Shown: positions 1-64,000 of the stretch, piece by piece | Layout of the letters: every line of letters starts with the position of its first letter | Numbering within the stretch: the stretch's first letter is position 1 | NCBI GenBank assembly: GCA_050330205.1 | Contig: JBHJOA010000016.1 | Location: forward strand, 21,637-85,636 | Origin: Kiloniellaceae bacterium | GTDB lineage: Bacteria; Pseudomonadota; Alphaproteobacteria; Kiloniellales; Kiloniellaceae | Length of the DNA: 64,000 nt | Reading direction: 5' to 3' | Made by a program: the position numbers and the translations under genes | Notes under the pieces: model-generated | The model's database searches: none | What the model saw: the letters and a program-made list of their open reading frames with translations, nothing else | Told to the model about the DNA's origin: nothing

Positions 1-609
1 GTGGTGGTGGCGACCCAGATGCTGGAATCGATGATCTCGGCGCCGGCACCGACCCGCGCCGAGGCCTCAGACGTCGCCACCGCGGTCTACGACGGCGCCG
101 ACGCGGTGATGCTCTCGGCCGAGTCCGCCGCCGGCAAGTACCCGCGCGAGGCGGTCACCTTCATGGACCGCATCATCCGCTCGACCGAGGCCGATCCGGC
201 CTACCGCGGCATCCTGCACGCGCGTGACGGCGCGCCCGAGGCGACCGGCGCCGACGCCATCTCCGCCGCCGCCTCCCAGGTCGCCGCGACCCTCGAAACC
301 GCCGCCATCGTCACCTACACCATGTCCGGATCGACGGCGCTGCGCGCCGCGCGGCAGCGCCCCAATGCGCCGATCATGGTGCTGACCAACGAACTGCGCA
401 CGGCGCGCCGCCTGGCCGGCCTGTGGGGCGCGCACTGCGTGCTGACCGAGGACGTTTCGAACACCCAGGAGATGGTGGAGAAGGCCTGCCGCCTGGCGGT
501 TCGCGAGGGGATGGCCAATCTGGGCGACACCCTGGTAATCACCGCCGGCGTGCCGTTCAAGACGCAGGGCACCACCAACATGCTGCGTATCGCCCGCGTC
601 GATTACTGA
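1..609 (+). CDS. pyk: pyruvate kinase, C-terminal part (5' end lies outside the window)
   Basis: ORF runs off the left edge. Translation carries ATQMLESM..PTRAE.SDVA.AV.DGADAVMLS.ESA.GKYP, the conserved pyruvate kinase core, followed by the C-terminal regulatory domain. Confidence 0.93.
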   Translation: MVVATQMLESMISAPAPTRAEASDVATAVYDGADAVMLSAESAAGKYPREAVTFMDRIIRSTEADPAYRGILHARDGAPEATGADAISAAASQVAATLETAAIVTYTMSGSTALRAARQRPNAPIMVLTNELRTARRLAGLWGAHCVLTEDVSNTQEMVEKACRLAVREGMANLGDTLVITAGVPFKTQGTTNMLRIARVDY

Positions 610-621
610 GGCGCCGTCCGG

Positions 622-1179
622 TCAGGTCTCGCGGTCGCGCAGGATCTTGCGCAGCTGCTCGGCGTTGATCGCCGCCGAGGTCATCTGCGGGTGGATATCC
701 AGCGCCGCCTCGAAGGCCTCGAGCGCGCGGCGTTCGTCCTCCAGCTTCACATAGACCAGGCCGCGGCCCGCGAGGGCGCCGAAGTGGCGCGGCTCCAGCT
801 CCAGGGTCTTGGCGATATCCGCCAGGGATTTGCCGTAGTTGCCGAGCAGGTAGTTGACGGTCGCCCGCTTGTTCCAGCCTTCCGCGAAATCCGGCGCGAT
901 GAGCACCATCTGGTCGAACTTGCCGAGGGCGTGGGGGTGGTCGCCGCGGTTCATCGCCAGGATGCCGTCGCGCATCAGGCCGCGCACGGCGCCGTCGTCC
1001 GACTCGATCCAGACGCGCCAGATCAGGCCCTCGATCTGCTGCGCCTCGGCAGGTCCCGGCGCCGCCAGCAGGCTGGCGAAGAGCCCCTCGAGGCGGCTGT
1101 CGTTCTGGTCGGCGCGCGCCGTCAAGGCCGCCGAAAGGACGACGAGGATCGCGATCGCTGTGGCCGACAGGCGCCTCAT
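622..1179 (-). CDS. secreted TPR-repeat protein
   Basis: 185 aa. Signal peptide MRRLSATAIAILVVLSAALTARA. TPR-like helical repeats (NYLLGNYGKSLADIAKTLELEP..ALAGRGLVYVKLEDERRALEAFEAAL). Confidence 0.8.
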   Translation of the reverse strand: MRRLSATAIAILVVLSAALTARADQNDSRLEGLFASLLAAPGPAEAQQIEGLIWRVWIESDDGAVRGLMRDGILAMNRGDHPHALGKFDQMVLIAPDFAEGWNKRATVNYLLGNYGKSLADIAKTLELEPRHFGALAGRGLVYVKLEDERRALEAFEAALDIHPQMTSAAINAEQLRKILRDRET

Positions 1180-1334
1180 GACGTCGATTATGGCGCAATC
1201 GCCGCCCCCGCCAAAGCGCCGCTCGACACCTCTTGATCACAAATCTTTGAAATCGAAAGCTGGCATGTCGGGCGAGGCCGGCGGCGTAAGCCGCTAAGAT
1301 TCCGAAAAGTCGTTGCCCCCCCGTCCGGCGGAAG

Positions 1335-2627
1335 CTAACGCGCCGCCAGGGCCCGGGGCGGCGGCCCGCCGGTCGCCCAGTCGAGCAGTTCCACGGTGTG
1401 CACCACCGGGATCGTGGTGCCGCCGGCGATCTGGGTCATGCAGCCGATGTTGCCGGTGGCGATGACGTCCGGCCGGGTGCTTTCGATGTTGGCGACCTTG
1501 CGCGCCTTCAGGCGCTCGGCGATGGCGGGCTGCAGCAGGTTGTAGGTGCCCGCCGAGCCGCAGCAGAGATGGCCCTCCGGCACCTCCTTCACGGCGAAGC
1601 CGGCCGCTGCCAGCAGCGCCTTGGGCTCGCGGCGGACCTGCTGGCCGTGCTGCAGCGAGCAGGCCGAGTGGTAGGCGACGGTAAGCTGCTGCTGGACGGC
1701 CGGCGCCGTCAGGCCGAGTCCGTCGAGATACTCGGTGACGTCCCGGGTGATGGCGGAGATTCTCGCCGCGCGGTCCTTCCAGGCGGCATCCTCGCGCAGC
1801 ATGAAGCCGTAGTCCTTGACCGTGGTGCCGCAGCCGGAGGCGTTGACGATGACGGCATCCAGCCCCTCGCCCTCCAGTTCGCGGCTCCAGGCGGCGACGT
1901 TGCTGCGCGCCGAGTCCAGGGCCGGCGCCTCGCGGCCCATGTGATGGACCAGCGCGCCGCAGCAGCCGGCCCCCTTCGCCACCACCACCTCGACTCCGTG
2001 GCGGGTCAGCAGACGCACCGTCGCCTCGTTGATCTCCGGCGCCAGCACCTTCTGAGCGCAGCCGGTCAGCAGCGCCACGCGGCCGCGCCGCGCGCCCTCG
2101 GCCGCGAAGACCTGTGGCCGGTCGACACCGCTGGGCGCGCGCACCTCCGCCGGCGCCATGGCCAGCAGGCCCTTCAGCCGGCCCGGCATGAGCCCGGCCA
2201 GCGGCTTGGCGAAGAACGCACCGAGCAGCGCCAGGCGGAAACGTGTCGGGTGCGGCAGCACGAAGGCGAGCAGCCGGCGCAGCAGGCGGTCCGGCAGCGG
2301 CCGGCGATAGGTCTCCGCGATGTGCCTGCGGGCGTGATCGACCAGGTGCATGTAGTGCACGCCGGAAGGACAGGTGGTCATGCAGGAGAGGCAGGACAGG
2401 CAGCGGTCGATGTGCTTCACCACGTCGGGCGAAGCCGCGCGGTCGTTTTCCAGCATGTCCTTGATGAGGTAGATGCGCCCGCGCGGGCTGTCGAGTTCGT
2501 CGCCCAGCAGGACGTAGGTCGGACAGGTCGCCGTGCAGAAGCCGCAGTGCACGCAGGTGCGCAGGATGCGCTCGGACTCCGCGACGTCAGGATCGGCGAG
2601 CTGGGCCAGCGAGAAATTCGTCTGCAT
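1335..2627 (-). CDS. glcF: glycolate oxidase iron-sulfur subunit
   Basis: 430 aa. Two 4Fe-4S motifs (CVHCGFCTATCP, CLSCLSCMTTCP) plus CCG domains (CCGSAG). Third gene of a glcD-glcE-glcF arrangement. Confidence 0.93.
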   Translation of the reverse strand: MQTNFSLAQLADPDVAESERILRTCVHCGFCTATCPTYVLLGDELDSPRGRIYLIKDMLENDRAASPDVVKHIDRCLSCLSCMTTCPSGVHYMHLVDHARRHIAETYRRPLPDRLLRRLLAFVLPHPTRFRLALLGAFFAKPLAGLMPGRLKGLLAMAPAEVRAPSGVDRPQVFAAEGARRGRVALLTGCAQKVLAPEINEATVRLLTRHGVEVVVAKGAGCCGALVHHMGREAPALDSARSNVAAWSRELEGEGLDAVIVNASGCGTTVKDYGFMLREDAAWKDRAARISAITRDVTEYLDGLGLTAPAVQQQLTVAYHSACSLQHGQQVRREPKALLAAAGFAVKEVPEGHLCCGSAGTYNLLQPAIAERLKARKVANIESTRPDVIATGNIGCMTQIAGGTTIPVVHTVELLDWATGGPPPRALAAR

Positions 2628-2637
2628 TTCCTGGTCC

Positions 2638-3885
2638 CTAGAGCCCGGCGTACATGCGCCCGGGGTTGAGCACCCGCTGGGGATCGAAGCTGTCCTTCAC
2701 GCGCCGCGTCAGCGCCGCGGTCGCGACATCCTGCGGCTGGAACACCTCGACGGCGGCGCGCAACTCCAGCGGCGCGCGGATGAGCGTCGCATGGCCGCCG
2801 ACGCCGGCGACGGCCGCGCGCACGACGGCGGCACCGGCATGGTCCGCGCCGTCCCGCGGCACCGCCAGCCAGACGAGGCCGCCGCCCCAGTCGTAGAAGG
2901 CCTCGGCGGCGGGCAACTGCGCGGCGATCGCGGCAACCGTGCGGGGACCCTCGGTCGGCGCCACCGAGAGGCGCCACACGGCGGCCTTGTCGCGATCGAC
3001 GAAGGGCCGGACGTCCCGCAGTTCCCGCCAGAAGAGGTGCGAATTGTGGCTGTGCAGTTCCTCAGTCGCCCCGAGATCGGCCAGGTCGCGCCGCAGCGCA
3101 GCGCAGCGATACTCCACCGACGGCCCCGGCCCTTCCAGGCGCAGGGCGGTGACCGCGCCGCCGGCCCCGGCAACGTAGGAAACTTCCGAGCCGGACGTCA
3201 GGGCGGCCGGCAGGTGGGCGGCGCCGGAAACCTCGTGCGGCGAACCGAGCGCGCGGGTCATGGCCTGCGCCGCCGTCGCGTCGTCGAGTCCGAGGAGGAG
3301 AACCGTGTAGGTCTTCTCCGGACGCGGCAGCACCTTGACCGTCACGTCGGTCATCGCCGCCAGGGTGCCATGGGAGCCGCAGAGCAGCTTGCAGAGGTCG
3401 TAGCCGGTCACGTTCTTCACCACGCGGCCACCCGACTTGAAGAGCTCGCCGCGGCCGGAAACCGCCTCGACGCCGAGGAAATGATCGCGGGCCGCGCCGG
3501 CCTTGATGCGCCGCGGGCCGGAGAGATTGCAGGCCAGCACGCCACCGATGGAGGCGGCACCGGCCGGGCCGCCCAGCAGCGGGCCCAGGTCCGCCGGCTC
3601 GAAGGCCAGCATCTGGCGCTGCTCGTCGAGCGCCGCCTCGAGGGTCGCCAAAGGCGTGCCGGCCCGCGCGGAGAGCACCAGTTCCTCGGGTTCGTAGAGG
3701 GTGATCCCGTCGAGGCGCGAAAGGTCGAGGCTGTGGGCGGCCTGCACCGGGCGCCCGAAACCGCGCTTGCTGCCACGCCCCAGAACTTCCAGGGGAGAAG
3801 CTTCGGCCGCCGCCCAGGCCACGACCTCGACCACCTGGTCCCGATTGTCCGGTGCAAACACCGCTGCCTTTTCGGAAGCCATCAT
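2638..3885 (-). CDS. glcE: glycolate oxidase FAD-binding subunit
   Basis: 415 aa. PCMH-type FAD-binding domain. Sits between glcD and glcF with 11-nt gaps. Confidence 0.9.
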   Translation of the reverse strand: MMASEKAAVFAPDNRDQVVEVVAWAAAEASPLEVLGRGSKRGFGRPVQAAHSLDLSRLDGITLYEPEELVLSARAGTPLATLEAALDEQRQMLAFEPADLGPLLGGPAGAASIGGVLACNLSGPRRIKAGAARDHFLGVEAVSGRGELFKSGGRVVKNVTGYDLCKLLCGSHGTLAAMTDVTVKVLPRPEKTYTVLLLGLDDATAAQAMTRALGSPHEVSGAAHLPAALTSGSEVSYVAGAGGAVTALRLEGPGPSVEYRCAALRRDLADLGATEELHSHNSHLFWRELRDVRPFVDRDKAAVWRLSVAPTEGPRTVAAIAAQLPAAEAFYDWGGGLVWLAVPRDGADHAGAAVVRAAVAGVGGHATLIRAPLELRAAVEVFQPQDVATAALTRRVKDSFDPQRVLNPGRMYAGL

Positions 3886-3896
3886 CGCTGTCGACT

Positions 3897-5384
3897 TCAG
3901 AAGCGCGGCAGGTCGGGAAACGGCAGCTTGCCGCCGCTGATGTGCATGCGGCCCAACTCGGCGCAGCGATGCAGCTGCGGGAAGACCTTGCCGGGATTAA
4001 GCAGCGCGTCGGGGTCGAAGGCGCACTTCACGCGCTGCTGCTGCTTGAGGTCGATCTCGCTGAACATCGATCCCATGAGATCGCGTTTCTCGATGCCGAC
4101 ACCGTGTTCGCCGGTAAGCACGCCGCCGACCTCGACACAGAGCTTCAGAATATCGGCGCCGAAGTCTTCTGCCTTCTCAAGTTCGCCGGGCTTGTTGGCG
4201 TCGTAGAGGATCAGAGGATGGAGATTGCCGTCGCCGGCGTGAAAGACGTTGGCCACGCGCAGGCCGTAGTGCTCGCTGAGTTCGCGCATGCGCTTCAGCA
4301 CCTGCGGCAGGCGCGCGCGCGGAATCGTGCCATCCATGCAGTAGTAATCCGGCGATATGCGGCCGACCGCCGGAAAGGCCGCCTTACGACCGGCCCAGAA
4401 CGTCAGGCGCTCGGACTCGCTCTCGCTGATGCGGCTGGTGACGGCGCCCTTGTCGGCGGCGATCTTCGAAACCTCGCCGATCAGGTAGTCGACCTCCGCC
4501 TGGGGACCGTCGAGCTCAACGATCAGCAGCGCTTCGACGTCGCGCGGATAGCCAGCCTGGACGAAGTCCTCGGCCGCGTTGATGGCCGGCTTGTCCATCA
4601 TCTCCATGCCGCCGGGAATGATGCCGGCGGCGATGATGGCCGCCACCGCGTCGCCGGCCTGTTCGTTGGTCGGAAAGCCGAGCAGCAGGGCGCGCGCCGT
4701 CTCCGGCTTCTTCAGCAGGCGCACCGTCACCTCGGTGATCACGCCGAGCAGGCCTTCGGAGCCGGTCATCAGTCCGAGCAGATCATAGCCCTCGGCATCG
4801 AGGTGCTTGCCGCCGAGGCGCAGCACGGTGCCGTCCATCAGCACCATCTCCAGGCCGAGCAGGTTGTTGGTGGTGAGGCCGTACTTCAGGCAGTGCACGC
4901 CGCCGGAGTTCTCGGCCACGTTGCCGCCGATGGTGCAGGCGATCTGGCTGGAGGGATCAGGCGCGTAGTAGAAGCCGTGATCCTCGACCGCATGGGTGAT
5001 GGCGAGGTTGGTGACGCCCGGCTGCACCACGGCGCAGCGGTTGTCGAAGTCGATTTCCAGCACACGGTTGAACTTGCCGAGCCCGAGGACGATGCCGTCG
5101 GCCAGCGGCAGGGCGCCGCCGGACAGCGAAGTGCCGGCGCCGCGCGGCACCACCTTCACGCCGCGGTCCTGGCAGCACTTCAGGATCCGCGAGACCTGGT
5201 CGGTGGTCTCCGGCAGCACGACGATCAGCGGCAGTTGGCGGTAGGCGGTGAGGCCGTCGGATTCGTAGGCCCGCAGCTCCTCCTCGTCGACGATCACCCC
5301 CTCACCTGGAACGATGGCGCGCAGGGCGGCGACGATGTCGGACTTGGCGGCGATGACCCCCTGATCCGGGTCGGGCATCTGCAT
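3897..5384 (-). CDS. glcD: glycolate oxidase subunit GlcD (FAD-linked oxidase)
   Basis: FAD-binding 4 domain (VVPRGAGTSLSGGA) and FAD-oxidase C domain. ATG at 5384 has an AGGGAG SD 10 nt upstream. The longer TTG start at 5429 would fall inside the predicted operator. Confidence 0.93.
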   Translation of the reverse strand: MQMPDPDQGVIAAKSDIVAALRAIVPGEGVIVDEEELRAYESDGLTAYRQLPLIVVLPETTDQVSRILKCCQDRGVKVVPRGAGTSLSGGALPLADGIVLGLGKFNRVLEIDFDNRCAVVQPGVTNLAITHAVEDHGFYYAPDPSSQIACTIGGNVAENSGGVHCLKYGLTTNNLLGLEMVLMDGTVLRLGGKHLDAEGYDLLGLMTGSEGLLGVITEVTVRLLKKPETARALLLGFPTNEQAGDAVAAIIAAGIIPGGMEMMDKPAINAAEDFVQAGYPRDVEALLIVELDGPQAEVDYLIGEVSKIAADKGAVTSRISESESERLTFWAGRKAAFPAVGRISPDYYCMDGTIPRARLPQVLKRMRELSEHYGLRVANVFHAGDGNLHPLILYDANKPGELEKAEDFGADILKLCVEVGGVLTGEHGVGIEKRDLMGSMFSEIDLKQQQRVKCAFDPDALLNPGKVFPQLHRCAELGRMHISGGKLPFPDLPRF

Positions 5385-5427
5385 GAAAACGCTGCTCCCT
5401 GGTTCCCACCGCATTCCTCGACGGGGC

Positions 5428-5444
5428 AATTGGTAATACCAATT
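5428..5444. promoter_or_regulatory. 17-bp perfect palindrome AATTGGTA-N-TACCAATT, candidate GntR/FadR-type operator of glcDEF
   Basis: Perfect inverted repeat containing a TGGT-N3-ACCA core. Lies 8 nt downstream of the predicted -10 of the glcD promoter. Confidence 0.45.
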
Positions 5445-5452
5445 TTCGGGAG

Positions 5453-5481
5453 ACTATGGCGCGAGGGACCGGCGGGGTCAA
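5453..5481 (-). promoter_or_regulatory. sigma70-like promoter of glcDEF
   Basis: Minus strand TTGACC (5481-5476), N17, CATAGT (5458-5453), about 60 nt upstream of the glcD ATG. Confidence 0.4.
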
Positions 5482-5514
5482 TGCCCGAGGGCGGGGCAAC
5501 AGGCCGGACAAGCG

Positions 5515-5546
5515 AAAGGCCGCGCCCCCGGCGGGGCACGGCCTTT
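5515..5546 (-). terminator. GC-rich hairpin downstream of rpmJ (weak U tract, symmetric)
   Basis: AAAGGCCGCGCCCC-CGGC-GGGGCACGGCCTTT, a 14-bp stem with one mismatch flanked by A3/T3, 64 nt after the rpmJ stop. Confidence 0.4.
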
Positions 5547-5609
5547 CATGTCACCTGGGCTCGTCCGTCGGCACGGCCCCTCCGGGGGAGGGGCGGCGAC
5601 GCGAGCCGC

Positions 5610-5735
5610 TCAGCCCTGGCGGGCCTTGAAGCGCGGATTCTTCTTGTTGATCACGTAGACGCGACCCTTGCGGCGCACGACACGGCAGCCTTTTTCCCGC
5701 AGTTTCGCGGTCTTGAGAGAGTTAACGACCTTCAT
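5610..5735 (-). CDS. rpmJ: 50S ribosomal protein L36 (Cys-poor, YkgO-like type)
   Basis: 41-codon ORF below the ORF-track cutoff: [41 protein letters not shown]. This shows the classic L36 pattern (VRRKGR.YVI.K.NPRFKA.QG). Confidence 0.9.
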
Positions 5736-5814
5736 TTCTCTGTCCTCGTTGGCTGGCCCCGTCGGCCGGCCTGATCAACCGCGCCGAGCCTCTGCCGGCG
5801 CGCGGAAAGCCGGG

Positions 5815-5843
5815 AACATAGGCATCGCCGTCGGGGCTGTCAA
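5815..5843 (-). promoter_or_regulatory. near-consensus sigma70 promoter of rpmJ
   Basis: Minus strand TTGACA (5843-5838), N17, TATGTT (5820-5815), about 72 nt upstream of the rpmJ ATG. Confidence 0.5.
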
Positions 5844-5897
5844 CCTCGTCAAAGCCCCGGATTCCTGCCGCCGGGGCGGGTCGCCGCCGGCGCCCCG

Positions 5898-6848
5898 CTA
5901 CCAGTCGGAGAGCATCTTCTCCGCCTCTTTCTTCAGAGCATGAAATCGGCAGATCCGGAGGGCGCCGGCGTCGATCGCCTTGGTTCGCCGGGTCCACAGC
6001 TCCACGGCGTCGGTGATCGCCTCGGAGGTCTTCTTGTCGACGGTCTTGCCCTTCAGGCTGGAGAGGAAGCGCGCCCAGCTGCCGGTGATAATGCCGTAGA
6101 CCTCTTCGGTGATGTCTTCCTTGATGCGGATATCCAGGCGCGCCTCGGTCAGCGCCGCCTCGTAGTCACGCATGGTCCAGGGATTCGGCTTCTTCGGCTC
6201 GCCTTCGGCCCAGGCGAAGACCGCCCGCTCGTCGGCCTTTTCCGCCAGCACGTAATCGGTGAAGAGCAGCTGCCCGCGCGGCCGGATCATGTGGATGATC
6301 TCCTTCAGCAGCCGGTCCTTGTCCTCCACCGTGAAGAGAGATTCCTTCGAGATCACGCAGTCGGTCGAGTTTTCGCGGAACTCGTAGCGATCCATGTCGA
6401 AGTAGTGGATCGGCGCGCGCTTGGCGAGGCCGGCCATGGTCGAGAGCTCCATGCCGGCGTCCGCCACCTCGCGGTCGGATTCGAGCCCGGTGATCCAGAT
6501 ATCGAACTTCTCGGAGATCAGGCGGGTGGCGCCGCCGAGGCCGGCGCCGACATCGATGATTGTGTGGGCGGGGTTGAGGCCCAGCGGCTTGACCAGCCGC
6601 AGGATATACTCCTCGTCGCCGGGACCCGACATGCCGCGGCCCCAGATCTGCTGCATGACCTCGAGGCGCTGAGACTTCGGCTCCGGCCCTTCGTAGCGCA
6701 CAGCATCCTGCGTCAGATCCCCCATTTCCAGGGGGATCTTCTGCTTCTGCCGGATCGCGAGGTCGTAGCCTTCCCACCACGCCTTGAGGCGCACCCAGAA
6801 GGGAATCTTCCGTTTTCCGGCCGACTTGGCTGTCCTTGCCAGTGCCAT
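5898..6848 (-). CDS. class I SAM-dependent methyltransferase (phosphoethanolamine/phospholipid N-methyltransferase-like layout)
   Basis: 316 aa from ATG 6848. SAM motif I IIDVGAGLGGAT. Basic amphipathic N-terminus (KSAGKRKIPFWVRLKAWW). The substrate assignment is inference only. Confidence 0.8.
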   Translation of the reverse strand: MALARTAKSAGKRKIPFWVRLKAWWEGYDLAIRQKQKIPLEMGDLTQDAVRYEGPEPKSQRLEVMQQIWGRGMSGPGDEEYILRLVKPLGLNPAHTIIDVGAGLGGATRLISEKFDIWITGLESDREVADAGMELSTMAGLAKRAPIHYFDMDRYEFRENSTDCVISKESLFTVEDKDRLLKEIIHMIRPRGQLLFTDYVLAEKADERAVFAWAEGEPKKPNPWTMRDYEAALTEARLDIRIKEDITEEVYGIITGSWARFLSSLKGKTVDKKTSEAITDAVELWTRRTKAIDAGALRICRFHALKKEAEKMLSDW

Positions 6849-7017
6849 CGGCACCCTTCGTAGTCGTTCGATGTCGTTGGCCAGCCGCCCGCGGCGACAA
6901 AGACAGGCTGGGTCAATGGTTATCGTTAATGCCAAATGGCAAACATTCGCTTAATAGCGAATACCGGAACCGACCCGGAATCGAGGCAATCCGCCGACGC
7001 CGGACAGGATCCCACCG

Positions 7018-8019
7018 TCAGCCGCCGGCCGCCCGCTGGGCGCGCCGATAGGCCGTGGGACTGACGGCGTAGTGCCGGCGGAAGGTCCGCGAGAAGGCGG
7101 AATGGGACCCGAAACCGCTGCGCACGGCGATGACCTGCATCGACAGCCGGGTGTCCAGCAGCAGGCGCCGCGCTGCCTGCAGCCTGAGGCGCAGGTAGTA
7201 GGTCCCCGGTCCCATGCCGAGGGCCTGCTTGAACAGCAGTTCCAGGCTGCGCGCCGAGAGGTCGAGACGGCGGGCGATGGCGGCGGTGGTCAGCGGGCTG
7301 TCGAGGTGGCCTTCCATCAGCCGGATGGCGGCGGCCACCCGAGGCTCGTAGCCGGCCAGGCGGCCGAGGGAGACCAGCGGCTGGGCGTCGTTGGGCGTGT
7401 GAGCCTCGTCGTAGATGAAGACGCTCGCCACCTCGAGGGCCAGCGGATAGCCGAAGCGGCGGCGGATCAGGTGCAGCATCAGGTCGAAGGTCGGCGAGGC
7501 GCCGCCGCTGGTGAAACAGCGGCCGTCGATGACGAAGCGATCGGGCAGCACCTCGACCCCCGGAAAGCGGGCGGCGAAGTCCTCCAGGTCTTCCCAGTGG
7601 GTGGTCGCCGAGCGGCCGTCGAGCAGGCCGGCGCGGGCGAGCAGCCAGCTGCCGGCTTCGACGCCGGCGAAGGCGCGAAAGCGTCCGGTCGCGCCCCGCA
7701 GCAGGGCCAGCAACTGCTGGCTCGCATGGCGCTCGTGGCGAAAGCCGGCGACGACGATGAGGACATCACCCTCGGCGTCGCGCCCGAAGCGGCCGTCGGC
7801 GGCGACGGCGACGCCACAGGTGAGGGCCGCCGGGTCGCCCTCCGGCGTGACGATCCGCCAGGAAAACAGGGGGCGCCGTGCCAGCCGGTTGGCCGCGCGC
7901 ATGGGGTCGAGCGTCGAGGCCAGCGACATCATCGAGGACTCGGGCAGCAGCAGCACCGTCACCCGGAGCGGCTCGTCCGAGGGGGCGAAGATCGGGCTTT
8001 CGCTATTCATCAAGAACAT
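7018..8019 (-). CDS. cdhR: GlxA-family (DJ-1/PfpI + AraC HTH) transcriptional regulator, CdhR-like
   Basis: 333 aa. N-terminal GATase1-like domain and C-terminal AraC HTH (FSRTFRRHYAVSPTAYRR). Divergent from the carnitine genes, as with Pseudomonas cdhR/cdhCAB. Confidence 0.8.
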   Translation of the reverse strand: MFLMNSESPIFAPSDEPLRVTVLLLPESSMMSLASTLDPMRAANRLARRPLFSWRIVTPEGDPAALTCGVAVAADGRFGRDAEGDVLIVVAGFRHERHASQQLLALLRGATGRFRAFAGVEAGSWLLARAGLLDGRSATTHWEDLEDFAARFPGVEVLPDRFVIDGRCFTSGGASPTFDLMLHLIRRRFGYPLALEVASVFIYDEAHTPNDAQPLVSLGRLAGYEPRVAAAIRLMEGHLDSPLTTAAIARRLDLSARSLELLFKQALGMGPGTYYLRLRLQAARRLLLDTRLSMQVIAVRSGFGSHSAFSRTFRRHYAVSPTAYRRAQRAAGG

Positions 8020-8099
8020 TTCGTAATCTGTCGAGCGGAAAACTGCAATCCCGGCATGATCCTGGCCGGGACCAAGGCCAGGACAACGGGAGCATCACC

Positions 8100-9005
8100 A
8101 TGGGGCTGCAGCCGAACCGCGACGTCTTCATCACCTGCGCCGTGACCGGCGCCGGCGACACCACCGGCCGCTCCGACAAGGTGCCGGTGACGCCGCGCCA
8201 GATCGCCGATTCCTGCATCGAGGCCGCGGCGGCGGGCGCCGCCATCGTCCATATCCATGTGCGCGACCCCGAAACCGGCCGGCCCGCCCGCGATCCCGCC
8301 CTCTACGCCGAGGTGGTGGACCACATCCGCGCATCCGGAACCGACGTCGTGCTGAACCTGACCGCCGGCATGGGCGGCGACCTCACCCTCGGCAGCGTCG
8401 AGGCCCCCCTGCCCCCGGCCGCGGCCGGCACCGACATGGCCGGGGCGACCGAGCGCCTCGCCCATGTCGCCCGGATCCTGCCGGAGATCTGCACCATCGA
8501 CTGCGGCACCATGAACTTCGGCGAGGGCGACTACGTCATGACCAACACGCCCGCCATGCTGAAGGAGATGGCGCGGCAGGTGCAGGCCCTCGGCGTGCGC
8601 CCGGAAATCGAGGCCTTCGACACCGGTCACCTGCTGCTCGCCAAGTGGCTGAAGGACCAGGGCCTGATCGACGACCCGGCGATGATTCAGCTCTGCATGG
8701 GTATCCCCTGGGGGGCGCCCGACGACATGGCGACCCTCATGGCGATGACCGCCAACCTGCCGCCGGACTGGGTCTTCTCCGCCTTCTCCATCGGCCGTAA
8801 CCAGCTGCCCTACGCCGCCATGGCGGTGCTCGCCGGCGGCAACATCCGCGTCGGCCTGGAGGACAACATCTGGCTGGACAAAGGCGTGCTGGCCACCAAC
8901 GGCCAACTGGTCGAGCGCGCCGCCACCATCGCCCGCGCCATGGGCAGCCGGGTCATGGGTCCCGGCGAGGTGCGCGAGAAACTGAAGCTGCAGAAACGCT
9001 GGTAA
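8100..9005 (+). CDS. beta-keto acid cleavage enzyme (DUF849/BKACE), dehydrocarnitine cleavage enzyme-like
   Basis: 301 aa from ATG 8100 (GGGAG SD). BKACE motifs ITCAVTGAG and IVHIHVRDPETG. Immediately upstream of the L-carnitine dehydrogenase gene. Confidence 0.88.
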   Translation: MGLQPNRDVFITCAVTGAGDTTGRSDKVPVTPRQIADSCIEAAAAGAAIVHIHVRDPETGRPARDPALYAEVVDHIRASGTDVVLNLTAGMGGDLTLGSVEAPLPPAAAGTDMAGATERLAHVARILPEICTIDCGTMNFGEGDYVMTNTPAMLKEMARQVQALGVRPEIEAFDTGHLLLAKWLKDQGLIDDPAMIQLCMGIPWGAPDDMATLMAMTANLPPDWVFSAFSIGRNQLPYAAMAVLAGGNIRVGLEDNIWLDKGVLATNGQLVERAATIARAMGSRVMGPGEVREKLKLQKRW

Positions 9006-9009
9006 CGCC

Positions 9010-10485
9010 ATGAGCATCATCAAGAAAACGGCAGCCGTCGGCGGCGGCGTGATCGGCGCCGGCTGGGTCGCCCGCCTGCTGGAGAACGGCATCGACGTCG
9101 CGGTGTACGACCCGGCGCCTGAAGCCGAGCGGCGCATGCAGGCGGTGCTCGACAATGCCGAGCGCGCCTACGCCAAGCTGACCCTGGCGCCGCGCCCGAA
9201 GAAGGGCGCGCTGACGTTCCATGCCGATCTCGCCGAGGCCGTCGGCAGTGCGGAACTCGTTATCGAGTCGGTGCCCGAGCGCCTCGACATCAAGCAGGCG
9301 GTCTACGCCGAGGTGGAGGCCGCGGCGGACCCGCAGGCGATCATCGCCTCCTCGACCTCCGGCATCCTGCCCAGCGACCTGCAGGCCGGGATGAAGCACC
9401 CCGAGCGCCTGGTCGTCGCCCACCCTTTCAATCCGGTCTACCTGCTGCCCCTGGTCGAACTGGTCGGCGGCGCCAAGACCGCACCGGCGACCATCGAACG
9501 CGCCAAGGCGATCTACACCGCCCTCGGCATGCACCCGCTGCACATCAAGAAGGAGATCGAGGCCTTCGTCGCCGACCGCCTGCTGGAGGCGGTGTGGCGC
9601 GAGAGTCTCTGGCTGGTGACCGACGGCATCGCCACCACGGCGGAAATCGACGACGCCATCCGCTACGGCTTCGGCCTGCGCTGGGCGCAGATGGGCATCT
9701 TCGAGACCTACCGCATCGCCGGCGGCGAGGCCGGCATGCGCCACTTCATGGCGCAGTTCGGACCCTGCCTGAAGTGGCCCTGGACCAAGCTGACCGACGT
9801 GCCGGACTTTACCGACGAACTGGTCGACCTGGTGGCCGGCCAGTCCGACGCGCAGTCGGGACAGTATTCGATCCGCGAGCTGGAGCGTATCCGCGACGAC
9901 AACCTGATCGCCATCCTACAGGCGTTGAAGGTGAACGACTGGGGCGCCGGCAGGACCCTCGCCGACTACGAACGCCGGCAGTTCGACGCCGGGGCCGCGA
10001 CGGCGGCGGAGCCCGATTTCTCGCAGCCCGTCGTCACCCTGGAGCGCCGCGTTCCGGCCGACTGGACCGACTACAACAACCACATGAACGAGAGCCGCTA
10101 CCTGCAGTGCTTCGCCGACGCCAGCGACGCCCTGCTGCGCCTCATCGGCGTCGACGCCGACTACGTCGCCTCGGGCGGCTCCTACTTCACCGTCGAGACC
10201 CACATCCGGCACCTCGACGAGGTGGCGGCCCTGGAGCCGATCCGCGCCACCACCCAGGTGCTGGAAGCCGCCGGCAAGAAGCTGCGGCTGTTCCACCGGC
10301 TCCTTCACGCCGATGGCCGACTGCTGGCGACGGGAGAGCACATGCTGATCCATGTGGACCTGAAGACGCGCAGCGCCGCCGACCCGGCGCCGGCCATCGC
10401 CGCAATGGCCGGCGAGGTCGCCCTGGCCCATGCCGCCCTGCCCTGGCCGGAAGAAGCCGGCCGCGCCGTCGGCCAGGCACGGTAG
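9010..10485 (+). CDS. lcdH: L-carnitine dehydrogenase fused to a C-terminal hotdog (4HBT) thioesterase domain
   Basis: 491 aa. 3-hydroxyacyl-CoA-dehydrogenase-type Rossmann N-terminus (AAVGGGVIGAGWVARLL). The last ~150 aa form a thioesterase fold (WTDYNNHMNESRYLQCF..YFTVETHIRHL). Confidence 0.88.
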   Translation: MSIIKKTAAVGGGVIGAGWVARLLENGIDVAVYDPAPEAERRMQAVLDNAERAYAKLTLAPRPKKGALTFHADLAEAVGSAELVIESVPERLDIKQAVYAEVEAAADPQAIIASSTSGILPSDLQAGMKHPERLVVAHPFNPVYLLPLVELVGGAKTAPATIERAKAIYTALGMHPLHIKKEIEAFVADRLLEAVWRESLWLVTDGIATTAEIDDAIRYGFGLRWAQMGIFETYRIAGGEAGMRHFMAQFGPCLKWPWTKLTDVPDFTDELVDLVAGQSDAQSGQYSIRELERIRDDNLIAILQALKVNDWGAGRTLADYERRQFDAGAATAAEPDFSQPVVTLERRVPADWTDYNNHMNESRYLQCFADASDALLRLIGVDADYVASGGSYFTVETHIRHLDEVAALEPIRATTQVLEAAGKKLRLFHRLLHADGRLLATGEHMLIHVDLKTRSAADPAPAIAAMAGEVALAHAALPWPEEAGRAVGQAR

Positions 10486-10540
10486 GGGCCGCGAAAATGC
10501 CCTTGGCAACGTCCGTGCCGATCGCCTCGTCCTTCGAGCC

Positions 10541-10595
10541 ACGCTGCTGCGCAGCGTTCCTCAGGATGAGGCAATACTCAGACCTCATCCTGAGG
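10541..10595 (+). other. two tandem perfect stem-loops in the lcdH / acyl-CoA dehydrogenase intercistronic gap
   Basis: ACGCTGC-tgc-GCAGCGT (10541-10557), then CCTCAGGATGAGG-11 nt-CCTCATCCTGAGG (10559-10595). No U tract follows. Confidence 0.6.
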
Positions 10596-10654
10596 AGGAC
10601 CGAAGGCCCGTCTCGAAGGATGGGCGGCGCGCAGGAAAGAATGGGAGACATCCG

Positions 10655-11815
10655 ATGAACTTCGGCCTCGGCGACGAACAGCAGATGATCGTCGATACCC
10701 TGCGCAGCTTCGTCGAGAAGGAGCTCTATCCGCACGAAGCGCTGGTCGAACGCGAGGGGCAGGTGCCGCGGGAAATCGGCGAAGAGATCAAGCGCAAGTG
10801 CCTGGAGCTCGGCTTTTTCGCCGCCAACATGCCCGAAGAGGTCGGCGGTGGGGGCCTGGGCCACCTCGACTTCACCCTGCTGGAGCGCGAGCTCGGCCGC
10901 GCCTCGATGGCGCTCACGGTCTTCTTCGGGCGTCCCTCCGGCATTCTCCTGGCCTGCGAGGGCGAACAGCGTGAGCGTTACCTGCTGCCGGCCGTGAGTG
11001 GCGAGAAGTACGACGCCCTGGCGATGTCCGAGCCCGATGCCGGCTCCGACGTGCGTGGCATGAAGTGCACGGCGCGGCCCGACGGCGACGACTGGATCCT
11101 CAACGGCAGCAAGCATTTCATCAGCCATGCCGATATCGCCGACTTCGTCATCGTCTTCGTCGCCAGCGGCGAGGAAGAAACCGCCGCCGGCACCAAGAAG
11201 AAGATCACCTGCTTCCTGGTCGACCGCGGCACGCCCGGCTTCGAGATCCTGAAGGGTTACAACTCGGTCTCGCACCGCGGCTATCACAACTGCATCCTCT
11301 CCTTCGACAACTGCCGGCTGCCGAAGGCGCAGATCCTGGGGGAGGTCCACCGCGGTTTCGAACTCGCCAATGACTGGCTCTACGCCACCCGCCTCACCGT
11401 CGCCGCCATGGCGGTCGGGCGGGCGCGCCGCGCCTTCGACTACGCGCTCGGCTATGCCGCCGAGCGCAAACAGTTCGGCCAGAAGATCGGCCGCTTCCAG
11501 GGCGTCTCCTTCAAGCTCGCCGACATGGTGACGGAGATCGACGCGGCGGACTGGCTGACGCTCGCCGCCGCCTGGCGCCTCGACCAGGGCCTGCCGGCCA
11601 ACCGCGAGATCGCCTCGGCCAAGCTCTACGCCACCGAGATGCTGGCCCGGGTCACCGACGAGGCGATCCAGGTACACGGCGGCATGGGCCTGATGGACGA
11701 CCTGCCGCTGGAGCGCTTCTGGCGCGACGCCCGGGTCGAGCGCATCTGGGACGGCACTTCGGAGATCCAGCGCCACATCATCTCGCGCGAACTGTTGCGG
11801 CCGCTCGGATGCTGA
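10655..11815 (+). CDS. acyl-CoA dehydrogenase (gamma-butyrobetainyl-CoA dehydrogenase candidate)
   Basis: 386 aa from ATG 10655 (GGGAGA SD). ACAD N, M and C domains. C-terminal motif IWDGTSEIQRHII. The specific role is inferred from context. Confidence 0.88.
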   Translation: MNFGLGDEQQMIVDTLRSFVEKELYPHEALVEREGQVPREIGEEIKRKCLELGFFAANMPEEVGGGGLGHLDFTLLERELGRASMALTVFFGRPSGILLACEGEQRERYLLPAVSGEKYDALAMSEPDAGSDVRGMKCTARPDGDDWILNGSKHFISHADIADFVIVFVASGEEETAAGTKKKITCFLVDRGTPGFEILKGYNSVSHRGYHNCILSFDNCRLPKAQILGEVHRGFELANDWLYATRLTVAAMAVGRARRAFDYALGYAAERKQFGQKIGRFQGVSFKLADMVTEIDAADWLTLAAAWRLDQGLPANREIASAKLYATEMLARVTDEAIQVHGGMGLMDDLPLERFWRDARVERIWDGTSEIQRHIISRELLRPLGC

Positions 11816-13896
11816 CTCCGCCGCGACCGCTGGAGCGCTTGCTGCGCCCCCGCACCCTCGCCGTCATCGGCGGCGACCCGGCGGCGGAGGTCGTCCGCCA
11901 ATGCGACCGCATGGGCTACGGCGGCGAGATCTGGCCGGTGCATCCGACCAGGGAAGAGGTCGCCGGCCGCCGCGCGTTCAGGAGCATTGCCGAACTGCCC
12001 GGGGCGCCGGATGCCGCTTTCATCGCGGTCAACCGCCACCTAACCATCGACGCCGTGCGCGATCTGGCAGCGTTGGGGGCAGGCGGCGCGGTCTGCTATG
12101 CCTCGGGCTTCCGCGAGGCCGGGAACGAAGACGCCGAAGGCGAGGCCCTGCAGGCACGCCTGATCGAGGCCGCCGGGGCCATGCCGATCATCGGCCCCAA
12201 CTGCTACGGCCTCATCAACTACGGCGACGGCGCCCTGCTGTGGCCCGACCAGCACGGCGGCCGGCGGCTCGCGGCCGGCGAGCGCGGCGTCGCCATCGTC
12301 ACCCAGTCCTCGAACATCGCCATCAACATGACGATGCAGCGGCGCGGCCTGCCGCTAGCCTACGTGCTGACCGCCGGCAACCAGGCGCAGACGGGACTCT
12401 CCGACCTCGCCCTCGGCCTGCTCGACGACCCGCGGGTGACGGCCCTCGGCCTGCATATCGAAGGCTTCGACTCCCTTGCCGGCATGGAAGCCGTGGCGGC
12501 GAAGGCCCGCGCATTGCGCAAGCCCGTGGTCGCCATGAAGCTGGGCCGCTCGGCCCAGGCGCGTGCCGCCACCCTTTCCCATACCGCCTCGCTGGCCGGC
12601 TCCGATGCCGCCGCCGACGCATTCCTGAAGCGGCTCGGTATCGCCCGCCTCGCCAGCATTCCCGCCTTCCTGGAAACGCTGAAGCTGCTGCATGTCGTCG
12701 GCCCCCTGCCGGGGTCGGCGATCTCCTCGATGAGCTGCTCCGGCGGCGAGGCCTCGGTGATGGCCGATGCGGCGGAGGGCCGCGGAGTCGCGTTCCGCGC
12801 GCTCGGCGCCGCAGAGGCCAAGGCGGTGAAGGCCACCCTGGGACCGCTGGTCGCGGTGTCCAATCCGCTCGACTATCACACCTTCATCTGGGCCGACGAA
12901 CAGGCGATGACAGCGACCTTCACCGCCATGGTGGGCGCCGGCTTCGACCTCAACCTGCTGGTGCTCGACTTCCCGCGCGCCGACCGCTGCGACGACGCCG
13001 ACTGGTGGCCGACACTGCGCGCCTTCGAGGCCGCTCTGCGGACCCACGATGCGAGAGGCGCGGTGGTGGCCAGCCTGCCGGAGAACTTCACCGAGGACCA
13101 GGCGGCCGTGCTTATCGGCCGCGGCATCGCCCCCCTGGCCGGCATCGACGATGCCCTGGCGGCGGCCGAAGCGGCGGCCGCCATCGGCGCGGCCTGGCGG
13201 CACGACCCGGCGGCGCCCGTCGCCGCCTCTGCCCGGAGCGAAGCCGGCGGGTTGGAGACCCTGGACGAAGCCGACGCCAAGGCGCTGCTGAAGGCGCGGG
13301 GTGTCGCCGTGCCCGAAGGCCGCCGCGCGACCGACCCGGACGACGCCGTCGCCGCCGCGGCCGAACTCGGCTACCCCGTTGCCCTGAAAGCCCTCGGCCT
13401 CGCCCACAAGACCGAGGCCGGCGCGGTACGGCTGAACCTCGCCTCGCCGGAGGCCCTGCGCGCCGCCGCCCGCGAACTCGCGACCCTCGGCGAGGGACTC
13501 TATGTCGAACGCATGGTCGCCGATCCCCTGGCCGAGGTCATCGTCGGCATCACCCTCGAGCCGCCCTTCGGCCCGGTGCTGACCCTCGGCAGCGGCGGCG
13601 AACTGGTCGAACTGCTGCGCGACACCGCGACCTTGCTGCTGCCCGCGAGCCGTGACGACATCGCCGCCGCGTTTGCCGGGCTGCGCTCGGCACCGCTGCT
13701 GGCCGGATACCGCGGCCGCCCCCGGGGCGATCTCGCCGCCGCCGTCGCGGTGGTCGAGGCGGTGCAGCGACTTGCGCTGGCGCAAGCGGCGTCTATCGTG
13801 GAACTCGAAATCAATCCCTTGATCGTCTCAGCCGAAGGCCGCGGCGCCGTCGCCGCGGACGCGCTTATCGTCAGGAGGAAAGTGGCCGATGACTGA
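11809..13896 (+). CDS. ADP-forming acyl-CoA synthetase (CoA-binding + ATP-grasp)
   Basis: 695 aa. CoA-binding N-terminus (RTLAVIGG..IWPVHP), ligase-CoA domain, C-terminal ATP-grasp. The start overlaps the upstream stop (ATGCTGA). Confidence 0.85.
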   Translation: MLTPPRPLERLLRPRTLAVIGGDPAAEVVRQCDRMGYGGEIWPVHPTREEVAGRRAFRSIAELPGAPDAAFIAVNRHLTIDAVRDLAALGAGGAVCYASGFREAGNEDAEGEALQARLIEAAGAMPIIGPNCYGLINYGDGALLWPDQHGGRRLAAGERGVAIVTQSSNIAINMTMQRRGLPLAYVLTAGNQAQTGLSDLALGLLDDPRVTALGLHIEGFDSLAGMEAVAAKARALRKPVVAMKLGRSAQARAATLSHTASLAGSDAAADAFLKRLGIARLASIPAFLETLKLLHVVGPLPGSAISSMSCSGGEASVMADAAEGRGVAFRALGAAEAKAVKATLGPLVAVSNPLDYHTFIWADEQAMTATFTAMVGAGFDLNLLVLDFPRADRCDDADWWPTLRAFEAALRTHDARGAVVASLPENFTEDQAAVLIGRGIAPLAGIDDALAAAEAAAAIGAAWRHDPAAPVAASARSEAGGLETLDEADAKALLKARGVAVPEGRRATDPDDAVAAAAELGYPVALKALGLAHKTEAGAVRLNLASPEALRAAARELATLGEGLYVERMVADPLAEVIVGITLEPPFGPVLTLGSGGELVELLRDTATLLLPASRDDIAAAFAGLRSAPLLAGYRGRPRGDLAAAVAVVEAVQRLALAQAASIVELEINPLIVSAEGRGAVAADALIVRRKVADD

Positions 13897-14707
13897 CCCG
13901 AAAACGGCACCCAAGTCTCCCTCGAAGAACCACGTCATCCGCTGCCGTCGCGAAGGTGGTGTGCTCGAGGTGATCCTCGATCGCCCAAAGGCCAATGCCA
14001 TCGACCTGGCGACCAGCCGCGTCATGGGCCAGACCTTCAAGGCCTTCCGCGACAACCCCGAGCTGCGGGTCGCGATCGTTACCGGCGGCGGCGACCGGTT
14101 CTTCTCCGCCGGCTGGGATCTGAAGGCGGCGGCCGGCGGCGATGCGGTCGACGGCGACTACGGCGTCGGCGGCTTCGGCGGTCTGCAGGAACTGCGCGAC
14201 CTCAACAAGCCGGTGATCGCGGCGGTGAACGGCATGGCGGTGGGCGGCGGCTTCGAGCTGGCGCTTTCGGCCGACCTCATCCTGGCGGCCGAGGATGCCA
14301 CCTTCGCGCTGCCGGAGATTCGCGCCGGCACCCTGGCCGATGCCGCCACGGTGAAGCTGCCCAAGCGCATGCCCTACCACATCGCCATGGACCTGCTGCT
14401 GACCGGCCGCTGGATGGATGCCGAAGAGGCCCACCGCTGGGGGCTGGTGAACGAGGTTGTGCCGCGGGACAAGCTGATGACGCGCGCCTGGGAGATCGCC
14501 GAGCTTCTGGCGTCCGGCCCGCCGCTGGTCTTCGCCGCCATCAAGGAGGTCGCGCGCGAGGCCGAGGCCCTGTCCTTCCGCGATGCCATGAACCGCATCA
14601 CCAAGCGGCAGTTCCGCAGCGTCGACGTCCTCTACGACAGCGAGGACCAGCAGGAGGGCTTCCGCGCCTTCGCCGAGAAACGCGACCCGGTGTGGAAGGG
14701 CCGCTGA
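13889..14707 (+). CDS. caiD: carnitinyl-CoA dehydratase (crotonase family)
   Basis: 272 aa. Collinear with E. coli CaiD as I recall it: LDRPKANAID, FFSAGWDLKAAA, ELALSAD, C-terminal FAEKRDPVWKGR. Confidence 0.88.
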   Translation: MTDPKTAPKSPSKNHVIRCRREGGVLEVILDRPKANAIDLATSRVMGQTFKAFRDNPELRVAIVTGGGDRFFSAGWDLKAAAGGDAVDGDYGVGGFGGLQELRDLNKPVIAAVNGMAVGGGFELALSADLILAAEDATFALPEIRAGTLADAATVKLPKRMPYHIAMDLLLTGRWMDAEEAHRWGLVNEVVPRDKLMTRAWEIAELLASGPPLVFAAIKEVAREAEALSFRDAMNRITKRQFRSVDVLYDSEDQQEGFRAFAEKRDPVWKGR

Positions 14708-14718
14708 GGCCGCCCGGC

Positions 14719-15693
14719 ATGTCCCCGCCCCGCCCGCAGGAACCCGAGATCCTGGCCTTCGTCGCCGAGGTCGAGAGCTTCTACCCGCCGGATGCCGTCG
14801 ACCTGACGGTCGACGCGCAGCGCCGCTGCTACGACGACCTCTGCCGCCATTTCGATGCGCATCTGCCGCCGGACCTCACCGTCGGCGACGCGGCAGCGGC
14901 ACACCCCGACGCGCCGGTGCCGCTGCGCCGCTACAGGCCCGCCGGGATCCGGCAGCAGACCGTCATCGTCTATTTCCACGGCGGTGGCTTCGTGGTCGGC
15001 GGCCTCGACAGCCACCATGCCGTCTGCGCCGAGATCGCCACCGCCACCGGCAGCGAACTCTGCGCCGTCGACTATCGCCTGGCCCCCGAACACCGCTTTC
15101 CCCTGGCCCTGACCGACTGCCTCGCCGCGCTGCTGGCCCAGGCAGGCCGGCCGATCGTGGTGGCGGGCGACAGCGCCGGCGGCAACCTCGCCGCCGGGGT
15201 CGCCATGACCCTGCGCGACGCCGCCCGCGGCACGGCCGCCGCAATGGACCTGCTGCGGGCGTCCGGCTGGCAACCCGGCGCGCCGCTGCCCCGCGTGACC
15301 GGCCAGGCGCTGATCTATCCCGTGCTGGGCGGACGCCTCGACAGCGGCTCCTTCGTGGAGATGGCCGAGGCGCCGGGACTGACCACGGCCGACGTGCGCT
15401 ACTACCGCGATATCCTCGGCGCGCCGGAAGGCGATCCCTATGGTCATCCCCTGGCCGCCGCCGACTGGTCCGGCCTGCCGCCGGCCTACATCACCGCCGC
15501 CCATTTCGACCCGCTGCGCGACGACGGCCGCCACTACGCCGCACGCCTCGCGGAAGCGGGTGTCGCCGTGACCTACCGCGAGGAACCACAGATGGTGCAT
15601 GCCTGGCTGCGCGCGCGTCACCACAGTCCCGGCGCCCGGGCCGCCTTCGCCGCCCTCTGCCGGGGAGTGGACGAACTGCTCACAGCGGTGTAG
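14719..15693 (+). CDS. alpha/beta hydrolase fold-3 esterase (HSL family)
   Basis: 324 aa from ATG 14719. Oxyanion motif HGGGF and nucleophile elbow GDSAGG. Confidence 0.85.
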   Translation: MSPPRPQEPEILAFVAEVESFYPPDAVDLTVDAQRRCYDDLCRHFDAHLPPDLTVGDAAAAHPDAPVPLRRYRPAGIRQQTVIVYFHGGGFVVGGLDSHHAVCAEIATATGSELCAVDYRLAPEHRFPLALTDCLAALLAQAGRPIVVAGDSAGGNLAAGVAMTLRDAARGTAAAMDLLRASGWQPGAPLPRVTGQALIYPVLGGRLDSGSFVEMAEAPGLTTADVRYYRDILGAPEGDPYGHPLAAADWSGLPPAYITAAHFDPLRDDGRHYAARLAEAGVAVTYREEPQMVHAWLRARHHSPGARAAFAALCRGVDELLTAV

Positions 15694-15707
15694 CGGCGGC
15701 AGCCGCC

Positions 15708-17720
15708 TTACATCAGGTCGCGGGCGATCCGGCGCTGCCAGGTCTTCGCATGAACCCGGCGATCGCCTTCGAAGGCTTCGACCGATGCGGTGATCTGGAA
15801 GGCGTCCGCACTGCATTGCAGGCTGGCGACGCTTTCCGTGCGCACGGCCCAGTCGCCGCGCCGAAGTTCGCTGGTCCAGCGGCACTCGCCCGACGCCCGG
15901 TCGGGCTCGTCCAGAGGCAGGGCCCAGACCTCGTCGCGCTGCTGCCGCGTGATGAGGCCGGTCTGCGGATGCTCGTATGCACCGGTGTCCTCGTGGATCG
16001 TGTAGCGGGTCACGCCGGCGGTCAGGTCGCGCACGGCTTCACGCCGGCTTGCCGGGGGCGCATGCTCGATGTAGCGCGGCAACGGATCGGGGTTCGCCGG
16101 CGCCGGCACCTGGATTTCCGCGTGCGGGCCGAGCAGCGGCAAGGTCAACTCGGCTCCGGCCGCAAGATCCACCATCACGGCGGCAGCACCCGGCGTCGGC
16201 AGCACCAGCGGCCAGCAGGCGTTGGACAGAGAGAGCCGCAGGCGGTGGCCGGGCGGCAGGCGGTAGCCGCAGGCGTCCAGCCGCAGCTTGACCGCCACGG
16301 TCCGGCCCGCGGGCATGGGCTGCGGATCGGCACTGCCGTCCCGGTGCGCGAGGTTCAGAACGCCGTAGCCGATGCGCATCGCCGTGCCGTCGGGATGGAC
16401 GTCGACCAGGCGCGCCGCCAGCAGCGCGGTCGCCGCGGCACAGCCGGTCGAAAGCGTCAGCAGCGGGCGGCCCAGTATCTCCAGGGCCTCGGTCAGCGGC
16501 GCGGTTTCGAAGACGACACTGCCGCCGTCGTCGACGCGCTGGTCGGCGGGCAACTCGGCATCGGGCTTCTGGGTGAAGTACTCGCCGCCCATGATCCCGG
16601 TGTCGGGGGGCGAGTCGATGACGACGGTCGTTTCCCCGCCGCCATCGCGGCGCGCGTCCGTGGCCGGCACCAGCCGACGTTCGGCGGTCAGGTGGAAGCG
16701 CGCCGCCGGCGCCTCGCCGGACCACGAGTCCACGGCAACCCAGCGGCCAGGGTCGTGCTCGCGCCGTGGCGCCGGCCGCAGCGCGTCGAGAATGTAGGCG
16801 CGCAGCTGCGGGTCGTGCTCGGCACCGTTTTCGACGCCCTTCAGCCAGCGGTCCCAAAAGCGCCGCGCCACGCCGTGGAAGTCCATGCGTGGCTTTGGCC
16901 AGGCGAAGTGCGGGTACTTGTGAATCCAGGGGCCGAGGATCGCCTGGGCGGAGGAGCCTAGACCCTCGACCGCCTCCAGCGGCGTGTTGCGATAGCCGTC
17001 GGCCCAGCCGGCGATGAGCAGCGCAGGCACCTCGAAACCGTCGAAGTCCTCGCAGATCGACCCGTGCCGCCAGTAGGCGTCGCGGCGCTGGTGCGCCAGC
17101 CAGGCCTCCAGCATGAAGGGTTCGCCCTCCAGGCGTTCCAGCCACATCGCCCGCCAGCGGTCGCCGACCAGGACGGGGTCGGGCGGGCGCGACTGATAAG
17201 CCAGCATTGTGGCCGCCCAGGACAGGTGGGCCGACAGCAGGGCGCCGCCCTTGTAGTGGATGTCGTCGGCGAAGCGGTCGACGGTGGAGGCAATGGAGAT
17301 CACCGCCTGCAACCCCGGCGGACGCAGCGCCGCCACCTGCATCGCATTGAAGCCGCCCCAGGAGATGCCCATCATGCCGACCGCGCCGGAACACCAGTCC
17401 TGCGCGGCGATCCAGGCGATCACCTCGCAGGCGTCGGAAAGCTCCCGCGGCGAGTATTCGTCGTCGATCACGCCCTCGGATTCTCCCGAGCCGCGGATGT
17501 CGACGCGCACACCGGCATAGCCCGCGGCGGCGAAAACGGGATAGGTGCTCTCGTCGCGGGGTGCCGTGCCGTCGCGCTTGCGGTAGGGCAGGAACTCGAG
17601 GATCGCCGGCACCGGTGCCGTTCCGGCGTCCAGTGGCAGCCAGATGCGGGCAGCGAGGCGCGCGCCGTCGGCAAGGACGATCCACTCGTTCTCGATGACC
17701 TTGCAGGCCGGGTCGCTCAA
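15708..17720 (-). CDS. CocE/NonD family hydrolase (S15 X-Pro dipeptidyl-peptidase-like)
   Basis: 670 aa. LEFLPYRKRDG, GISWGG nucleophile elbow, large C-terminal beta-sandwich domain. Last gene of the ABC importer operon (1-nt gap to the ATPase gene). Confidence 0.88.
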   Translation of the reverse strand: MSDPACKVIENEWIVLADGARLAARIWLPLDAGTAPVPAILEFLPYRKRDGTAPRDESTYPVFAAAGYAGVRVDIRGSGESEGVIDDEYSPRELSDACEVIAWIAAQDWCSGAVGMMGISWGGFNAMQVAALRPPGLQAVISIASTVDRFADDIHYKGGALLSAHLSWAATMLAYQSRPPDPVLVGDRWRAMWLERLEGEPFMLEAWLAHQRRDAYWRHGSICEDFDGFEVPALLIAGWADGYRNTPLEAVEGLGSSAQAILGPWIHKYPHFAWPKPRMDFHGVARRFWDRWLKGVENGAEHDPQLRAYILDALRPAPRREHDPGRWVAVDSWSGEAPAARFHLTAERRLVPATDARRDGGGETTVVIDSPPDTGIMGGEYFTQKPDAELPADQRVDDGGSVVFETAPLTEALEILGRPLLTLSTGCAAATALLAARLVDVHPDGTAMRIGYGVLNLAHRDGSADPQPMPAGRTVAVKLRLDACGYRLPPGHRLRLSLSNACWPLVLPTPGAAAVMVDLAAGAELTLPLLGPHAEIQVPAPANPDPLPRYIEHAPPASRREAVRDLTAGVTRYTIHEDTGAYEHPQTGLITRQQRDEVWALPLDEPDRASGECRWTSELRRGDWAVRTESVASLQCSADAFQITASVEAFEGDRRVHAKTWQRRIARDLM

Positions 17721-17721
17721 G

Positions 17722-19353
17722 TCAGTGGCCTGCGCTTGCCATGCGCCGCGTGGTCAGCACCTCTTCCAGCCAGTCGAGGCGCATTTCCGGCACCGACTTC
17801 AGGAGGAGGTCGGTGTAGTCGTCGAAGGGTGGCGAGAGGACTTTCGATTTCGGCCCGAAGCGGACTACCCGTCCCTGGTACATCACGGCGATGGAGTCGG
17901 CGATGGCGCGCACCGTGGCGATGTCGTGGGTGATGAAGAGATACGACAAATGGGTTTCCGCCTGCAGGCGCATCAGCAGCTTCAGGATGCCGGCGGCGAC
18001 CAGCGGGTCCAGCGCCGAGGTCGGCTCGTCGCAGAGGATCACCTCGGGCTTGGCCGCCAGGGCGCGGGCGATGCAGACGCGCTGCTTCTGGCCGCCGGAG
18101 AGTTCGGCCGGATAGCGGTCGATGTAGCCCTTGCCCATCTCGATCTGCTCTAGCAGCTCGGCGACCCGCTTTGTCTTCTCCTCGCCACGCATGCCGAAAT
18201 AGAAGGTCAGCGGCCTGCCGACGATGTCGCGCACGGTCTGGCGGGGGTTCATGGCGGTATCGGCCATCTGATAGAGCATCTGGATCTGTCGCAGCTGCTC
18301 CTTGCTGCGGTCGGCGAACTTCGGCGGCAGCGGCTGGCCCTTGAAGTCAACCTCGCCCTTGGACGCCGGCAGCAGGCCGGTGATGACACGCGCGAGGGTC
18401 GACTTGCCGGAGCCCGACTCGCCGACCACGGCCAGGGTCTGCCCCCGCGGCACGTGTACCGAGACGTCGTGCAGCACCTTGAAGCCGCCGGAATAGGCGG
18501 CATCGACGCCTTCGATCCTGATCGTCGTGTCGGACTGCTCGGCCGCTTCCTGTTTCTGGATCTGGCGCACTGACACCAGCTCGCGGGTGTAGTCCTCGCG
18601 CGGCGCCTCGATGATCTGCTGTACCGGCCCGTACTCCACCATCCTGCCGTGGCGCAGCACCATGATGTCGTCGGACACCTGGGCGACCACGGCCAAGTCG
18701 TGGGTGATATAGAGCGCCGCCGTGTGGGTCTCGTCGATGGCGCGCTTGATGGCGGCGAGCACGTCGATCTGCGTGGTCACGTCGAGCGCGGTGGTCGGCT
18801 CGTCGAAGACGATGAGTTCGGGTCCGGGGCAGAGCGCCATGGCGGTCATGGCACGCTGCAGCTGGCCGCCGGACACCTGGTGCGGGTAGCGTCGGCCGAA
18901 GGTGTCCGGATCCGGCAGTCCCAGCACCCCGAAGAGGTAGCGCGCCCTTTTCCAGGCCTCCTTCGGAGACATTTTGCCGTGGCGCAGGGTCGCCTCGATC
19001 ACCTGGTCGCCGAGACGATGCGCCGGATTGAAGGCCGCCGCCGCCGATTGCGCAACGTAGCACACGCGGTTGCCGCGGACCGCGCGGATGCCGTTGCTGC
19101 CAAGGTCGAGGATGTTCTCGCCGTCGAGGCGCACCTCGCCGCCGGTGATGCGCACGCCGCCCCGCCCGTAGGCCAGGGCGGCGAGGCCGATGGTCGACTT
19201 TCCGGCCCCCGACTCGCCGATGAGGCCGAGCACGCGCCCCTTCTGCAGCGTGAACGACACCCCGTGGACGATGGTGATGTCCTGCGGCGGCTCGCCCGGC
19301 GGATAGGCCGTGGCGCCAATCTTAAGGTCGCGGACGTCGAGAAGATCAACCAT
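17722..19353 (-). CDS. ABC transporter ATP-binding protein, duplicated cassette (DppD/DppF fusion type)
   Basis: 543 aa. Two Walker A motifs (GESGAGKS, GESGSGKS) and two signature motifs (VSGGQLQR, LSGGQKQR). Confidence 0.92.
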   Translation of the reverse strand: MVDLLDVRDLKIGATAYPPGEPPQDITIVHGVSFTLQKGRVLGLIGESGAGKSTIGLAALAYGRGGVRITGGEVRLDGENILDLGSNGIRAVRGNRVCYVAQSAAAAFNPAHRLGDQVIEATLRHGKMSPKEAWKRARYLFGVLGLPDPDTFGRRYPHQVSGGQLQRAMTAMALCPGPELIVFDEPTTALDVTTQIDVLAAIKRAIDETHTAALYITHDLAVVAQVSDDIMVLRHGRMVEYGPVQQIIEAPREDYTRELVSVRQIQKQEAAEQSDTTIRIEGVDAAYSGGFKVLHDVSVHVPRGQTLAVVGESGSGKSTLARVITGLLPASKGEVDFKGQPLPPKFADRSKEQLRQIQMLYQMADTAMNPRQTVRDIVGRPLTFYFGMRGEEKTKRVAELLEQIEMGKGYIDRYPAELSGGQKQRVCIARALAAKPEVILCDEPTSALDPLVAAGILKLLMRLQAETHLSYLFITHDIATVRAIADSIAVMYQGRVVRFGPKSKVLSPPFDDYTDLLLKSVPEMRLDWLEEVLTTRRMASAGH

Positions 19354-20173
19354 CGCCGCGCCCTCCCTTCAGGCTGGAGGTTCGGTTCAGCAGCCAGTCG
19401 ACCACCAGGTTGACGCAGATGGCGAGGCCGGCAATGGCGGCGCCGGGGATCAGCGCCGCCGGGATGCCGAAGATGATGCCGTCCTTGTTGTCCTTGACGA
19501 TGCCGCCCCAGTCCGCTTCCGGCGGCTGGATACCGAGGCCGAGAAAGGAGAGGGTCGAGAGGAACAGTACCGAGAAGGCGAAACGCAGGCCGAACTCGGC
19601 CAGTAGAGGCGACAGGGTGTTGGGCAGGATCTCCCGGAAGATGATCCACAGCCGCCCCTCGCCGCGCAGCCGCGCCGCCTCGACGAACTCCATCACCGCC
19701 ACGTCGAGAGCCACGGCGCGGCCGATGCGGAACACGCGGGTCGATTCCAGCACGGCGATGACGGCGATGAGGATCCACAGCTCCTGCGGCAGCACCGCCA
19801 GCACGATCAGCGCGAAGATCAGGGTCGGGATCGACATCATGAGGTCATTGACGCGCGACAGGCCCTGGTCGGTCCAGCCGCCGACCACCGCCGCGGTGAA
19901 GGAGAGGAAAACCCCCATGCAGAACGCGAGCACCGTCGCCAGGAAAGCCACGGAGATGGTGGTCTGGGCGCCATAGATAAGGCGGGACAGCAGGTCGCGG
20001 CCGAGGTTGTCGGTGCCGAGCAGGAAGTCCCCGCCCATCGGCAGCCAGATGTCGCCGACGACCTCACGCTCGCCGTAGGGCGCGATCAAGGGCGCGAAGA
20101 TCGCGCAGAAGATCGCGAGCGCCATGCCGGACATGCCGACCCAGGCACTGATCGGGATTGCACGCCACCTCAT
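19346..20173 (-). CDS. ABC transporter permease (DppC-like)
   Basis: 275 aa multi-TM protein of the BPD-transporter inner membrane component type. Overlaps both neighbouring genes. Confidence 0.9.
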   Translation of the reverse strand: MRWRAIPISAWVGMSGMALAIFCAIFAPLIAPYGEREVVGDIWLPMGGDFLLGTDNLGRDLLSRLIYGAQTTISVAFLATVLAFCMGVFLSFTAAVVGGWTDQGLSRVNDLMMSIPTLIFALIVLAVLPQELWILIAVIAVLESTRVFRIGRAVALDVAVMEFVEAARLRGEGRLWIIFREILPNTLSPLLAEFGLRFAFSVLFLSTLSFLGLGIQPPEADWGGIVKDNKDGIIFGIPAALIPGAAIAGLAICVNLVVDWLLNRTSSLKGGRGDG

Positions 20174-21123
20174 CGCGGGTGCCTCAGACGCGGGTTGGCG
20201 ACGATGCCCAGGATATCCGCGGTCATGTTCAGCATGATGTAAACCGTCGCGAAAATCAGGCCGCAGGCCTGTACCACCGGCAGGTCACGCACGGTCACCG
20301 CGTCCACCATGTACTGTCCCATGCCCGGATAGACGAAAACCACCTCGACCACCACCACGCCGACAACGAGATAGGCGAGGTTGAGGGCCACGACGTTGAT
20401 GATCGGCGCGACGGCGTTGGGGGCGGCATGGCGCGCGATGATGCGCAGGGTACCGAGCCCCTTCAACTCGGCCGTCTCCACGTAGGGCGAGGACATCACG
20501 TTGAGGATCGCCGCCCGTGTCATCCGCATCATGTGCGCCAGCACCACCAGCACCAGGGTGGCGCAGGGCAGAACGATGGCCTCCATGCGCTGTTCGAAGG
20601 GCATGCCGGCGTAGACGGTCGAGGGAAAGGTCAGCCAGCCGCCCTGTACGGCGATGAAGAGAATGAGGATGTAACCGACGAAGAACTCAGGCAGGGAAAT
20701 CGCCGCCAGGGAGAGCACGTTGATCATGCGGTCGGGAAAGCGGTTGCGGTAGTGCACGGCCAGCATGCCGAGGCCGATGGCCAGCGGCACCGAGACAATG
20801 GCAGCCCAGAAGGCGAGGAAGAGGGTGTTGCCGAGCCTGAGGCCGATCTGCCGGGACACCGAGTTGCCGCTGGCCCAGGAATTGCCGAAATCGCCCTGGA
20901 CGGCGCCGCCGAGCCACTGCAGGTAGCGGGTGACCGCCGGCTGGTCGAGACCGAGTTCCTGGCGGATGTTGGCCACCGCCTGGGGGGTCGCCGACTGGCC
21001 CAGATAGGTCTGCGCGAAATCGCCCGGCAGCGCCTCGATGCCGAGAAAGATCACCACCGAGACGGCGAACAGCAATCCCGCGCTGAGGCCGAGGCGCTGC
21101 AGAATCAGCGCGGTCAACGGCAT
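20170..21123 (-). CDS. ABC transporter permease (DppB-like)
   Basis: 317 aa from ATG 21123 (MPLTALILQRLGLS, a typical DppB N-terminus). The upstream part of the ORF is P/G/A-rich and probably non-coding. Confidence 0.88.
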   Translation of the reverse strand: MPLTALILQRLGLSAGLLFAVSVVIFLGIEALPGDFAQTYLGQSATPQAVANIRQELGLDQPAVTRYLQWLGGAVQGDFGNSWASGNSVSRQIGLRLGNTLFLAFWAAIVSVPLAIGLGMLAVHYRNRFPDRMINVLSLAAISLPEFFVGYILILFIAVQGGWLTFPSTVYAGMPFEQRMEAIVLPCATLVLVVLAHMMRMTRAAILNVMSSPYVETAELKGLGTLRIIARHAAPNAVAPIINVVALNLAYLVVGVVVVEVVFVYPGMGQYMVDAVTVRDLPVVQACGLIFATVYIMLNMTADILGIVANPRLRHPR

Positions 21124-21265
21124 GGCGTGGCGAAAGCGGTTCCATGCTGCTACCTGCCCGGCGGCCGCGGCCGGACCGGGGGGCGCCGCGGCGACGCCCC
21201 CCATGTCCGGCGCCGCCGGCGGGCCGGCGCGGCCGGGGTCGGATCCCCCGCTGCCTGCACTCATG

Positions 21266-22855
21266 TTACGACGTCAGCCAGACGCGGGTCGCGGCATAGC
21301 CGTTCGACATGTCGTTGCCGATGTCGTGGACATAGCCCTGCACGTTCTTCGTGATGGCGTTGATGAAGTCGTTGAACATCGGCAGGATCAGGCCGCCCTC
21401 GTCGCGCACCATGTGCGCCATGGTGCGGTACATCTCCTCACGCTTGGCCTGGTCGAGCTCGGCGCGCGCCTCGAGCAGCAGCTTGTCGAAGTCTTCCCGG
21501 TAGAACTTGGTGTCGTTCCAGTCCGCCTTCGAATAGTAGGCCGTCGAGTACATCTGGTCCTGTGTCGGACGGCCGCCCCAATAGGAGGTGCAGAAGGGCT
21601 GCGCGTTCCACACGTTGGACCAGTAGCCGTCGCCCGGCTCGCGCCGGATCTCGATCTCGATGCCGGCTTTCCTCGCCGTCTCCTGGTAGAGCACTGCCGC
21701 ATCGACGGCACCGGGGAAGGCCACGGTCGAGGTGCGCAGCAGCACCGAGCCGCTATGGCCGGACTTCTTGAAGTGGAAGGTCGCCTTGTCGGGATCGTAG
21801 CTGCGCTGCTCGATGCCCTCGGGGAAGAGCGCATAGGTTTCGTTGATCGGGAAGTCGTTACCCACCTTGCCGAAGCCGCGCAGGATCGTCTCGACCATGG
21901 CCTCGCGGTCCATAGCGTACTTGAGCGCCAGGCGCAGGTCGTTGTTGACGAACGGCTCCTTGTCGCAGTGCATGATGAAGACGTAGTGACCGCGGCCGGA
22001 GGTGTTCTCGATCGAGAGATTGGGCGACCGCTTCAAAAGATCGACGGTCTTGGGGTCGACGCGGTTGATGAAGTGCAACTGATTCGACGAAATGGCCGCG
22101 GTACGGGCCGTGGCGTCGTTGATCACCAGGATCTCAACCGAGTCGACGTAGCCGCGGTCGTCGCGCCAGTCGTTGGGATTGCGCTCCAGGTTGACGCGGA
22201 CGCCGGGCTCGAAGCTGACGACCTTGTAGGGGCCGGTGCCGATGCCGGCGTTGGGGTCGTCGACGCCGCCGCCCGGCTGAATGATGAGGTGGTAATCCGA
22301 GAGCAGCAGCGGCAGGTCCGCGTTGCCCTCCTGCAGGCTCACCACCAGGTCGCCGCCGTCGTTCCGGATGTCGGTGATCGAGTTCATGATGCCGAGGGCA
22401 CCCGACTGCGAGGACTCGTCGCTGTGGCGCTTCAGGGTGGCGACCACGTCGTCGATCGTCAGCTCCTTGCCGTTGTGGAACTGGATGCCCTTGCGGATCT
22501 TGAAGGTCCAGACTTTGGCGTCGGGCGAGGCCTCCCAGGACTCGGCTAGTCCCGGCAGCGGCTGACCGGAGGTCGGATGGCTCTCGATCAGCGTATCGCC
22601 CCAGCAGCGGCCGGTCATGAAGCAGACCTGCGAGGTGTACTTCGCCGGATCCAGCACGTCGGTGCTGGCGCCGCCCTCGAGGCCGGCCTTGAAGTGCCCG
22701 CCGCGCCGCGGCTCGGCCGCCAGCAGGCTGGAACTCAGCAGCGTGGTGGCCGCCGGAAGCGTCAGTCCGAAGGCCGCTGCCCGGCCCATGAATTCGCGCC
22801 GGCCGATGCGCCCGAGGGCGGCCTGGCGGCTGAGATATTTGAGATAGTTGTCCAT
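21266..22855 (-). CDS. ABC transporter substrate-binding protein, family 5 (peptide/nickel/opine type)
   Basis: 529 aa. Tat-like signal (GRREFMGRAAAFGLTLPAA). SBP_bac_5 fold. GAGAGG SD before the ATG. Confidence 0.9.
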   Translation of the reverse strand: MDNYLKYLSRQAALGRIGRREFMGRAAAFGLTLPAATTLLSSSLLAAEPRRGGHFKAGLEGGASTDVLDPAKYTSQVCFMTGRCWGDTLIESHPTSGQPLPGLAESWEASPDAKVWTFKIRKGIQFHNGKELTIDDVVATLKRHSDESSQSGALGIMNSITDIRNDGGDLVVSLQEGNADLPLLLSDYHLIIQPGGGVDDPNAGIGTGPYKVVSFEPGVRVNLERNPNDWRDDRGYVDSVEILVINDATARTAAISSNQLHFINRVDPKTVDLLKRSPNLSIENTSGRGHYVFIMHCDKEPFVNNDLRLALKYAMDREAMVETILRGFGKVGNDFPINETYALFPEGIEQRSYDPDKATFHFKKSGHSGSVLLRTSTVAFPGAVDAAVLYQETARKAGIEIEIRREPGDGYWSNVWNAQPFCTSYWGGRPTQDQMYSTAYYSKADWNDTKFYREDFDKLLLEARAELDQAKREEMYRTMAHMVRDEGGLILPMFNDFINAITKNVQGYVHDIGNDMSNGYAATRVWLTS

Positions 22856-23304
22856 GATTGCCTCTCTGCTTTTATTGGTTGTGTTTTCTTGATTGATACG
22901 ATGCTCGGTTGCTTTACCCGATATCCAGCCTCGTCGGTGTCTTCGTCCGGAACCCGTCAGGCGTTCCGAACTGTGTATGGATCGGCCGACGGCCCGCAGG
23001 CCGCAGCGCAGAACGGCGCGGCACGCTCTGACCGAAATGCCCTAGCAAGGCCGCGGCGCTGTCCGCGACGGCGGGCGCCTTTGCGACTTCAACGCGCGGC
23101 ACTAAGGCGCGTAAGGCATAACAACGGGCAATGCTGTCGTCAAATTGCGGCCGGCGGTACCTTCTAGGTGATCCCTCGGACCGGCACGTTACCGCTTTCC
23201 CCGAACCTCGCTTCTTATCTTTTGCCGAAGTATGGCACGCGATTTTGGCAGGGTAGCACCCAGATAACGCCCTCAATTTGCGAATTCCCGACAACGGCGC
23301 GCCT

Positions 23305-24225
23305 TCAGCCATGGGCGGCTCCTTCCGGAGGCCCGGCCAGCCACGCGGCGACCATGTCCGCCTCCGATGCCGCCGCGCCGCGGCCGCGCAGCAGCCAGTA
23401 GCCGCGCTCGCTGCCCAGCGTGACGTCGCAGGCCGGCACCACGGCGCCGGCTTCCAGAAGACCGTCGACCAGGCCGTGCCAGCCGAGGCCGACGCCCTGT
23501 TCGGCCTGCACGGCCTGCATGACGAGGGTGTAGGTATTGAAACCGAGCGAACTGGCGGTCGGGTGGTTCGAGACCCCGGCCTGGTCGAACCAGCTCTCCC
23601 AGTTAAACCAGCGGCCACTGCTGTCCCCCTCCAAGTGGATCAGCGGCACGTCGAGAAGCTGTTCGACCCGCTCGAAAGGGCCGAAGCGCCGCAGGAATCC
23701 TGGCGCGCAGACTGCTGTTGCGCGCTCCGGGATGAGCAGGCGCGCGCCGTCCTCGAACCGGCCCTCGAAGTCGCTGCGGTCGCCGAAGAGGACGGCGAGG
23801 TCGACATCGTCCTCGATGCCGGGCGTGAGCGACTGGGTCGCGACGATGTGGATATCGATCCCTGAATGCGCGCTCCGGAAATCGGCGACGCGCGGCATCA
23901 GGCGGAAGGCGGCGAAGGCGAAGTCGGTGGCCAGACGCACGGTCGGCGTGCGGGCGCGGCGGCAGATCGACTGCACCGCCTCGTCGAGACGCTCGATCCC
24001 CTGGCGCACCGCCACCTGCAAGGTCTCGCCCGCGATGGTCAGCTCGAGCCCCCGGTGGCGGCGGCGGAACAGCTGGACACCGAGAAGCTCCTCCATCTGC
24101 TTGATGCGGTAGGACAGTGCCGGTTGCGTCATGCCCAGCGCCGTGGCCGCCCGCGACAGGTTGCGGTGGCGGGCGACCACATCGAAGGATCGCAGGCAGC
24201 CGATATCGAGTGGATTCGATCCCAT
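23305..24225 (-). CDS. LysR-family transcriptional regulator
   Basis: 306 aa from ATG 24225. HTH LSRAATALGMTQPALSYRIKQME plus a LysR substrate-binding domain. Divergent from betC. Confidence 0.9.
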   Translation of the reverse strand: MGSNPLDIGCLRSFDVVARHRNLSRAATALGMTQPALSYRIKQMEELLGVQLFRRRHRGLELTIAGETLQVAVRQGIERLDEAVQSICRRARTPTVRLATDFAFAAFRLMPRVADFRSAHSGIDIHIVATQSLTPGIEDDVDLAVLFGDRSDFEGRFEDGARLLIPERATAVCAPGFLRRFGPFERVEQLLDVPLIHLEGDSSGRWFNWESWFDQAGVSNHPTASSLGFNTYTLVMQAVQAEQGVGLGWHGLVDGLLEAGAVVPACDVTLGSERGYWLLRGRGAAASEADMVAAWLAGPPEGAAHG

Positions 24226-24238
24226 AAACACTGTTTAT
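24224..24238. promoter_or_regulatory. LTTR-type box ATAAACA-C-TGTTTAT (T-N11-A with perfect dyad)
   Basis: Perfect 15-bp palindrome overlapping the LysR ATG. Centred about 67 nt upstream of the predicted betC transcription start. Confidence 0.5.
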
Positions 24239-24261
24239 ATCATTCATCAGCCGGACGCAGC

Positions 24262-24291
24262 TTCACAGTAGCGCAGTGTTGCACGTAGAGT
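24262..24291 (+). promoter_or_regulatory. sigma70-like promoter of betC
   Basis: TTCACA (24262-24267), N18, TAGAGT (24286-24291). Confidence 0.35.
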
Positions 24292-24436
24292 CTCTCTGAA
24301 ATTGCCCTGGGGATTCAGGGCCGAATGTCGTCTTCACGCTCCTGCCATAAATGGGACGAGGGGCTGATTGGATTTGTGTGCCTCGCGGGGGACGTGCCTG
24401 CGATGCCGGACCGGCGGCCCCAGGGAGAACATCGCG

Positions 24437-25948
24437 ATGACGGTCCGGCCGCCCAATATCCTGATCCTGATGGTCGACCAGATGGCGGGCACGCTCTGCC
24501 CGGACGGGCCGGCGGCATTTCTGCACACCCCTCATCTGAATGCCCTGGCCGAACGGGCGCTGCGCTTCGCCAACTGCTACACGCCGAGCCCGCTCTGCCT
24601 GCCTTCGCGCGCCTCCTTCATGAGCGGACTGCTGCCGTCACGAAGCGGCGTCTACGACAACGCCGCGGAAGTCACCGCATCGCTGCCCACCTTCGCGCAC
24701 TACCTGCGCCGGGCCGGCTACCGCACCGTGCTGAGCGGCAAGATGCATTTCGCCGGACCGGATCAGCTGCACGGATTCGAGGAGCGCCTGACCACCGACA
24801 TCTATCCGGCGGACTTCGGCTGGACGCCCGATTACCGCAAGCCGGGCGAACGCATCGACTGGTGGTATCACAACCTGTCTTCGGTGACCGGTGCCGGCGT
24901 CGCCGAGACCTCCAATCAGCTGGAGTACGACGACGAGGTCGCCTTCCACGGCGAGGCCGAACTCTACCGGTTGGCGCGGCGGCGCGACGCGCAGCCCTGG
25001 TGCCTGACGGTCAGCTTCACCCATCCGCACGACCCCTACGTCGCCCGCCGGCGGTTCTGGGACCTTTACGAGGACTGTCCGGCCCTGCTGCCGGAGGTCG
25101 CGGCGATCCCCTACGAGGCACAGGATCCGCACAGCAGGCGCCTGCTGGAGGCCGTCGACTTCCGCAGCTTCGACATCGCCGAGGACGACATCCGGCGCGC
25201 ACGCCGGGCCTATTTCGCCAACATCTCCTATCTCGACGAGAAGATCGGCCGGCTGCTCGAAACCCTGCAGCGCTGCCGCATGGCGGAGGACACCGTCGTG
25301 CTCTTCCTCGCCGACCACGGCGACATGCTGGGCGAGCGCGGCCTGTGGTTCAAGATGAGCTTCTTCGAGGGGTCGGCGCGAATCCCGCTGCTGCTGGCTG
25401 GTCCCGGCCTCGGCGACGGCCGTATCGACACGCCGGTCTCGGCCCTCGACGTGCTGCCGACCCTCTGCGAGCTGGCCGGCATCGCGCCGGATGCCGCCTG
25501 CGGCGAACTGGATGGCGAGTCGCTGCTGCCGCTGGCCGCCGGCGGCACGCGGCAGCGTCCGGTGATGATGGAATACGCCGCCGAAGGGTCTTACGCGCCG
25601 ATGGTTTCGCTGCGCGACGCGCGTTTCAAGTTCAACCACTGCGAACTCGACCCGCCGCAGCTCTTCGACCTCCAAGACGACCCGCAGGAACTGAACAACC
25701 TGGCCGCAGATCCTGCCCAGGCGGACCGGGTCGGCGGCTTCATCGACCGGCTGCGCCAGCGCTGGGACATGGCCCGCTTCGACGCCGAGGTGCGCGCAAG
25801 CCAGGCGCGCCGCTGGGTGGTCTACGAGGCGCTGCGTCAGGGCCGCTTCCGGCCCTGGGACCACCAGCCGGACCCGCGCGACGCCGAGCGCTTCATGCGC
25901 AACCACAAGGACCTCAACGTCGTCGAAGCGGAAGCGCGCTTTCCCTAA
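24437..25948 (+). CDS. betC: choline-sulfatase
   Basis: 503 aa from ATG 24437 (AGGGAGA SD). Sulfatase N-terminus NILILMVDQM. Formylglycine motif C-L-P-S-R (SPLCLPSRAS). Length and layout fit BetC. Confidence 0.88.
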   Translation: MTVRPPNILILMVDQMAGTLCPDGPAAFLHTPHLNALAERALRFANCYTPSPLCLPSRASFMSGLLPSRSGVYDNAAEVTASLPTFAHYLRRAGYRTVLSGKMHFAGPDQLHGFEERLTTDIYPADFGWTPDYRKPGERIDWWYHNLSSVTGAGVAETSNQLEYDDEVAFHGEAELYRLARRRDAQPWCLTVSFTHPHDPYVARRRFWDLYEDCPALLPEVAAIPYEAQDPHSRRLLEAVDFRSFDIAEDDIRRARRAYFANISYLDEKIGRLLETLQRCRMAEDTVVLFLADHGDMLGERGLWFKMSFFEGSARIPLLLAGPGLGDGRIDTPVSALDVLPTLCELAGIAPDAACGELDGESLLPLAAGGTRQRPVMMEYAAEGSYAPMVSLRDARFKFNHCELDPPQLFDLQDDPQELNNLAADPAQADRVGGFIDRLRQRWDMARFDAEVRASQARRWVVYEALRQGRFRPWDHQPDPRDAERFMRNHKDLNVVEAEARFP

Positions 25949-26062
25949 AGGGCACGGCTGGTAGAGAGTACGGCTGGCGGGGCGCGACACCCGCGCTATA
26001 TGGCTCAGTGAGACCTTGTCAGCGCCCTCGACCGGTCGAGGGGCGATCGCCGCTACGGAACC

Positions 26063-26968
26063 ATGCCTGTCCGCCACGTCACCGTCTTCGGAGGCACCGG
26101 CTTTCTCGGCCGCCGGATCGTCGAGCGCTTGCTGGATGCCGGCTGCCGCGTTCGCATCGCCGCGCGCCGTCCACAGCGCTGGGCCGACACCGGAGGCCGG
26201 TCTGCACGGGTCGAAGGCTTCGCGGCCAACCTTCGCGACGCCGGCGCGGTGGCCGCCGCCATGGCCGGAACCGACGCCGTGGTGAACGCCGTCAGCCTTT
26301 ACTGGGAGCATGGCGGCGCGACCTTCAGGTCCATCCACGTCGACGGGGCGAGGCGCCTCGCCGAGGCGGCGCGGGCGAATGACGTTCGCTGCCTGATCCA
26401 CCTCTCGGGGATCGGCGCCGACAGCGGCTCCGCTTCGCCCTATGTCCGCAGCCGCGGCGAAGGCGATGAGGCGGTGCGGGCCGCCTTCGGGCGCGCCGTG
26501 ATCTTCCGTCCCAGCGTCATGTTCGGTGCCGACGACGCTTTCTTGAACGGCCTGCTGCCGCTGATCCGGCGAGCCCCGCTGCTGCCTCTCTTCGGACGCG
26601 GGCGCTGCCGGCTGCAGCCGGTTTACGTCGGCGATGTCGCCACCGCGGCCCTGCGCGTGATCTCCGCCCCAAACCTTCCGGCGCGGCTCTTCGAGCTGGG
26701 CGGGCCGGAGACCTTCACCTACCGAGAACTGGTCGAACTGCTCGCCGCGAGGACCGGGCGCAGGCTTCTGCTTCTGCCGCTTCCCTATGCGGTCTGGAGC
26801 GCCCTCGCCGCCCTGTCGGCAGCGTTGCCGGTGCCGCCCTTGACGGAAGGTCAGGTGGCGCTGATGAAGCGCGATAATCTTGCCGCGCCGGATCTGCCCG
26901 GCCTGGCGGCGCTCGGCATCGTGCCCACCGGCATCGGAACGGTGCTACAACGCGACTTCGGCCTCTAG
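26063..26968 (+). CDS. NAD(P)-binding atypical SDR, NDUFA9/NmrA-like
   Basis: 301 aa. Rossmann motif VFGGTGFLGRRIV. Confidence 0.85.
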   Translation: MPVRHVTVFGGTGFLGRRIVERLLDAGCRVRIAARRPQRWADTGGRSARVEGFAANLRDAGAVAAAMAGTDAVVNAVSLYWEHGGATFRSIHVDGARRLAEAARANDVRCLIHLSGIGADSGSASPYVRSRGEGDEAVRAAFGRAVIFRPSVMFGADDAFLNGLLPLIRRAPLLPLFGRGRCRLQPVYVGDVATAALRVISAPNLPARLFELGGPETFTYRELVELLAARTGRRLLLLPLPYAVWSALAALSAALPVPPLTEGQVALMKRDNLAAPDLPGLAALGIVPTGIGTVLQRDFGL

Positions 26969-27071
26969 GCAAAACCTGCGATCCGGGAACAGACGACGGC
27001 TCCCAACGTTTTCTCTAGTGCTGGAACAGCGCCGGTCGCCGCCGGCGCGACGGCCGAGAGGAGGTACCTGC

Positions 27072-29891
27072 ATGACGCCTGGGCGGTCAGCCGCGACGAG
27101 CCCCGCCGCTGGCCTGGACTGGCGGCATGGGAGCCTGCGCCAGGTGATCGCCGGGCTGGCCCGTTTCGGCGACATTCCGGCAATCCTGACCCTCGGCGAG
27201 TCGGAGCCGCGCCAGGTCACCTTTCGCCAACTGTCGGAGCGGGTTGGGCGCCTCGCCCGCAGCCTGACCCGCCGGGGTCTCGGGGAGAACAGACGGGTAG
27301 GCATCCTGGCCGCCAACGATCCCGACTGGATCGCTGCTGCCCTCGCCGTGATCGACGCCGGCGGCGTGGCGGTACCACTCGACGCCAGGCTGGACGAGGA
27401 GTCGCTGCGGCACATCCTGGCCGACTGTGCCGCCCGGCTGCTCATCGTCGGGGAACAGGAACAGAGCCGCATCGCGCGACTCTGCCCGGCAGGCGTCGAG
27501 CTGATCCCGCTGGAGGGCCTATGGGAGGCCCTCGATACGGAGGAGTCGGAACCCGCCGCCGCGGCGCAGACCCGGCCGGAACCGGACGGCGACGACCCGG
27601 CGGTCATCTTCTACACCTCCGGCACTACGGGGCTGCCGAAAGGCGTCCCCCTCACCCACCGCAACCTCCTGTTCGAACTGGACAGCCTGCTGTCGGTCGG
27701 CCTCATGTCCGAGGGCGAGCGGCTGCTGCTGCCGCTGCCGCTCCACCATGTCTATCCCTTCGTCGTCGGCATGCTGGCGCCGCTGGTCTACGGCGTCGGC
27801 ATCGTGCTGCCGCAGTCGATGACGGGACCGCACATCCTGGAGGCGACCCGCGGCTTCGACGTCTCGACGGTGATCGGCGTGCCGCGGCTCTACGAGGCCC
27901 TGGTCTCGGCGGTCGAAAGCCGCGTCGCGGCGCGCGGCGCGGTGGCGCACCTGCTCTATCGGACGGTCCTGAAGGTCAGCCTTCTCGGCCGCCGGTACCT
28001 CTCGCTGCATCTCGGCAGGCTGCTGCTGCGCCCGCTGCACCGCCAGTTCGGCACCCGGCTGCGCCTGATGGCATCCGGCGGCGCCGCGCTCGACGCCGGC
28101 CTCGCCTGGAAGATGGAGGCCCTCGGGTGGACCGTGGCCACCGGCTACGGCCTGACCGAGACAGCGCCGCTGGCAGCCCTCGTCCGGCCCGGCGATTCGC
28201 ACTTTGAGAGCGCCGGCAAACCCTTGCCGGGCGTCGAGTTGCGCATCGCACCCCTGGCCCGGAAAACGGACAACGACGGGACAGCGGAGGAAGCGACGCC
28301 GGAGGGACGGATCGAGGACGGGGAGATCGGCGAAATCCAGCTGCGCGGTCCCAATGTCTTCGACGGTTACCTAGGTCTTCCCGAAAAGTCGGCCGAAGCC
28401 TTCACCGGCGACGGCTGGTTCAGAACCGAGGATCGCGGCTACCTCGACCGGGAGGGCTATCTGCACGTCCTCGGCCGCAGCTCCACCTTCGTGGTCACCG
28501 CCGCCGGTAAGAACATTTCGCTCGAAGAACTCGAGCGCCGTTACCAGGGACACCTGGCGATCAGGGAGATCGGCATCTTCATGCGCGACGGGCGGCTGGC
28601 CGGACTCGTGGTGCCGGAGCCGGCGGCCTTGCGCAATGCTGACGGCGGCGCGCCCGACGAAGTCGTCCGCGAAGCCGTCCGGGCGGTGGCGCGGCAGCTG
28701 CCGCGCTATGAACGCATCGACGACATTGCCGTGGTTCGCGATGCCCTTTCGCGCACGCGACTCGGCAAGATCCGCCGCGACAAGCTGCACCGTCGCTTCG
28801 ACGCCGCGTGCAGCGAGGGCGAGGCAGAGCCGAGCGGGCCGATGCCGGTGGAGGAGATGCCCGGCGAGGATCAGGCCCTGCTGGAGCGGGCCCCGGCCCG
28901 CGCCGTCTGGGAATTTCTCTGCGTGCGCTACCCGGCGCTGCGGCTGACCCCCGACAGCGATGTCGCCCGCGACCTCGGCGTCGATTCCCTGGGCTGGATC
29001 GACCTTACCCTGGAGATCCGCGAGCGCTGCGGCGTGGCGCTCAGCGAAGCGGCGACGGCGCGCATCGAAAGCCTGCGCGACCTGCTGCAGGAAGCGGTCG
29101 CCGCCGCCGGCCGCAGCGGCGTGCAGGCCGCCGCCCTGGAAGACGACCCGGAGAGCTATCTGACGGAGCGCCAGAAGCGCTGGCTGAAGCCGCTGAGCGC
29201 CGTCGAGAGCGCCCTCGCCTGGCCGATCTACCACCTCAACCGCGCGCTGGTGCGTGCCTTCTTCCAGGTCAGGGTATCCGGTCTGGAGCATCTTCGCGAA
29301 GCCGGCCAGATGATCCTGACGCCGAACCATGCCAGCGTGCTCGATCCCTTCGTGATCGCCGCCGTGGTGCCCTACGACATCCTGAGGCGCAGCGCCTTTG
29401 CCGGCTGGACGGGAATGGCCTTCGCCAATCCTCTCTACCGCTTCGTCGTGCGCCTCGGCCGCACCCTGCCGGTGGAGCACGACCGGGCCGCATTCTCGAG
29501 TCTTGCCGCCGCGCTCGTCGCCCTGCGCGACGGCATGAGCCTGATCTGGTTCCCGGAGGGACAGCGCTCCGGCGACGGCCGCCTGCAACGCTTCATGCCC
29601 GGGATCGGTGCCTTGCTGTCCAGGTCGCCGGCGACCGTGGTGCCAGCATTCATCGCCGGCACTTTCGAGGCCATGCCGCGGGGCCGGCGCCTGCCGCGCC
29701 CGGGGCGCATTGAGGTGGTCTTCGCGCCGCCCTGCAATCGCGAGGCGCTCGATCGGAGCGGGAAAGGCGACCGCGCGGAAACCCGCATCGCCGAGGCGCT
29801 GCACCGGCGGCTCGAGGAGTTGCAGGCAATGTCGGAGCGGAAGGGCGGGCCGGCCGACCCGAAGGAAAATGGTGGGCGTACCTGGGATTGA
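27072..29891 (+). CDS. tri-domain fusion: AMP-dependent fatty-acyl adenylase/ligase, phosphopantetheine carrier domain, PlsC-type acyltransferase
   Basis: 939 aa from ATG 27072 (GAGAGGAGG SD 7 nt upstream). Adenylation motifs YTSGTTGLPKGV, GWFRTEDRGYLDREGYLHVLGR and GKIRRDKL. Carrier motif LGVDSLG (Ser639, codon 28986-28988). Acyltransferase motifs NHASVLD (H753..D758, HX4D) and FPEGQRS. Confidence 0.85.
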   Translation: MTPGRSAATSPAAGLDWRHGSLRQVIAGLARFGDIPAILTLGESEPRQVTFRQLSERVGRLARSLTRRGLGENRRVGILAANDPDWIAAALAVIDAGGVAVPLDARLDEESLRHILADCAARLLIVGEQEQSRIARLCPAGVELIPLEGLWEALDTEESEPAAAAQTRPEPDGDDPAVIFYTSGTTGLPKGVPLTHRNLLFELDSLLSVGLMSEGERLLLPLPLHHVYPFVVGMLAPLVYGVGIVLPQSMTGPHILEATRGFDVSTVIGVPRLYEALVSAVESRVAARGAVAHLLYRTVLKVSLLGRRYLSLHLGRLLLRPLHRQFGTRLRLMASGGAALDAGLAWKMEALGWTVATGYGLTETAPLAALVRPGDSHFESAGKPLPGVELRIAPLARKTDNDGTAEEATPEGRIEDGEIGEIQLRGPNVFDGYLGLPEKSAEAFTGDGWFRTEDRGYLDREGYLHVLGRSSTFVVTAAGKNISLEELERRYQGHLAIREIGIFMRDGRLAGLVVPEPAALRNADGGAPDEVVREAVRAVARQLPRYERIDDIAVVRDALSRTRLGKIRRDKLHRRFDAACSEGEAEPSGPMPVEEMPGEDQALLERAPARAVWEFLCVRYPALRLTPDSDVARDLGVDSLGWIDLTLEIRERCGVALSEAATARIESLRDLLQEAVAAAGRSGVQAAALEDDPESYLTERQKRWLKPLSAVESALAWPIYHLNRALVRAFFQVRVSGLEHLREAGQMILTPNHASVLDPFVIAAVVPYDILRRSAFAGWTGMAFANPLYRFVVRLGRTLPVEHDRAAFSSLAAALVALRDGMSLIWFPEGQRSGDGRLQRFMPGIGALLSRSPATVVPAFIAGTFEAMPRGRRLPRPGRIEVVFAPPCNREALDRSGKGDRAETRIAEALHRRLEELQAMSERKGGPADPKENGGRTWD

Positions 29892-29944
29892 ACCAGGGAC
29901 CTCCTCGATGTCAACGAGGCGCTCTCCCGCTGAGCTATACGCCC
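29870..29944 (-). tRNA. tRNA-Val (anticodon GAC), CCA encoded
   Basis: Reverse complement reads GGGCGTA-TA-GCTCAGCGGGAGAGC-G-CCTCG-TTGACAT-CGAGG-AGGTC-CCTGG-TTCAATC-CCAGG-TACGCCC-ACCA. This is a complete cloverleaf with GAC in the anticodon loop. Confidence 0.95.
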
Positions 29945-30130
29945 TCACCCCGGGACATGGTCCCGGGAGGTGTCTGCCCCCATCCCCTGACGGGGCTAAA
30001 AATTGACGGCCCTGCGGCGGGCGTCCGGGGGTTTAACGTCCGGCACTGCCGCCGGAGAGCAGGCGAAGTAGCACTATCCCCCGGCTTTTTCAAGCCTTCC
30101 CGAAGCCCGGAAAGCCAGGGTTTCGCGGCC

Positions 30131-30490
30131 TCAGGCGGATAGGATCGAATCCACTTCTTCCACCAGGTGGCGCAGGTGGAAAGGCTTGGAGAGGATGCGC
30201 GCGCCCTGGGGCGTGTGGTCCCGGTTCTTGAGGGCCACGGCGGCAAAACCAGTGATGAACATGACCTTCAGCCCCGGCTGCAGCTTGGCCGCCCGGCGCG
30301 CCAGTTCGATGCCGTCGAGGCCCGGCATTACCACGTCGGCCAGCAGCAGGTCGGCGCGGAAACCGTCCAGAGATTGCATGGCATCGAGCCCATCGCCCAC
30401 TGCCACCACATGGTGGCCGGCGTTGCGCAGCGCCTTGGCCAGGAACTCCCGCATCGAGGTGTCGTCTTCTGCAAGAAGGATTTGCGCCAT
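30131..30490 (-). CDS. cpdR: single-domain response regulator, CpdR-like
   Basis: 119 aa, receiver domain only (LLAEDD..LLLADVVMPGLDG..ILSKPF). The alphaproteobacterial CpdR pattern and the neighbourhood with the FGase-family gene support the call. Confidence 0.8.
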   Translation of the reverse strand: MAQILLAEDDTSMREFLAKALRNAGHHVVAVGDGLDAMQSLDGFRADLLLADVVMPGLDGIELARRAAKLQPGLKVMFITGFAAVALKNRDHTPQGARILSKPFHLRHLVEEVDSILSA

Positions 30491-30813
30491 GACCCCTGTG
30501 TTCGGTCCCTCGTTCTACAGTTGCCGGCTCAGTCTCTCACCGGCCGGCGCCTCCGGCAATGGAGGTGAGGCGGCGCAGGGGCCGTTAAGCATGTTGGCGG
30601 CGGTTCGCGCCAGGGGCGCCTCGCAGGGGCTGCGATTCCCCCGCCGCCGGGACAGTATAGACTAGCGGCAAGGCCCCAAGTAGACCTTAATGGACCGGCG
30701 ATGACCCGATGAGGAGGGAGTGCGTGGAGACGCCCTGACCGTCCCCTTGAATGGGGCATGACAGGCCTCCCGCTTTGGCCTAGAACGAAAGCTTCAAACA
30801 ATCCCGCAGAGAT

Positions 30814-31698
30814 ATGGACGCGATCGCGCCGAGCGCCCAGGCCCAGAAGCCTCACGAGATCATCCTGCCGGACCGGCAGACCCTGCCGCTGGTCTTCGCC
30901 TCGCCCCATAGCGGCAGCGACTATCCGGCCGACTTCCTGGCTTCCTCCCGCCTCGATCCGATCAGCCTCAGGCGGTCCGAGGACAGCTTTGTGCATGAGA
31001 TCTTCGGCTGCGCCCCGGAGATGGGGGCGCCGCTGCTGCACGCCCTGTTCCCGCGGGCTTTCGTCGACCCCAACCGCGAGCCCTACGAGCTCGACCCCGC
31101 GGTGTTCCGCGACCGCCTGCCGCCCTACGCCAACACCTCCTCGCCGCGGGTCGCCGCCGGGCTCGGCACCATCGCGCGCGTGGTCGCCAACGGCGCCAAC
31201 ATCTACCGTCGGAAGCTGACCCTGGAGGAAGGGCTGGAGAGAATCCGCAGCTACTACTGGCCGTACCACGAGGCGCTGAGGACCCTGATCGAGCGCACCA
31301 AGGAGCGCTTCGGCTACTGCATCCTGATTGACTGCCACTCGATGCCCTCCAGCGGCCGGCCGGGTCGCGGCGTCGCCAATACCGCCTTCGTGCTCGGCGA
31401 CTGCCACGGCACCACCTGCTCTCCGGCGGTGACCCGGACCGTCGAGCAGGTGCTGAGCGCCAAGGGCTACCAGGTCGTGCGCAACACCCCCTATGCCGGC
31501 GGCTTCGTCACCCGCCACTACGGCAAGCCGCAGGCCTGTGTCCACGGCCTGCAGATCGAAATCAATCGCCATATCTATATGGACGAGTCGCGCATCGAGC
31601 GGCGGCCGGCCCTTAAGGCTTTGGCGCAGGACATGCGCGACCTGGTGAGCGCCCTGGGTAGCCTGGATCCGGCGCAGCTGAACGGGACCCGGCAGTGA
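30814..31698 (+). CDS. N-formylglutamate amidohydrolase family protein
   Basis: 294 aa. FGase family motifs (LVFASPHSG, LIDCHSMPS). Confidence 0.88.
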   Translation: MDAIAPSAQAQKPHEIILPDRQTLPLVFASPHSGSDYPADFLASSRLDPISLRRSEDSFVHEIFGCAPEMGAPLLHALFPRAFVDPNREPYELDPAVFRDRLPPYANTSSPRVAAGLGTIARVVANGANIYRRKLTLEEGLERIRSYYWPYHEALRTLIERTKERFGYCILIDCHSMPSSGRPGRGVANTAFVLGDCHGTTCSPAVTRTVEQVLSAKGYQVVRNTPYAGGFVTRHYGKPQACVHGLQIEINRHIYMDESRIERRPALKALAQDMRDLVSALGSLDPAQLNGTRQ

Positions 31699-32264
31699 GC
31701 GAGACCTTGTCCCGGGGGGAAACGCAGGCGGCCGGCCTGACCCTGCGCCCGGCGACGGCCGAGGATGTCCCGGCGATCCAGGCAATCTATGCCCACCACG
31801 TACTGCACGGCATCGCCTCCTTCGAGGAGGAACCGCCTGACCAGGCCGAGATGCAGCGCCGCCTGGGCGATATCCTGGCCCGCGGCCTGCCGTACCTGGT
31901 GGCCGAGGACCGGCCTGGCAGCGGCGCCATCCTGGGCTATGCCTACGCCAGCACCTACAGGGCGCGCCCGGCCTACCGCTTCACCCTGGAGGACTCGGTC
32001 TACGTGCTGCCCGGCAAAGGCGGCAAGGGGATCGGATCGGCCCTGCTGGGCGAGCTGATCGCCCGCTGCGAAAGCCTCGGTTACCGGCAGATGATCGCGG
32101 TGATCGGCGACAGCGCCAACGCCGGCTCGATCCGGCTGCATGCCCGCCATGGTTTCCGCGAAGTCGGCACGCTGGCTTCGGTCGGCTTCAAGCATGGCCG
32201 CTGGATCGATTCCGTCTACATGCAGCGCGCGCTGGGGGCCGGCGACAGCACCCTTCCGGCTTGA
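31695..32264 (+). CDS. GNAT N-acetyltransferase (phosphinothricin/MSO acetyltransferase-like)
   Basis: 189 aa. GTG start overlapping the upstream stop. Acetyl-CoA binding region VLPGKGGKGIGSALL. Confidence 0.85.
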   Translation: MSETLSRGETQAAGLTLRPATAEDVPAIQAIYAHHVLHGIASFEEEPPDQAEMQRRLGDILARGLPYLVAEDRPGSGAILGYAYASTYRARPAYRFTLEDSVYVLPGKGGKGIGSALLGELIARCESLGYRQMIAVIGDSANAGSIRLHARHGFREVGTLASVGFKHGRWIDSVYMQRALGAGDSTLPA

Positions 32265-32316
32265 CTCGCAGCTGCCGCGGCGCCGCGCGCGAATCCTGCC
32301 CCGGCTCCTGATTCCG

Positions 32317-32346
32317 AAAAAAAAAGGGCCGCGACAAGCGCGGCCC
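32317..32346 (-). terminator. strong intrinsic terminator on the minus strand
   Basis: Minus strand GGGCCGCG-CTTGT-CGCGGCCC followed by T9. No protein gene on the minus strand feeds into it. Confidence 0.8.
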
Positions 32347-32412
32347 AAGTTTAGGGAGGAAATGCCCTATGGAACTGCGGCAGGCCCCGGCAAAGCCGTC
32401 TCCATACCGCAG
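32317..32412 (-). ncRNA. candidate ~95-nt trans-acting sRNA (5' stem-loop, single-stranded CCUCCC region, terminator)
   Basis: Bounded by the predicted promoter (32446-32418) and the T9 terminator. 5' hairpin CUGCGG..CCGCAG (32412-32375). A 28-nt linker UUCCAUAGGGCAUUUCCUCCCUAAACUU carries an anti-Shine-Dalgarno CCUCCC (32359-32354). Confidence 0.45.
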
Positions 32413-32417
32413 TGCAC

Positions 32418-32446
32418 AATATGCGCCCGCCCGCCGGGGAGTTCAA
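32418..32446 (-). promoter_or_regulatory. sigma70-like promoter of the candidate sRNA
   Basis: Minus strand TTGAAC (32446-32441), N17, CATATT (32423-32418). An AT-rich stretch lies upstream. Confidence 0.35.
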
Positions 32447-32635
32447 TGGAAAAGTTATCAATTCATTGATCCACTTATTATTTTCTAGAAAGATTGAACA
32501 CGGAACGAACACTATCCCGGATGGAATATTGCAATGCGGCAGAGAAATTCGGGTCCCCTCGTCCCGACTGCCGCCCTCTGGCACACGGATTGCTGCCCAT
32601 AGCGGTAGAAGTCGTCCGGAAACCGAGGTGCCGTC

Positions 32636-33253
32636 TTGCCCCGCCTGCTCTTGAGAATTGCCGTCCTTGCCCTGGGCCTTACCGCGCCCGCTTCGCTGTC
32701 GGCAGAAGAAGCCCTTGATTCTCCTTGGACTCTCTGCCGTGAGGCGGCGGGGTGGGCGGAACAGGCCCGCGACCTCCCGCCGCACCTGCTGACGGCGATC
32801 GCCCTCACCGAGTCCGGGCGCTGGCACGGCGATCGATCGGAAACTCTTGCCTGGCCCTGGACCGTCATGGCCGAGGGCGAAGGGCGATTCCTGCCCAGCA
32901 AGGCCGCCGCCATCGAAACCGTCCGCGCCCTGCAGGCGCGCGGCATCCGCAACATCGACGTCGGCTGCATGCAGGTGAACCTGCACTACCATCCCGAGGC
33001 CTTCGAGTCGCTGGAGACCGCCTTCGACCCGGCCGCCAACGTCGCCTACGCCGCCGGCTTCCTGGTCGAGTTGCGCCAGGAGGCGCGTTCCTGGACCCGC
33101 GCGGTGGGTCAGTACCACTCGCGACAGACGATCCGCGGCAACGGCTATCGCGCCAAAGTGTTCAAGGCCTGGCGCGAGGAGCGCCACCGCGCCAACCGCG
33201 CGCGCCAGGCGGCGTTGCGGGCCGAACGCGAAGCCCGCGACGGCAATTCTTAG
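32636..33253 (+). CDS. lytic transglycosylase (SLT domain), secreted
   Basis: 205 aa. TTG start with GAGG SD 7 nt upstream. Signal peptide. Catalytic-Glu region LLTAIALTESGRW. DVGCMQVN. Confidence 0.85.
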   Translation: MPRLLLRIAVLALGLTAPASLSAEEALDSPWTLCREAAGWAEQARDLPPHLLTAIALTESGRWHGDRSETLAWPWTVMAEGEGRFLPSKAAAIETVRALQARGIRNIDVGCMQVNLHYHPEAFESLETAFDPAANVAYAAGFLVELRQEARSWTRAVGQYHSRQTIRGNGYRAKVFKAWREERHRANRARQAALRAEREARDGNS

Positions 33254-33576
33254 AGCTTAGGCGTGCCGTAGAAGTCGACCGGCACCATCAGTTTGTTGGA
33301 TTGCGAAACCAGGGCGCCGAGTTCGGCCGAGCGCCTCTGGTAGTCCTGCCAGTCCGGATCGGCGATCATCGCCGCGCGCTTCGTCTCGCGGTCGGCGGCA
33401 TTGTCGTACACCCAGATGTGGACGTATTCGTTGGGATCGCCGGTTTCCGTGCGCAGATAGGCCAGCGGTTCTCCCAGGTGCCGGGTCTGCGCCGGCTTGC
33501 CGTACTTCGCGTAAATCTCGAAATGGGCCTTCAGCAGGCCCGGCTTCACTCGATAGGTGCGAACGTCCAGGAGCAT
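33250..33576 (-). CDS. NIPSNAP family protein
   Basis: 108 aa. MLLDVRTYRVKPG..YVHIWVYDN.ADRE pattern typical of the NIPSNAP dimeric alpha-beta barrel. Confidence 0.85.
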   Translation of the reverse strand: MLLDVRTYRVKPGLLKAHFEIYAKYGKPAQTRHLGEPLAYLRTETGDPNEYVHIWVYDNAADRETKRAAMIADPDWQDYQRRSAELGALVSQSNKLMVPVDFYGTPKL

Positions 33577-33683
33577 CGATTCCTTACCTTTGTTTCACTG
33601 TCATACGATAGACTTGGTCATATCACGAAGGTGCGTGCCCGACCCGATTGCGATTTGCCGGAACCCTCACCGTAAGGAGGACG

Positions 33684-34259
33684 TTGCGGCAAGCCTGCTG
33701 CGGCGCCAACATGGTCCCGATGAACGAAAAGCTGGAAGACATCCAAGCGACCGAGATCGAGTCCGACAGCGAACTCGCACGCTATCCCGACCTCGCCTTC
33801 GCGCGCGACTATTGGGCCCGCAAGCGCGGCCATCGCTTCGCACCGGCGCGCGCCGACATCGATCCGTTGGAAATCACCGCCATTCTGCCCCGCATCATGC
33901 TGGCCGACGTCGAGTGCGACAGCGAAGGACCGACCGGCTTCCGCTATCGCCTGAGCGGAACCGGGATCGGCGAAATCCATGGCCTCGAACTGACCGGCCG
34001 ACGGCCGGGCGACCTGAGGCCTGCGCCCTACGGCCGCTTGGTCGAAGCCCACTACCGCGAAGCAGTCGGGCGGCGAAGCCCGCTGGCCCATATCATCGCA
34101 TTGCAGACCAACACGAAGTCCCGTTCCTATGCGCGGATCATTCTGCCGCTTTCGGCTGACGGCGAGACGGTCGACATGCTTATGATCGTCGACAGCGACA
34201 CCGACAATACGCTGCAAGAATTCCTCGAAACCATCGAGGCGCTCGCCTGCCACCCCTAG
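33684..34259 (+). CDS. PAS_5-type PAS domain protein
   Basis: Alphaproteobacterial PAS_5 pattern (YW..KRG.R..P.R.DIDP.EI..ILP...L..V......FRYRLSGTGIGEIHG.ELTGR). An in-frame TTG at 33684 follows TAAGGAGG. The ATGs at 33711 and 33720 are alternative starts. Confidence 0.75.
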   Translation: MRQACCGANMVPMNEKLEDIQATEIESDSELARYPDLAFARDYWARKRGHRFAPARADIDPLEITAILPRIMLADVECDSEGPTGFRYRLSGTGIGEIHGLELTGRRPGDLRPAPYGRLVEAHYREAVGRRSPLAHIIALQTNTKSRSYARIILPLSADGETVDMLMIVDSDTDNTLQEFLETIEALACHP

Positions 34260-35113
34260 TCCCATGCGACCTCGCCCTGCATGGCGAGAAAGCCGTCGGG
34301 ATCGACCACCCAGAGGTCGGCGCGCTGCGCCTGCTCGTCCGGCGCGCCGCAAACCGTGAAAGATCTGGTGTCGAAAATCGGCCGCTTGGCGCGGAAGCTG
34401 AAGCGTGTAGCGCGCGCCCGCGGCAGGTGGCGGCGCAGTTGGCCGACCATCAGCGTCGCCAGCAGAGGCCCATGCACGATGAGTCCGGGATAACCCTCCT
34501 CCATCGTCGTGTAAGGCTGGTCGTAGTGGATGCGGTGGCCATTGAAGGTGAGCGCGGAGTAGCGGAACAGCAGCACCGGTGAGGGCACAATCTCCTGCCG
34601 CCAGGCGCCGTCGGCAGGCGGTGCCTCGCCCGGCGGCAGGAAGGGCCCCTTCTCGCCCGCCTCGCGGTAGACGATGTCGTGCTCCTCGACGATGCACGGC
34701 CCCGACCCGTCGGAGACCACGTGCTCGACGGTGACAAAGGCCAGGCGCCCGCTGCGCCCGGACTTCTCCGAAACGGATTTGATGGTGGAGCGGCGCGTCG
34801 CCTCGCTGCCGACCTCGAGAGGTCGCGGAAACTCGACGCGGCTGCCCGCCCACATGCGTCGCGGCAGTTCGATGGGCGGCAGGAAGCCGCCGCGCGCCGC
34901 GTGGCCGTCGCGGCCGAGCTCCGCGGTCGGCGCCAGCGACCAGAAGTAGGCCCAGTGCCACAGCGGCGGCAGGGCATCGCCCGGATGCAGCGGCGGCGCG
35001 GCGTCGTCCAATGTCGCCTGCAGGGCCTGCGCGCGCGCCGCTCCGATCGTGTCGCCCAGTTGCTCCTGGCGCCCGACCCACCGGGTCCAGCCATCGGCCG
35101 TCGTCCCGCTCAT
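34256..35113 (-). CDS. double-hotdog MaoC-type enoyl-CoA hydratase (itaconyl-/mesaconyl-CoA hydratase-like)
   Basis: 285 aa from ATG 35113 (ATGA overlap with the upstream stop). N-terminal FAS1-like hotdog plus C-terminal MaoC dehydratase (GYPGLIVHGPLLATL). Confidence 0.83.
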   Translation of the reverse strand: MSGTTADGWTRWVGRQEQLGDTIGAARAQALQATLDDAAPPLHPGDALPPLWHWAYFWSLAPTAELGRDGHAARGGFLPPIELPRRMWAGSRVEFPRPLEVGSEATRRSTIKSVSEKSGRSGRLAFVTVEHVVSDGSGPCIVEEHDIVYREAGEKGPFLPPGEAPPADGAWRQEIVPSPVLLFRYSALTFNGHRIHYDQPYTTMEEGYPGLIVHGPLLATLMVGQLRRHLPRARATRFSFRAKRPIFDTRSFTVCGAPDEQAQRADLWVVDPDGFLAMQGEVAWD

Positions 35114-36246
35114 GCCGCAAACTCCTTCCGCAGGGCCGCCCCATGCTGGTCCACCGCCGGCACCGCGCCAAGCGCGATGTCGCCGCCGCGGAACTCCACC
35201 GGCGGCGCCACCAGTTCGACCGGGCCTGTCGGCGTCGCGACAGTGACGCGGCGTAGTTGCGGATGGGCGGAGAGATCCGCCGGGGTATTCACCGCCCCAT
35301 AGGCGATGGCGGCCTCGAAGAACCGCCGGGTCAGCGTCTCGCGGTCGAGCGCGCCAAAGACTTCGTCGATGATGGCATCGAGCGCCGGGCGGTTGTCGAC
35401 CCGTGCGGTGTTGTCGGCAAACCGCGGGTCGGCGAGCATCTCCGGCCGCCTCAGCACCTCTTCCACGAGGCGCTTCCACTCGCGCTCGTTCTGTATCGAG
35501 AACACCACCTCTTCACCGCCCCTGCAGGCGTAGACGCCATAGGGCGCGATGGAGGGATGGTTGAGGCCGACGCGCGGCGGTGCGCCGGGGCCGTAGTCCT
35601 GGTGCAGCAGGGGTACGGTCATCCAGTCGGCCATGCCACTGAAGAGGGAAGTGGCGAGCGCCGAGCCCTCGCCCGTGCGTTCGCGCAGCAGCAGGGCCTC
35701 GAGGATCGCCTGGTAGGCATACATGCCGCAGGCGATGTCGCAGACCGAGACGCCGACGCGGCCCGGCCCCTCCGGCCGCCCGGTGATCGAGGCGAGGCCG
35801 CTTTCCGCCTGCACCAGCAGGTCGTAGGCCTTCATCTTCGCGTAGGGACCGGTTTCTCCGTAGCCGGAGATGTCGCAGGTTATGAGCCGGGGGTACGCGG
35901 CGCGCAGGCCTTCGTGGCCGAGCCCGAGGCGCCCGGCCGCGCCCGGCGCGAGATTCTGGATGAAGACGTCGGCCGCGGCGACCATGCGCTTCGCCAGCGC
36001 CAGGTCGCCGGCCTGCTTGAGGTCGACGGCGATGGATTCCTTGCCGCGGTTGAGCCACACGAAGTAGGCACTTTCGCCGTGAACCACGCGGTCGTAGCCG
36101 CGCGCGAAATCGCCTTCCGGGCGCTCCAGCTTGATGACCCGCGCGCCGGCGTCGGCCAGCCGGGAGGTGCAGTAGGGCGAGGCGACCGCCTGCTCCAGGC
36201 TGACGACCAGCAGGCCATCCAATGGCTTCGCTTGTGGTTTGGTCAT
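35110..36246 (-). CDS. family III CoA-transferase (CaiB/BaiF)
   Basis: 378 aa. LLVVSLEQAVASPYCTSRLADAGARVIKLERPEGD and GRLGLG, typical of CaiB/BaiF. Confidence 0.9.
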   Translation of the reverse strand: MTKPQAKPLDGLLVVSLEQAVASPYCTSRLADAGARVIKLERPEGDFARGYDRVVHGESAYFVWLNRGKESIAVDLKQAGDLALAKRMVAAADVFIQNLAPGAAGRLGLGHEGLRAAYPRLITCDISGYGETGPYAKMKAYDLLVQAESGLASITGRPEGPGRVGVSVCDIACGMYAYQAILEALLLRERTGEGSALATSLFSGMADWMTVPLLHQDYGPGAPPRVGLNHPSIAPYGVYACRGGEEVVFSIQNEREWKRLVEEVLRRPEMLADPRFADNTARVDNRPALDAIIDEVFGALDRETLTRRFFEAAIAYGAVNTPADLSAHPQLRRVTVATPTGPVELVAPPVEFRGGDIALGAVPAVDQHGAALRKEFAA

Positions 36247-36881
36247 TCCGCCTCAAGACCGCAGGCGATTTGCACCGACTCCCGCTCCGCCACGCGCCGC
36301 CACCAGTCGGACAGGACGGGCTGCGCGGAAAGCAGATCCCGCCCCTCCCCGGCCTTCACGAAGTAGTCGACCATCGGCGCCGCCTGGATGTCGGCCCGGC
36401 TGAAGTCGGTGCCGGCCAAGAAGGGGCCGTCGTCGAGGATCTCCGCCAGGGCGGCGAGGCAACGCTCGGCCTTGGGCAGCGCCGCGGCGACGATGCTTTC
36501 ATCGGTCTCGCCGGTCTTGCCGCGCGACACCCGCTCGACATAGATGCCCCAGACCATGGGCCGGTAGCCCTGGCCGTCGAGCACCGAGATCGCCTGCTCC
36601 ATGCGGGCGCGCGCCTTCGGGTCATCGGGCTGCAGCGGCGGCCCGGCGAAAGCCTCGTCGACGTAGCGGGTAATGGCGCGCGTCTCGTAGAGGCGGAAGC
36701 CGTCGTGCTCGAAGGCCGGCGCCTGGCCGAAGGGCTGGCGCTGCAGCCAGTCCGCCGGCCAGTCGGCGCGGTTGAAGAGGTCGAACTCGACCTGCTCGAA
36801 ATCGACGCCCTTCTCGATCAGCGCGATCTTGGCGATGCGGACATAGACCGAATAGGAGGGACCGAAGAGTTGTGGTTTCAC
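36243..36881 (-). CDS. glutathione S-transferase
   Basis: 212 aa from GTG 36881 (GAGG SD 8 nt upstream). Thioredoxin-like N domain and helical C domain. Overlaps the downstream start by 4 nt. Confidence 0.82.
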   Translation of the reverse strand: MKPQLFGPSYSVYVRIAKIALIEKGVDFEQVEFDLFNRADWPADWLQRQPFGQAPAFEHDGFRLYETRAITRYVDEAFAGPPLQPDDPKARARMEQAISVLDGQGYRPMVWGIYVERVSRGKTGETDESIVAAALPKAERCLAALAEILDDGPFLAGTDFSRADIQAAPMVDYFVKAGEGRDLLSAQPVLSDWWRRVAERESVQIACGLEAE

Positions 36882-36891
36882 CGGATTCGCC

Positions 36892-38055
36892 TCAGTAGCT
36901 GCGCGGCATGCCGAGCACGTGCTCGGCCAGGAAAGCGAGGATGAGATTGGTGGAGATCGGCGCCACCTGGTAGAGCCGCGCCTCGCGGTACTTGCGCTCG
37001 ACATCGTATTCCTCGGCGAAGCCGAAACCGCCGTGGGTCTGCAGGCAGGCCTCGGCCGCCGCCCAGGAGGCCTCCGAGGCCAGCATCTTGGCCATATTGG
37101 CCTCCTTGCCGCAGCGCTGGCCCGCATCGAAGAGCGTGGCGGCGCGGTCGACCATCAGCGCCGCAGCCTCGCTCTGAGCGTAAGCGCGGGCGATGGGGAA
37201 TTGGATGCCCTGGTTCTGACCTATCGGCCGGCCGAAGACCTTGCGCTCGGTGGCATAGGAGCTGGCCTTGTCGATGAACCAGCGCGCGTCGCCGATGCAC
37301 TCGGCGGCGATGAGGATGCGCTCGGCGTTCATGCCGTCGAGGATGTAGCGGAAGCCCTTGCCTTCCTCGCCGATGAGATTCTCCGCCGGCACCTCGAGGT
37401 TGTCGAAGAAAACCTCCGTCGACGAGTGGTTCATCATGGCGCGGATCGGCTTGATGGTGACGCCCTTGCCGACCGCCTCGCGCAGGTCGACGATGAAGAC
37501 CGAAAGGCCGTCTCCCTTCTTCTTCACCTCGTCCTTCGGCGTGGTGCGCGCCAGGAGGAGCATGAGATCGCTGTGCTCGGCACGGCTGGTCCAGACCTTC
37601 TGGCCGTTGACGAGGTAGCGGTCGCCCTCGCGGCGGGCTGTGGTGGCGAGGCTCAGGGTGTCGGTGCCGCTGGTCGGCTCGGTGACGCCGAAGGCCTGCA
37701 GGCGCAGGCTGCCCTCGGCGATGCCCGGCAGGTAGCGCCGCTTCTGCGCCTCGCTGCCGTGCCGCAGCAGCGTCCCCATGGTGTACATCTGGGCGTGGCA
37801 GGCGGCGCCGTTGCAGCCCGACTTCTGGATCTCCTCGAGGATCGCGGCGCCGGCGGCCAGCGGCAGACCGCTGCCGCCGTAGTCCTCCGGGATCAGCGCG
37901 GCCAGGTAGCCGGCTGCGGTCAACTCCTTGACGAAGGCCTCGGGATAGGCCCGCCGGGTGTCGAGGTCGCGCCAGTAAGCGCCGGGATAGCCGGCGCAGA
38001 GGGCGCGGACCCCCTCGCGGATCTCTGGAAAGCTCTCGGACGGTTCAGCGGTCAT
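36892..38055 (-). CDS. acyl-CoA dehydrogenase (IVD/LCAD-type catalytic base position)
   Basis: 387 aa from ATG 38055. ACAD N, M and C domains. Helix-G motif MNAERILIA carries Glu at the isovaleryl-CoA dehydrogenase position. The C-terminal position reads LYQVAPIS instead of IYEGT. Confidence 0.88.
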   Translation of the reverse strand: MTAEPSESFPEIREGVRALCAGYPGAYWRDLDTRRAYPEAFVKELTAAGYLAALIPEDYGGSGLPLAAGAAILEEIQKSGCNGAACHAQMYTMGTLLRHGSEAQKRRYLPGIAEGSLRLQAFGVTEPTSGTDTLSLATTARREGDRYLVNGQKVWTSRAEHSDLMLLLARTTPKDEVKKKGDGLSVFIVDLREAVGKGVTIKPIRAMMNHSSTEVFFDNLEVPAENLIGEEGKGFRYILDGMNAERILIAAECIGDARWFIDKASSYATERKVFGRPIGQNQGIQFPIARAYAQSEAAALMVDRAATLFDAGQRCGKEANMAKMLASEASWAAAEACLQTHGGFGFAEEYDVERKYREARLYQVAPISTNLILAFLAEHVLGMPRSY

Positions 38056-38086
38056 GGGCTCAGCGACTTTGAGTGGGGGCGCCAGC

Positions 38087-38590
38087 CTACCCAATTGTCG
38101 ACAATTCGCAAGGCGCCCCTCGGGGTAATTCTATTCTGCCCCGAGAGGCAGCTTCCGTTGCAGCGAGCTCCCGCTGCAGAAGGCGTGCGGCCTGCGCCAG
38201 TTCGGCCTCGGAAGCGCCGCCGCCGTTCGTGGCGCCGCGGCGCCGTGCGGTGACGTCGCCGGCCGACAGCAGGGGCACCACCTCGACCTGGGCATGAGGC
38301 TCACCGCCGGCCGGGAACAGGAACCCGACCCGCTCTGCCTTGAAGACAGCCCTCTGAGCCTCGGCAAGCCGCTGGCCCAGGTGCAACAACTCACTCGCCA
38401 GGGACGGCGGCAGGGCATTGAAGTGCGGATAGTGATCACGCGGGACGATCCGCAGGTGGCCCGGGCGGATCGGGTCGGCATCGAGAAAGGCGACGAATCG
38501 TACCGTCTCGTGGACGACATGGGCAGGAAACGCGCCGGCGGCGACCGCGCAGGACAGGCAGTCGCCGTGAACAGAGGGATCTTGGGTCAT
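38087..38590 (-). CDS. HIT-family protein with degenerate histidine triad
   Basis: 167 aa from ATG 38590 (GGAG SD). HIT hallmarks C-x-x-C (CLSC), FLDADPIRPGHLRIVPRDH. The triad position reads H-A-Q-V-E-V-V-P instead of H-x-H-x-H-x-x. Confidence 0.72.
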   Translation of the reverse strand: MTQDPSVHGDCLSCAVAAGAFPAHVVHETVRFVAFLDADPIRPGHLRIVPRDHYPHFNALPPSLASELLHLGQRLAEAQRAVFKAERVGFLFPAGGEPHAQVEVVPLLSAGDVTARRRGATNGGGASEAELAQAARLLQRELAATEAASRGRIELPRGAPCELSTIG

Positions 38591-38860
38591 GAGCTTCGGC
38601 TCCGGAATGCGGATTGGGAAAAACAGAAACACCCCGGCCGGTCCCGGCGGGGTGTCCGCAACTCCGAAGAGCATCCTGGAAGATGGGCGCAGGCGCCCGT
38701 TACCCCGCGTTACCGAAAACGGCCGGGGTGGGGCATTCGCAAGAAGGTGCCAAAGCGCTTGTCCATGGGGCGCAACCATAGCGGCGAATCGGCACTTAGG
38801 GAAGCCCGTCAGGATGCTGGCAGCTACCGGTGCCCACCCCCTGGCGAAAGGTCGCCGCCG
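38591..38860 (-). promoter_or_regulatory. structured 5' leader (candidate riboswitch or attenuator) of the HIT-ACAD-GST-CoA-transferase-hydratase operon
   Basis: 9-bp long-range helix (38818-38810 with 38678-38670). 11-nt perfect antiterminator complementarity (38730-38720 with 38640-38630). Local sequestering hairpin (38729-38724 with 38707-38702). Terminator ends 25 nt before the ATG. Confidence 0.55.
38616..38655 (-). terminator. intrinsic terminator inside the leader, immediately upstream of the HIT start codon
   Basis: Minus strand ACACCCCGCCGG-GA-CCGGCCGGGGTGT (about 10 bp, one bulge) followed by TTCTGTTTTTCCC. Confidence 0.75.
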
Positions 38861-38880
38861 GGGCCTAGAATGCGCCAGCC

Positions 38881-39585
38881 ATGACCCTTGCCGAGACCGA
38901 AGCCCCCCTCCTGAAGCATAGCGACGTGCTGCGCCGCCACCTGCCGCTCGAAGGCGCCAGGATCGCCGACGTCGGCTGCGGCGACGGCGCGCTGGTGCGC
39001 GTCATGGCGCGCGGTGGGGCCTGGGTCCTCGGGATCGATCCCGGCGCCGGGCAGCTCGCCCGCGCCCGCGCCGCCGAACCGGCGCGCGACGAAAGCTACC
39101 TCTGCGCCCTGGGGGAGGCGCTGCCGCTGCCGGACGGCTGCCTCGATGCCCTGGTCTACTTCAATGCCCTGCACCATGTGCCGATCACCCAGCAGGACGC
39201 CGCCCTGGCCGAGGCCGCCCGCGTGCTGCGCCCCGGCGGCCTGCTTTATGTGCAGGAACCCCTGGCCGAAGGCGGCTACTTCGAGATCATGCGGCCGATC
39301 GAGGACGAAACCGAGGTGCGTGCCGAGGCCTACAAAGCCTTGAAGACCGCGGCGGCCGGTGGCGCACTGGAGGAGGTCGAAGAATCCTTCTACCGCGCCC
39401 CCTTCCGGGTGAAGAGCGCCGAGGCCTTCCTCGACGGCCTGATCGCCGTCGATCCTGCCCGCCGTTCCGCGGTGGAGGCGGCGGAAGCGTCGTTGCGGCG
39501 GGGCTTTCTGGCGGCAGCGGAACAGCGCGACGACGGATTCTGGTTCGAGATACCCTCCAGGCTCAACCTGCTGCGGCGAATGTAA
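38881..39585 (+). CDS. class I SAM-dependent methyltransferase (Methyltransf_11-like)
   Basis: 234 aa. Motif I IADVGCGDGAL. Post-I acidic residue GID. LDALVYFNALHHV. Confidence 0.85.
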   Translation: MTLAETEAPLLKHSDVLRRHLPLEGARIADVGCGDGALVRVMARGGAWVLGIDPGAGQLARARAAEPARDESYLCALGEALPLPDGCLDALVYFNALHHVPITQQDAALAEAARVLRPGGLLYVQEPLAEGGYFEIMRPIEDETEVRAEAYKALKTAAAGGALEEVEESFYRAPFRVKSAEAFLDGLIAVDPARRSAVEAAEASLRRGFLAAAEQRDDGFWFEIPSRLNLLRRM

Positions 39586-39935
39586 TGGCGATCCGCTACC
39601 TCTCCGAACACGATTCCCCCGACGATCCCGGTGGCCTCATCCGCGAGGTTCTGGAAATGGGCGAGGATTTCCCCGGTCCGGCCGAGGATGTGGTGCTGGC
39701 CTGGATCCTGCGCCTTGGCCAGGACCGCGACCCCGGCCAGGCCGCCAAGCGCCTGATCGCCGACTACCGGCTGGAGGAGGGCCCTCAGCCCGGGGGCGCT
39801 TGCGGGCGCCTCATCGCCATGATCAAGGAGACCGCTGACTACCCCGCCCAGCGCATGACCCGCCACCTCTGCCAACCACGCCGGCGCGGCGGCTGGCGCC
39901 GCAACCGGCCCGGAGATTCGTCGCCGGAATCATGA
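39585..39935 (+). CDS. hypothetical protein (116 aa)
   Basis: High GC3 throughout. Translationally coupled on both sides (TAATG with the methyltransferase, ATGA with the YcaQ-like gene). I recognise no motif. Confidence 0.6.
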   Translation: MAIRYLSEHDSPDDPGGLIREVLEMGEDFPGPAEDVVLAWILRLGQDRDPGQAAKRLIADYRLEEGPQPGGACGRLIAMIKETADYPAQRMTRHLCQPRRRGGWRRNRPGDSSPES

Positions 39936-41146
39936 GTTCACCCCGCGTCATCGACAACCGCTCGGCCCGGCGGCTCTTCCTGCAGCGCCAGGGTCTTTCT
40001 TTCCCGCCGCACCGCAAGCTGAGCGACCGGGACCTGCTGGATCTCATCGATCATCTCGGCTTCGTGCAGCTGGACTCGATCCAGACGGTGGAGCGTGCCC
40101 ACCATATGATCCTCTTCGCGCGCAACCAGACCTATCGCCCCAAGCAGCTGGCCCGCCTGCACGAGAGCGAGGCGGCGCTGTTCGAGAACTGGACCCACGA
40201 CGCCTCGATCATCCCCAGCCGCTTCTTTCCCTACTGGAAGCAGCGCTTCGCCCGCGAGGAAGCGCGGCTGCGGGCGCGCTGGCGGAATTGGCACGGCGAG
40301 GGCTTCGAGGCCGAGATCGAGACCGTCCGCCGGCACATCGCCGAGAACGGCCGCGTACTGGCGCGGGAAATCGGCAACGACGATGCCGACAACCCCAAGA
40401 CCAACGGCGGCTGGTGGGACTGGCACCCTTCGAAGACGGCGCTGGAATTCCTGTGGCGCTGCGGACACCTGGCCGTGGCCGCGCGCGACGGCTTCCAGAA
40501 GGTCTACGACCTCACCGAGCGGACCCTACCGCACGAACACCTCGCGTCCGAGCCCGGCGAGGCCGAGACGGTCGACTGGGCCTGCCGCGCGGCGCTCGAG
40601 CGCCTGGGCGTCGCCACCTCCGGCGAGATCGCCGCCTTCTGGGGCCTGGTGACGCCCGAGGAAGCCAAGGCCTGGTGCCGCGCGCGCAAGGGCGACGAAC
40701 TGGAAGAGGTATGCGTCGAGGGCGCGGAGGGCAGCAAGCCGCGCGCGGCCTTTGTCTTCGCCGACCGCGATCCCTGCCGCGATCTGCCCGAGCCGCCGAA
40801 ACGCCTGCGCGTGCTCAGCCCCTTCGATCCGCTGATCCGTGACCGCAAGCGCAGCGAGCGTCTCTTCGGCTTCCACTACCGCATCGAGGTCTTCGTGCCG
40901 GCGGCGAAGCGCAAGTACGGCTACTACGTCTTCCCGCTGCTGGAGGGCGACCGCCTGATCGGCCGCCTCGACATGAAGCACGCGCGCGATAGCGGCGACC
41001 TCCGGGTGAACGGACTCTGGCTGGAGCCCAAGGTAAAGCTGTCGCGCGCGCGGCGAGACCGTCTCGAAGCGGAACTGGAAAGGCAGCGCCGATTCACCGG
41101 CGCCGCGCGCGTCGTCTTCCAGAACGGCTGGGTGAAAGCGGGCTGA
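39932..41146 (+). CDS. winged-helix DUF1006 / YcaQ (AlkZ-like DNA glycosylase) family protein
   Basis: 404 aa. LGFVQLDSIQTVERAHHMILFAR, WTHDASI, YGYYVFPLL..RLIGRLD, typical of the YcaQ family. Confidence 0.83.
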   Translation: MSSPRVIDNRSARRLFLQRQGLSFPPHRKLSDRDLLDLIDHLGFVQLDSIQTVERAHHMILFARNQTYRPKQLARLHESEAALFENWTHDASIIPSRFFPYWKQRFAREEARLRARWRNWHGEGFEAEIETVRRHIAENGRVLAREIGNDDADNPKTNGGWWDWHPSKTALEFLWRCGHLAVAARDGFQKVYDLTERTLPHEHLASEPGEAETVDWACRAALERLGVATSGEIAAFWGLVTPEEAKAWCRARKGDELEEVCVEGAEGSKPRAAFVFADRDPCRDLPEPPKRLRVLSPFDPLIRDRKRSERLFGFHYRIEVFVPAAKRKYGYYVFPLLEGDRLIGRLDMKHARDSGDLRVNGLWLEPKVKLSRARRDRLEAELERQRRFTGAARVVFQNGWVKAG

Positions 41147-41161
41147 CCCGGCGGCCGGCGG

Positions 41162-41812
41162 TCATGCCGCCCGCCGCCCGTGCTTCATCATGGTGCGCAC
41201 CAGGCTGTAGAGAACCACGGCGTTCAGCAGGTGCCAGAGGAAATGGGTGCCGTAGGGCAGCACCGCGCAGAGCGGTTCGTCGGCCGTACGGAACGCCAGG
41301 GAAAGGGCGAAAATGCCGGCGGCGACGAGAATGCGCGGTCCGGCCGGATGCCGGCGGCCGAAATGGAGGAAGCCGCCGACGCCCAGCATGATCGTCAGGG
41401 CCACCCCGTAGGTGGAGACCGAGAAACCGAAGAGAAGCGGCATCGCCACCGTCAGCAGCAGCACTATCGCTACACCCGCGAGGCAGATCCAGAGCGGCAG
41501 CGCGACGAATCGCCTCAGCGCCAGGTAAATGTAGAGCAGGATAAAGAGGGCGATGGGGATGACGTCGGCCAGCGCGGCCCAGACCTGTGCGAAGGTATGG
41601 AACAGGCCGCTGCCGATGCCGATGGCGAAGACCAGGGCCACCAGCCCCAGGATCGCCGGGTCGCGCCGCAGCACCGCATCCTCGCGGCGCAACGCGGCGA
41701 CCAGCAGCAGCCCGGCGACGATGAAGGCGAGGTTGGTGACCGCGTTGACCGGCTCCGCCCAGAACTCCGGCCCCACCCGCTCGCAGTAGATATCGATGTA
41801 GTCTGCTTCCAT
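41162..41812 (-). CDS. ceramidase-like integral membrane protein
   Basis: 216 aa from ATG 41812. About 6-7 TM helices. N-terminus YIDIYCERVGPEFWAEPVNAVTNLAF plus GSGLFH and HFLWH motifs resemble the alkaline-ceramidase-like family (from memory). Confidence 0.65.
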   Translation of the reverse strand: MEADYIDIYCERVGPEFWAEPVNAVTNLAFIVAGLLLVAALRREDAVLRRDPAILGLVALVFAIGIGSGLFHTFAQVWAALADVIPIALFILLYIYLALRRFVALPLWICLAGVAIVLLLTVAMPLLFGFSVSTYGVALTIMLGVGGFLHFGRRHPAGPRILVAAGIFALSLAFRTADEPLCAVLPYGTHFLWHLLNAVVLYSLVRTMMKHGRRAA

Positions 41813-41862
41813 TTCGTCCCGGAAATCACCGCCCGAAGGGAGTGCACTTCGCTCCGCACCCG

Positions 41863-42306
41863 TCAGTTCGCCGCAGTGAAGGCGTTCTCGATGTGCTGGA
41901 GAGCCTGGTAGACCGGAATGGTGAAGATGCCGGCCTGGCCGCGCTCGAAACTCAGCAGCCACAGCGCGTAGCCCTCTGAAATGTCGGGCATCTCGGCCTC
42001 TGACTCCAGCAGTTCGACGACGCTGGCCTCGATGGCCTCCCGGCTCAGCGGCATGTGGACCAGATGATCCTGCACACCGCCTTCGATCTTGGGGTTTCTC
42101 AGCTGCAGGCCGTCGATGTAGACGTGGTAGATCGCCCGCGAACCGAGACCACGGTCGATCCTGGCAAGATAGAGCCGCGAGGCCTCTTCGCCCGGCCGGG
42201 TCTGGTAGCGCCACACCTGGCCCGTCATGAGATCGATCGCCTGAGCCGGCGCGGAAGCCAACTGCAGCAGCATGAGGATGGCCACGATGGCGGTTTTGCT
42301 GGACAT
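41863..42306 (-). CDS. secreted hypothetical protein (147 aa)
   Basis: Signal peptide MSSKTAIVAILMLLQLASAPAQA. Lies 11 nt downstream of dgcA. No recognised motif. Confidence 0.6.
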   Translation of the reverse strand: MSSKTAIVAILMLLQLASAPAQAIDLMTGQVWRYQTRPGEEASRLYLARIDRGLGSRAIYHVYIDGLQLRNPKIEGGVQDHLVHMPLSREAIEASVVELLESEAEMPDISEGYALWLLSFERGQAGIFTIPVYQALQHIENAFTAAN

Positions 42307-42317
42307 GATGAAGGCTC

Positions 42318-43301
42318 CTAACCCCAGAGTTCGGCGGCCGGCGGATAGACGAGGCTGTCTGTGATCCTCAAGGCGGGGTCACGGTCTTCGGCCAGCAGCA
42401 GCGGGCCGTCGAGATCGACCACCGCCACGCCCTGGGCCAACAGAACGCCGGGCGCCATGGCCAGCGAGGTCGCCAGCATGCAGCCGACCATGATGCCGTA
42501 GCCGGCCGCCTCGGCCGCCTGCTTCAGCTTCAGCGCCTCGGTGAGGCCGCCGGTCTTGTCGAGCTTGATGTTGATCATGTCGTAGCGACCCTCGAGGCCG
42601 GCCAGAGTCTTCGTGTCGTGGCAGGACTCGTCGGCGCAGACGGGAACCGGTCGCGCGATGCCCGCGAGCGCCGCGTCGTCGCCCGCCGGCAGCGGCTGTT
42701 CGATCATCTCGACGCCGAGGTCGAGCAGCTTGGGCGCCAGATCGACGTACTGCGTCGCCGTCCAGCCCTCGTTGGCGTCGACGATGATCCGGGCGCCGGG
42801 AGCATTGTGGCGCACTGCGGCGACCCGGTCGAGATCGTCCGGCCCGGCGAGCTTCAGCTTCAGCAGCGGGCGCTCGGCATTCTCCGCGGCCTTGCGCCCC
42901 ATGTTCTCGGCCGTGTCCAGGGAAAGCGTATAGGCGGTGGTCACCGGCCCCGGCGCCGGCAGGCCGGCCAGTTCCCAGTGGCGTTTGCCGGCGCGCTTGC
43001 ACTCCAGGTCCCAGAAGGCGAGATCGACGGCGTTGCGTGCCGCACCGGCGGGCAGCAGTGCCTGCAGCCCCTGACGGTCCAGGCCCTCGGCCAGCGGCCC
43101 GTGCAGGCTTTCGATCTGGTCGAGCACGCTCTGCATCGACTCTCCGTAGCGCGCATAGGGCACCGCCTCGCCGCGCCCCACGTCCCCGTTGCGGCTGAGT
43201 TCGACCAGCACCACCTCGGCTGTAGTCTTGCTGCCGCGCGAGATGGTGAAGCTGCCCCGGATCGGCCAGGACTCCGAGCGGACCGCAAGGACCGTCATCA
43301 T
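42318..43301 (-). CDS. dgcA: enolase-superfamily racemase/epimerase (dipeptide epimerase / N-acetyl-D-glutamate racemase DgcA-like)
   Basis: 327 aa. MR/MLE N and C domains (KLKLAGP..IIVDANEGW..IEQPLP..ADES). Paired with a DUF1611 gene through an ATGA overlap. Confidence 0.8.
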   Translation of the reverse strand: MMTVLAVRSESWPIRGSFTISRGSKTTAEVVLVELSRNGDVGRGEAVPYARYGESMQSVLDQIESLHGPLAEGLDRQGLQALLPAGAARNAVDLAFWDLECKRAGKRHWELAGLPAPGPVTTAYTLSLDTAENMGRKAAENAERPLLKLKLAGPDDLDRVAAVRHNAPGARIIVDANEGWTATQYVDLAPKLLDLGVEMIEQPLPAGDDAALAGIARPVPVCADESCHDTKTLAGLEGRYDMINIKLDKTGGLTEALKLKQAAEAAGYGIMVGCMLATSLAMAPGVLLAQGVAVVDLDGPLLLAEDRDPALRITDSLVYPPAAELWG

Positions 43302-44308
43302 GCGACCGGGGCGAGCATGCGGTCGACCAGCGGCGCCACGCCAATGGCGAAGGGGTCGACGGCAGGCAGCCCGAAGCGGTCCTCCAGCTCACCGAGGTAG
43401 GCCGTGACCTTGGATCTGTCCATCTGCGAGGTGTTCACGGCGATGCCGACGAACTCCGCCGCGGGGTTGGTAAGCCGCGCGGCGGCCAGGTTGGCCTCCA
43501 TGCAGGCGTCCAGCGTCGGCAGCTTGTAGTCCGGCAGGCCGCGCATGTGGGCGCGCGTCGGTTCGTGGCAGAGCACCAGGGAATCGGCCTGGGCACCGTG
43601 CAGCAGGCCGAGCGAAACCCCGGCGAAAGAGGCGTGGAACAGCGAGCCCTGGCCTTCGATGATGTCCCAGTGGTCGGCATCGTTGGCCGGCGACAGGTAC
43701 TCCACCGCCCCGGAGATGAAATCGGCGACCACGGCGTCGATGGAAACCCCGGAGCCGGCAATGAGAATCCCGGTCTGCCCGGTGGCCCGGAAATCAGCCT
43801 TGAGGCCACGCCCCTTCATCTCCTTTTCGATAGCCAGCGTTGTGTACATCTTGCCGACCGAGCAGTCGGTCCCGACGGCCAGCAGGCGCTTGCCCGGGCG
43901 CTTCTTGCCGCTGGCGACGTCGAACTCGCGGGTCGGATGCCGCACGTCGAAGAGGCGACGGCCGTGCTGTTCGGCCGCTGCCGCGAGGACCGGCACGTCG
44001 GCAAGGCGATTGTGCAGCCCGGCCGCCAAATCGTAGCCCTTCAACAAGGCCTCTTCGAGCAGCGAAATCCAGGCCTCGGAGAACACGCCGCCCCGGTTGG
44101 CGACCCCGATGACCAGGGTCCTGGCTCCGGCTTCGAGCCCCTGATCTAGGGTCATGTCGGCAAGGCCAAGGTCGGCTTTGCAACCGTCGAGGCGCAGCTG
44201 GCCGACGCACCAGTCCGGACGCCAGTGGGCAACGCCCTGCGCGGTCTTGGCCGCGAGCTGGTCGGGCGCGTCGCCCAAAAACAGAAGATAAGGATGCTGG
44301 ATCGCCAT
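43298..44308 (-). CDS. dgcN: DUF1611 protein (D-glutamate N-acetyltransferase DgcN-like)
   Basis: 336 aa from ATG 44308. PYLLFLGD, VGTDCSVGKMYT, HGAQADSLVLCHEP, characteristic of DUF1611. Confidence 0.8.
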   Translation of the reverse strand: MAIQHPYLLFLGDAPDQLAAKTAQGVAHWRPDWCVGQLRLDGCKADLGLADMTLDQGLEAGARTLVIGVANRGGVFSEAWISLLEEALLKGYDLAAGLHNRLADVPVLAAAAEQHGRRLFDVRHPTREFDVASGKKRPGKRLLAVGTDCSVGKMYTTLAIEKEMKGRGLKADFRATGQTGILIAGSGVSIDAVVADFISGAVEYLSPANDADHWDIIEGQGSLFHASFAGVSLGLLHGAQADSLVLCHEPTRAHMRGLPDYKLPTLDACMEANLAAARLTNPAAEFVGIAVNTSQMDRSKVTAYLGELEDRFGLPAVDPFAIGVAPLVDRMLAPVA

Positions 44309-44632
44309 ACGCCCCTCGAATTCCTGATTTGCCGTTGCTTCGGGCCGCGCGGCGCGCCCCGGACCGGTCGTGCGATTGCCCGCGGGCCGCCCCATTGAGG
44401 AGCGTCGCAGGTTGCTTTTCGGAGCGGCATCTTAGTGATCGCGGCGGGCGCCGCCAAGCCATGCAGCCGCGCAGCCGCTGCAGGGCTGCTCCGCCTTGAC
44501 TCGCCAGGACCGTGCCGGGGGCCTTGCTGGGGCCGCTGCCACGGATCCAATCGGCCGGACTTTGCCGCGGCGGGCGGCGGGCCTATGATCTGCCGCTGCC
44601 CTGCCCCGCAATCCCGAGTCCGCCATTTCCGC

Positions 44633-46081
44633 ATGACCGCAAGCATCCCGCCGTCAGGCCCGGGTCCGGAAAGCCCCCCGGATTCCGCCGAGCCCGCCGC
44701 GCCGCGGCCGGGGGACCTCGACAGCGAATGGCACCGCCGTGTCTGGGGACTGGCCGGGCCGATCATCCTCGCCAACCTGACCACGCCGCTGCTCGGGGCC
44801 GTCGATACCGCCGTGGTCGGCCACCTGCCGGACCCCAGCTACATCGGCGGCGTCGCCGTCGGCAGCGTCATCTTCAGCTTCCTGTTCTGGGGCTTCGGAT
44901 TCCTGCGCATGGGCACCACGGGCTTCACCGCCCAGGCCTACGGCACCGCCGATGTCCCGGAGCTGCGCGCCTGCCTGCTGCGCCCGCTGGTCCTGGCCGT
45001 CGGCTTCGGCTGCCTGTTGATTGTGCTGCAGAGCCCGCTGCGGACGCTGGCTCTTTGGGCCATCGACGCCAGTACCGAGGTCGAGGGTCACACCGCCGTC
45101 TATTTCGACATCCGCGTGTGGAGCGCGCCGGCGGTGCTGGTGAACTACGTGGTGCTCGGCTGGCTGCTCGGCGTGCAGCGTCCACGCGCGGCGCTCGTCC
45201 TGCAGCTCCTCATGAACGGCATCAATATCGCGCTCGACCTGCTCTTCGTCGTCGGCTTCGGCTGGGACGTCGCCGGCGTCGCCTGGGCGACGCTGATTGC
45301 CGAGGTGACGACGGCAATGGCTGGCCTGGCCCTGATCCTGAAGAGCCTGGGTCGCCTGCCGGGCGCGGACGACTGGCTGCGGCTGCGCGATCCGGCGCGC
45401 CTGGCCGCGTTGCTGCGGGTCAATTTCGACATCTTCCTGCGCACCCTCTGCCTGGTGCTGGCATTCGGTGTCTTCACTGCCCAGGGCGCCGGTTTCGGCG
45501 ACACAGTGTTGGCCGGCAACGCCATCCTGCTGCAATTCCAGTCCTTCATCTCCCACGGCCTCGACGGCTTTGCTCATGCCGCCGAGATCCTGGCCGGCGG
45601 CGCGCTCGGTGCGCGCAACCGCCGCACTTTCCGCCGCGCGGTAGTGGTCTGCGGTCTCTGGGGGCTTGCCGCCGCACTGCTGACGAGTCTGGTACTGCTT
45701 GCTGGGGGACCGCTGCTGATCTCCGTCTTTACGTCGCTGCCGGACGTACGTCTCACTGCCGAGACCTACCTGTGGTGGATGGTCGCCTCGCCGTTGCTGT
45801 CCGTCTGGAGCTTTCTGCTGGACGGCGTCTTCATCGGCGCGACCCGCACCGCCGCCATGCGCAACGCCATGGTGCTGTCGCTGGCGGTTTTTCTGCTCGC
45901 CAACTGGCTGCTGCTGGAGCGCTTCGGCAACCACGGCCTTTGGTTCAGCCTGATGCTGCTGATGGTGGCGCGTGGCGTCACCATGGCGCTCTACTACCCG
46001 GCGCTGGAACGATCCGTGGGAGAGTCGGGCAGCGGCCGGGATCCGGCGCGGATCAGGCCGGCACCGCCCGGGGCTGGTTGA
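44633..46081 (+). CDS. MATE family efflux transporter (DinF-like)
   Basis: 482 aa from ATG 44633 (ATG 44585 is an alternative). 12 predicted TM helices. GPIILANLTTPLLGAVDTAVVGHL. Confidence 0.88.
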   Translation: MTASIPPSGPGPESPPDSAEPAAPRPGDLDSEWHRRVWGLAGPIILANLTTPLLGAVDTAVVGHLPDPSYIGGVAVGSVIFSFLFWGFGFLRMGTTGFTAQAYGTADVPELRACLLRPLVLAVGFGCLLIVLQSPLRTLALWAIDASTEVEGHTAVYFDIRVWSAPAVLVNYVVLGWLLGVQRPRAALVLQLLMNGINIALDLLFVVGFGWDVAGVAWATLIAEVTTAMAGLALILKSLGRLPGADDWLRLRDPARLAALLRVNFDIFLRTLCLVLAFGVFTAQGAGFGDTVLAGNAILLQFQSFISHGLDGFAHAAEILAGGALGARNRRTFRRAVVVCGLWGLAAALLTSLVLLAGGPLLISVFTSLPDVRLTAETYLWWMVASPLLSVWSFLLDGVFIGATRTAAMRNAMVLSLAVFLLANWLLLERFGNHGLWFSLMLLMVARGVTMALYYPALERSVGESGSGRDPARIRPAPPGAG

Positions 46082-46601
46082 CGATACTGAGGAGCGGTCG
46101 GCAGGGCCGATCCATCAGTGCATCGCGGGTGGCATCGCTCTCGTCGATCGCGGCGGCATCGCAGTGCATCATGGCGACCCGCACGGCAGGCAGCGGAACC
46201 GTCGTCGCGCGCAAGGCCTGTTCCAGCCGGGTCGCCACACCGGCGGCCGCGGCCTCGTCGCCGATGCCCGGCGGATGGATAAAGATGACGATCAGGGCCC
46301 CGTCGTCGGCCTGCTCGACGATCAGCGAGCGGTCTTCGATGGCACCGAGACGGCTGTCACTTCCAGGGGCCAGGGTGACGCGGCAGAGGGACAGGCGCTG
46401 GTGCAGGCCGCGAAGGCGCCGCAGGCTGCTGACGATGCCCGCAGGCAGGCTCACGGCGGCGGAAATCACCGGCAGGGAAACGGAAGGCTGGGCCGCGGAA
46501 CGCGCCGGCCGGGCTTTCGGGCCACCCGGCCGGCGCAGGGGAAGCTCGGGGGAGTACCCGAAGGGAGGGGCCGTCAGAATGCTTCCCCTTTCCCGGCTCA
46601 T
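46053..46601 (-). CDS. hypothetical protein
   Basis: High GC3 in the C-terminal two-thirds. Follows the histidine kinase gene on the same strand. Start uncertain (46601, 46622 or 46700). Converges on and overlaps the MATE gene 3' end by 29 nt. Confidence 0.4.
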   Translation of the reverse strand: MSRERGSILTAPPFGYSPELPLRRPGGPKARPARSAAQPSVSLPVISAAVSLPAGIVSSLRRLRGLHQRLSLCRVTLAPGSDSRLGAIEDRSLIVEQADDGALIVIFIHPPGIGDEAAAAGVATRLEQALRATTVPLPAVRVAMMHCDAAAIDESDATRDALMDRPCRPLLSIVNQPRAVPA

Positions 46602-46798
46602 GCCGATTGGCTCGCTCCCCATGGGGCCAAGGGGACTACGATCGGCGACATGAATGCTCTGCTTGCTCCGCATCGGTAAGAAGGTACCGTGCCGCCGCAA
46701 CTGATGGGTGCGTCAAAGTTGTGGCGATATAGTCCAGGGATGTAAATGATTTAGCAATAATTCGGGTGGCCGCGGCTCTGATCTTCCCCGAAATTGCC

Positions 46799-48349
46799 CT
46801 ACGGAGCGAGGGGGAAGCGCAAGACCATCGCGAGCCCGCCGTCAGGACGGTTTTCCGCGCGAACGCTGCCGCCAATCGCCTGGAGGTTGCGGCGCACGAT
46901 CCACAGGCCTATGCCCATGTGAGGGCCGCCTTCCGCTTCCCCGTCATCGTCTCCGGGCTGCTGCTTTAGGCGCAGCGAAACATACCGTTCGAAGATGCGG
47001 GTCAACTCGCCGTGCGGTACGCCGGGGCCGCGGTCAAGCACCGAGAGTTCCGCGCGACCTTGGAGAGCGCGCAGTTCCACGATGATCTTCGAGCCGTTCG
47101 GCGACACCTCGATGGCGTTGTCGAAGATGTTCTCCAGCACCGTCTCCACCAGGTCCTCGCCGGCCAGCACGAAGACATCCGGCTGCAGGCGCGCATCGAG
47201 AATCAAGCGCCGGCTGGCGAAGGTATCGGCGTAGGCGGACAGCATCCGTTCCACGATGCGGGTGAGGCAGATGCGCTGGCGAGGCGGGTCGAGCAGTTCG
47301 GCAGTCGTCTCCTCCAGCCGGCGCGCGTAGGCCACCAGGTGATCGAGGCGATCGATCGAAACCTCGAGCACGTCAAGGGCGCGCTGGCCGCGGACTTCCT
47401 CGGGCGCCACCATGCGCCGCAATGGCTCCAGCGACTGCCGCATGATCGCGATCGGGGTCTTGAAGGCGTGGGCGTTGTCCTCGGCCGCCAGGCGGATGCT
47501 CTCCGCCGAGTCCTGCAGCGCCATCGTCATGCGGTCGAATTCCTCCGCCACCGGCGCCAGTTCGGGCACCCGGTTCTGCTGGGCGAAACTGACATGGCTC
47601 GCCCCCGCGCGAATGCTGCGTGCCAGGCGGCGGAAGCGCATTAGGCCGCGCCAGATCGAGACGAAGAGGCCGATGGTGAAGATCGCCATGGCGAAGTAGA
47701 TCGCCGCGGCGATGCGCACCTCGATGGTCTTCCAGTAGGGCTGATCGATGGAGGTGCCGAGAAATTCTGCGGTCGAGTGGGTCGTGATCACAGCCCAGCA
47801 GCCGGCCCCGGTATTGATCGGCGTGATCGAGGTCAGGAGCTCCTCGGCGCCGGAGGGCCGGCGGTGGCGCAGTGCCATGGAGAGTTCGCCCCAGCAGCTC
47901 TGCGCCAGATTGTCGAAAACCCCTCGTTCGACCAGGCGGTCGCGCTCGGCTTCGAGATCGTTCGGCGCGATGGGCGGCTGCGAGGCCACGAAAAAGAAGC
48001 TCTCCGCACCGAATTCTCCGGCCGGCCGGAATAGCACCTTCACCCCCGTCTGCTGGGTGGCGAAGCGCGCCACCTCGTCGTTGAGCAGCGGCAGCGAGGA
48101 CATCTCCTGCTGCTCCAGCATGGGGCGCAGGCTTTCCGCGACCATGCGCCCCTGCTCGCGCACGCTCTCCATCAGCAGGAAGCGCTTCTCGGCGTCCGCT
48201 TCCCGGAACTGGATATAGAGAATGACGGGAACCGCGCAGAAGATGATGAGCAGCAGCACCAGCTTGCTGATCAGCGATCGGAACGGCAGCCCGAAGTAGA
48301 AGCTGTTGGGCGTCGTCACCGACGCCGGCCCCTCTACCCGGGCAGCCAT
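46799..48349 (-). CDS. sensor histidine kinase (2 TM, periplasmic domain, HAMP, HisKA, HATPase_c)
   Basis: 516 aa. H-box EDNAHAFKTPIAIM. G-boxes DRGPGV and GIGLWIVRR. About 165-aa periplasmic loop between the TM helices. Confidence 0.9.
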   Translation of the reverse strand: MAARVEGPASVTTPNSFYFGLPFRSLISKLVLLLIIFCAVPVILYIQFREADAEKRFLLMESVREQGRMVAESLRPMLEQQEMSSLPLLNDEVARFATQQTGVKVLFRPAGEFGAESFFFVASQPPIAPNDLEAERDRLVERGVFDNLAQSCWGELSMALRHRRPSGAEELLTSITPINTGAGCWAVITTHSTAEFLGTSIDQPYWKTIEVRIAAAIYFAMAIFTIGLFVSIWRGLMRFRRLARSIRAGASHVSFAQQNRVPELAPVAEEFDRMTMALQDSAESIRLAAEDNAHAFKTPIAIMRQSLEPLRRMVAPEEVRGQRALDVLEVSIDRLDHLVAYARRLEETTAELLDPPRQRICLTRIVERMLSAYADTFASRRLILDARLQPDVFVLAGEDLVETVLENIFDNAIEVSPNGSKIIVELRALQGRAELSVLDRGPGVPHGELTRIFERYVSLRLKQQPGDDDGEAEGGPHMGIGLWIVRRNLQAIGGSVRAENRPDGGLAMVLRFPLAP

Positions 48350-48354
48350 GATGC

Positions 48355-49140
48355 CTAGGCCCCGCCCTTGCCGCTCTGATCGCGCCAGCGGTATCCGAAA
48401 CCGGGATAGTTCTCGATGCCGTCGAATGCATCGTCGACGTCTCGGAACTTCTTGCGGATCCGCTTGATGAAGGAGCGCACGTTGGCCCGATAGCCGTCGG
48501 GCCCATAGCCGGCCACAAAGTCCTTACCGCGCACGATGTCGTAGATCTGGCGGTACGACACGTCGCCGCCTTCTTGCGAAACCAGGAAAAGTACGATGGC
48601 GAACTCGGTAAGGGTCAGGTCGACCTGCATGCCGTCCCAGAAGGCGCGGCTGATGTCGGTCTTCAACTCCAGCGGCCCGTTGCGAATCACCGCCGGCGTA
48701 GGTCCGCCGCCTTCGGCCGACGGCTTGACGCCCTCGGTGATCAGCTTCAGGCGCTGCAGGATAATTGGAAGGCGGCGCGATTTGTCGATGAAATCGACGG
48801 CACCCCATTTCAAGGCCGCTTCCTCGTAGATCTCGTCACTCAGCACGGTGAGGAAAATCACCGGTGTCTGGATGCGGCATTCGCGCATGCGGCGCAGAAC
48901 CGCAAGGCCGTCGAGGCCCGGCATGCGCCAGTCGAGCAGAACCGCCTCGGCTTCCTCGCCGGACATCATGAACTCAAGCGCACTCTCGCCGTTGGCGAAG
49001 TCGACCACCTCATAGCCTTCCTCGGCCAGGTTGAGTCCCAGCGATTCACGGAACAGGTCGTCATCGTCGACGATGAAGACGCGGTTGAAATTGGTCTCTG
49101 TCACGACCGGCTGAGCAGCCATCATTGTTTCTTGCGCCAT
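48355..49140 (-). CDS. OmpR/PhoB-type response regulator
   Basis: 261 aa from ATG 49140 (AAGGGGG SD 5 nt upstream). Receiver (FIVDDDD..LLDWRMPGLDG..DFIDKS) plus winged-helix domain (LTLTEFAIVLFL..GFGYRW). Confidence 0.9.
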   Translation of the reverse strand: MAQETMMAAQPVVTETNFNRVFIVDDDDLFRESLGLNLAEEGYEVVDFANGESALEFMMSGEEAEAVLLDWRMPGLDGLAVLRRMRECRIQTPVIFLTVLSDEIYEEAALKWGAVDFIDKSRRLPIILQRLKLITEGVKPSAEGGGPTPAVIRNGPLELKTDISRAFWDGMQVDLTLTEFAIVLFLVSQEGGDVSYRQIYDIVRGKDFVAGYGPDGYRANVRSFIKRIRKKFRDVDDAFDGIENYPGFGYRWRDQSGKGGA

Positions 49141-49185
49141 CAGCGCCCCCTTTGGGTTTTCCTGCACCTCGCTCCTCGAGAAGCT

Positions 49186-49788
49186 TCAACTGCCGCCGGC
49201 CGCCCCAGTCGCGGAAGGCGCGGGCGATGCAGTCTCGCCCGGCCGGCCCGCCTCGGCCTGTGCCAGCAGTTCACTCAAACACAAACGGGCGAGGTCCGTC
49301 GCCTCGCCAGCCTTGGCAACCACGGTCTCCTGCCCGCTCCTGACTTCATAGGTCAGCACCCGAAAATCGCTTCCGCCCACCCTTGGGTAGAAAAAAATCC
49401 GCAGCGTACAACTTGGAGCATTGTATGCCCAGATTTTCGCCGGCGGTTGCTCGATGAGCAACGCCGGCGCGCCCAGCAACACCGTCGTACGGTCGAAATC
49501 GAGCCCGATCAATGCATCCGGATCGGCCTGCGGTGGACGCGTGGCGTCGATGGTCGCCTGGGATACCTCCGGCTTGCGGACCGGCGGAGGGGGCAACGGC
49601 TTCCGCGCAGCCACCTCTTCCGTCACATCCTCCGGAAACCGGCCTGCGTTGCTCAGCGCCTGCTCGGCGAGCACGGGACTCTCGGCTGCCTCCGCCGGAT
49701 CGCGCAGATCGGGAAACTGGATGCCCAATTCCGCGCAGGCGGAAAGGCCCAGCAATGCCGTCCCCAGGACCCCGGTTAGGAGTCTCAT
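49186..49788 (-). CDS. lipoprotein, hypothetical
   Basis: 200 aa. Lipobox LLGLSAC. Proline-rich linker. First gene of the lipoprotein-RR-HK string (45-nt gap to the RR ATG at 49140). Confidence 0.65.
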   Translation of the reverse strand: MRLLTGVLGTALLGLSACAELGIQFPDLRDPAEAAESPVLAEQALSNAGRFPEDVTEEVAARKPLPPPPVRKPEVSQATIDATRPPQADPDALIGLDFDRTTVLLGAPALLIEQPPAKIWAYNAPSCTLRIFFYPRVGGSDFRVLTYEVRSGQETVVAKAGEATDLARLCLSELLAQAEAGRPGETASPAPSATGAAGGS

Positions 49789-50317
49789 TATCGTTTTCCT
49801 GACCCTCGCACCGTTCCGGCAGCAACCCGGAACCCATCGATCGTGAAGCCCAATTTCTTAACGAATTCCTAAAACTGCTGAGGGGGAGCAATGCCGTGCC
49901 CAGTCTGCTGGATCAAGATACGCCGGTAAGTGCCTAATCTGCAACGCACCTGCAGGGGTGTGACAAAGTTCGGCCCCCTCTCACGTCACCGGAATACGAG
50001 TTAATTCGCCACCGCGGAGCGACTGGTGCCGCTGCCCGCACTCGCGGGATCGCGGCTGCGCAGTTCCGAACACGTCAGACTAATGCCCCGCAGCAGTCGC
50101 CCTCAACCGCGATCTTTGCCCGCCAAAAGCGGCAAAGTTGCGGCAGAGATGCAACCTCGCGGCCACAAGTTCAACACAGGTAACGCACCGGCGCCGCCGG
50201 GGTTCCAAGCCGGTCGCAATTATCCCACCCGGCCGACACCGCATCCCGGCCGCTTGCCGGCCTTCCGCGCAGACGACCGCCGCTGTCGGCGGCCTCCCCG
50301 GTCGTTGTCATCTGGGA

Positions 50318-50346
50318 TTGACAACCGCTGCCGGGGCGCTTGTTAT
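50318..50346 (+). promoter_or_regulatory. sigma70-like promoter of potFGHI
   Basis: TTGACA (50318-50323), N17, TGTTAT (50341-50346), about 75 nt upstream of the potF ATG. Confidence 0.4.
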
Positions 50347-50425
50347 CAAAGGTAGTATGGCTGAATGGCCGAAACGCGGCGCTTTGCTGGCGCCCGAACG
50401 AAGTCACGACAACAGGGAAGCAGGT

Positions 50426-51526
50426 ATGAACAGAACCCAAATCTTTGCCCCGGCCGGCGTCGCGATCGCCTTCGCCCTAGCGCTGGGGCCGGCGGCGGCG
50501 CAGACCAAAACCGTCCACGTCTACAACTGGTCCGACTATATCGACGAATCGGTCCTGGCGGAATTCGAAGCGGAGACGGGGATCAGGGTCGTCTACGACG
50601 TCTTCGATTCCAACGAAGTGCTGGAAACCAAGCTGCTGGCCGGCGGCTCCGGCTACGACGTGGTGGTGCCCACCGGCACTTTCCTGGCGCGCCAGATTCA
50701 GGCCGGCGTCTTCCGCAAGCTCGACAAGGACAAGCTGCCGAATCTCGACAATATGTGGGATGTTGTCGAGAAACGGACTGTAAAGTACGATCCGGGCAAC
50801 GAATACTCGGTCAACTACATGTGGGGCACCACCGGGATCGGCTACAACGAGGAGAAGATTCTCGAGCGGATGCCCGACGCCCCGGTGAATTCCTGGCGCA
50901 TGCTGTTCGACCCCGAGGTCGTCTCCAAGTTCGCCGACTGCGGCATCCATGTGCTCGACGCACCGACCGAATTGATTCCCGCGGCCCTCAACTACATCGG
51001 CGAGGACCCGGACAGCCAGGATCCGGACGTCATCGCCAAGGCCGAGCCGGTCCTGATGGCGATTCGCCCCTACATCCAGAAGTTCCATTCCTCCGAATAC
51101 ATCAATGCGCTGGCCAACGGCGACATCTGCATGGCGCACGGCTGGTCCGGTGACGTGCTGCAGGCCCGCGACCGCGCGGACGAGGCCGAGAACGGGGTCA
51201 TCGTCAAGTACGTGGCCCCGGACGAAGGCGCCCTGATGTGGTTCGACCAGATGGCCATCCCCGCCGATGCCCCGCACCCCGAGGAGGCGCACGCCTTCAT
51301 CAACTTCATGATGAAGCCCGAGGTGATGGCCAAGGCGTCGAACTACGTCTACTTCGCCAACGGCAACCTGGCATCGCAGGAACTGCTGGACGAAGAGGTG
51401 ATCGACGATCCGGCGATCTACCCGACCGCGGAAGCCATGGAGATGCTCTATACGACCTCTCCCTACGAACCGCGCGTCCAGCGGGTCGTCACCCGCCTGT
51501 ACACCAAGGTGAAGAGCGGACAGTAA
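50426..51526 (+). CDS. potF: putrescine/polyamine-binding periplasmic protein
   Basis: 366 aa from ATG 50426 (GGGAAG SD). Signal peptide ending AAAQ. VHVYNWSDYI and the PotD/PotF fold. Confidence 0.9.
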   Translation: MNRTQIFAPAGVAIAFALALGPAAAQTKTVHVYNWSDYIDESVLAEFEAETGIRVVYDVFDSNEVLETKLLAGGSGYDVVVPTGTFLARQIQAGVFRKLDKDKLPNLDNMWDVVEKRTVKYDPGNEYSVNYMWGTTGIGYNEEKILERMPDAPVNSWRMLFDPEVVSKFADCGIHVLDAPTELIPAALNYIGEDPDSQDPDVIAKAEPVLMAIRPYIQKFHSSEYINALANGDICMAHGWSGDVLQARDRADEAENGVIVKYVAPDEGALMWFDQMAIPADAPHPEEAHAFINFMMKPEVMAKASNYVYFANGNLASQELLDEEVIDDPAIYPTAEAMEMLYTTSPYEPRVQRVVTRLYTKVKSGQ

Positions 51527-51538
51527 GTCCGCAAACCG

Positions 51539-51576
51539 CGGCCCCGCCCCGAAAGGAGCGGGGCCGTTCCTTTGTG
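51539..51576 (+). terminator. intra-operon intrinsic terminator/attenuator after potF
   Basis: CGGCCCCGC-10 nt-GCGGGGCCG followed by TTCCTTTGTG. Confidence 0.6.
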
Positions 51577-51646
51577 AATCCCGGCTCCGCGGAGCATTGG
51601 CCCCGGCCGGTGAAGTGGTGAGTCGGTCAGCAGGGGGTAGGTACCG

Positions 51647-52825
51647 ATGAGCGAAGCCGGAGGCCCGGGGACCGCTGTACGCAGTGGCAGTTCAGCAGCA
51701 CGCCAAAGCTGGGCTCCCTGGAACGACCCGAACGAGAAGCCACACGTGCAGATCGTCGGCGTCACCAAGCGATTCGGCGATTTCGTCGCCGTCGACAACG
51801 TCTCCCTCGACATCTACAAGCGCGAGTTTTTCTCCCTGCTCGGCCCCTCGGGCTGCGGCAAGACCACGCTGCTGCGCATGCTGGCAGGATTCGAAACGCC
51901 CAGCGGAGGCCAGATCCTGCTCGAGGGCGAGGACATGTCCGGAGTGCCGCCCTACGAACGGCCGGTCAACATGATGTTCCAGTCATACGCACTCTTCCCG
52001 CACATGAACGTCGAGAAGAACATCGCCTTCGGCCTCAAGCAGGACGGCGTGCCGCGCCCCGAGATCGAGCGCCGCGTCGCCGAGGTTATCGAGATGGTCC
52101 AGTTGGGTCCCTTCGCCAAGCGCAAGCCGCACCAGCTCTCGGGCGGCCAGCGCCAACGCGTTGCCCTGGCGCGCAGCCTCGTCAAGAAGCCGAAGATGCT
52201 GCTGCTCGACGAACCGCTCGGCGCGCTCGACAAGAACCTGCGCACTCAGACGCAGTTCGAACTGATGAACATCCAGGAGGAAACCGGCATCACCTTCGTG
52301 ATCGTCACCCACGACCAGGAAGAGGCGATGACCGTGTCCAGCCGCATCGCTGTGATGGACCACGGCAAAATCGCCCAGATATCGACGCCCGGCGAACTCT
52401 ACGAATACCCGAACTCGCGCTACGTCGCCGAGTTCATCGGCGAGGTGAACATGCTGGAAGGCCGGGTCAGCCAGCGCGAGGGCGATCACTTGGTTGTAGA
52501 GAGCCAGGAAGCCGGCTGCACGATCGAGACCGGAGCCAGTGCCGACGAGCCACATGGCCGCCAGGTCTGGATCGCTTTGAGGCCGGAGAAGCTGACGATT
52601 TCCAAGGATGAGCCGCCACCGGGAACGCGCAATTGCATGACCGGCCTAGTCTGGGACATCGGCTATCTCGGCAATCTGTCCATCTATCACGTGAAGTTGG
52701 ACAGCGGAAAGATGGTGACGGCAACTCAGGCCAATATGGCCCGACTGATCGAACGGCCGATCACCTGGGAAGAGCGGGTCTACCTGACCTGGGCGCCGAG
52801 CGCCGCCGTCATGCTGCTGAGCTGA
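51647..52825 (+). CDS. potG: polyamine ABC transporter ATP-binding protein
   Basis: 392 aa. Walker A GPSGCGKTT, signature LSGGQRQR, C-terminal TOBE-like domain. Confidence 0.9.
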   Translation: MSEAGGPGTAVRSGSSAARQSWAPWNDPNEKPHVQIVGVTKRFGDFVAVDNVSLDIYKREFFSLLGPSGCGKTTLLRMLAGFETPSGGQILLEGEDMSGVPPYERPVNMMFQSYALFPHMNVEKNIAFGLKQDGVPRPEIERRVAEVIEMVQLGPFAKRKPHQLSGGQRQRVALARSLVKKPKMLLLDEPLGALDKNLRTQTQFELMNIQEETGITFVIVTHDQEEAMTVSSRIAVMDHGKIAQISTPGELYEYPNSRYVAEFIGEVNMLEGRVSQREGDHLVVESQEAGCTIETGASADEPHGRQVWIALRPEKLTISKDEPPPGTRNCMTGLVWDIGYLGNLSIYHVKLDSGKMVTATQANMARLIERPITWEERVYLTWAPSAAVMLLS

Positions 52826-52834
52826 GCCGCCGGT

Positions 52835-53863
52835 ATGCCCCCACCGCCCACTGATCAGGATCGCAGTGCCAGAGTCGCCTTCATGAGTGGGCGCAGTGTC
52901 CACGCCGGCGCGCTGGCCGGGTTGCACGCCCGACTGCTGCTGGTGCCGCTCTACAAGACCCTCAGCGCCTTGCTGCACCGTCTCGGCTTCTCCGGACGCA
53001 ACCTGGTCATCGCCGTTCCGTACCTCTGGCTGCTGGCCTTCTTCCTGGCGCCCTTTCTCATCGTCCTGAAGATCAGCCTGGCCGAAATTCAAGTGGCGAT
53101 GCCGCCCTATACGCCGTTGATTACCTTCGTCGAGGACGGCTGGATCGCCATCCATGCAACTCTCGGCAATTACCTCTTCCTTCTGGAAGACCGGCTCTAC
53201 ATCGATTCCTATATCAGCTCGCTGAGGATCGCACTGATCTCGACGCTGCTGACGCTGCTGGTCGGGTACCCCATCGCCTACGGCATGATGCGGGCGCCAC
53301 GCCGCTGGCGTTTCGCACTGCTGATGATGGTCATCCTGCCGTTCTGGACCTCTTTCCTGATCCGCGTCTATGCCTGGATCGGCATCCTGAAGAAGGAGGG
53401 GCTGCTGAACCTGGCGTTGATGCAGCTCGGACTGATCTCCGAGCCGCTTACCATCCTCAATACCGACATCGCCGTCTACATCGGCATCGTCTACTCCTAC
53501 CTGCCCTTCATGGTGCTGCCGCTCTACGCCAACCTGGAAAAGATGGACCTCAGCCTTCTGGAGGCCGCCGCAGACCTCGGCTGCCGGCCGATCAAGGCCT
53601 TTTGGGTAATCACGGTGCCGCTCTCGCTCCCTGGAATCATTGCCGGCTGCTTTCTGGTGTTCATCCCCGCCGTCGGCGAGTTCGTCATCCCCGATCTGCT
53701 CGGCGGCTCGGAGACGCTGATGATTGGCAAGACGCTGTGGAGCGAATTCTTCAACAACCGCGACTGGCCGCTTTCGTCCGCCGTCGCCGTCGTCCTGCTG
53801 CTGGTGCTGGTCATCCCGATCGTGCTGTTCCAGCGCATGCAGGAACGCAACGCCCGGGCATGA
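52835..53863 (+). CDS. potH: polyamine ABC transporter permease
   Basis: PotH-like (LVIAVPYLWLLAFFLAPFLIVLKISLAE). The start may instead be ATG 52883. Confidence 0.88.
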   Translation: MPPPPTDQDRSARVAFMSGRSVHAGALAGLHARLLLVPLYKTLSALLHRLGFSGRNLVIAVPYLWLLAFFLAPFLIVLKISLAEIQVAMPPYTPLITFVEDGWIAIHATLGNYLFLLEDRLYIDSYISSLRIALISTLLTLLVGYPIAYGMMRAPRRWRFALLMMVILPFWTSFLIRVYAWIGILKKEGLLNLALMQLGLISEPLTILNTDIAVYIGIVYSYLPFMVLPLYANLEKMDLSLLEAAADLGCRPIKAFWVITVPLSLPGIIAGCFLVFIPAVGEFVIPDLLGGSETLMIGKTLWSEFFNNRDWPLSSAVAVVLLLVLVIPIVLFQRMQERNARA

Positions 53864-53873
53864 GGACGAATCT

Positions 53874-54695
53874 ATGAAGCTCGGCCTCACCTGGTTCAAC
53901 ATCGCCTCGCTGATTCTCGGCTTCCTGTTCCTCTACCTGCCGATCGCGCTACTCATAATCTTCAGCTTCAATGAATCCCGGCTGGTCACGGTATGGGCGG
54001 GGTTTTCCACCAAGTGGTACGGCGAGATGCTCCGCAATGCAGGGCTCATGAGTGCCGCCTGGGTGACCCTCAAGGTGGCCTTTACGGCCTCCACCTTCGC
54101 CACGGTGCTCGGAACCATCGCCGGGTTGATCATGTCGCGCTTCGGTTCCTTCAGAGGGCGCACGCTGTTTTCGGGCATGATCTATGCGCCGCTGGTGATG
54201 CCGGAGGTGATCACCGGCCTCTCGCTGCTGCTGATGTTCGTCGCCATCGCGCTCGACCGCGGCTTCGTCACCGTGACCATCGCGCACATCACTTTCTCTA
54301 TGTGTTACGTGGCCGTGGTCGTACAGTCGCGCCTGGTCAGCTTCGACCGCTCAATCGAGGAAGCGGCCATGGACCTGGGCTGCCGGCCCGCACGAACCTT
54401 CTTCCAGATCACCTTGCCGATCATCGCCCCGGCGGTGGTCGCCGGCTGGCTGCTGTCCTTCACGCTGTCGCTCGACGACCTGGTGATCGCCAGTTTCACC
54501 ACCGGACCGGGGGCCACGACCCTGCCGATGAAGATCTACAGCCAGGTGCGCCTCGGCGTGACGCCGGAGATAAACGCCGTCTGCACCGTCCTCGTCGGGC
54601 TGGTCGCCGTCGGCGTCCTGACCGCCTCGATGATCACCCGCCGCCAGGAGATGCGGCGCGAGAGCGAAGAGCGAATGGCGACGGCGACCAGTTGA
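53874..54695 (+). CDS. potI: polyamine ABC transporter permease
   Basis: 273 aa from ATG 53874. PotI-like (LYLPIALLIIFSFNES). Confidence 0.9.
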   Translation: MKLGLTWFNIASLILGFLFLYLPIALLIIFSFNESRLVTVWAGFSTKWYGEMLRNAGLMSAAWVTLKVAFTASTFATVLGTIAGLIMSRFGSFRGRTLFSGMIYAPLVMPEVITGLSLLLMFVAIALDRGFVTVTIAHITFSMCYVAVVVQSRLVSFDRSIEEAAMDLGCRPARTFFQITLPIIAPAVVAGWLLSFTLSLDDLVIASFTTGPGATTLPMKIYSQVRLGVTPEINAVCTVLVGLVAVGVLTASMITRRQEMRRESEERMATATS

Positions 54696-54735
54696 GCAGT
54701 TTCCTTGCAGGCGGCGTTCCTCTACAAGCGGCGCT

Positions 54736-55956
54736 GTGATGACCCTTCTACGCTCTTTCGCTGACGTTCAAGCCCCTGGGAACCGGGTTGCGTTGATCCT
54801 GGCGGCCTTTGCCCTGCTGCTGCCGCCGCTCGGCGTACTGGCCGACAAGGCGGTGGTTCCCTTGGCCATCGCCGCCGCCGGCGCCGGTGCCTTCGCCTCC
54901 GGCCCAGCGGCCCGCCCATGGAGCAATCTCGAGCGTGATCTGACACTGGCGCTGGGCGCCTTCGCCACCTGGTGCCTGGTCTCCTCGGCTTGGACCTTCA
55001 AGCCTCTGGAAGCTGCTCCATTGGCCCTGCGGGTCGGCCTGCTGTTGTTCCTGCTGCTTTGCCTCGCCACGCTGGCACAGCGCCTGGGCACGGCGCAGCG
55101 CGGCCTGGTCGCTCGCGCCCTTTGCCTCGGCTTCGCCGCCAGCTTCCTATTCATCGCCATCGAACTCGCTTTCGGCAGCCCGATCCTCACGCTGCTGAAG
55201 GGACCGGCCGAGAGTGACTATGCTACCCTGTCGCGCCTCAATCGCGGCGTCTCGGCCGGCGTCATCCTGGTCTGGCCGCTGGCGGCCCTGGCTTGGCTGC
55301 GGGGGTATCGCTGGATCGCCCTTGCCTTGCCGGCGGCCACCTTGGGCATGACGTTGTTCTCACAGTCATCGGCCTCCATGCTGGCCCTCGGGGCCGGCGT
55401 CGCCGCCGCCTTGCTGGCGGCGCTGGGGAGGTCTGCGGCGCGTGCGGTAATGGCCGCCGCGATAGTGATGACGCTGTTCGGAAGCCCCTTCGTCGCTGGC
55501 GTTGCCCAGCAGGCCGGACTGGCCAATGGAGATGCACTGCAGGCCACTGGGAACTATCGCCTGCATGTCTGGAACGTGGTCAGCACCCGCATCGCCGAAC
55601 GACCCCTCTTCGGCTGGGGGTTCGACGCCTCGCCGGACCTTCCGACCGCCGATTTCCAGCCGTTCCGCCCTGGCGAGAAGGTGATCCCCTCTCACCCGCA
55701 CAACGGCGCCCTGCAGATTATGGTCGAAACCGGACTGGTAGGCAGTTTGCTGGTGCTGATCCTGCTGATCGTCGTCGCACGGCGGATCGATCGCCTGGAG
55801 CCGGTTCCGCGCGCCTGCGCGGTGGCCATGCTGGTCACCATCCTCGGCGTCGCCGCGACAGCCTACGGCATCTGGCAAAACCACTGGCTGACCATGATCG
55901 GCGCCTCGGCAGCGGTCTTCGTCACCGTCCTGCCCGCGGCGGAGAGAACCGGTTAG
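54736..55956 (+). CDS. O-antigen ligase (Wzy_C) family membrane protein
   Basis: 406 aa, about 10-12 TM helices. Wzy_C-type loop motif SHPHNGALQIMVETGLVG. Confidence 0.78.
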   Translation: MMTLLRSFADVQAPGNRVALILAAFALLLPPLGVLADKAVVPLAIAAAGAGAFASGPAARPWSNLERDLTLALGAFATWCLVSSAWTFKPLEAAPLALRVGLLLFLLLCLATLAQRLGTAQRGLVARALCLGFAASFLFIAIELAFGSPILTLLKGPAESDYATLSRLNRGVSAGVILVWPLAALAWLRGYRWIALALPAATLGMTLFSQSSASMLALGAGVAAALLAALGRSAARAVMAAAIVMTLFGSPFVAGVAQQAGLANGDALQATGNYRLHVWNVVSTRIAERPLFGWGFDASPDLPTADFQPFRPGEKVIPSHPHNGALQIMVETGLVGSLLVLILLIVVARRIDRLEPVPRACAVAMLVTILGVAATAYGIWQNHWLTMIGASAAVFVTVLPAAERTG

Positions 55957-57905
55957 CCGGCGCTCTCTCCGCGCGTCAGGGTAAAGGCTTGCTCGATGTA
56001 GCGGACGATGGTCTCAACGGACTCGGCGATGCTCAGCCGTGCCGTATCGACGACGAGGTCAGGGGCTTCTGGCGGCTCGTAGGGAGCGGAGACGCCGGTG
56101 AACTGTGCGATCTCGCCGGCCCTGGCCTTCTTGTAGAGGCCCTTGGGGTCGCGCCGCTCGCAGGTCTCCACGTCGGCCTGGACGTAGATCTCGTGGAAGC
56201 GGCCGGGGGCCGAGGCGCGCGCGCGGTCGCGGTCGACCCGGTAGGGCGAGATGAAGGCGGTGATGCAGATGACGCCGGAGTCGGCGAAGAGCGCCGCCGC
56301 CTCGCCGACACGGCGGATGTTCTCGGTGCGGTCCTCCGGCGAGAAGCCGAGGTTGGCATTCAGACCGCGGCGCACGTTGTCGCCGTCCAGCACATAGACC
56401 TGATAGCCCTTGGCGAAGAGCCGCTGCTCGACCTCCATGGCCAGAGTCGACTTGCCGGCGCCGGAGAGGCCGGTGAACCACAGCACGCCGCCATGATGGC
56501 CGTTGCGCGCCGCCCGGCTGTCGACCGTGAGGCGGTGCTCCACCGAGATGACGTTGGTGGACTTGACCTCCACCGCCCGGCGCTGGTCCGGCAGACCCTC
56601 CATGGAGATCACGCCGCCGCCGACGGTATCGTAGTCCTCGATCAGCACGAAGCGCCCGGTTTTGGGCAGGTCGCCGTAGTCGTCGAGCGCCAGCACCTGG
56701 CGGCTGCGCAGCGTGACCTCGGCCACGGCATTGCGCTCCACCTGGTCGCCGGCGGCATGCTCCAGGGTCTGGGTATCGACGATGCGCTCGATCGACTGCA
56801 CCGTGACCTCGGCTTCCTGGGTCAGCAGTTTCAGCTTGTAGCGGGAGCCGACGGCGAGCGGCTTGTGGCCGAGCCAGAACAGTCGGGCGTGGAACAGGTT
56901 GCTGAGCTTCGGCGGCCCCTCGACATGGCTGGCGACCTCGCCGCGCTCGACGAAAAGCTGCTCATCGAGGGTGATGCCGACCGCTTCTCCGGCGCCCGCG
57001 CTGTCGGTCCTGGCATCCTCCGGCCAGGCCTCCAGGCCGCGTACCCGCGCCGTCTTGTTCGACGGCGAGAACAGCAGGGTGTCGCCGACCGCCAGGCTGC
57101 CGCTTTCGATGCGCCCGGCCAGGATGCGCCTTGCGTCGAACTTGTAGACGTCCTGAATCGGCAGGCGCAGCGGTTGGGCCCCAAGGCCGGGATGACCGTG
57201 GAAGCCGTCGAGGGCGGAGAGCACGGTCGGGCCGTCGTACCAGGGCGTGCGGTGCGAGCGCTTGGCGATATTGTCGCCGTCGCGCGCCGAAATCGGCACG
57301 ATGACCATGGGCGTGGCGCCGATCGAGGCGAGATAATCGGTGATCTCTTCCGAGACCTCCTCGAAGCGCCCCTGATCGTAGCCGACCAGATCCATCTTGT
57401 TCACCACCACTGCGACCTGGCGGATGCCCAGCAGATGCAGCAGGTAGGCGTGGCGGCGCGACTGTTCGCGCACGCCCTCGGCGGCATCGACGACCACCAC
57501 CGCGGCATCGGCGCTGGCGGCGCCGCTGACCATGTTCTTGAGGAACTCCCGGTGGCCCGGCGCGTCGATGATCACGTAGTCGCGCAGCGCGGTCTTGAAC
57601 CAGATCTGCGTGGTGTCTATGGTCACCGCCTGGTCGCGCTCGGCCTGGAAGGCGTCGAGCACGAAGGACCATTCGATGGCCATGCCGCGGCGCGCGGAGA
57701 CCCTCTCCAGTTCTTCCACCTTGCCCGGCGGCAGGGAATCGGTGTCGTAGAGCATCCGCCCGATCAGCGTCGACTTGCCGTGGTCGACATGACCGACGAT
57801 GACGATGCGGTGCAGCGCGCGAGCGCCCTGGGTTTCAGCGTCTGGCAAGGCCTCGCCTTTCAGCTGGTCCGGCGTCAGAATTGTGGTGCCGTCGTCTTTC
57901 ATCAT
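55953..57905 (-). CDS. cysNC: bifunctional sulfate adenylyltransferase subunit 1 / adenylylsulfate kinase
   Basis: 650 aa. GTPase motifs GHVDHGKST, DAPGH, NKMD. C-terminal APS kinase P-loop GLSGAGKST. Confidence 0.93.
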   Translation of the reverse strand: MMKDDGTTILTPDQLKGEALPDAETQGARALHRIVIVGHVDHGKSTLIGRMLYDTDSLPPGKVEELERVSARRGMAIEWSFVLDAFQAERDQAVTIDTTQIWFKTALRDYVIIDAPGHREFLKNMVSGAASADAAVVVVDAAEGVREQSRRHAYLLHLLGIRQVAVVVNKMDLVGYDQGRFEEVSEEITDYLASIGATPMVIVPISARDGDNIAKRSHRTPWYDGPTVLSALDGFHGHPGLGAQPLRLPIQDVYKFDARRILAGRIESGSLAVGDTLLFSPSNKTARVRGLEAWPEDARTDSAGAGEAVGITLDEQLFVERGEVASHVEGPPKLSNLFHARLFWLGHKPLAVGSRYKLKLLTQEAEVTVQSIERIVDTQTLEHAAGDQVERNAVAEVTLRSRQVLALDDYGDLPKTGRFVLIEDYDTVGGGVISMEGLPDQRRAVEVKSTNVISVEHRLTVDSRAARNGHHGGVLWFTGLSGAGKSTLAMEVEQRLFAKGYQVYVLDGDNVRRGLNANLGFSPEDRTENIRRVGEAAALFADSGVICITAFISPYRVDRDRARASAPGRFHEIYVQADVETCERRDPKGLYKKARAGEIAQFTGVSAPYEPPEAPDLVVDTARLSIAESVETIVRYIEQAFTLTRGESAG

Positions 57906-57919
57906 CGCACCGCCTTTCC

Positions 57920-58714
57920 TTACATGTAACCCGTGGCGCGCAGGCGCTCGAAGGCGTCCTCGCGCTCGTGGTCCATCGCGCGCCCGGCGCGCTCGGAGGT
58001 ATTGGTGGAGCGCAGTTCGTCGATGATCTCGTCGATCGAGCCGGCCCGGGACTCCACCGGCGAGGTGATGTCCTCGTCGCCCAGCGAGCGGTAGCGCTTG
58101 CCGTCCTTCGACAGGTACAGCGGCACGATGGGGATGCCCTCGCGCCGGGTGTAGAGCCAGATATCCAACTCCGTCCAGTGCAGCAGCGGATGGATGCGGA
58201 TGTGGGTGCCCGGCGGGAAGTCGGTCTTGTACTGGTCCCAGAATTCCGGCGGCTGGTCGCGGAAGTCCCAGGCACCGGTCTCGCCGCGCGGGCTGAACAC
58301 CCGCTCCTTGGCCCTGGTCGCCTGCTCGTCGCGGCGGATGCCGGCGATGACGGCCTTAAGCTGGTGCTTGGCGATGGCCTGGCGCAGCCCCTCGGTCTTG
58401 CGCGCCGCCGAGCGGGCGGCGGGCGGCAGGGAAGCGTCGATCTCCTCGATCGGCGGGCAGGTCTCGCGCAGGAAATCCAGCTTCCACTCCGCCGCGTAGC
58501 GGTCGCGGAACTCGTACATCTCCTTGAATTTCTTGCCCGTATCCACGTGCATCACCGGGAAAGGCACATGCCCGAAAAAGGCCTTGCGCGCCAGCCAGAT
58601 CATCACGTTGGAATCCTTGCCCAATGACCACAGCATGGCCAGCGGCTCGATCCGCGCGTAGGCCTCGCGCAGGATGTAGACGGATTGCGCCTCCAGGGCG
58701 TCCAAATGATCCAT
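57920..58714 (-). CDS. cysD: sulfate adenylyltransferase subunit 2 (short form)
   Basis: 264 aa. PAPS-reductase-fold motif WSLGKDS. HVDTGKKF..EMYEFRD. C-terminal TSERAGRA..E.LRATGYM. Confidence 0.9.
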   Translation of the reverse strand: MDHLDALEAQSVYILREAYARIEPLAMLWSLGKDSNVMIWLARKAFFGHVPFPVMHVDTGKKFKEMYEFRDRYAAEWKLDFLRETCPPIEEIDASLPPAARSAARKTEGLRQAIAKHQLKAVIAGIRRDEQATRAKERVFSPRGETGAWDFRDQPPEFWDQYKTDFPPGTHIRIHPLLHWTELDIWLYTRREGIPIVPLYLSKDGKRYRSLGDEDITSPVESRAGSIDEIIDELRSTNTSERAGRAMDHEREDAFERLRATGYM

Positions 58715-59024
58715 AAGTAAAGATGGTCCTCAACAAATGAGAATGCTGCAAGTGCGAGGGGAACTAAGGCCATTCCTCTGGCTTATCAAGGAACATACAT
58801 GTGTCAGGTCAAGCCTCCTCAGCGGCCAGTGCGGCCCATCCCGAGATGGCAAGCGCGGCCATAAAACATTTCACCCCACAAAAATGCAAATTCTTTTCCA
58901 TACACACTTGAATAATGTGAATTGACTTCCAACCCTCGGGCAAGCCTGGCTCTTGGGCAACAGAACGCAAGACTCCTCTTCCGAGGCTATTGGCGCCTTT
59001 TGCGATGGCAGCCAGAGGCCCCGG

Positions 59025-60005
59025 CTAGACCCTATGATAGCGGCGGTACCACTCCACAAAGCGCGGAATTCCCTCGTCGATGGAAACCTGCGGCTCGAAG
59101 CCGAGGTCACGGCGCGCCGCTTCGATGTCGGCATAGGTTTCCTTCACGTCTCCGGCCTGCATCTCGGCAAACTCCCGGATCGCCGGCCTGCCGCAGGCCT
59201 GCTCGATGACCTCGACAAAGCGCAGCAGTGGTTCGGAGCGATGGTTGCCCAGGTTGTAGATCTTGTTCGGCGGCTGATCGCCGTCGCGCGCCGGCGGGCG
59301 TCCGATCGCCGCCAGCACACCGGCGACGATGTCGTCGACGTAGGTGAAGTCGCGGCGCATGTCGCCATGATTGAAGATGCGGATCGGACGCCCCTCGAAG
59401 ATCGCCTTGGTGAAGATGTAGGCCGACATGTCCGGCCGGCCCCAGGGGCCGTAGACCGTGAAGAACCGGAGCCCCGTGCAGGGCAGGTCGTAGAGGTGAG
59501 CGTAGCTGTAGGTCATCAGCTCGTCGGCGCGCTTGGTGGCGGCATAGAGCGACACCGGACTGTCGACCCGCTGTTCGACCGAGAAGGGCAGTTCCCGGTT
59601 GCCGCCGTAGACAGAGGAGGAGGAGGCATAGACGAAGTGGCGCAGCCTGGGCAGCCGCCGCGCCAGTTCCATCATGCAAAGGTGCCCCATCACGTTGCTC
59701 TCGACGTAGGCGAAGGGGTTCTCCAACGAGTAACGCACACCGGCCTGGGCGGCCAGATGGACGATCTCCGTGACCTCCGGGAACTCTGCCGCCAGCGCCA
59801 GGATGCTGTCGCGGTCCTGCACGGCGAGACGGCGGAAAGTGAAGCCGTTGCCGCCGGAAATCCTGTCGAGACGGGCCTGCTTCAGCGCCGGATCGTAATA
59901 GTCGTTCAAGTTGTCGATGCCGATCACCGCCTGGCCGCGATCGATCAGTTGGGCAGCGACTTCGGAGCCGATGAACCCGGCGGCGCCGGTGACGAGCACG
60001 CTCAT
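59025..60005 (-). CDS. NAD-dependent UDP-uronate 4-epimerase (CapI/LpsL-like)
   Basis: 326 aa from ATG 60005. VTGAAGFIGS, NLNDYYD, catalytic YAATK. Confidence 0.88.
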   Translation of the reverse strand: MSVLVTGAAGFIGSEVAAQLIDRGQAVIGIDNLNDYYDPALKQARLDRISGGNGFTFRRLAVQDRDSILALAAEFPEVTEIVHLAAQAGVRYSLENPFAYVESNVMGHLCMMELARRLPRLRHFVYASSSSVYGGNRELPFSVEQRVDSPVSLYAATKRADELMTYSYAHLYDLPCTGLRFFTVYGPWGRPDMSAYIFTKAIFEGRPIRIFNHGDMRRDFTYVDDIVAGVLAAIGRPPARDGDQPPNKIYNLGNHRSEPLLRFVEVIEQACGRPAIREFAEMQAGDVKETYADIEAARRDLGFEPQVSIDEGIPRFVEWYRRYHRV

Positions 60006-60079
60006 GCCGGCACGCCCGCCACCCGAAGGTCCCTCGCGAAATTGCGGTCGCTCACTCGCCACGCCTCCACTTGCATCGC

Positions 60080-61375
<1,296 letters not shown>

Positions 61376-61564
61376 AGCAGGCAGGTCCTCTCGTGGCCGC
61401 GGCGGCCCCTGGCGCCGCCCCCAATACCTTTCCCCCAGGGGCGCGGCAAGGCGGGGCGTGACGGCGGCGCGGCGCAGCGCGCCGACGCGGGCCCAGCGGA
61501 ACCCCGGGATTACGCCACGAGAAACCAAATAAATCAATGAAACGACTTAACAAATCATAAAATT

Positions 61565-61579
61565 GTTCATGCCATGAAC
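61565..61579. promoter_or_regulatory. perfect 15-bp palindrome GTTCATG-C-CATGAAC abutting the -35 of the capsule-gene promoter
   Basis: Perfect dyad centred about 45 nt upstream of the predicted transcription start, within the AT-rich divergent region. Confidence 0.4.
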
Positions 61580-61581
61580 GC

Positions 61582-61610
61582 TTGACAAGGCGGTGCTGCG
61601 GTTCTAGATA
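61582..61610 (+). promoter_or_regulatory. near-consensus sigma70 promoter of the Capsule_synth-like gene
   Basis: TTGACA (61582-61587), N17, TAGATA (61605-61610), preceded by an A/T-rich UP-like stretch. Confidence 0.45.
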
Positions 61611-61744
61611 GCGACGTCCCCCGCAGGCATCGTCCGGATCCCCGGTCCGGCCGCACCGGGCTAGCGGCGGCAGCCACGCGGGGACCGCGGCACAGGATCG
61701 GGCGACCGGCGGCTCCGCCCGGCCGCGCCTCGAGGAAGGTAGTC

Positions 61745-63292
61745 TTGCGCAACGGCGTCATTCTCTATCTGGTCGACGCGATGTTCGGAAACCGCTTCTG
61801 GTTTCCGCTCTTCGAGACGCTGTACCGGAGTGAGAACTACCGCTTCGACGCGGTCTGCTTCCACCGGCATCAGCGCGAGGCCTTCCGGGACATACCGGCC
61901 TGCCGCGAGGTCTTTCCGGAGCCGGAGCTGGTGCAGGGCTACGCCGCCCTGCCGGGCCACTACGACGCCGAGCTGGCGGCCTGGGCCTCGGCGCTGGAGC
62001 AAGAGCTGGACTGCCTGATCGTCGACCTGATCCAGGCCGACCGGCACCTCGGCATCGGCTTTCAGCCGGCCGGGCTCAACAATCCGATGACGGAGAACCG
62101 CCGCCGGGCCTCCTACTGGCGGACCCTGCGCTACCTGCGTCTGCTCGACGCCCGGGTCGACGCCATCCTCGACAAATCGCAGCCGAGCGTCATCGTCACC
62201 TCGGTGGTCGCCGACCTCTACAGCAAGCTGATCTGCGCCAAGGGCCGCCGCCGCGGCATCCCCGTGCGCATGTTCAACTCGCTGCAGGTAGGCAGCACCT
62301 ACGGCTGGTACCATGACGAGTTCTGGAACCATCCACCGCTGAAGGCGCTGCTGAGGCGGAAGATCGAAGCCGCGCCGCAGACCCAGGCGGACGGCGTATC
62401 GGGCGCCGACACGCGGCCCGTCGCCGCCGCGCAGCGCGAGCCGATCTACGCGACCCACTATCTGTCGTCACTGACGAAGGGGCTGCGGCGGCGCGAGGTT
62501 CTGCGCAGCCTGCTGCGCGAGGCGAAGGTCGCCCTCGGCCGCCTGAAGACGCCGCGGCCGGACCGCCCAGGCTTTCTCGAGTCAGCGCGCCTGCAGCTGC
62601 GCATCCGGCGCCAGTACGACGAGTTGAGCCGCCGCGTCCGCCGGCAGGGTGACAGGCTGCCCGAGCGCTTCGTGCTGTTCGCCCTGCACAAAGAGCCGGA
62701 AGCCTCGACCATGGTGAAGGCGCCGGAGTTCAACCACCAGCTGGCGATCATCGACCTCGTGGCCCGCTCGCTCCCGGCCGGCTTCCTGCTGCTGGTGAAG
62801 GAAAGCATGGTGTCCCTCGGCTACCGCTCCGAGGGCTTCTACGAGACGCTGGCGGCCTACCCGAACGTGCGGCTGGCGATGCCGGACCTGCGCGCCAGCG
62901 ACCTGCTGGATCAGGCCGCCGGCGCGGTCGTCATCACAGGGACTGTCGGCCTGGAGGCCGCGCGCCTGGGCCTGCCGGTGTTCTCCTTCGGCACCCGCAA
63001 CAACTACGACGTGCTCGACCACGTCCACGTCGTCGGCGACCTCCGCGACCTGCGCAAGCTGCTGCACCGGGAACTGCTGGAGGTCACGCCCGGCGAGCGG
63101 GCGCGCCGCGCCGCTCTGGGCTCCCTCTATGACGAGTCGGCCGGCGAGATCGGCCTCGACATCGGCGAGTTCTTCGAGGCGAACCGCCGCAGCAAGGCGC
63201 CGGTGCCGCAACCGGTCATCGAGGCCTGCCTCGCGGCGCTGCGGCGCAGCCTGGCGGAGGCCGACGCGCCCTTGCGGAGGGCGGTGTCATAG
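61745..63292 (+). CDS. capsule polysaccharide biosynthesis protein (Capsule_synth, KpsS/KpsC-like), divergent
   Basis: 515 aa, TTG start. C-terminal half has the KpsS/LipB-like pattern (RFVLFALHKEPEAS..LLLVKESM..VVITGTVGLEAARLGLPVFSFG). Confidence 0.68.
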   Translation: MRNGVILYLVDAMFGNRFWFPLFETLYRSENYRFDAVCFHRHQREAFRDIPACREVFPEPELVQGYAALPGHYDAELAAWASALEQELDCLIVDLIQADRHLGIGFQPAGLNNPMTENRRRASYWRTLRYLRLLDARVDAILDKSQPSVIVTSVVADLYSKLICAKGRRRGIPVRMFNSLQVGSTYGWYHDEFWNHPPLKALLRRKIEAAPQTQADGVSGADTRPVAAAQREPIYATHYLSSLTKGLRRREVLRSLLREAKVALGRLKTPRPDRPGFLESARLQLRIRRQYDELSRRVRRQGDRLPERFVLFALHKEPEASTMVKAPEFNHQLAIIDLVARSLPAGFLLLVKESMVSLGYRSEGFYETLAAYPNVRLAMPDLRASDLLDQAAGAVVITGTVGLEAARLGLPVFSFGTRNNYDVLDHVHVVGDLRDLRKLLHRELLEVTPGERARRAALGSLYDESAGEIGLDIGEFFEANRRSKAPVPQPVIEACLAALRRSLAEADAPLRRAVS

Positions 63293-64000
63293 CGCGCGAC
63301 CACAACCTGGAGATCTGGCAGGCCGGCAGCCTGACGGGCGACTACGCCGGACGCGCGGCGCTGTATCCCGGCGAGGAGCGGTTTCTCGCCGACTACGCCG
63401 AAGAGCTGAAAGCGGCGCGCCTGCTGGACATCGGCGTCGGCGGCGGGCGCACGACGCCGCGCTTCGCCGCCGCGGTGCGCGACTACATCGGCGTCGACTA
63501 CGCGCAGTCCATGGTCGACGCGGTGCGCCGGCGCTTCGCCGGCCAACTGCCCAACGCTACCTTCCAGTGGGCCGACGCGCGCGACCTCGGCGGCTTCGCG
63601 GACGGCACCTTGGATGCGGTGGTTTTCAGCTTCAACGGCCTCGACACCCTGGGCCCGGAAGAGCGCCAGGTCTTCCTCACCGAAGCCCGCCGCATCCTCA
63701 GGCCCGGCGGCCTGCTGGCTTTCTCGTCGCACAACCTAGCCGCCCTCGACCTGGTGTTCCGCTTCAAGCGCGCGCGCAGCCTGGCCGGCCTGATCGAAAA
63801 CGCCAAACGCAAGCTGATCCAGCTGACCCGCAACCCGCCGCTGGCGCAGCTGCTGGCGCGCGACTGGGCGACGGTCTACGACGGCACCCACGGCAAGCTG
63901 CTGAAGCACTACTACGTGAAGCCGCCCGCCCAGGTCGCCGCGCTGCGCGAACTGGGCTTCGAGGCGATCCGGGTGATCGACACCAGGACCGGCGCCGAGA
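63289..64000 (+). CDS. class I SAM-dependent methyltransferase, 3' end outside the window, non-canonical (ATA) start
   Basis: Open frame not listed in the ORF track. Motif I LLDIGVGGGRTT (from 63421), then LDAVVFSFNGLD, ILRPGGLLAFSSHN. There is no ATG, GTG or TTG between the in-frame stop at 63130 and motif I. GGAGGG (63276-63281) sits 7 nt before ATA 63289. Confidence 0.65.
   Translation, partial: MARDHNLEIWQAGSLTGDYAGRAALYPGEERFLADYAEELKAARLLDIGVGGGRTTPRFAAAVRDYIGVDYAQSMVDAVRRRFAGQLPNATFQWADARDLGGFADGTLDAVVFSFNGLDTLGPEERQVFLTEARRILRPGGLLAFSSHNLAALDLVFRFKRARSLAGLIENAKRKLIQLTRNPPLAQLLARDWATVYDGTHGKLLKHYYVKPPAQVAALRELGFEAIRVIDTRTGAE

Follow-up and report, generated by a model that had tools for sequence, protein, structure and literature searches.

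Ribosome-mediated attenuation has its textbook example in trpL of E. coli, where termination is the default and a ribosome stalled in region 1, at the critical codons 10-11, allows read-through (the system is summarized in PMC4007540). Short ORFs also switch non-biosynthetic or catabolic operons, as in TnaC, SpeFL and Salmonella mgtL/mgtP, where the ribosome is stalled by a metabolite bound in the tunnel or by slow decoding of proline; the peptides of TnaC and SpeFL are longer and strongly conserved, and termination in these two systems depends on Rho. Among the alphaproteobacteria, trpL of Sinorhizobium meliloti is a ribosome-dependent attenuator that encodes a 14-aa peptide and whose terminated leader is a stable small RNA (PMC6614838, PMC7298713). 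Leaderless mRNAs are frequent in Caulobacter and Sinorhizobium, which are both alphaproteobacteria (PMC4117421), and leaderless leader peptides have been described in Deinococcus deserti (PMC4007540) and in mycobacteria (10.1101/834739). In D. deserti, transcription begins right at the start codon of these peptides, which a -10 box closely precedes, and a role in transcription attenuation has been predicted (PMC4007540). The polycysteine sORFs of mycobacteria are leaderless first cistrons that act at the level of translation, through a duplex between the sORF and the downstream ribosome-binding site and a poly-Cys tract that senses Cys (10.1101/834739).

The leader analyzed here is located in a 64,000-nucleotide stretch of the genome of a Kiloniellaceae bacterium (the window), on the minus strand, upstream of an operon that consists of the genes for HIT, an acyl-CoA dehydrogenase, a GST, a CoA-transferase and a hydratase. 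We estimate the probability that this leader is a ribosome-mediated (leader-peptide) transcription attenuator, with an ORF that starts at or within ~2 nt of the transcript 5' end, at roughly 60%. Most likely, the mechanism itself is a known one, and the leader of the HIT operon is an undescribed version of it in one group of marine bacteria. Like E. coli trpL, the HIT leader combines a short ORF that contains region 1 and stops just before region 2, mutually exclusive 1:2, 2:3 and 3:4 pairings, and an intrinsic terminator directly before the first structural gene. Unlike E. coli trpL, it has no Shine-Dalgarno (SD) sequence, the sORF being apparently at the 5' end of the transcript, and no tandem codons for one amino acid, and it precedes an operon that is not one for amino-acid biosynthesis; furthermore, region 1 is fully complementary to region 4, and there is an extra SD-sequestering helix. 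The HIT leader shows no sequence similarity to E. coli trpL and matches no Rfam family, leader families included.

The comparison set consisted of 21 other distinct orthologous leaders from Pelagibius, Kiloniellaceae MAGs and metagenomes, including those of Pelagibius marinus NBU2595 (L005) and Pelagibius sp. 7325 (L001). The alignment (A3) comprises 21 distinct leaders, with the 22nd variant, L048, outside the aligned set. In agreement with the original prediction, which placed the region in no known riboswitch class, an Rfam 15 scan of positions 38300-39200 at E<=10 identified no relevant family: the best matches were mir-4488 (26 bits vs 71, E=0.26) and ctRNA_pGA1 (14 bits, terminator only). 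In the scan of the whole window, nothing in the leader region reached a gathering score. Pattern searches detected no extra copies of the sORF core or of the terminator within the window, and a blastn search of a plasmid collection with the leader as query gave no match. A pattern scan of metagenomes for regions 1-2-3 yielded 13 loci, namely, 5 true leaders, all 5 upstream of HIT, and 8 chance GC-rich matches within genes. The folding z-score of the whole region is only -1.7 to -1.9.

The original prediction is supported in that this is a conserved cis-regulatory leader with alternative pairings and, directly upstream of HIT, a real intrinsic terminator. In the window sequence, its stem, ACACCCCG(CCG)/(CGG)C-CGGGGTGT, occupies positions 38655-38629 and is followed by TTCTGTTTTT at 38628-38619. 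The 5' arm (region 3, ACACCCCGCCGG, 38644-38655) and the 3' arm (region 4, CCGGCCGGGGTGT, 38629-38641) were delineated from the window sequence, the pairing in A3 and RNAfold; the U-tract (TTCTGTTTTTCCC, 38616-38628) corresponds to a T-rich run that follows region 4 in 21/21 leaders. By RNAfold, the stem energy ranges from -16 to -21 kcal/mol across the 21 orthologues, and in A3, 97% of the cells of the 3:4 helix are paired, including one AU<->GC compensatory pair, in 4 sequences. A simple promoter and terminator scan of the minus strand reported no element, the terminator being overlooked because of a bulged C. The terminator and the HIT ATG are separated by 25 nt; this ATG occupies 38590-38588 and does not begin at 38591. 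In 22 of the 22 loci, HIT is the next gene after the leader, at a distance of 25-45 nt, which leaves no space for a second promoter. The leader region formally belongs to a 230-aa ORF, of which the 63-codon extension had been considered non-coding. This assessment holds: GC3 is 66.7% in the extension vs 75% in HIT and 87-92% in the other operon genes, and the downstream ATG is the start in HIT homologues, one of which is a database protein with 100% identity.

Upstream of the terminator, conservation across the leader variants reveals an ORF of 18 codons and a stop (sORF, MDKRFGTFLRMPHPGRFR, 38710-38766). The 9-codon mini-ORF at 38736-38710 that was noticed originally does exist but is only the 3' half of this conserved ORF, which starts at 38766. 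The sORF consists of 17, 18 or 21 codons in 22/22 leader variants, with the 18-codon frame retained in L048 as well. Its ATG is invariant, and the 21 aligned leaders are free of indels from the ATG to codon 16, even though codons 2-9 vary; the non-coding part downstream of the sORF contains indels of 1 to 13 nt. A 3-nt deletion in L042 and L044 preserves the frame, and a 1-nt deletion in L001, L031, L034 and L041 moves the stop to a TAA or TAG right behind region 2 (4/4), a triplet that is a stop in only 1 of the 17 sequences of the other frame. The stop codon adjoins region 2 in both reading-frame types.

The conserved core of the peptide is R-M-x-x-P-G-R. Codons 10 (CGA), 11 (ATG) and 14 (CCC) are invariant, and the conserved stretch includes two rare codons, CGA and CGT; CGA accounts for 4.2% of the Arg codons in ten window genes, and yet is codon 10 in 21/21 leaders. 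The sORF contains no run of codons for one amino acid, only the single CGA-ATG and CCC-GGC-CGT being conserved. Mean entropy by codon position is 0.93/1.18/0.92, that is, there is no third-position excess at the variable codons, which indicates that the peptide outside codons 10-16 is not under amino-acid selection. Frame +2 is likewise stop-free, so that the open frame by itself is not special, and either coding or RNA structure (hairpin P0, regions 1 and 2) would account for the invariant nucleotides in the sORF. P0 is a possible hairpin within the sORF (38733-38756) that pairs GCUUUG (38756-38751) with CGAA(U)GC (38739-38733) and closes an 11-nt variable loop; 94% of its cells are paired in A3, where it shows no covariation because its 3' strand is invariant. 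P0 is a possible RNA-level reason for the invariant CGAATGC. We also considered an Arg-sensing attenuator, given that Arg makes up ~20% of the peptide and that CGA and CGT are rare codons. Such a sensor appears unlikely because Arg is conserved also at codon 4, where a stall would give termination, and because L040 retains only one Arg.

A -10 hexamer, TATGGT (TAnnnT, 38775-38780), is present in all 21 distinct leaders of the alignment, where it lies 6-8 nt upstream of the invariant sORF ATG. The weak -35-like element CTTCCC (38799-38804; TTTCCN or TTTGCA in relatives), recognizable from the conserved block GGGCTTTCC in A3 and from a table of spacings, precedes the hexamer by 17-18 nt; it is a weak match to TTGACA and a putative promoter element. 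Between loci with different upstream genes, conservation begins at the -10 hexamer or at the -35-like block, and the positions flanking the hexamer and the ATG are variable. Judging from sequence, a TAnnnT hexamer 6-8 nt before an ATG looks like the signature of a leaderless mRNA. Promoter-like spacing, combined with a weak -35, places the putative transcript start at the sORF ATG, and structure prediction leaves the 5' AUG largely free of pairing. The sORF is probably translated from a leaderless or near-leaderless 5' AUG. This arrangement resembles that of the D. deserti peptides, with the differences that the organisms belong to another phylum and that the start of the HIT leader is putative. 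A leaderless mRNA would explain why the mini-ORF has no SD, an absence on which the original prediction based its preference for control by a ligand or protein over ribosome-mediated attenuation. That argument fails because the conserved ORF begins 30 nt further upstream, at the invariant ATG behind the -10 hexamer.

The sequence on the other side of this putative promoter (38812-38880) is outside the leader and belongs to the upstream region of a divergent methyltransferase gene on the plus strand (ATG 38881). It contains a TAGAAT -10 box at 38866-38871, 9 nt before the methyltransferase ATG. The sequence GCATTCTAGGC is kept 9-10 nt from this ATG only in loci that carry the methyltransferase gene (the window, L004, L005, L031, L034, L041, L045 and L048) and is missing from L001-L003, L037, L039 and others. 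The -24/-12-like element TGGCGC-N5-AGGC, which had been noted as the only promoter-like signal upstream, is the reverse complement of the TAGAAT box and is confined to the methyltransferase-bearing loci. The element also lacks the -12 TTGC of the consensus TGGCAC-N5-TTGCW, and a sigma-54 reading of it is rejected.

The leader contains four complementary segments in the trp-type 1:2, 2:3, 3:4 layout: segment 1 within the ORF, segment 2 adjoining the stop, and segments 3 and 4 as the terminator arms. Region 1 (CACCCCGGCCG, 38720-38730) corresponds to sORF codons 13-16; it pairs with region 2 and is complementary to region 4 too. Region 2 (CGCGGGGT, 38702-38709), right behind the sORF stop codon, can pair with either region 1 or region 3. 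The small G+C hairpin GGGCG-CCTG-CGCCC (38685-38698), described originally, was recovered in the predicted fold and in A3; at this place the relatives have a GC-rich hairpin of 4-5 bp, the loop of which varies in size. The alternative pairings are conserved across A3, with 98% of the cells paired for 1:2, 99% for 2:3 and 96% for 1:4. The apical part of the 1:2 hairpin varies in architecture by clade, and a hairpin of -13 to -16 kcal/mol is present throughout. Both pairings originally assigned to the switch, ACCCCG with CGGGGT (38729-38724 with 38707-38702) and the 11/11 complement of 38730-38720 with 38640-38630, are present in the window. The latter, 1:4 complementarity follows from the 1:2, 2:3, 3:4 layout, and covariation in A3 does not discriminate 2:3 from 1:4 because the CCCCG/CGGGG cores are invariant. 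In classical antitermination, it is the 5' arm of the terminator that is sequestered; the 1:4 helix pairs the 3' arm beside the U-tract and would itself be terminator-like. In our reading, 1:4 is a fail-safe or results incidentally from the layout, and differs from the classic antiterminator that was originally proposed.

Folding of transcripts that end after region 3 paired region 2 with region 1 in 16 of the 21 leaders when unblocked, and with region 3 in 17 of the 21 when nt 22-49 were blocked as by a ribosome. With the ribosome at the stop codon, region 4 was always paired in the predicted folds. When region 1 was blocked in the complete leader, 3:4 was still the thermodynamic optimum, which rules out thermodynamic antitermination; antitermination must be kinetic, as in trp.

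A further pairing links the leader to the translation of HIT. Segment U (CTCTTCGGAGTTGCGGA, 38655-38671), just 5' of the terminator, was identified by duplex ranking as complementary to segment D (CCGCATTCCGGAGCCGAAGCTC, 38591-38612), the translation initiation region of HIT, with the SD GGAG at 38603-38600 and GGAGC invariant in A3. Compared with stretches of equal length in the surrounding DNA, the U:D duplex falls within the top 5% at 19 of the 21 loci and within the top 1% at 10; its mean z vs shuffled D is -2.5. Alternatively, U can form a local hairpin, UUCG/CGGA, which shows 2 compensatory pairs. The mycobacterial polycysteine sORFs are similar in that a leaderless sORF is the first cistron of the operon transcript, a duplex sequesters the downstream ribosome-binding site and the ribosome serves as the sensor. 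In contrast to these, the HIT leader has an intrinsic terminator, its anti-SD strand U is outside the sORF, the amino-acid tract is absent, and sORF-RBS complementarity is at background: the 5' part of the sORF, considered as a mycobacterial-style anti-SD, forms a duplex with D that is no better than the genomic background in most loci.

Under the proposed mechanism, transcription would start at the ATG at 38766, ~7 nt beyond the TATGGT -10 box, and a 70S ribosome would translate the 18-codon sORF without an SD. By default, region 1 would pair with region 2, so that regions 3 and 4 form the terminator and transcription stops at the U-tract, 25 nt short of HIT. Termination would also follow if the ribosome proceeded to the stop codon, where it would cover region 2. 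Read-through would require a ribosome stalled just past the invariant rare CGA, its A site at roughly codons 11-15 (Met-x-x-Pro-Gly). Such a ribosome would mask region 1, the free region 2 would capture region 3, and region 4 would be left partnerless. Should 2:3 form with region 1 free, region 4 could zip onto region 1 through the 11-bp 1:4 helix, a stable helix against the U-tract. As a second layer, U would pair with the SD region of HIT, so that transcripts that leak through in the terminator conformation are poorly translated. Both translation of the sORF and stalling as the trigger are predictions of this model, and the geometry favours decoding of the Met and Pro codons, or peptide-dependent arrest, over Arg as the signal.

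The regulated operon is not one for amino-acid biosynthesis and looks catabolic. The sORF might encode a ligand-dependent arrest peptide comparable to TnaC and SpeFL, on a leaderless mRNA and with an intrinsic terminator (R-M-x-x-P-G-R; CGA-AUG, CCC-GGC), in which case the ribosome would be halted at codons 11-15 by some compound of the HIT/acyl-CoA pathway, either a substrate or an intermediate, and the operon would be induced via antitermination and the freed SD. We regard this elaboration as rather unlikely. The R-M-x-x-P-G-R core places Pro codons where a stall would antiterminate; TnaC, SpeFL, mgtL and mgtP show no sequence similarity to the HIT leader. The search for the operon substrate in NCBIfam and PDB found only generic relatives of acyl-CoA dehydrogenases and family III CoA-transferases, below equivalog cut-offs, and the upstream genes, which differ among the loci, provided no consistent clue. 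Alternatively, the leader might be a metabolite riboswitch or be bound by a protein or sRNA, an effector-sensing switch that would suit a catabolic-looking operon, with P0 and 1:2 as the sensor, 2:3 and 3:4 as the expression platform and an incidental sORF. At the nucleotide level, CGAATGC, CCCCGGCCG and CGCGGGGT are strongly conserved, with CGA and CGT, two rare codons, among the conserved letters. This conservation, the possibility of placing the invariant nucleotides in helices P0 and 1:2, and the lack of codon periodicity in the sORF are all compatible with such a switch, and P0 and the 1:2 hairpin, upstream of the platform, are too invariant for a covariation test. Nevertheless, there is no Rfam match even at E<=10, the putative sensor amounts to two simple hairpins whose loops vary and in which hardly any unpaired nucleotide is conserved, and no gene for an antiterminator protein is consistently linked to the leader (a TetR gene is present in only some loci). 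Furthermore, an RNA-borne sensor gives no account of why the ATG is invariant and keeps a distance of 6-8 nt to the -10, why 48 nt are free of indels, why the 3-nt deletion is in frame, or why the stops beside region 2 are frame-specific. We consider such a sensor unlikely.

The promoter, the sORF and the strong terminator could also be viewed as a complete unit of ~150 nt, that is, an independent small gene or sRNA with a constitutive terminator, with HIT expressed by basal read-through and no regulatory role for the pairings. The 151-nt terminated RNA forms a very stable nested hairpin (-67 kcal/mol; -51 to -70 kcal/mol across the 21 leaders with 1:4 and 2:3 enforced), and Sinorhizobium provides documented cases of trans-acting sRNAs and peptides derived from attenuators (PMC6614838, PMC7298713). 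By analogy with rnTrpL/peTrpL, a function in trans is conceivable for either the terminated RNA or the peptide. Under the leader-peptide model, S. meliloti trpL shares with the HIT leader the features of an alphaproteobacterial ribosome-dependent attenuator but differs in having Trp codons, a Trp biosynthesis gene and a demonstrated function in trans, which is speculative for the HIT leader. Independence of the unit from HIT is doubtful: HIT directly follows it in all 22 loci without room for another promoter, U:D pairing ties it to HIT translation, a simple terminator needs neither four-way complementarity nor a stop against region 2, and a function in trans would supplement attenuation in cis rather than exclude it. 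The architecture proposed originally, a ~230-nt leader starting near 38877 with a 131-nt domain, 1:4 as the antiterminator and 1:2 as the anti-antiterminator, is highly improbable, even though the window has all of its pairings, both 1:4 and 1:2 show conservation, and the 9-bp helix that closes the domain appears in the MFE fold of the 290 nt. That helix (38818-38810 with 38678-38670) is perfect in the window, but it is not conserved in relatives: its 3' arm is in a 13-nt insertion limited to the clade of the window, and no leader other than that of the window has complementarity between the two arms. Among dinucleotide-shuffled versions of the 290 nt, 29% contain a perfect helix of 9 bp or more, and 2.8% contain one of 11 bp or more. 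The 5' arms of the 9-bp helix and of the pseudoknotted AAGUGCC and AUUCGC helices are upstream of the conserved -10 hexamer and of the probable transcript start, within methyltransferase promoter sequence that is replaced by wholly different sequence in other loci; these three helices were rejected as not conserved. The promoter-like element noted for this architecture is the methyltransferase -10 box in reverse complement, as discussed above, and a 1:4 helix against the U-tract would, by the mechanism of intrinsic termination, favour termination.

The case carries a caution for riboswitch discovery, in that a GC-rich leader that has a terminator and apparent "alternative helices" is best explained by a 57-nt ORF that is visible only in an alignment of orthologues. 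The practical value of the finding is modest, given the narrow taxonomic range and the well-known class of mechanism. If the leader-peptide model holds, the HIT leaders of marine Kiloniellaceae and Pelagibius form a family of leader-peptide attenuators that is undescribed and has no Rfam entry. This family would combine several uncommon traits, namely, an apparently leaderless sensing ORF, the lack of a regulatory codon run, and HIT and acyl-CoA metabolism as the target of the control.

The intergenic region at 38591-38880 separates two divergent genes, a methyltransferase on the plus strand (ATG at 38881) and, on the minus strand, HIT (38090-38590; ATG at 38590), the first gene of a five-gene operon that continues with acyl-CoA dehydrogenase (ACAD), GST, family III CoA-transferase and MaoC-like hydratase genes. 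A 167-aa protein annotated in a Kiloniellaceae MAG matches the HIT protein with 100% identity, which assigns the window to that group and places the annotated start at the downstream ATG. The 230-aa ORF spanning the leader, previously judged to be non-coding upstream of this ATG, is indeed an artefact; the same over-extension, through the leader terminator and U-tract (…RTPRRERPGCFVSPTRIPEPKL…), is present in the database HIT homologues P0002 and P0012 (184 and 203 aa). In the HIT protein alignment, the histidine triad is degenerate (HAQVEVV vs HxHxHxx), with HVHAHLV kept only in a distant homologue (P0046), and an N-terminal CxxC pair is invariant. GC3 of HIT is 75%, clearly below the 87-92% of the four downstream genes. 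Searches bearing on the operon substrate yielded no more than generic relatives (ACAD and CoA-transferase), none of which reached an equivalog cut-off.

A genome scan with the HIT homologue alignment returned 17 loci, of which 6 (Pelagibius sp. 7325, P. marinus and Kiloniellaceae MAGs) contained an obvious homologous leader, which was absent from the 11 more distant ones. Scanning metagenomes with a pattern of leader regions 1-2-3 (see below) yielded 5 additional genuine leaders, each preceding HIT, together with 8 chance matches, and look-ups of HIT homologues supplied further variants, for a total of 22 distinct sequences, 21 of which were aligned. In most loci, the downstream gene order is HIT-ACAD-GST-CoA-transferase; in the loci L041 (389-1651) and L048 (645-1882), HIT is followed instead by a metallo-beta-lactamase-fold gene, which links the leader with HIT and not with the acyl-CoA genes. 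The upstream gene differs by locus (divergent methyltransferase, TetR with an ABC-transporter binding protein, divergent GST, an arginase-family fragment or an autotransporter-like gene).

Across loci with differing upstream genes, the first conserved elements are a block resembling GGGCTTTCC and a hexamer of the form TAnnnT (TATGGT, 38780-38775, minus strand), a -10-like element located 6-8 nt upstream of an invariant ATG in 21/21 leaders. By comparison, 38812-38880 is conserved only in loci carrying the methyltransferase. This segment contains GCATTCTAGGC, which reads TAGAAT on the plus strand (38866-38871), 9-10 nt before the methyltransferase ATG; this box is conserved in every methyltransferase locus (as TAAACT in L004). 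The putative -24/-12 promoter of the original prediction is therefore the -10 box of the other gene. A 5' UTR of just 2-3 nt is probable for the methyltransferase mRNA, which suggests that this organism may frequently use near-leaderless transcripts.

The invariant ATG, at 38766, starts an 18-codon ORF (MDKRFGTFLRMPHPGRFR*) that ends at 38710 on the minus strand; the mini-ORF MPHPGRFR noted earlier exists, but as the second half of this ORF rather than as an ORF of its own. Its length is 18 codons in 16/22 variants, 17 in two (L042 and L044, which lack 3 nt of the hairpin 1:2 loop), and 21 in four (L001, L031, L034 and L041), where a 1-nt deletion carries the frame across region 2 to a TAA or TAG directly after it. 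That triplet is a stop in only 1 of the 17 aligned leaders of the other frame, all of which have their own stop (TAA/TGA) directly before region 2. The 21 aligned leaders are free of indels between the ATG and codon 16, despite free variation at codons 2-9, while indels of 1 to 13 nt occur in the non-coding sequence 3' of the ORF. Codons 10 (CGA), 11 (ATG) and 14 (CCC) are invariant in 21/21, codons 15 and 16 are nearly so, as GGC (20/21) and CGT (19/21), respectively; CGA and CGT account for 4.2% and 5.0%, respectively, of the Arg codons across ten window genes. A hairpin, P0, can form between the invariant CGAATGC and GCUUYG, which is conserved in codons 4-6, with 94% of alignment cells paired and no covariation. 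Both this pairing and the lack of any excess of third-position changes in the ORF among the 21 aligned leaders speak against coding. The peptide outside codons 10-16 is therefore probably not under selection for sequence, and attenuator leader peptides usually are not.

All pairings listed in the original prediction are present on the minus strand: the terminator stem (38655-38629, interrupted by a bulged C and followed by a U-tract that extends to ~38616), which a simple terminator scan missed because of the bulge, the ACCCCG/CGGGGT pairing (38729-38724/38707-38702), a small GC hairpin, and perfect complements of 11 bp (38730-38720/38640-38630) and 9 bp (38818-38810/38678-38670). What is conserved among the relatives is the terminator, 1:2, 1:4 and the small hairpin, but not the long-range domain or the promoter. 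The 5' arms of the 9-bp, AAGUGCC and AUUCGC helices are located within or next to the non-homologous upstream part, and the 3' arm of the 9-bp helix, complementary in the window version only, is inside a 13-nt insertion that is specific to the window's clade; we therefore rejected these helices as conserved structure. The insertion (38670-38690, minus strand; also in L001, L031, L034, L041 and L048) resembles a tandem duplication of TCTTCGGAG. A helix as perfect as the 11-bp one arises in 2.8% of dinucleotide shuffles, compared with 29% for the 9-bp helix, and the folding z-score of the whole region is only -1.7 to -1.9.

The conserved core consists of region 1 (CACCCCGGCCG, codons 13-16 of the ORF), region 2 (CGCGGGGT, directly 3' of its stop codon), region 3 (ACACCCCGCCGG, the terminator 5' arm) and region 4 (CCGGCCGGGGTGT plus U-tract, the 3' arm), all on the minus strand. 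Regions 1 and 3 are near-copies, as are 2 and 4, so that 1:2, 2:3, 3:4 and 1:4 can all form. Each is kept in 96-99% of alignment cells, and since the CCCCG/CGGGG cores show zero variation, covariation cannot rank the four. The terminator contains one AU<->GC compensatory pair, in four sequences, and the apex of hairpin 1:2 differs in architecture by clade, with the hairpin retained. The energies are about -15 kcal/mol for 1:2 and -16 to -21 kcal/mol for 3:4. In transcripts ending just after region 3, region 2, when free, pairs with region 1 in 16/21 leaders; masking nt 22-49, as a ribosome whose P site is on codon 12 would do, gives pairing with region 3 in 17/21. A ribosome placed on the stop codon leaves region 4 paired in every leader.

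The best-supported explanation, to which we assign a probability of about 0.6, is a transcription attenuator of the leader-peptide type on a leaderless mRNA, supplemented by an SD-sequestering helix. Region 4 would remain unpaired only if a ribosome covered region 1 and left region 2 exposed, which, from footprint geometry, would place the A site on approximately codons 11-15, immediately after the invariant CGA. Because 3:4 is thermodynamically better than 2:3 even with region 1 blocked, the decision would have to be kinetic, as in the E. coli-type trp attenuator. A riboswitch or protein-controlled leader appears unlikely. Control of this kind had been favoured on the ground that the mini-ORF lacks an SD; a leaderless mRNA would account for this lack, and the spacing of the -10 hexamer is the hallmark of such mRNAs. 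They are frequent in Caulobacter and Sinorhizobium (PMC4117421), and leaderless leader peptides, as proposed here, are known from Deinococcus (PMC4007540) and from mycobacteria (10.1101/834739).

An antiterminator must sequester the 5' arm of the terminator. The 11-bp helix 1:4, originally taken for the antiterminator, forms together with 2:3 a nested hairpin, the unconstrained optimum up to region 4 in 18/21 leaders, which also sets a helix against the U-tract. We accordingly read 1:4 as a by-product of the 1:2/2:3/3:4 design and, possibly, as a fail-safe terminator.

A second layer is absent from the original prediction: the 26 nt just 5' of region 3 (U; CTCTTCGGAGTTGCGGA in the window, 38671-38655) are complementary to the HIT ribosome-binding region (D; CCGCATTCCGGAGCCGAAGCTC, 38612-38591, minus strand, SD at 38603-38600). 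Compared with all same-length windows of the surrounding DNA, the U:D duplex is in the top 5% at 19/21 loci and in the top 1% at 10, with a mean z of -2.5 against shuffled partners, and the two sides change jointly from clade to clade (CUUCGG:CCGAAG, GCUCUUG:CAAGAGC, CUCG:CGAG); the window's own duplex gives a weak signal (4.2%). The helix surrounds the terminator and can coexist with 1:2 plus 3:4; with 2:3 it would require a pseudoknot. Leaky read-through transcripts would thus be translationally silent. The two global conformations of the full leader are within 3.1 kcal/mol of each other in 12/21 cases and up to ~14 kcal/mol apart in the rest. Unlike in mycobacterial attenuators, pairing between the leader ORF and the ribosome-binding site is not above background.

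As the sensed amino acid, Arg is unlikely: it is frequent in the peptide, but it is also conserved at codon 4, where a stall would lead to termination, and L040 keeps only one Arg. The stretch in which stalling is predicted to cause antitermination includes Met codon 11, the only elongator Met, and Pro codons 12 and 14, and peptide-dependent arrest is a possible trigger.

Just upstream of the leader, L037, L039, L040 and L046 (~400-2300, locus coordinates) carry TetR-family and PotD/F-like ABC-transporter binding protein genes, and in L040, a 47-aa ORF is called between the TetR gene and the leader; these neighbours may hint at a second, transcriptional regulator and a transported substrate. 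The only Rfam gathering-score matches in the 64-kb window are the suhB/mmgR sRNA family (32311-32392, minus strand, 51.8 bits) and a tRNA (29873-29944, minus strand, 68.4 bits); the Rfam search proposed in the original prediction matched no family in the leader, even at E<=10, and the leader is absent from the plasmid collection searched with it. The element has a narrow range, comprising Kiloniellaceae/Pelagibius and related sequences from metagenomes, and, being absent from Rfam, would be a new family within a known class of regulatory mechanism.
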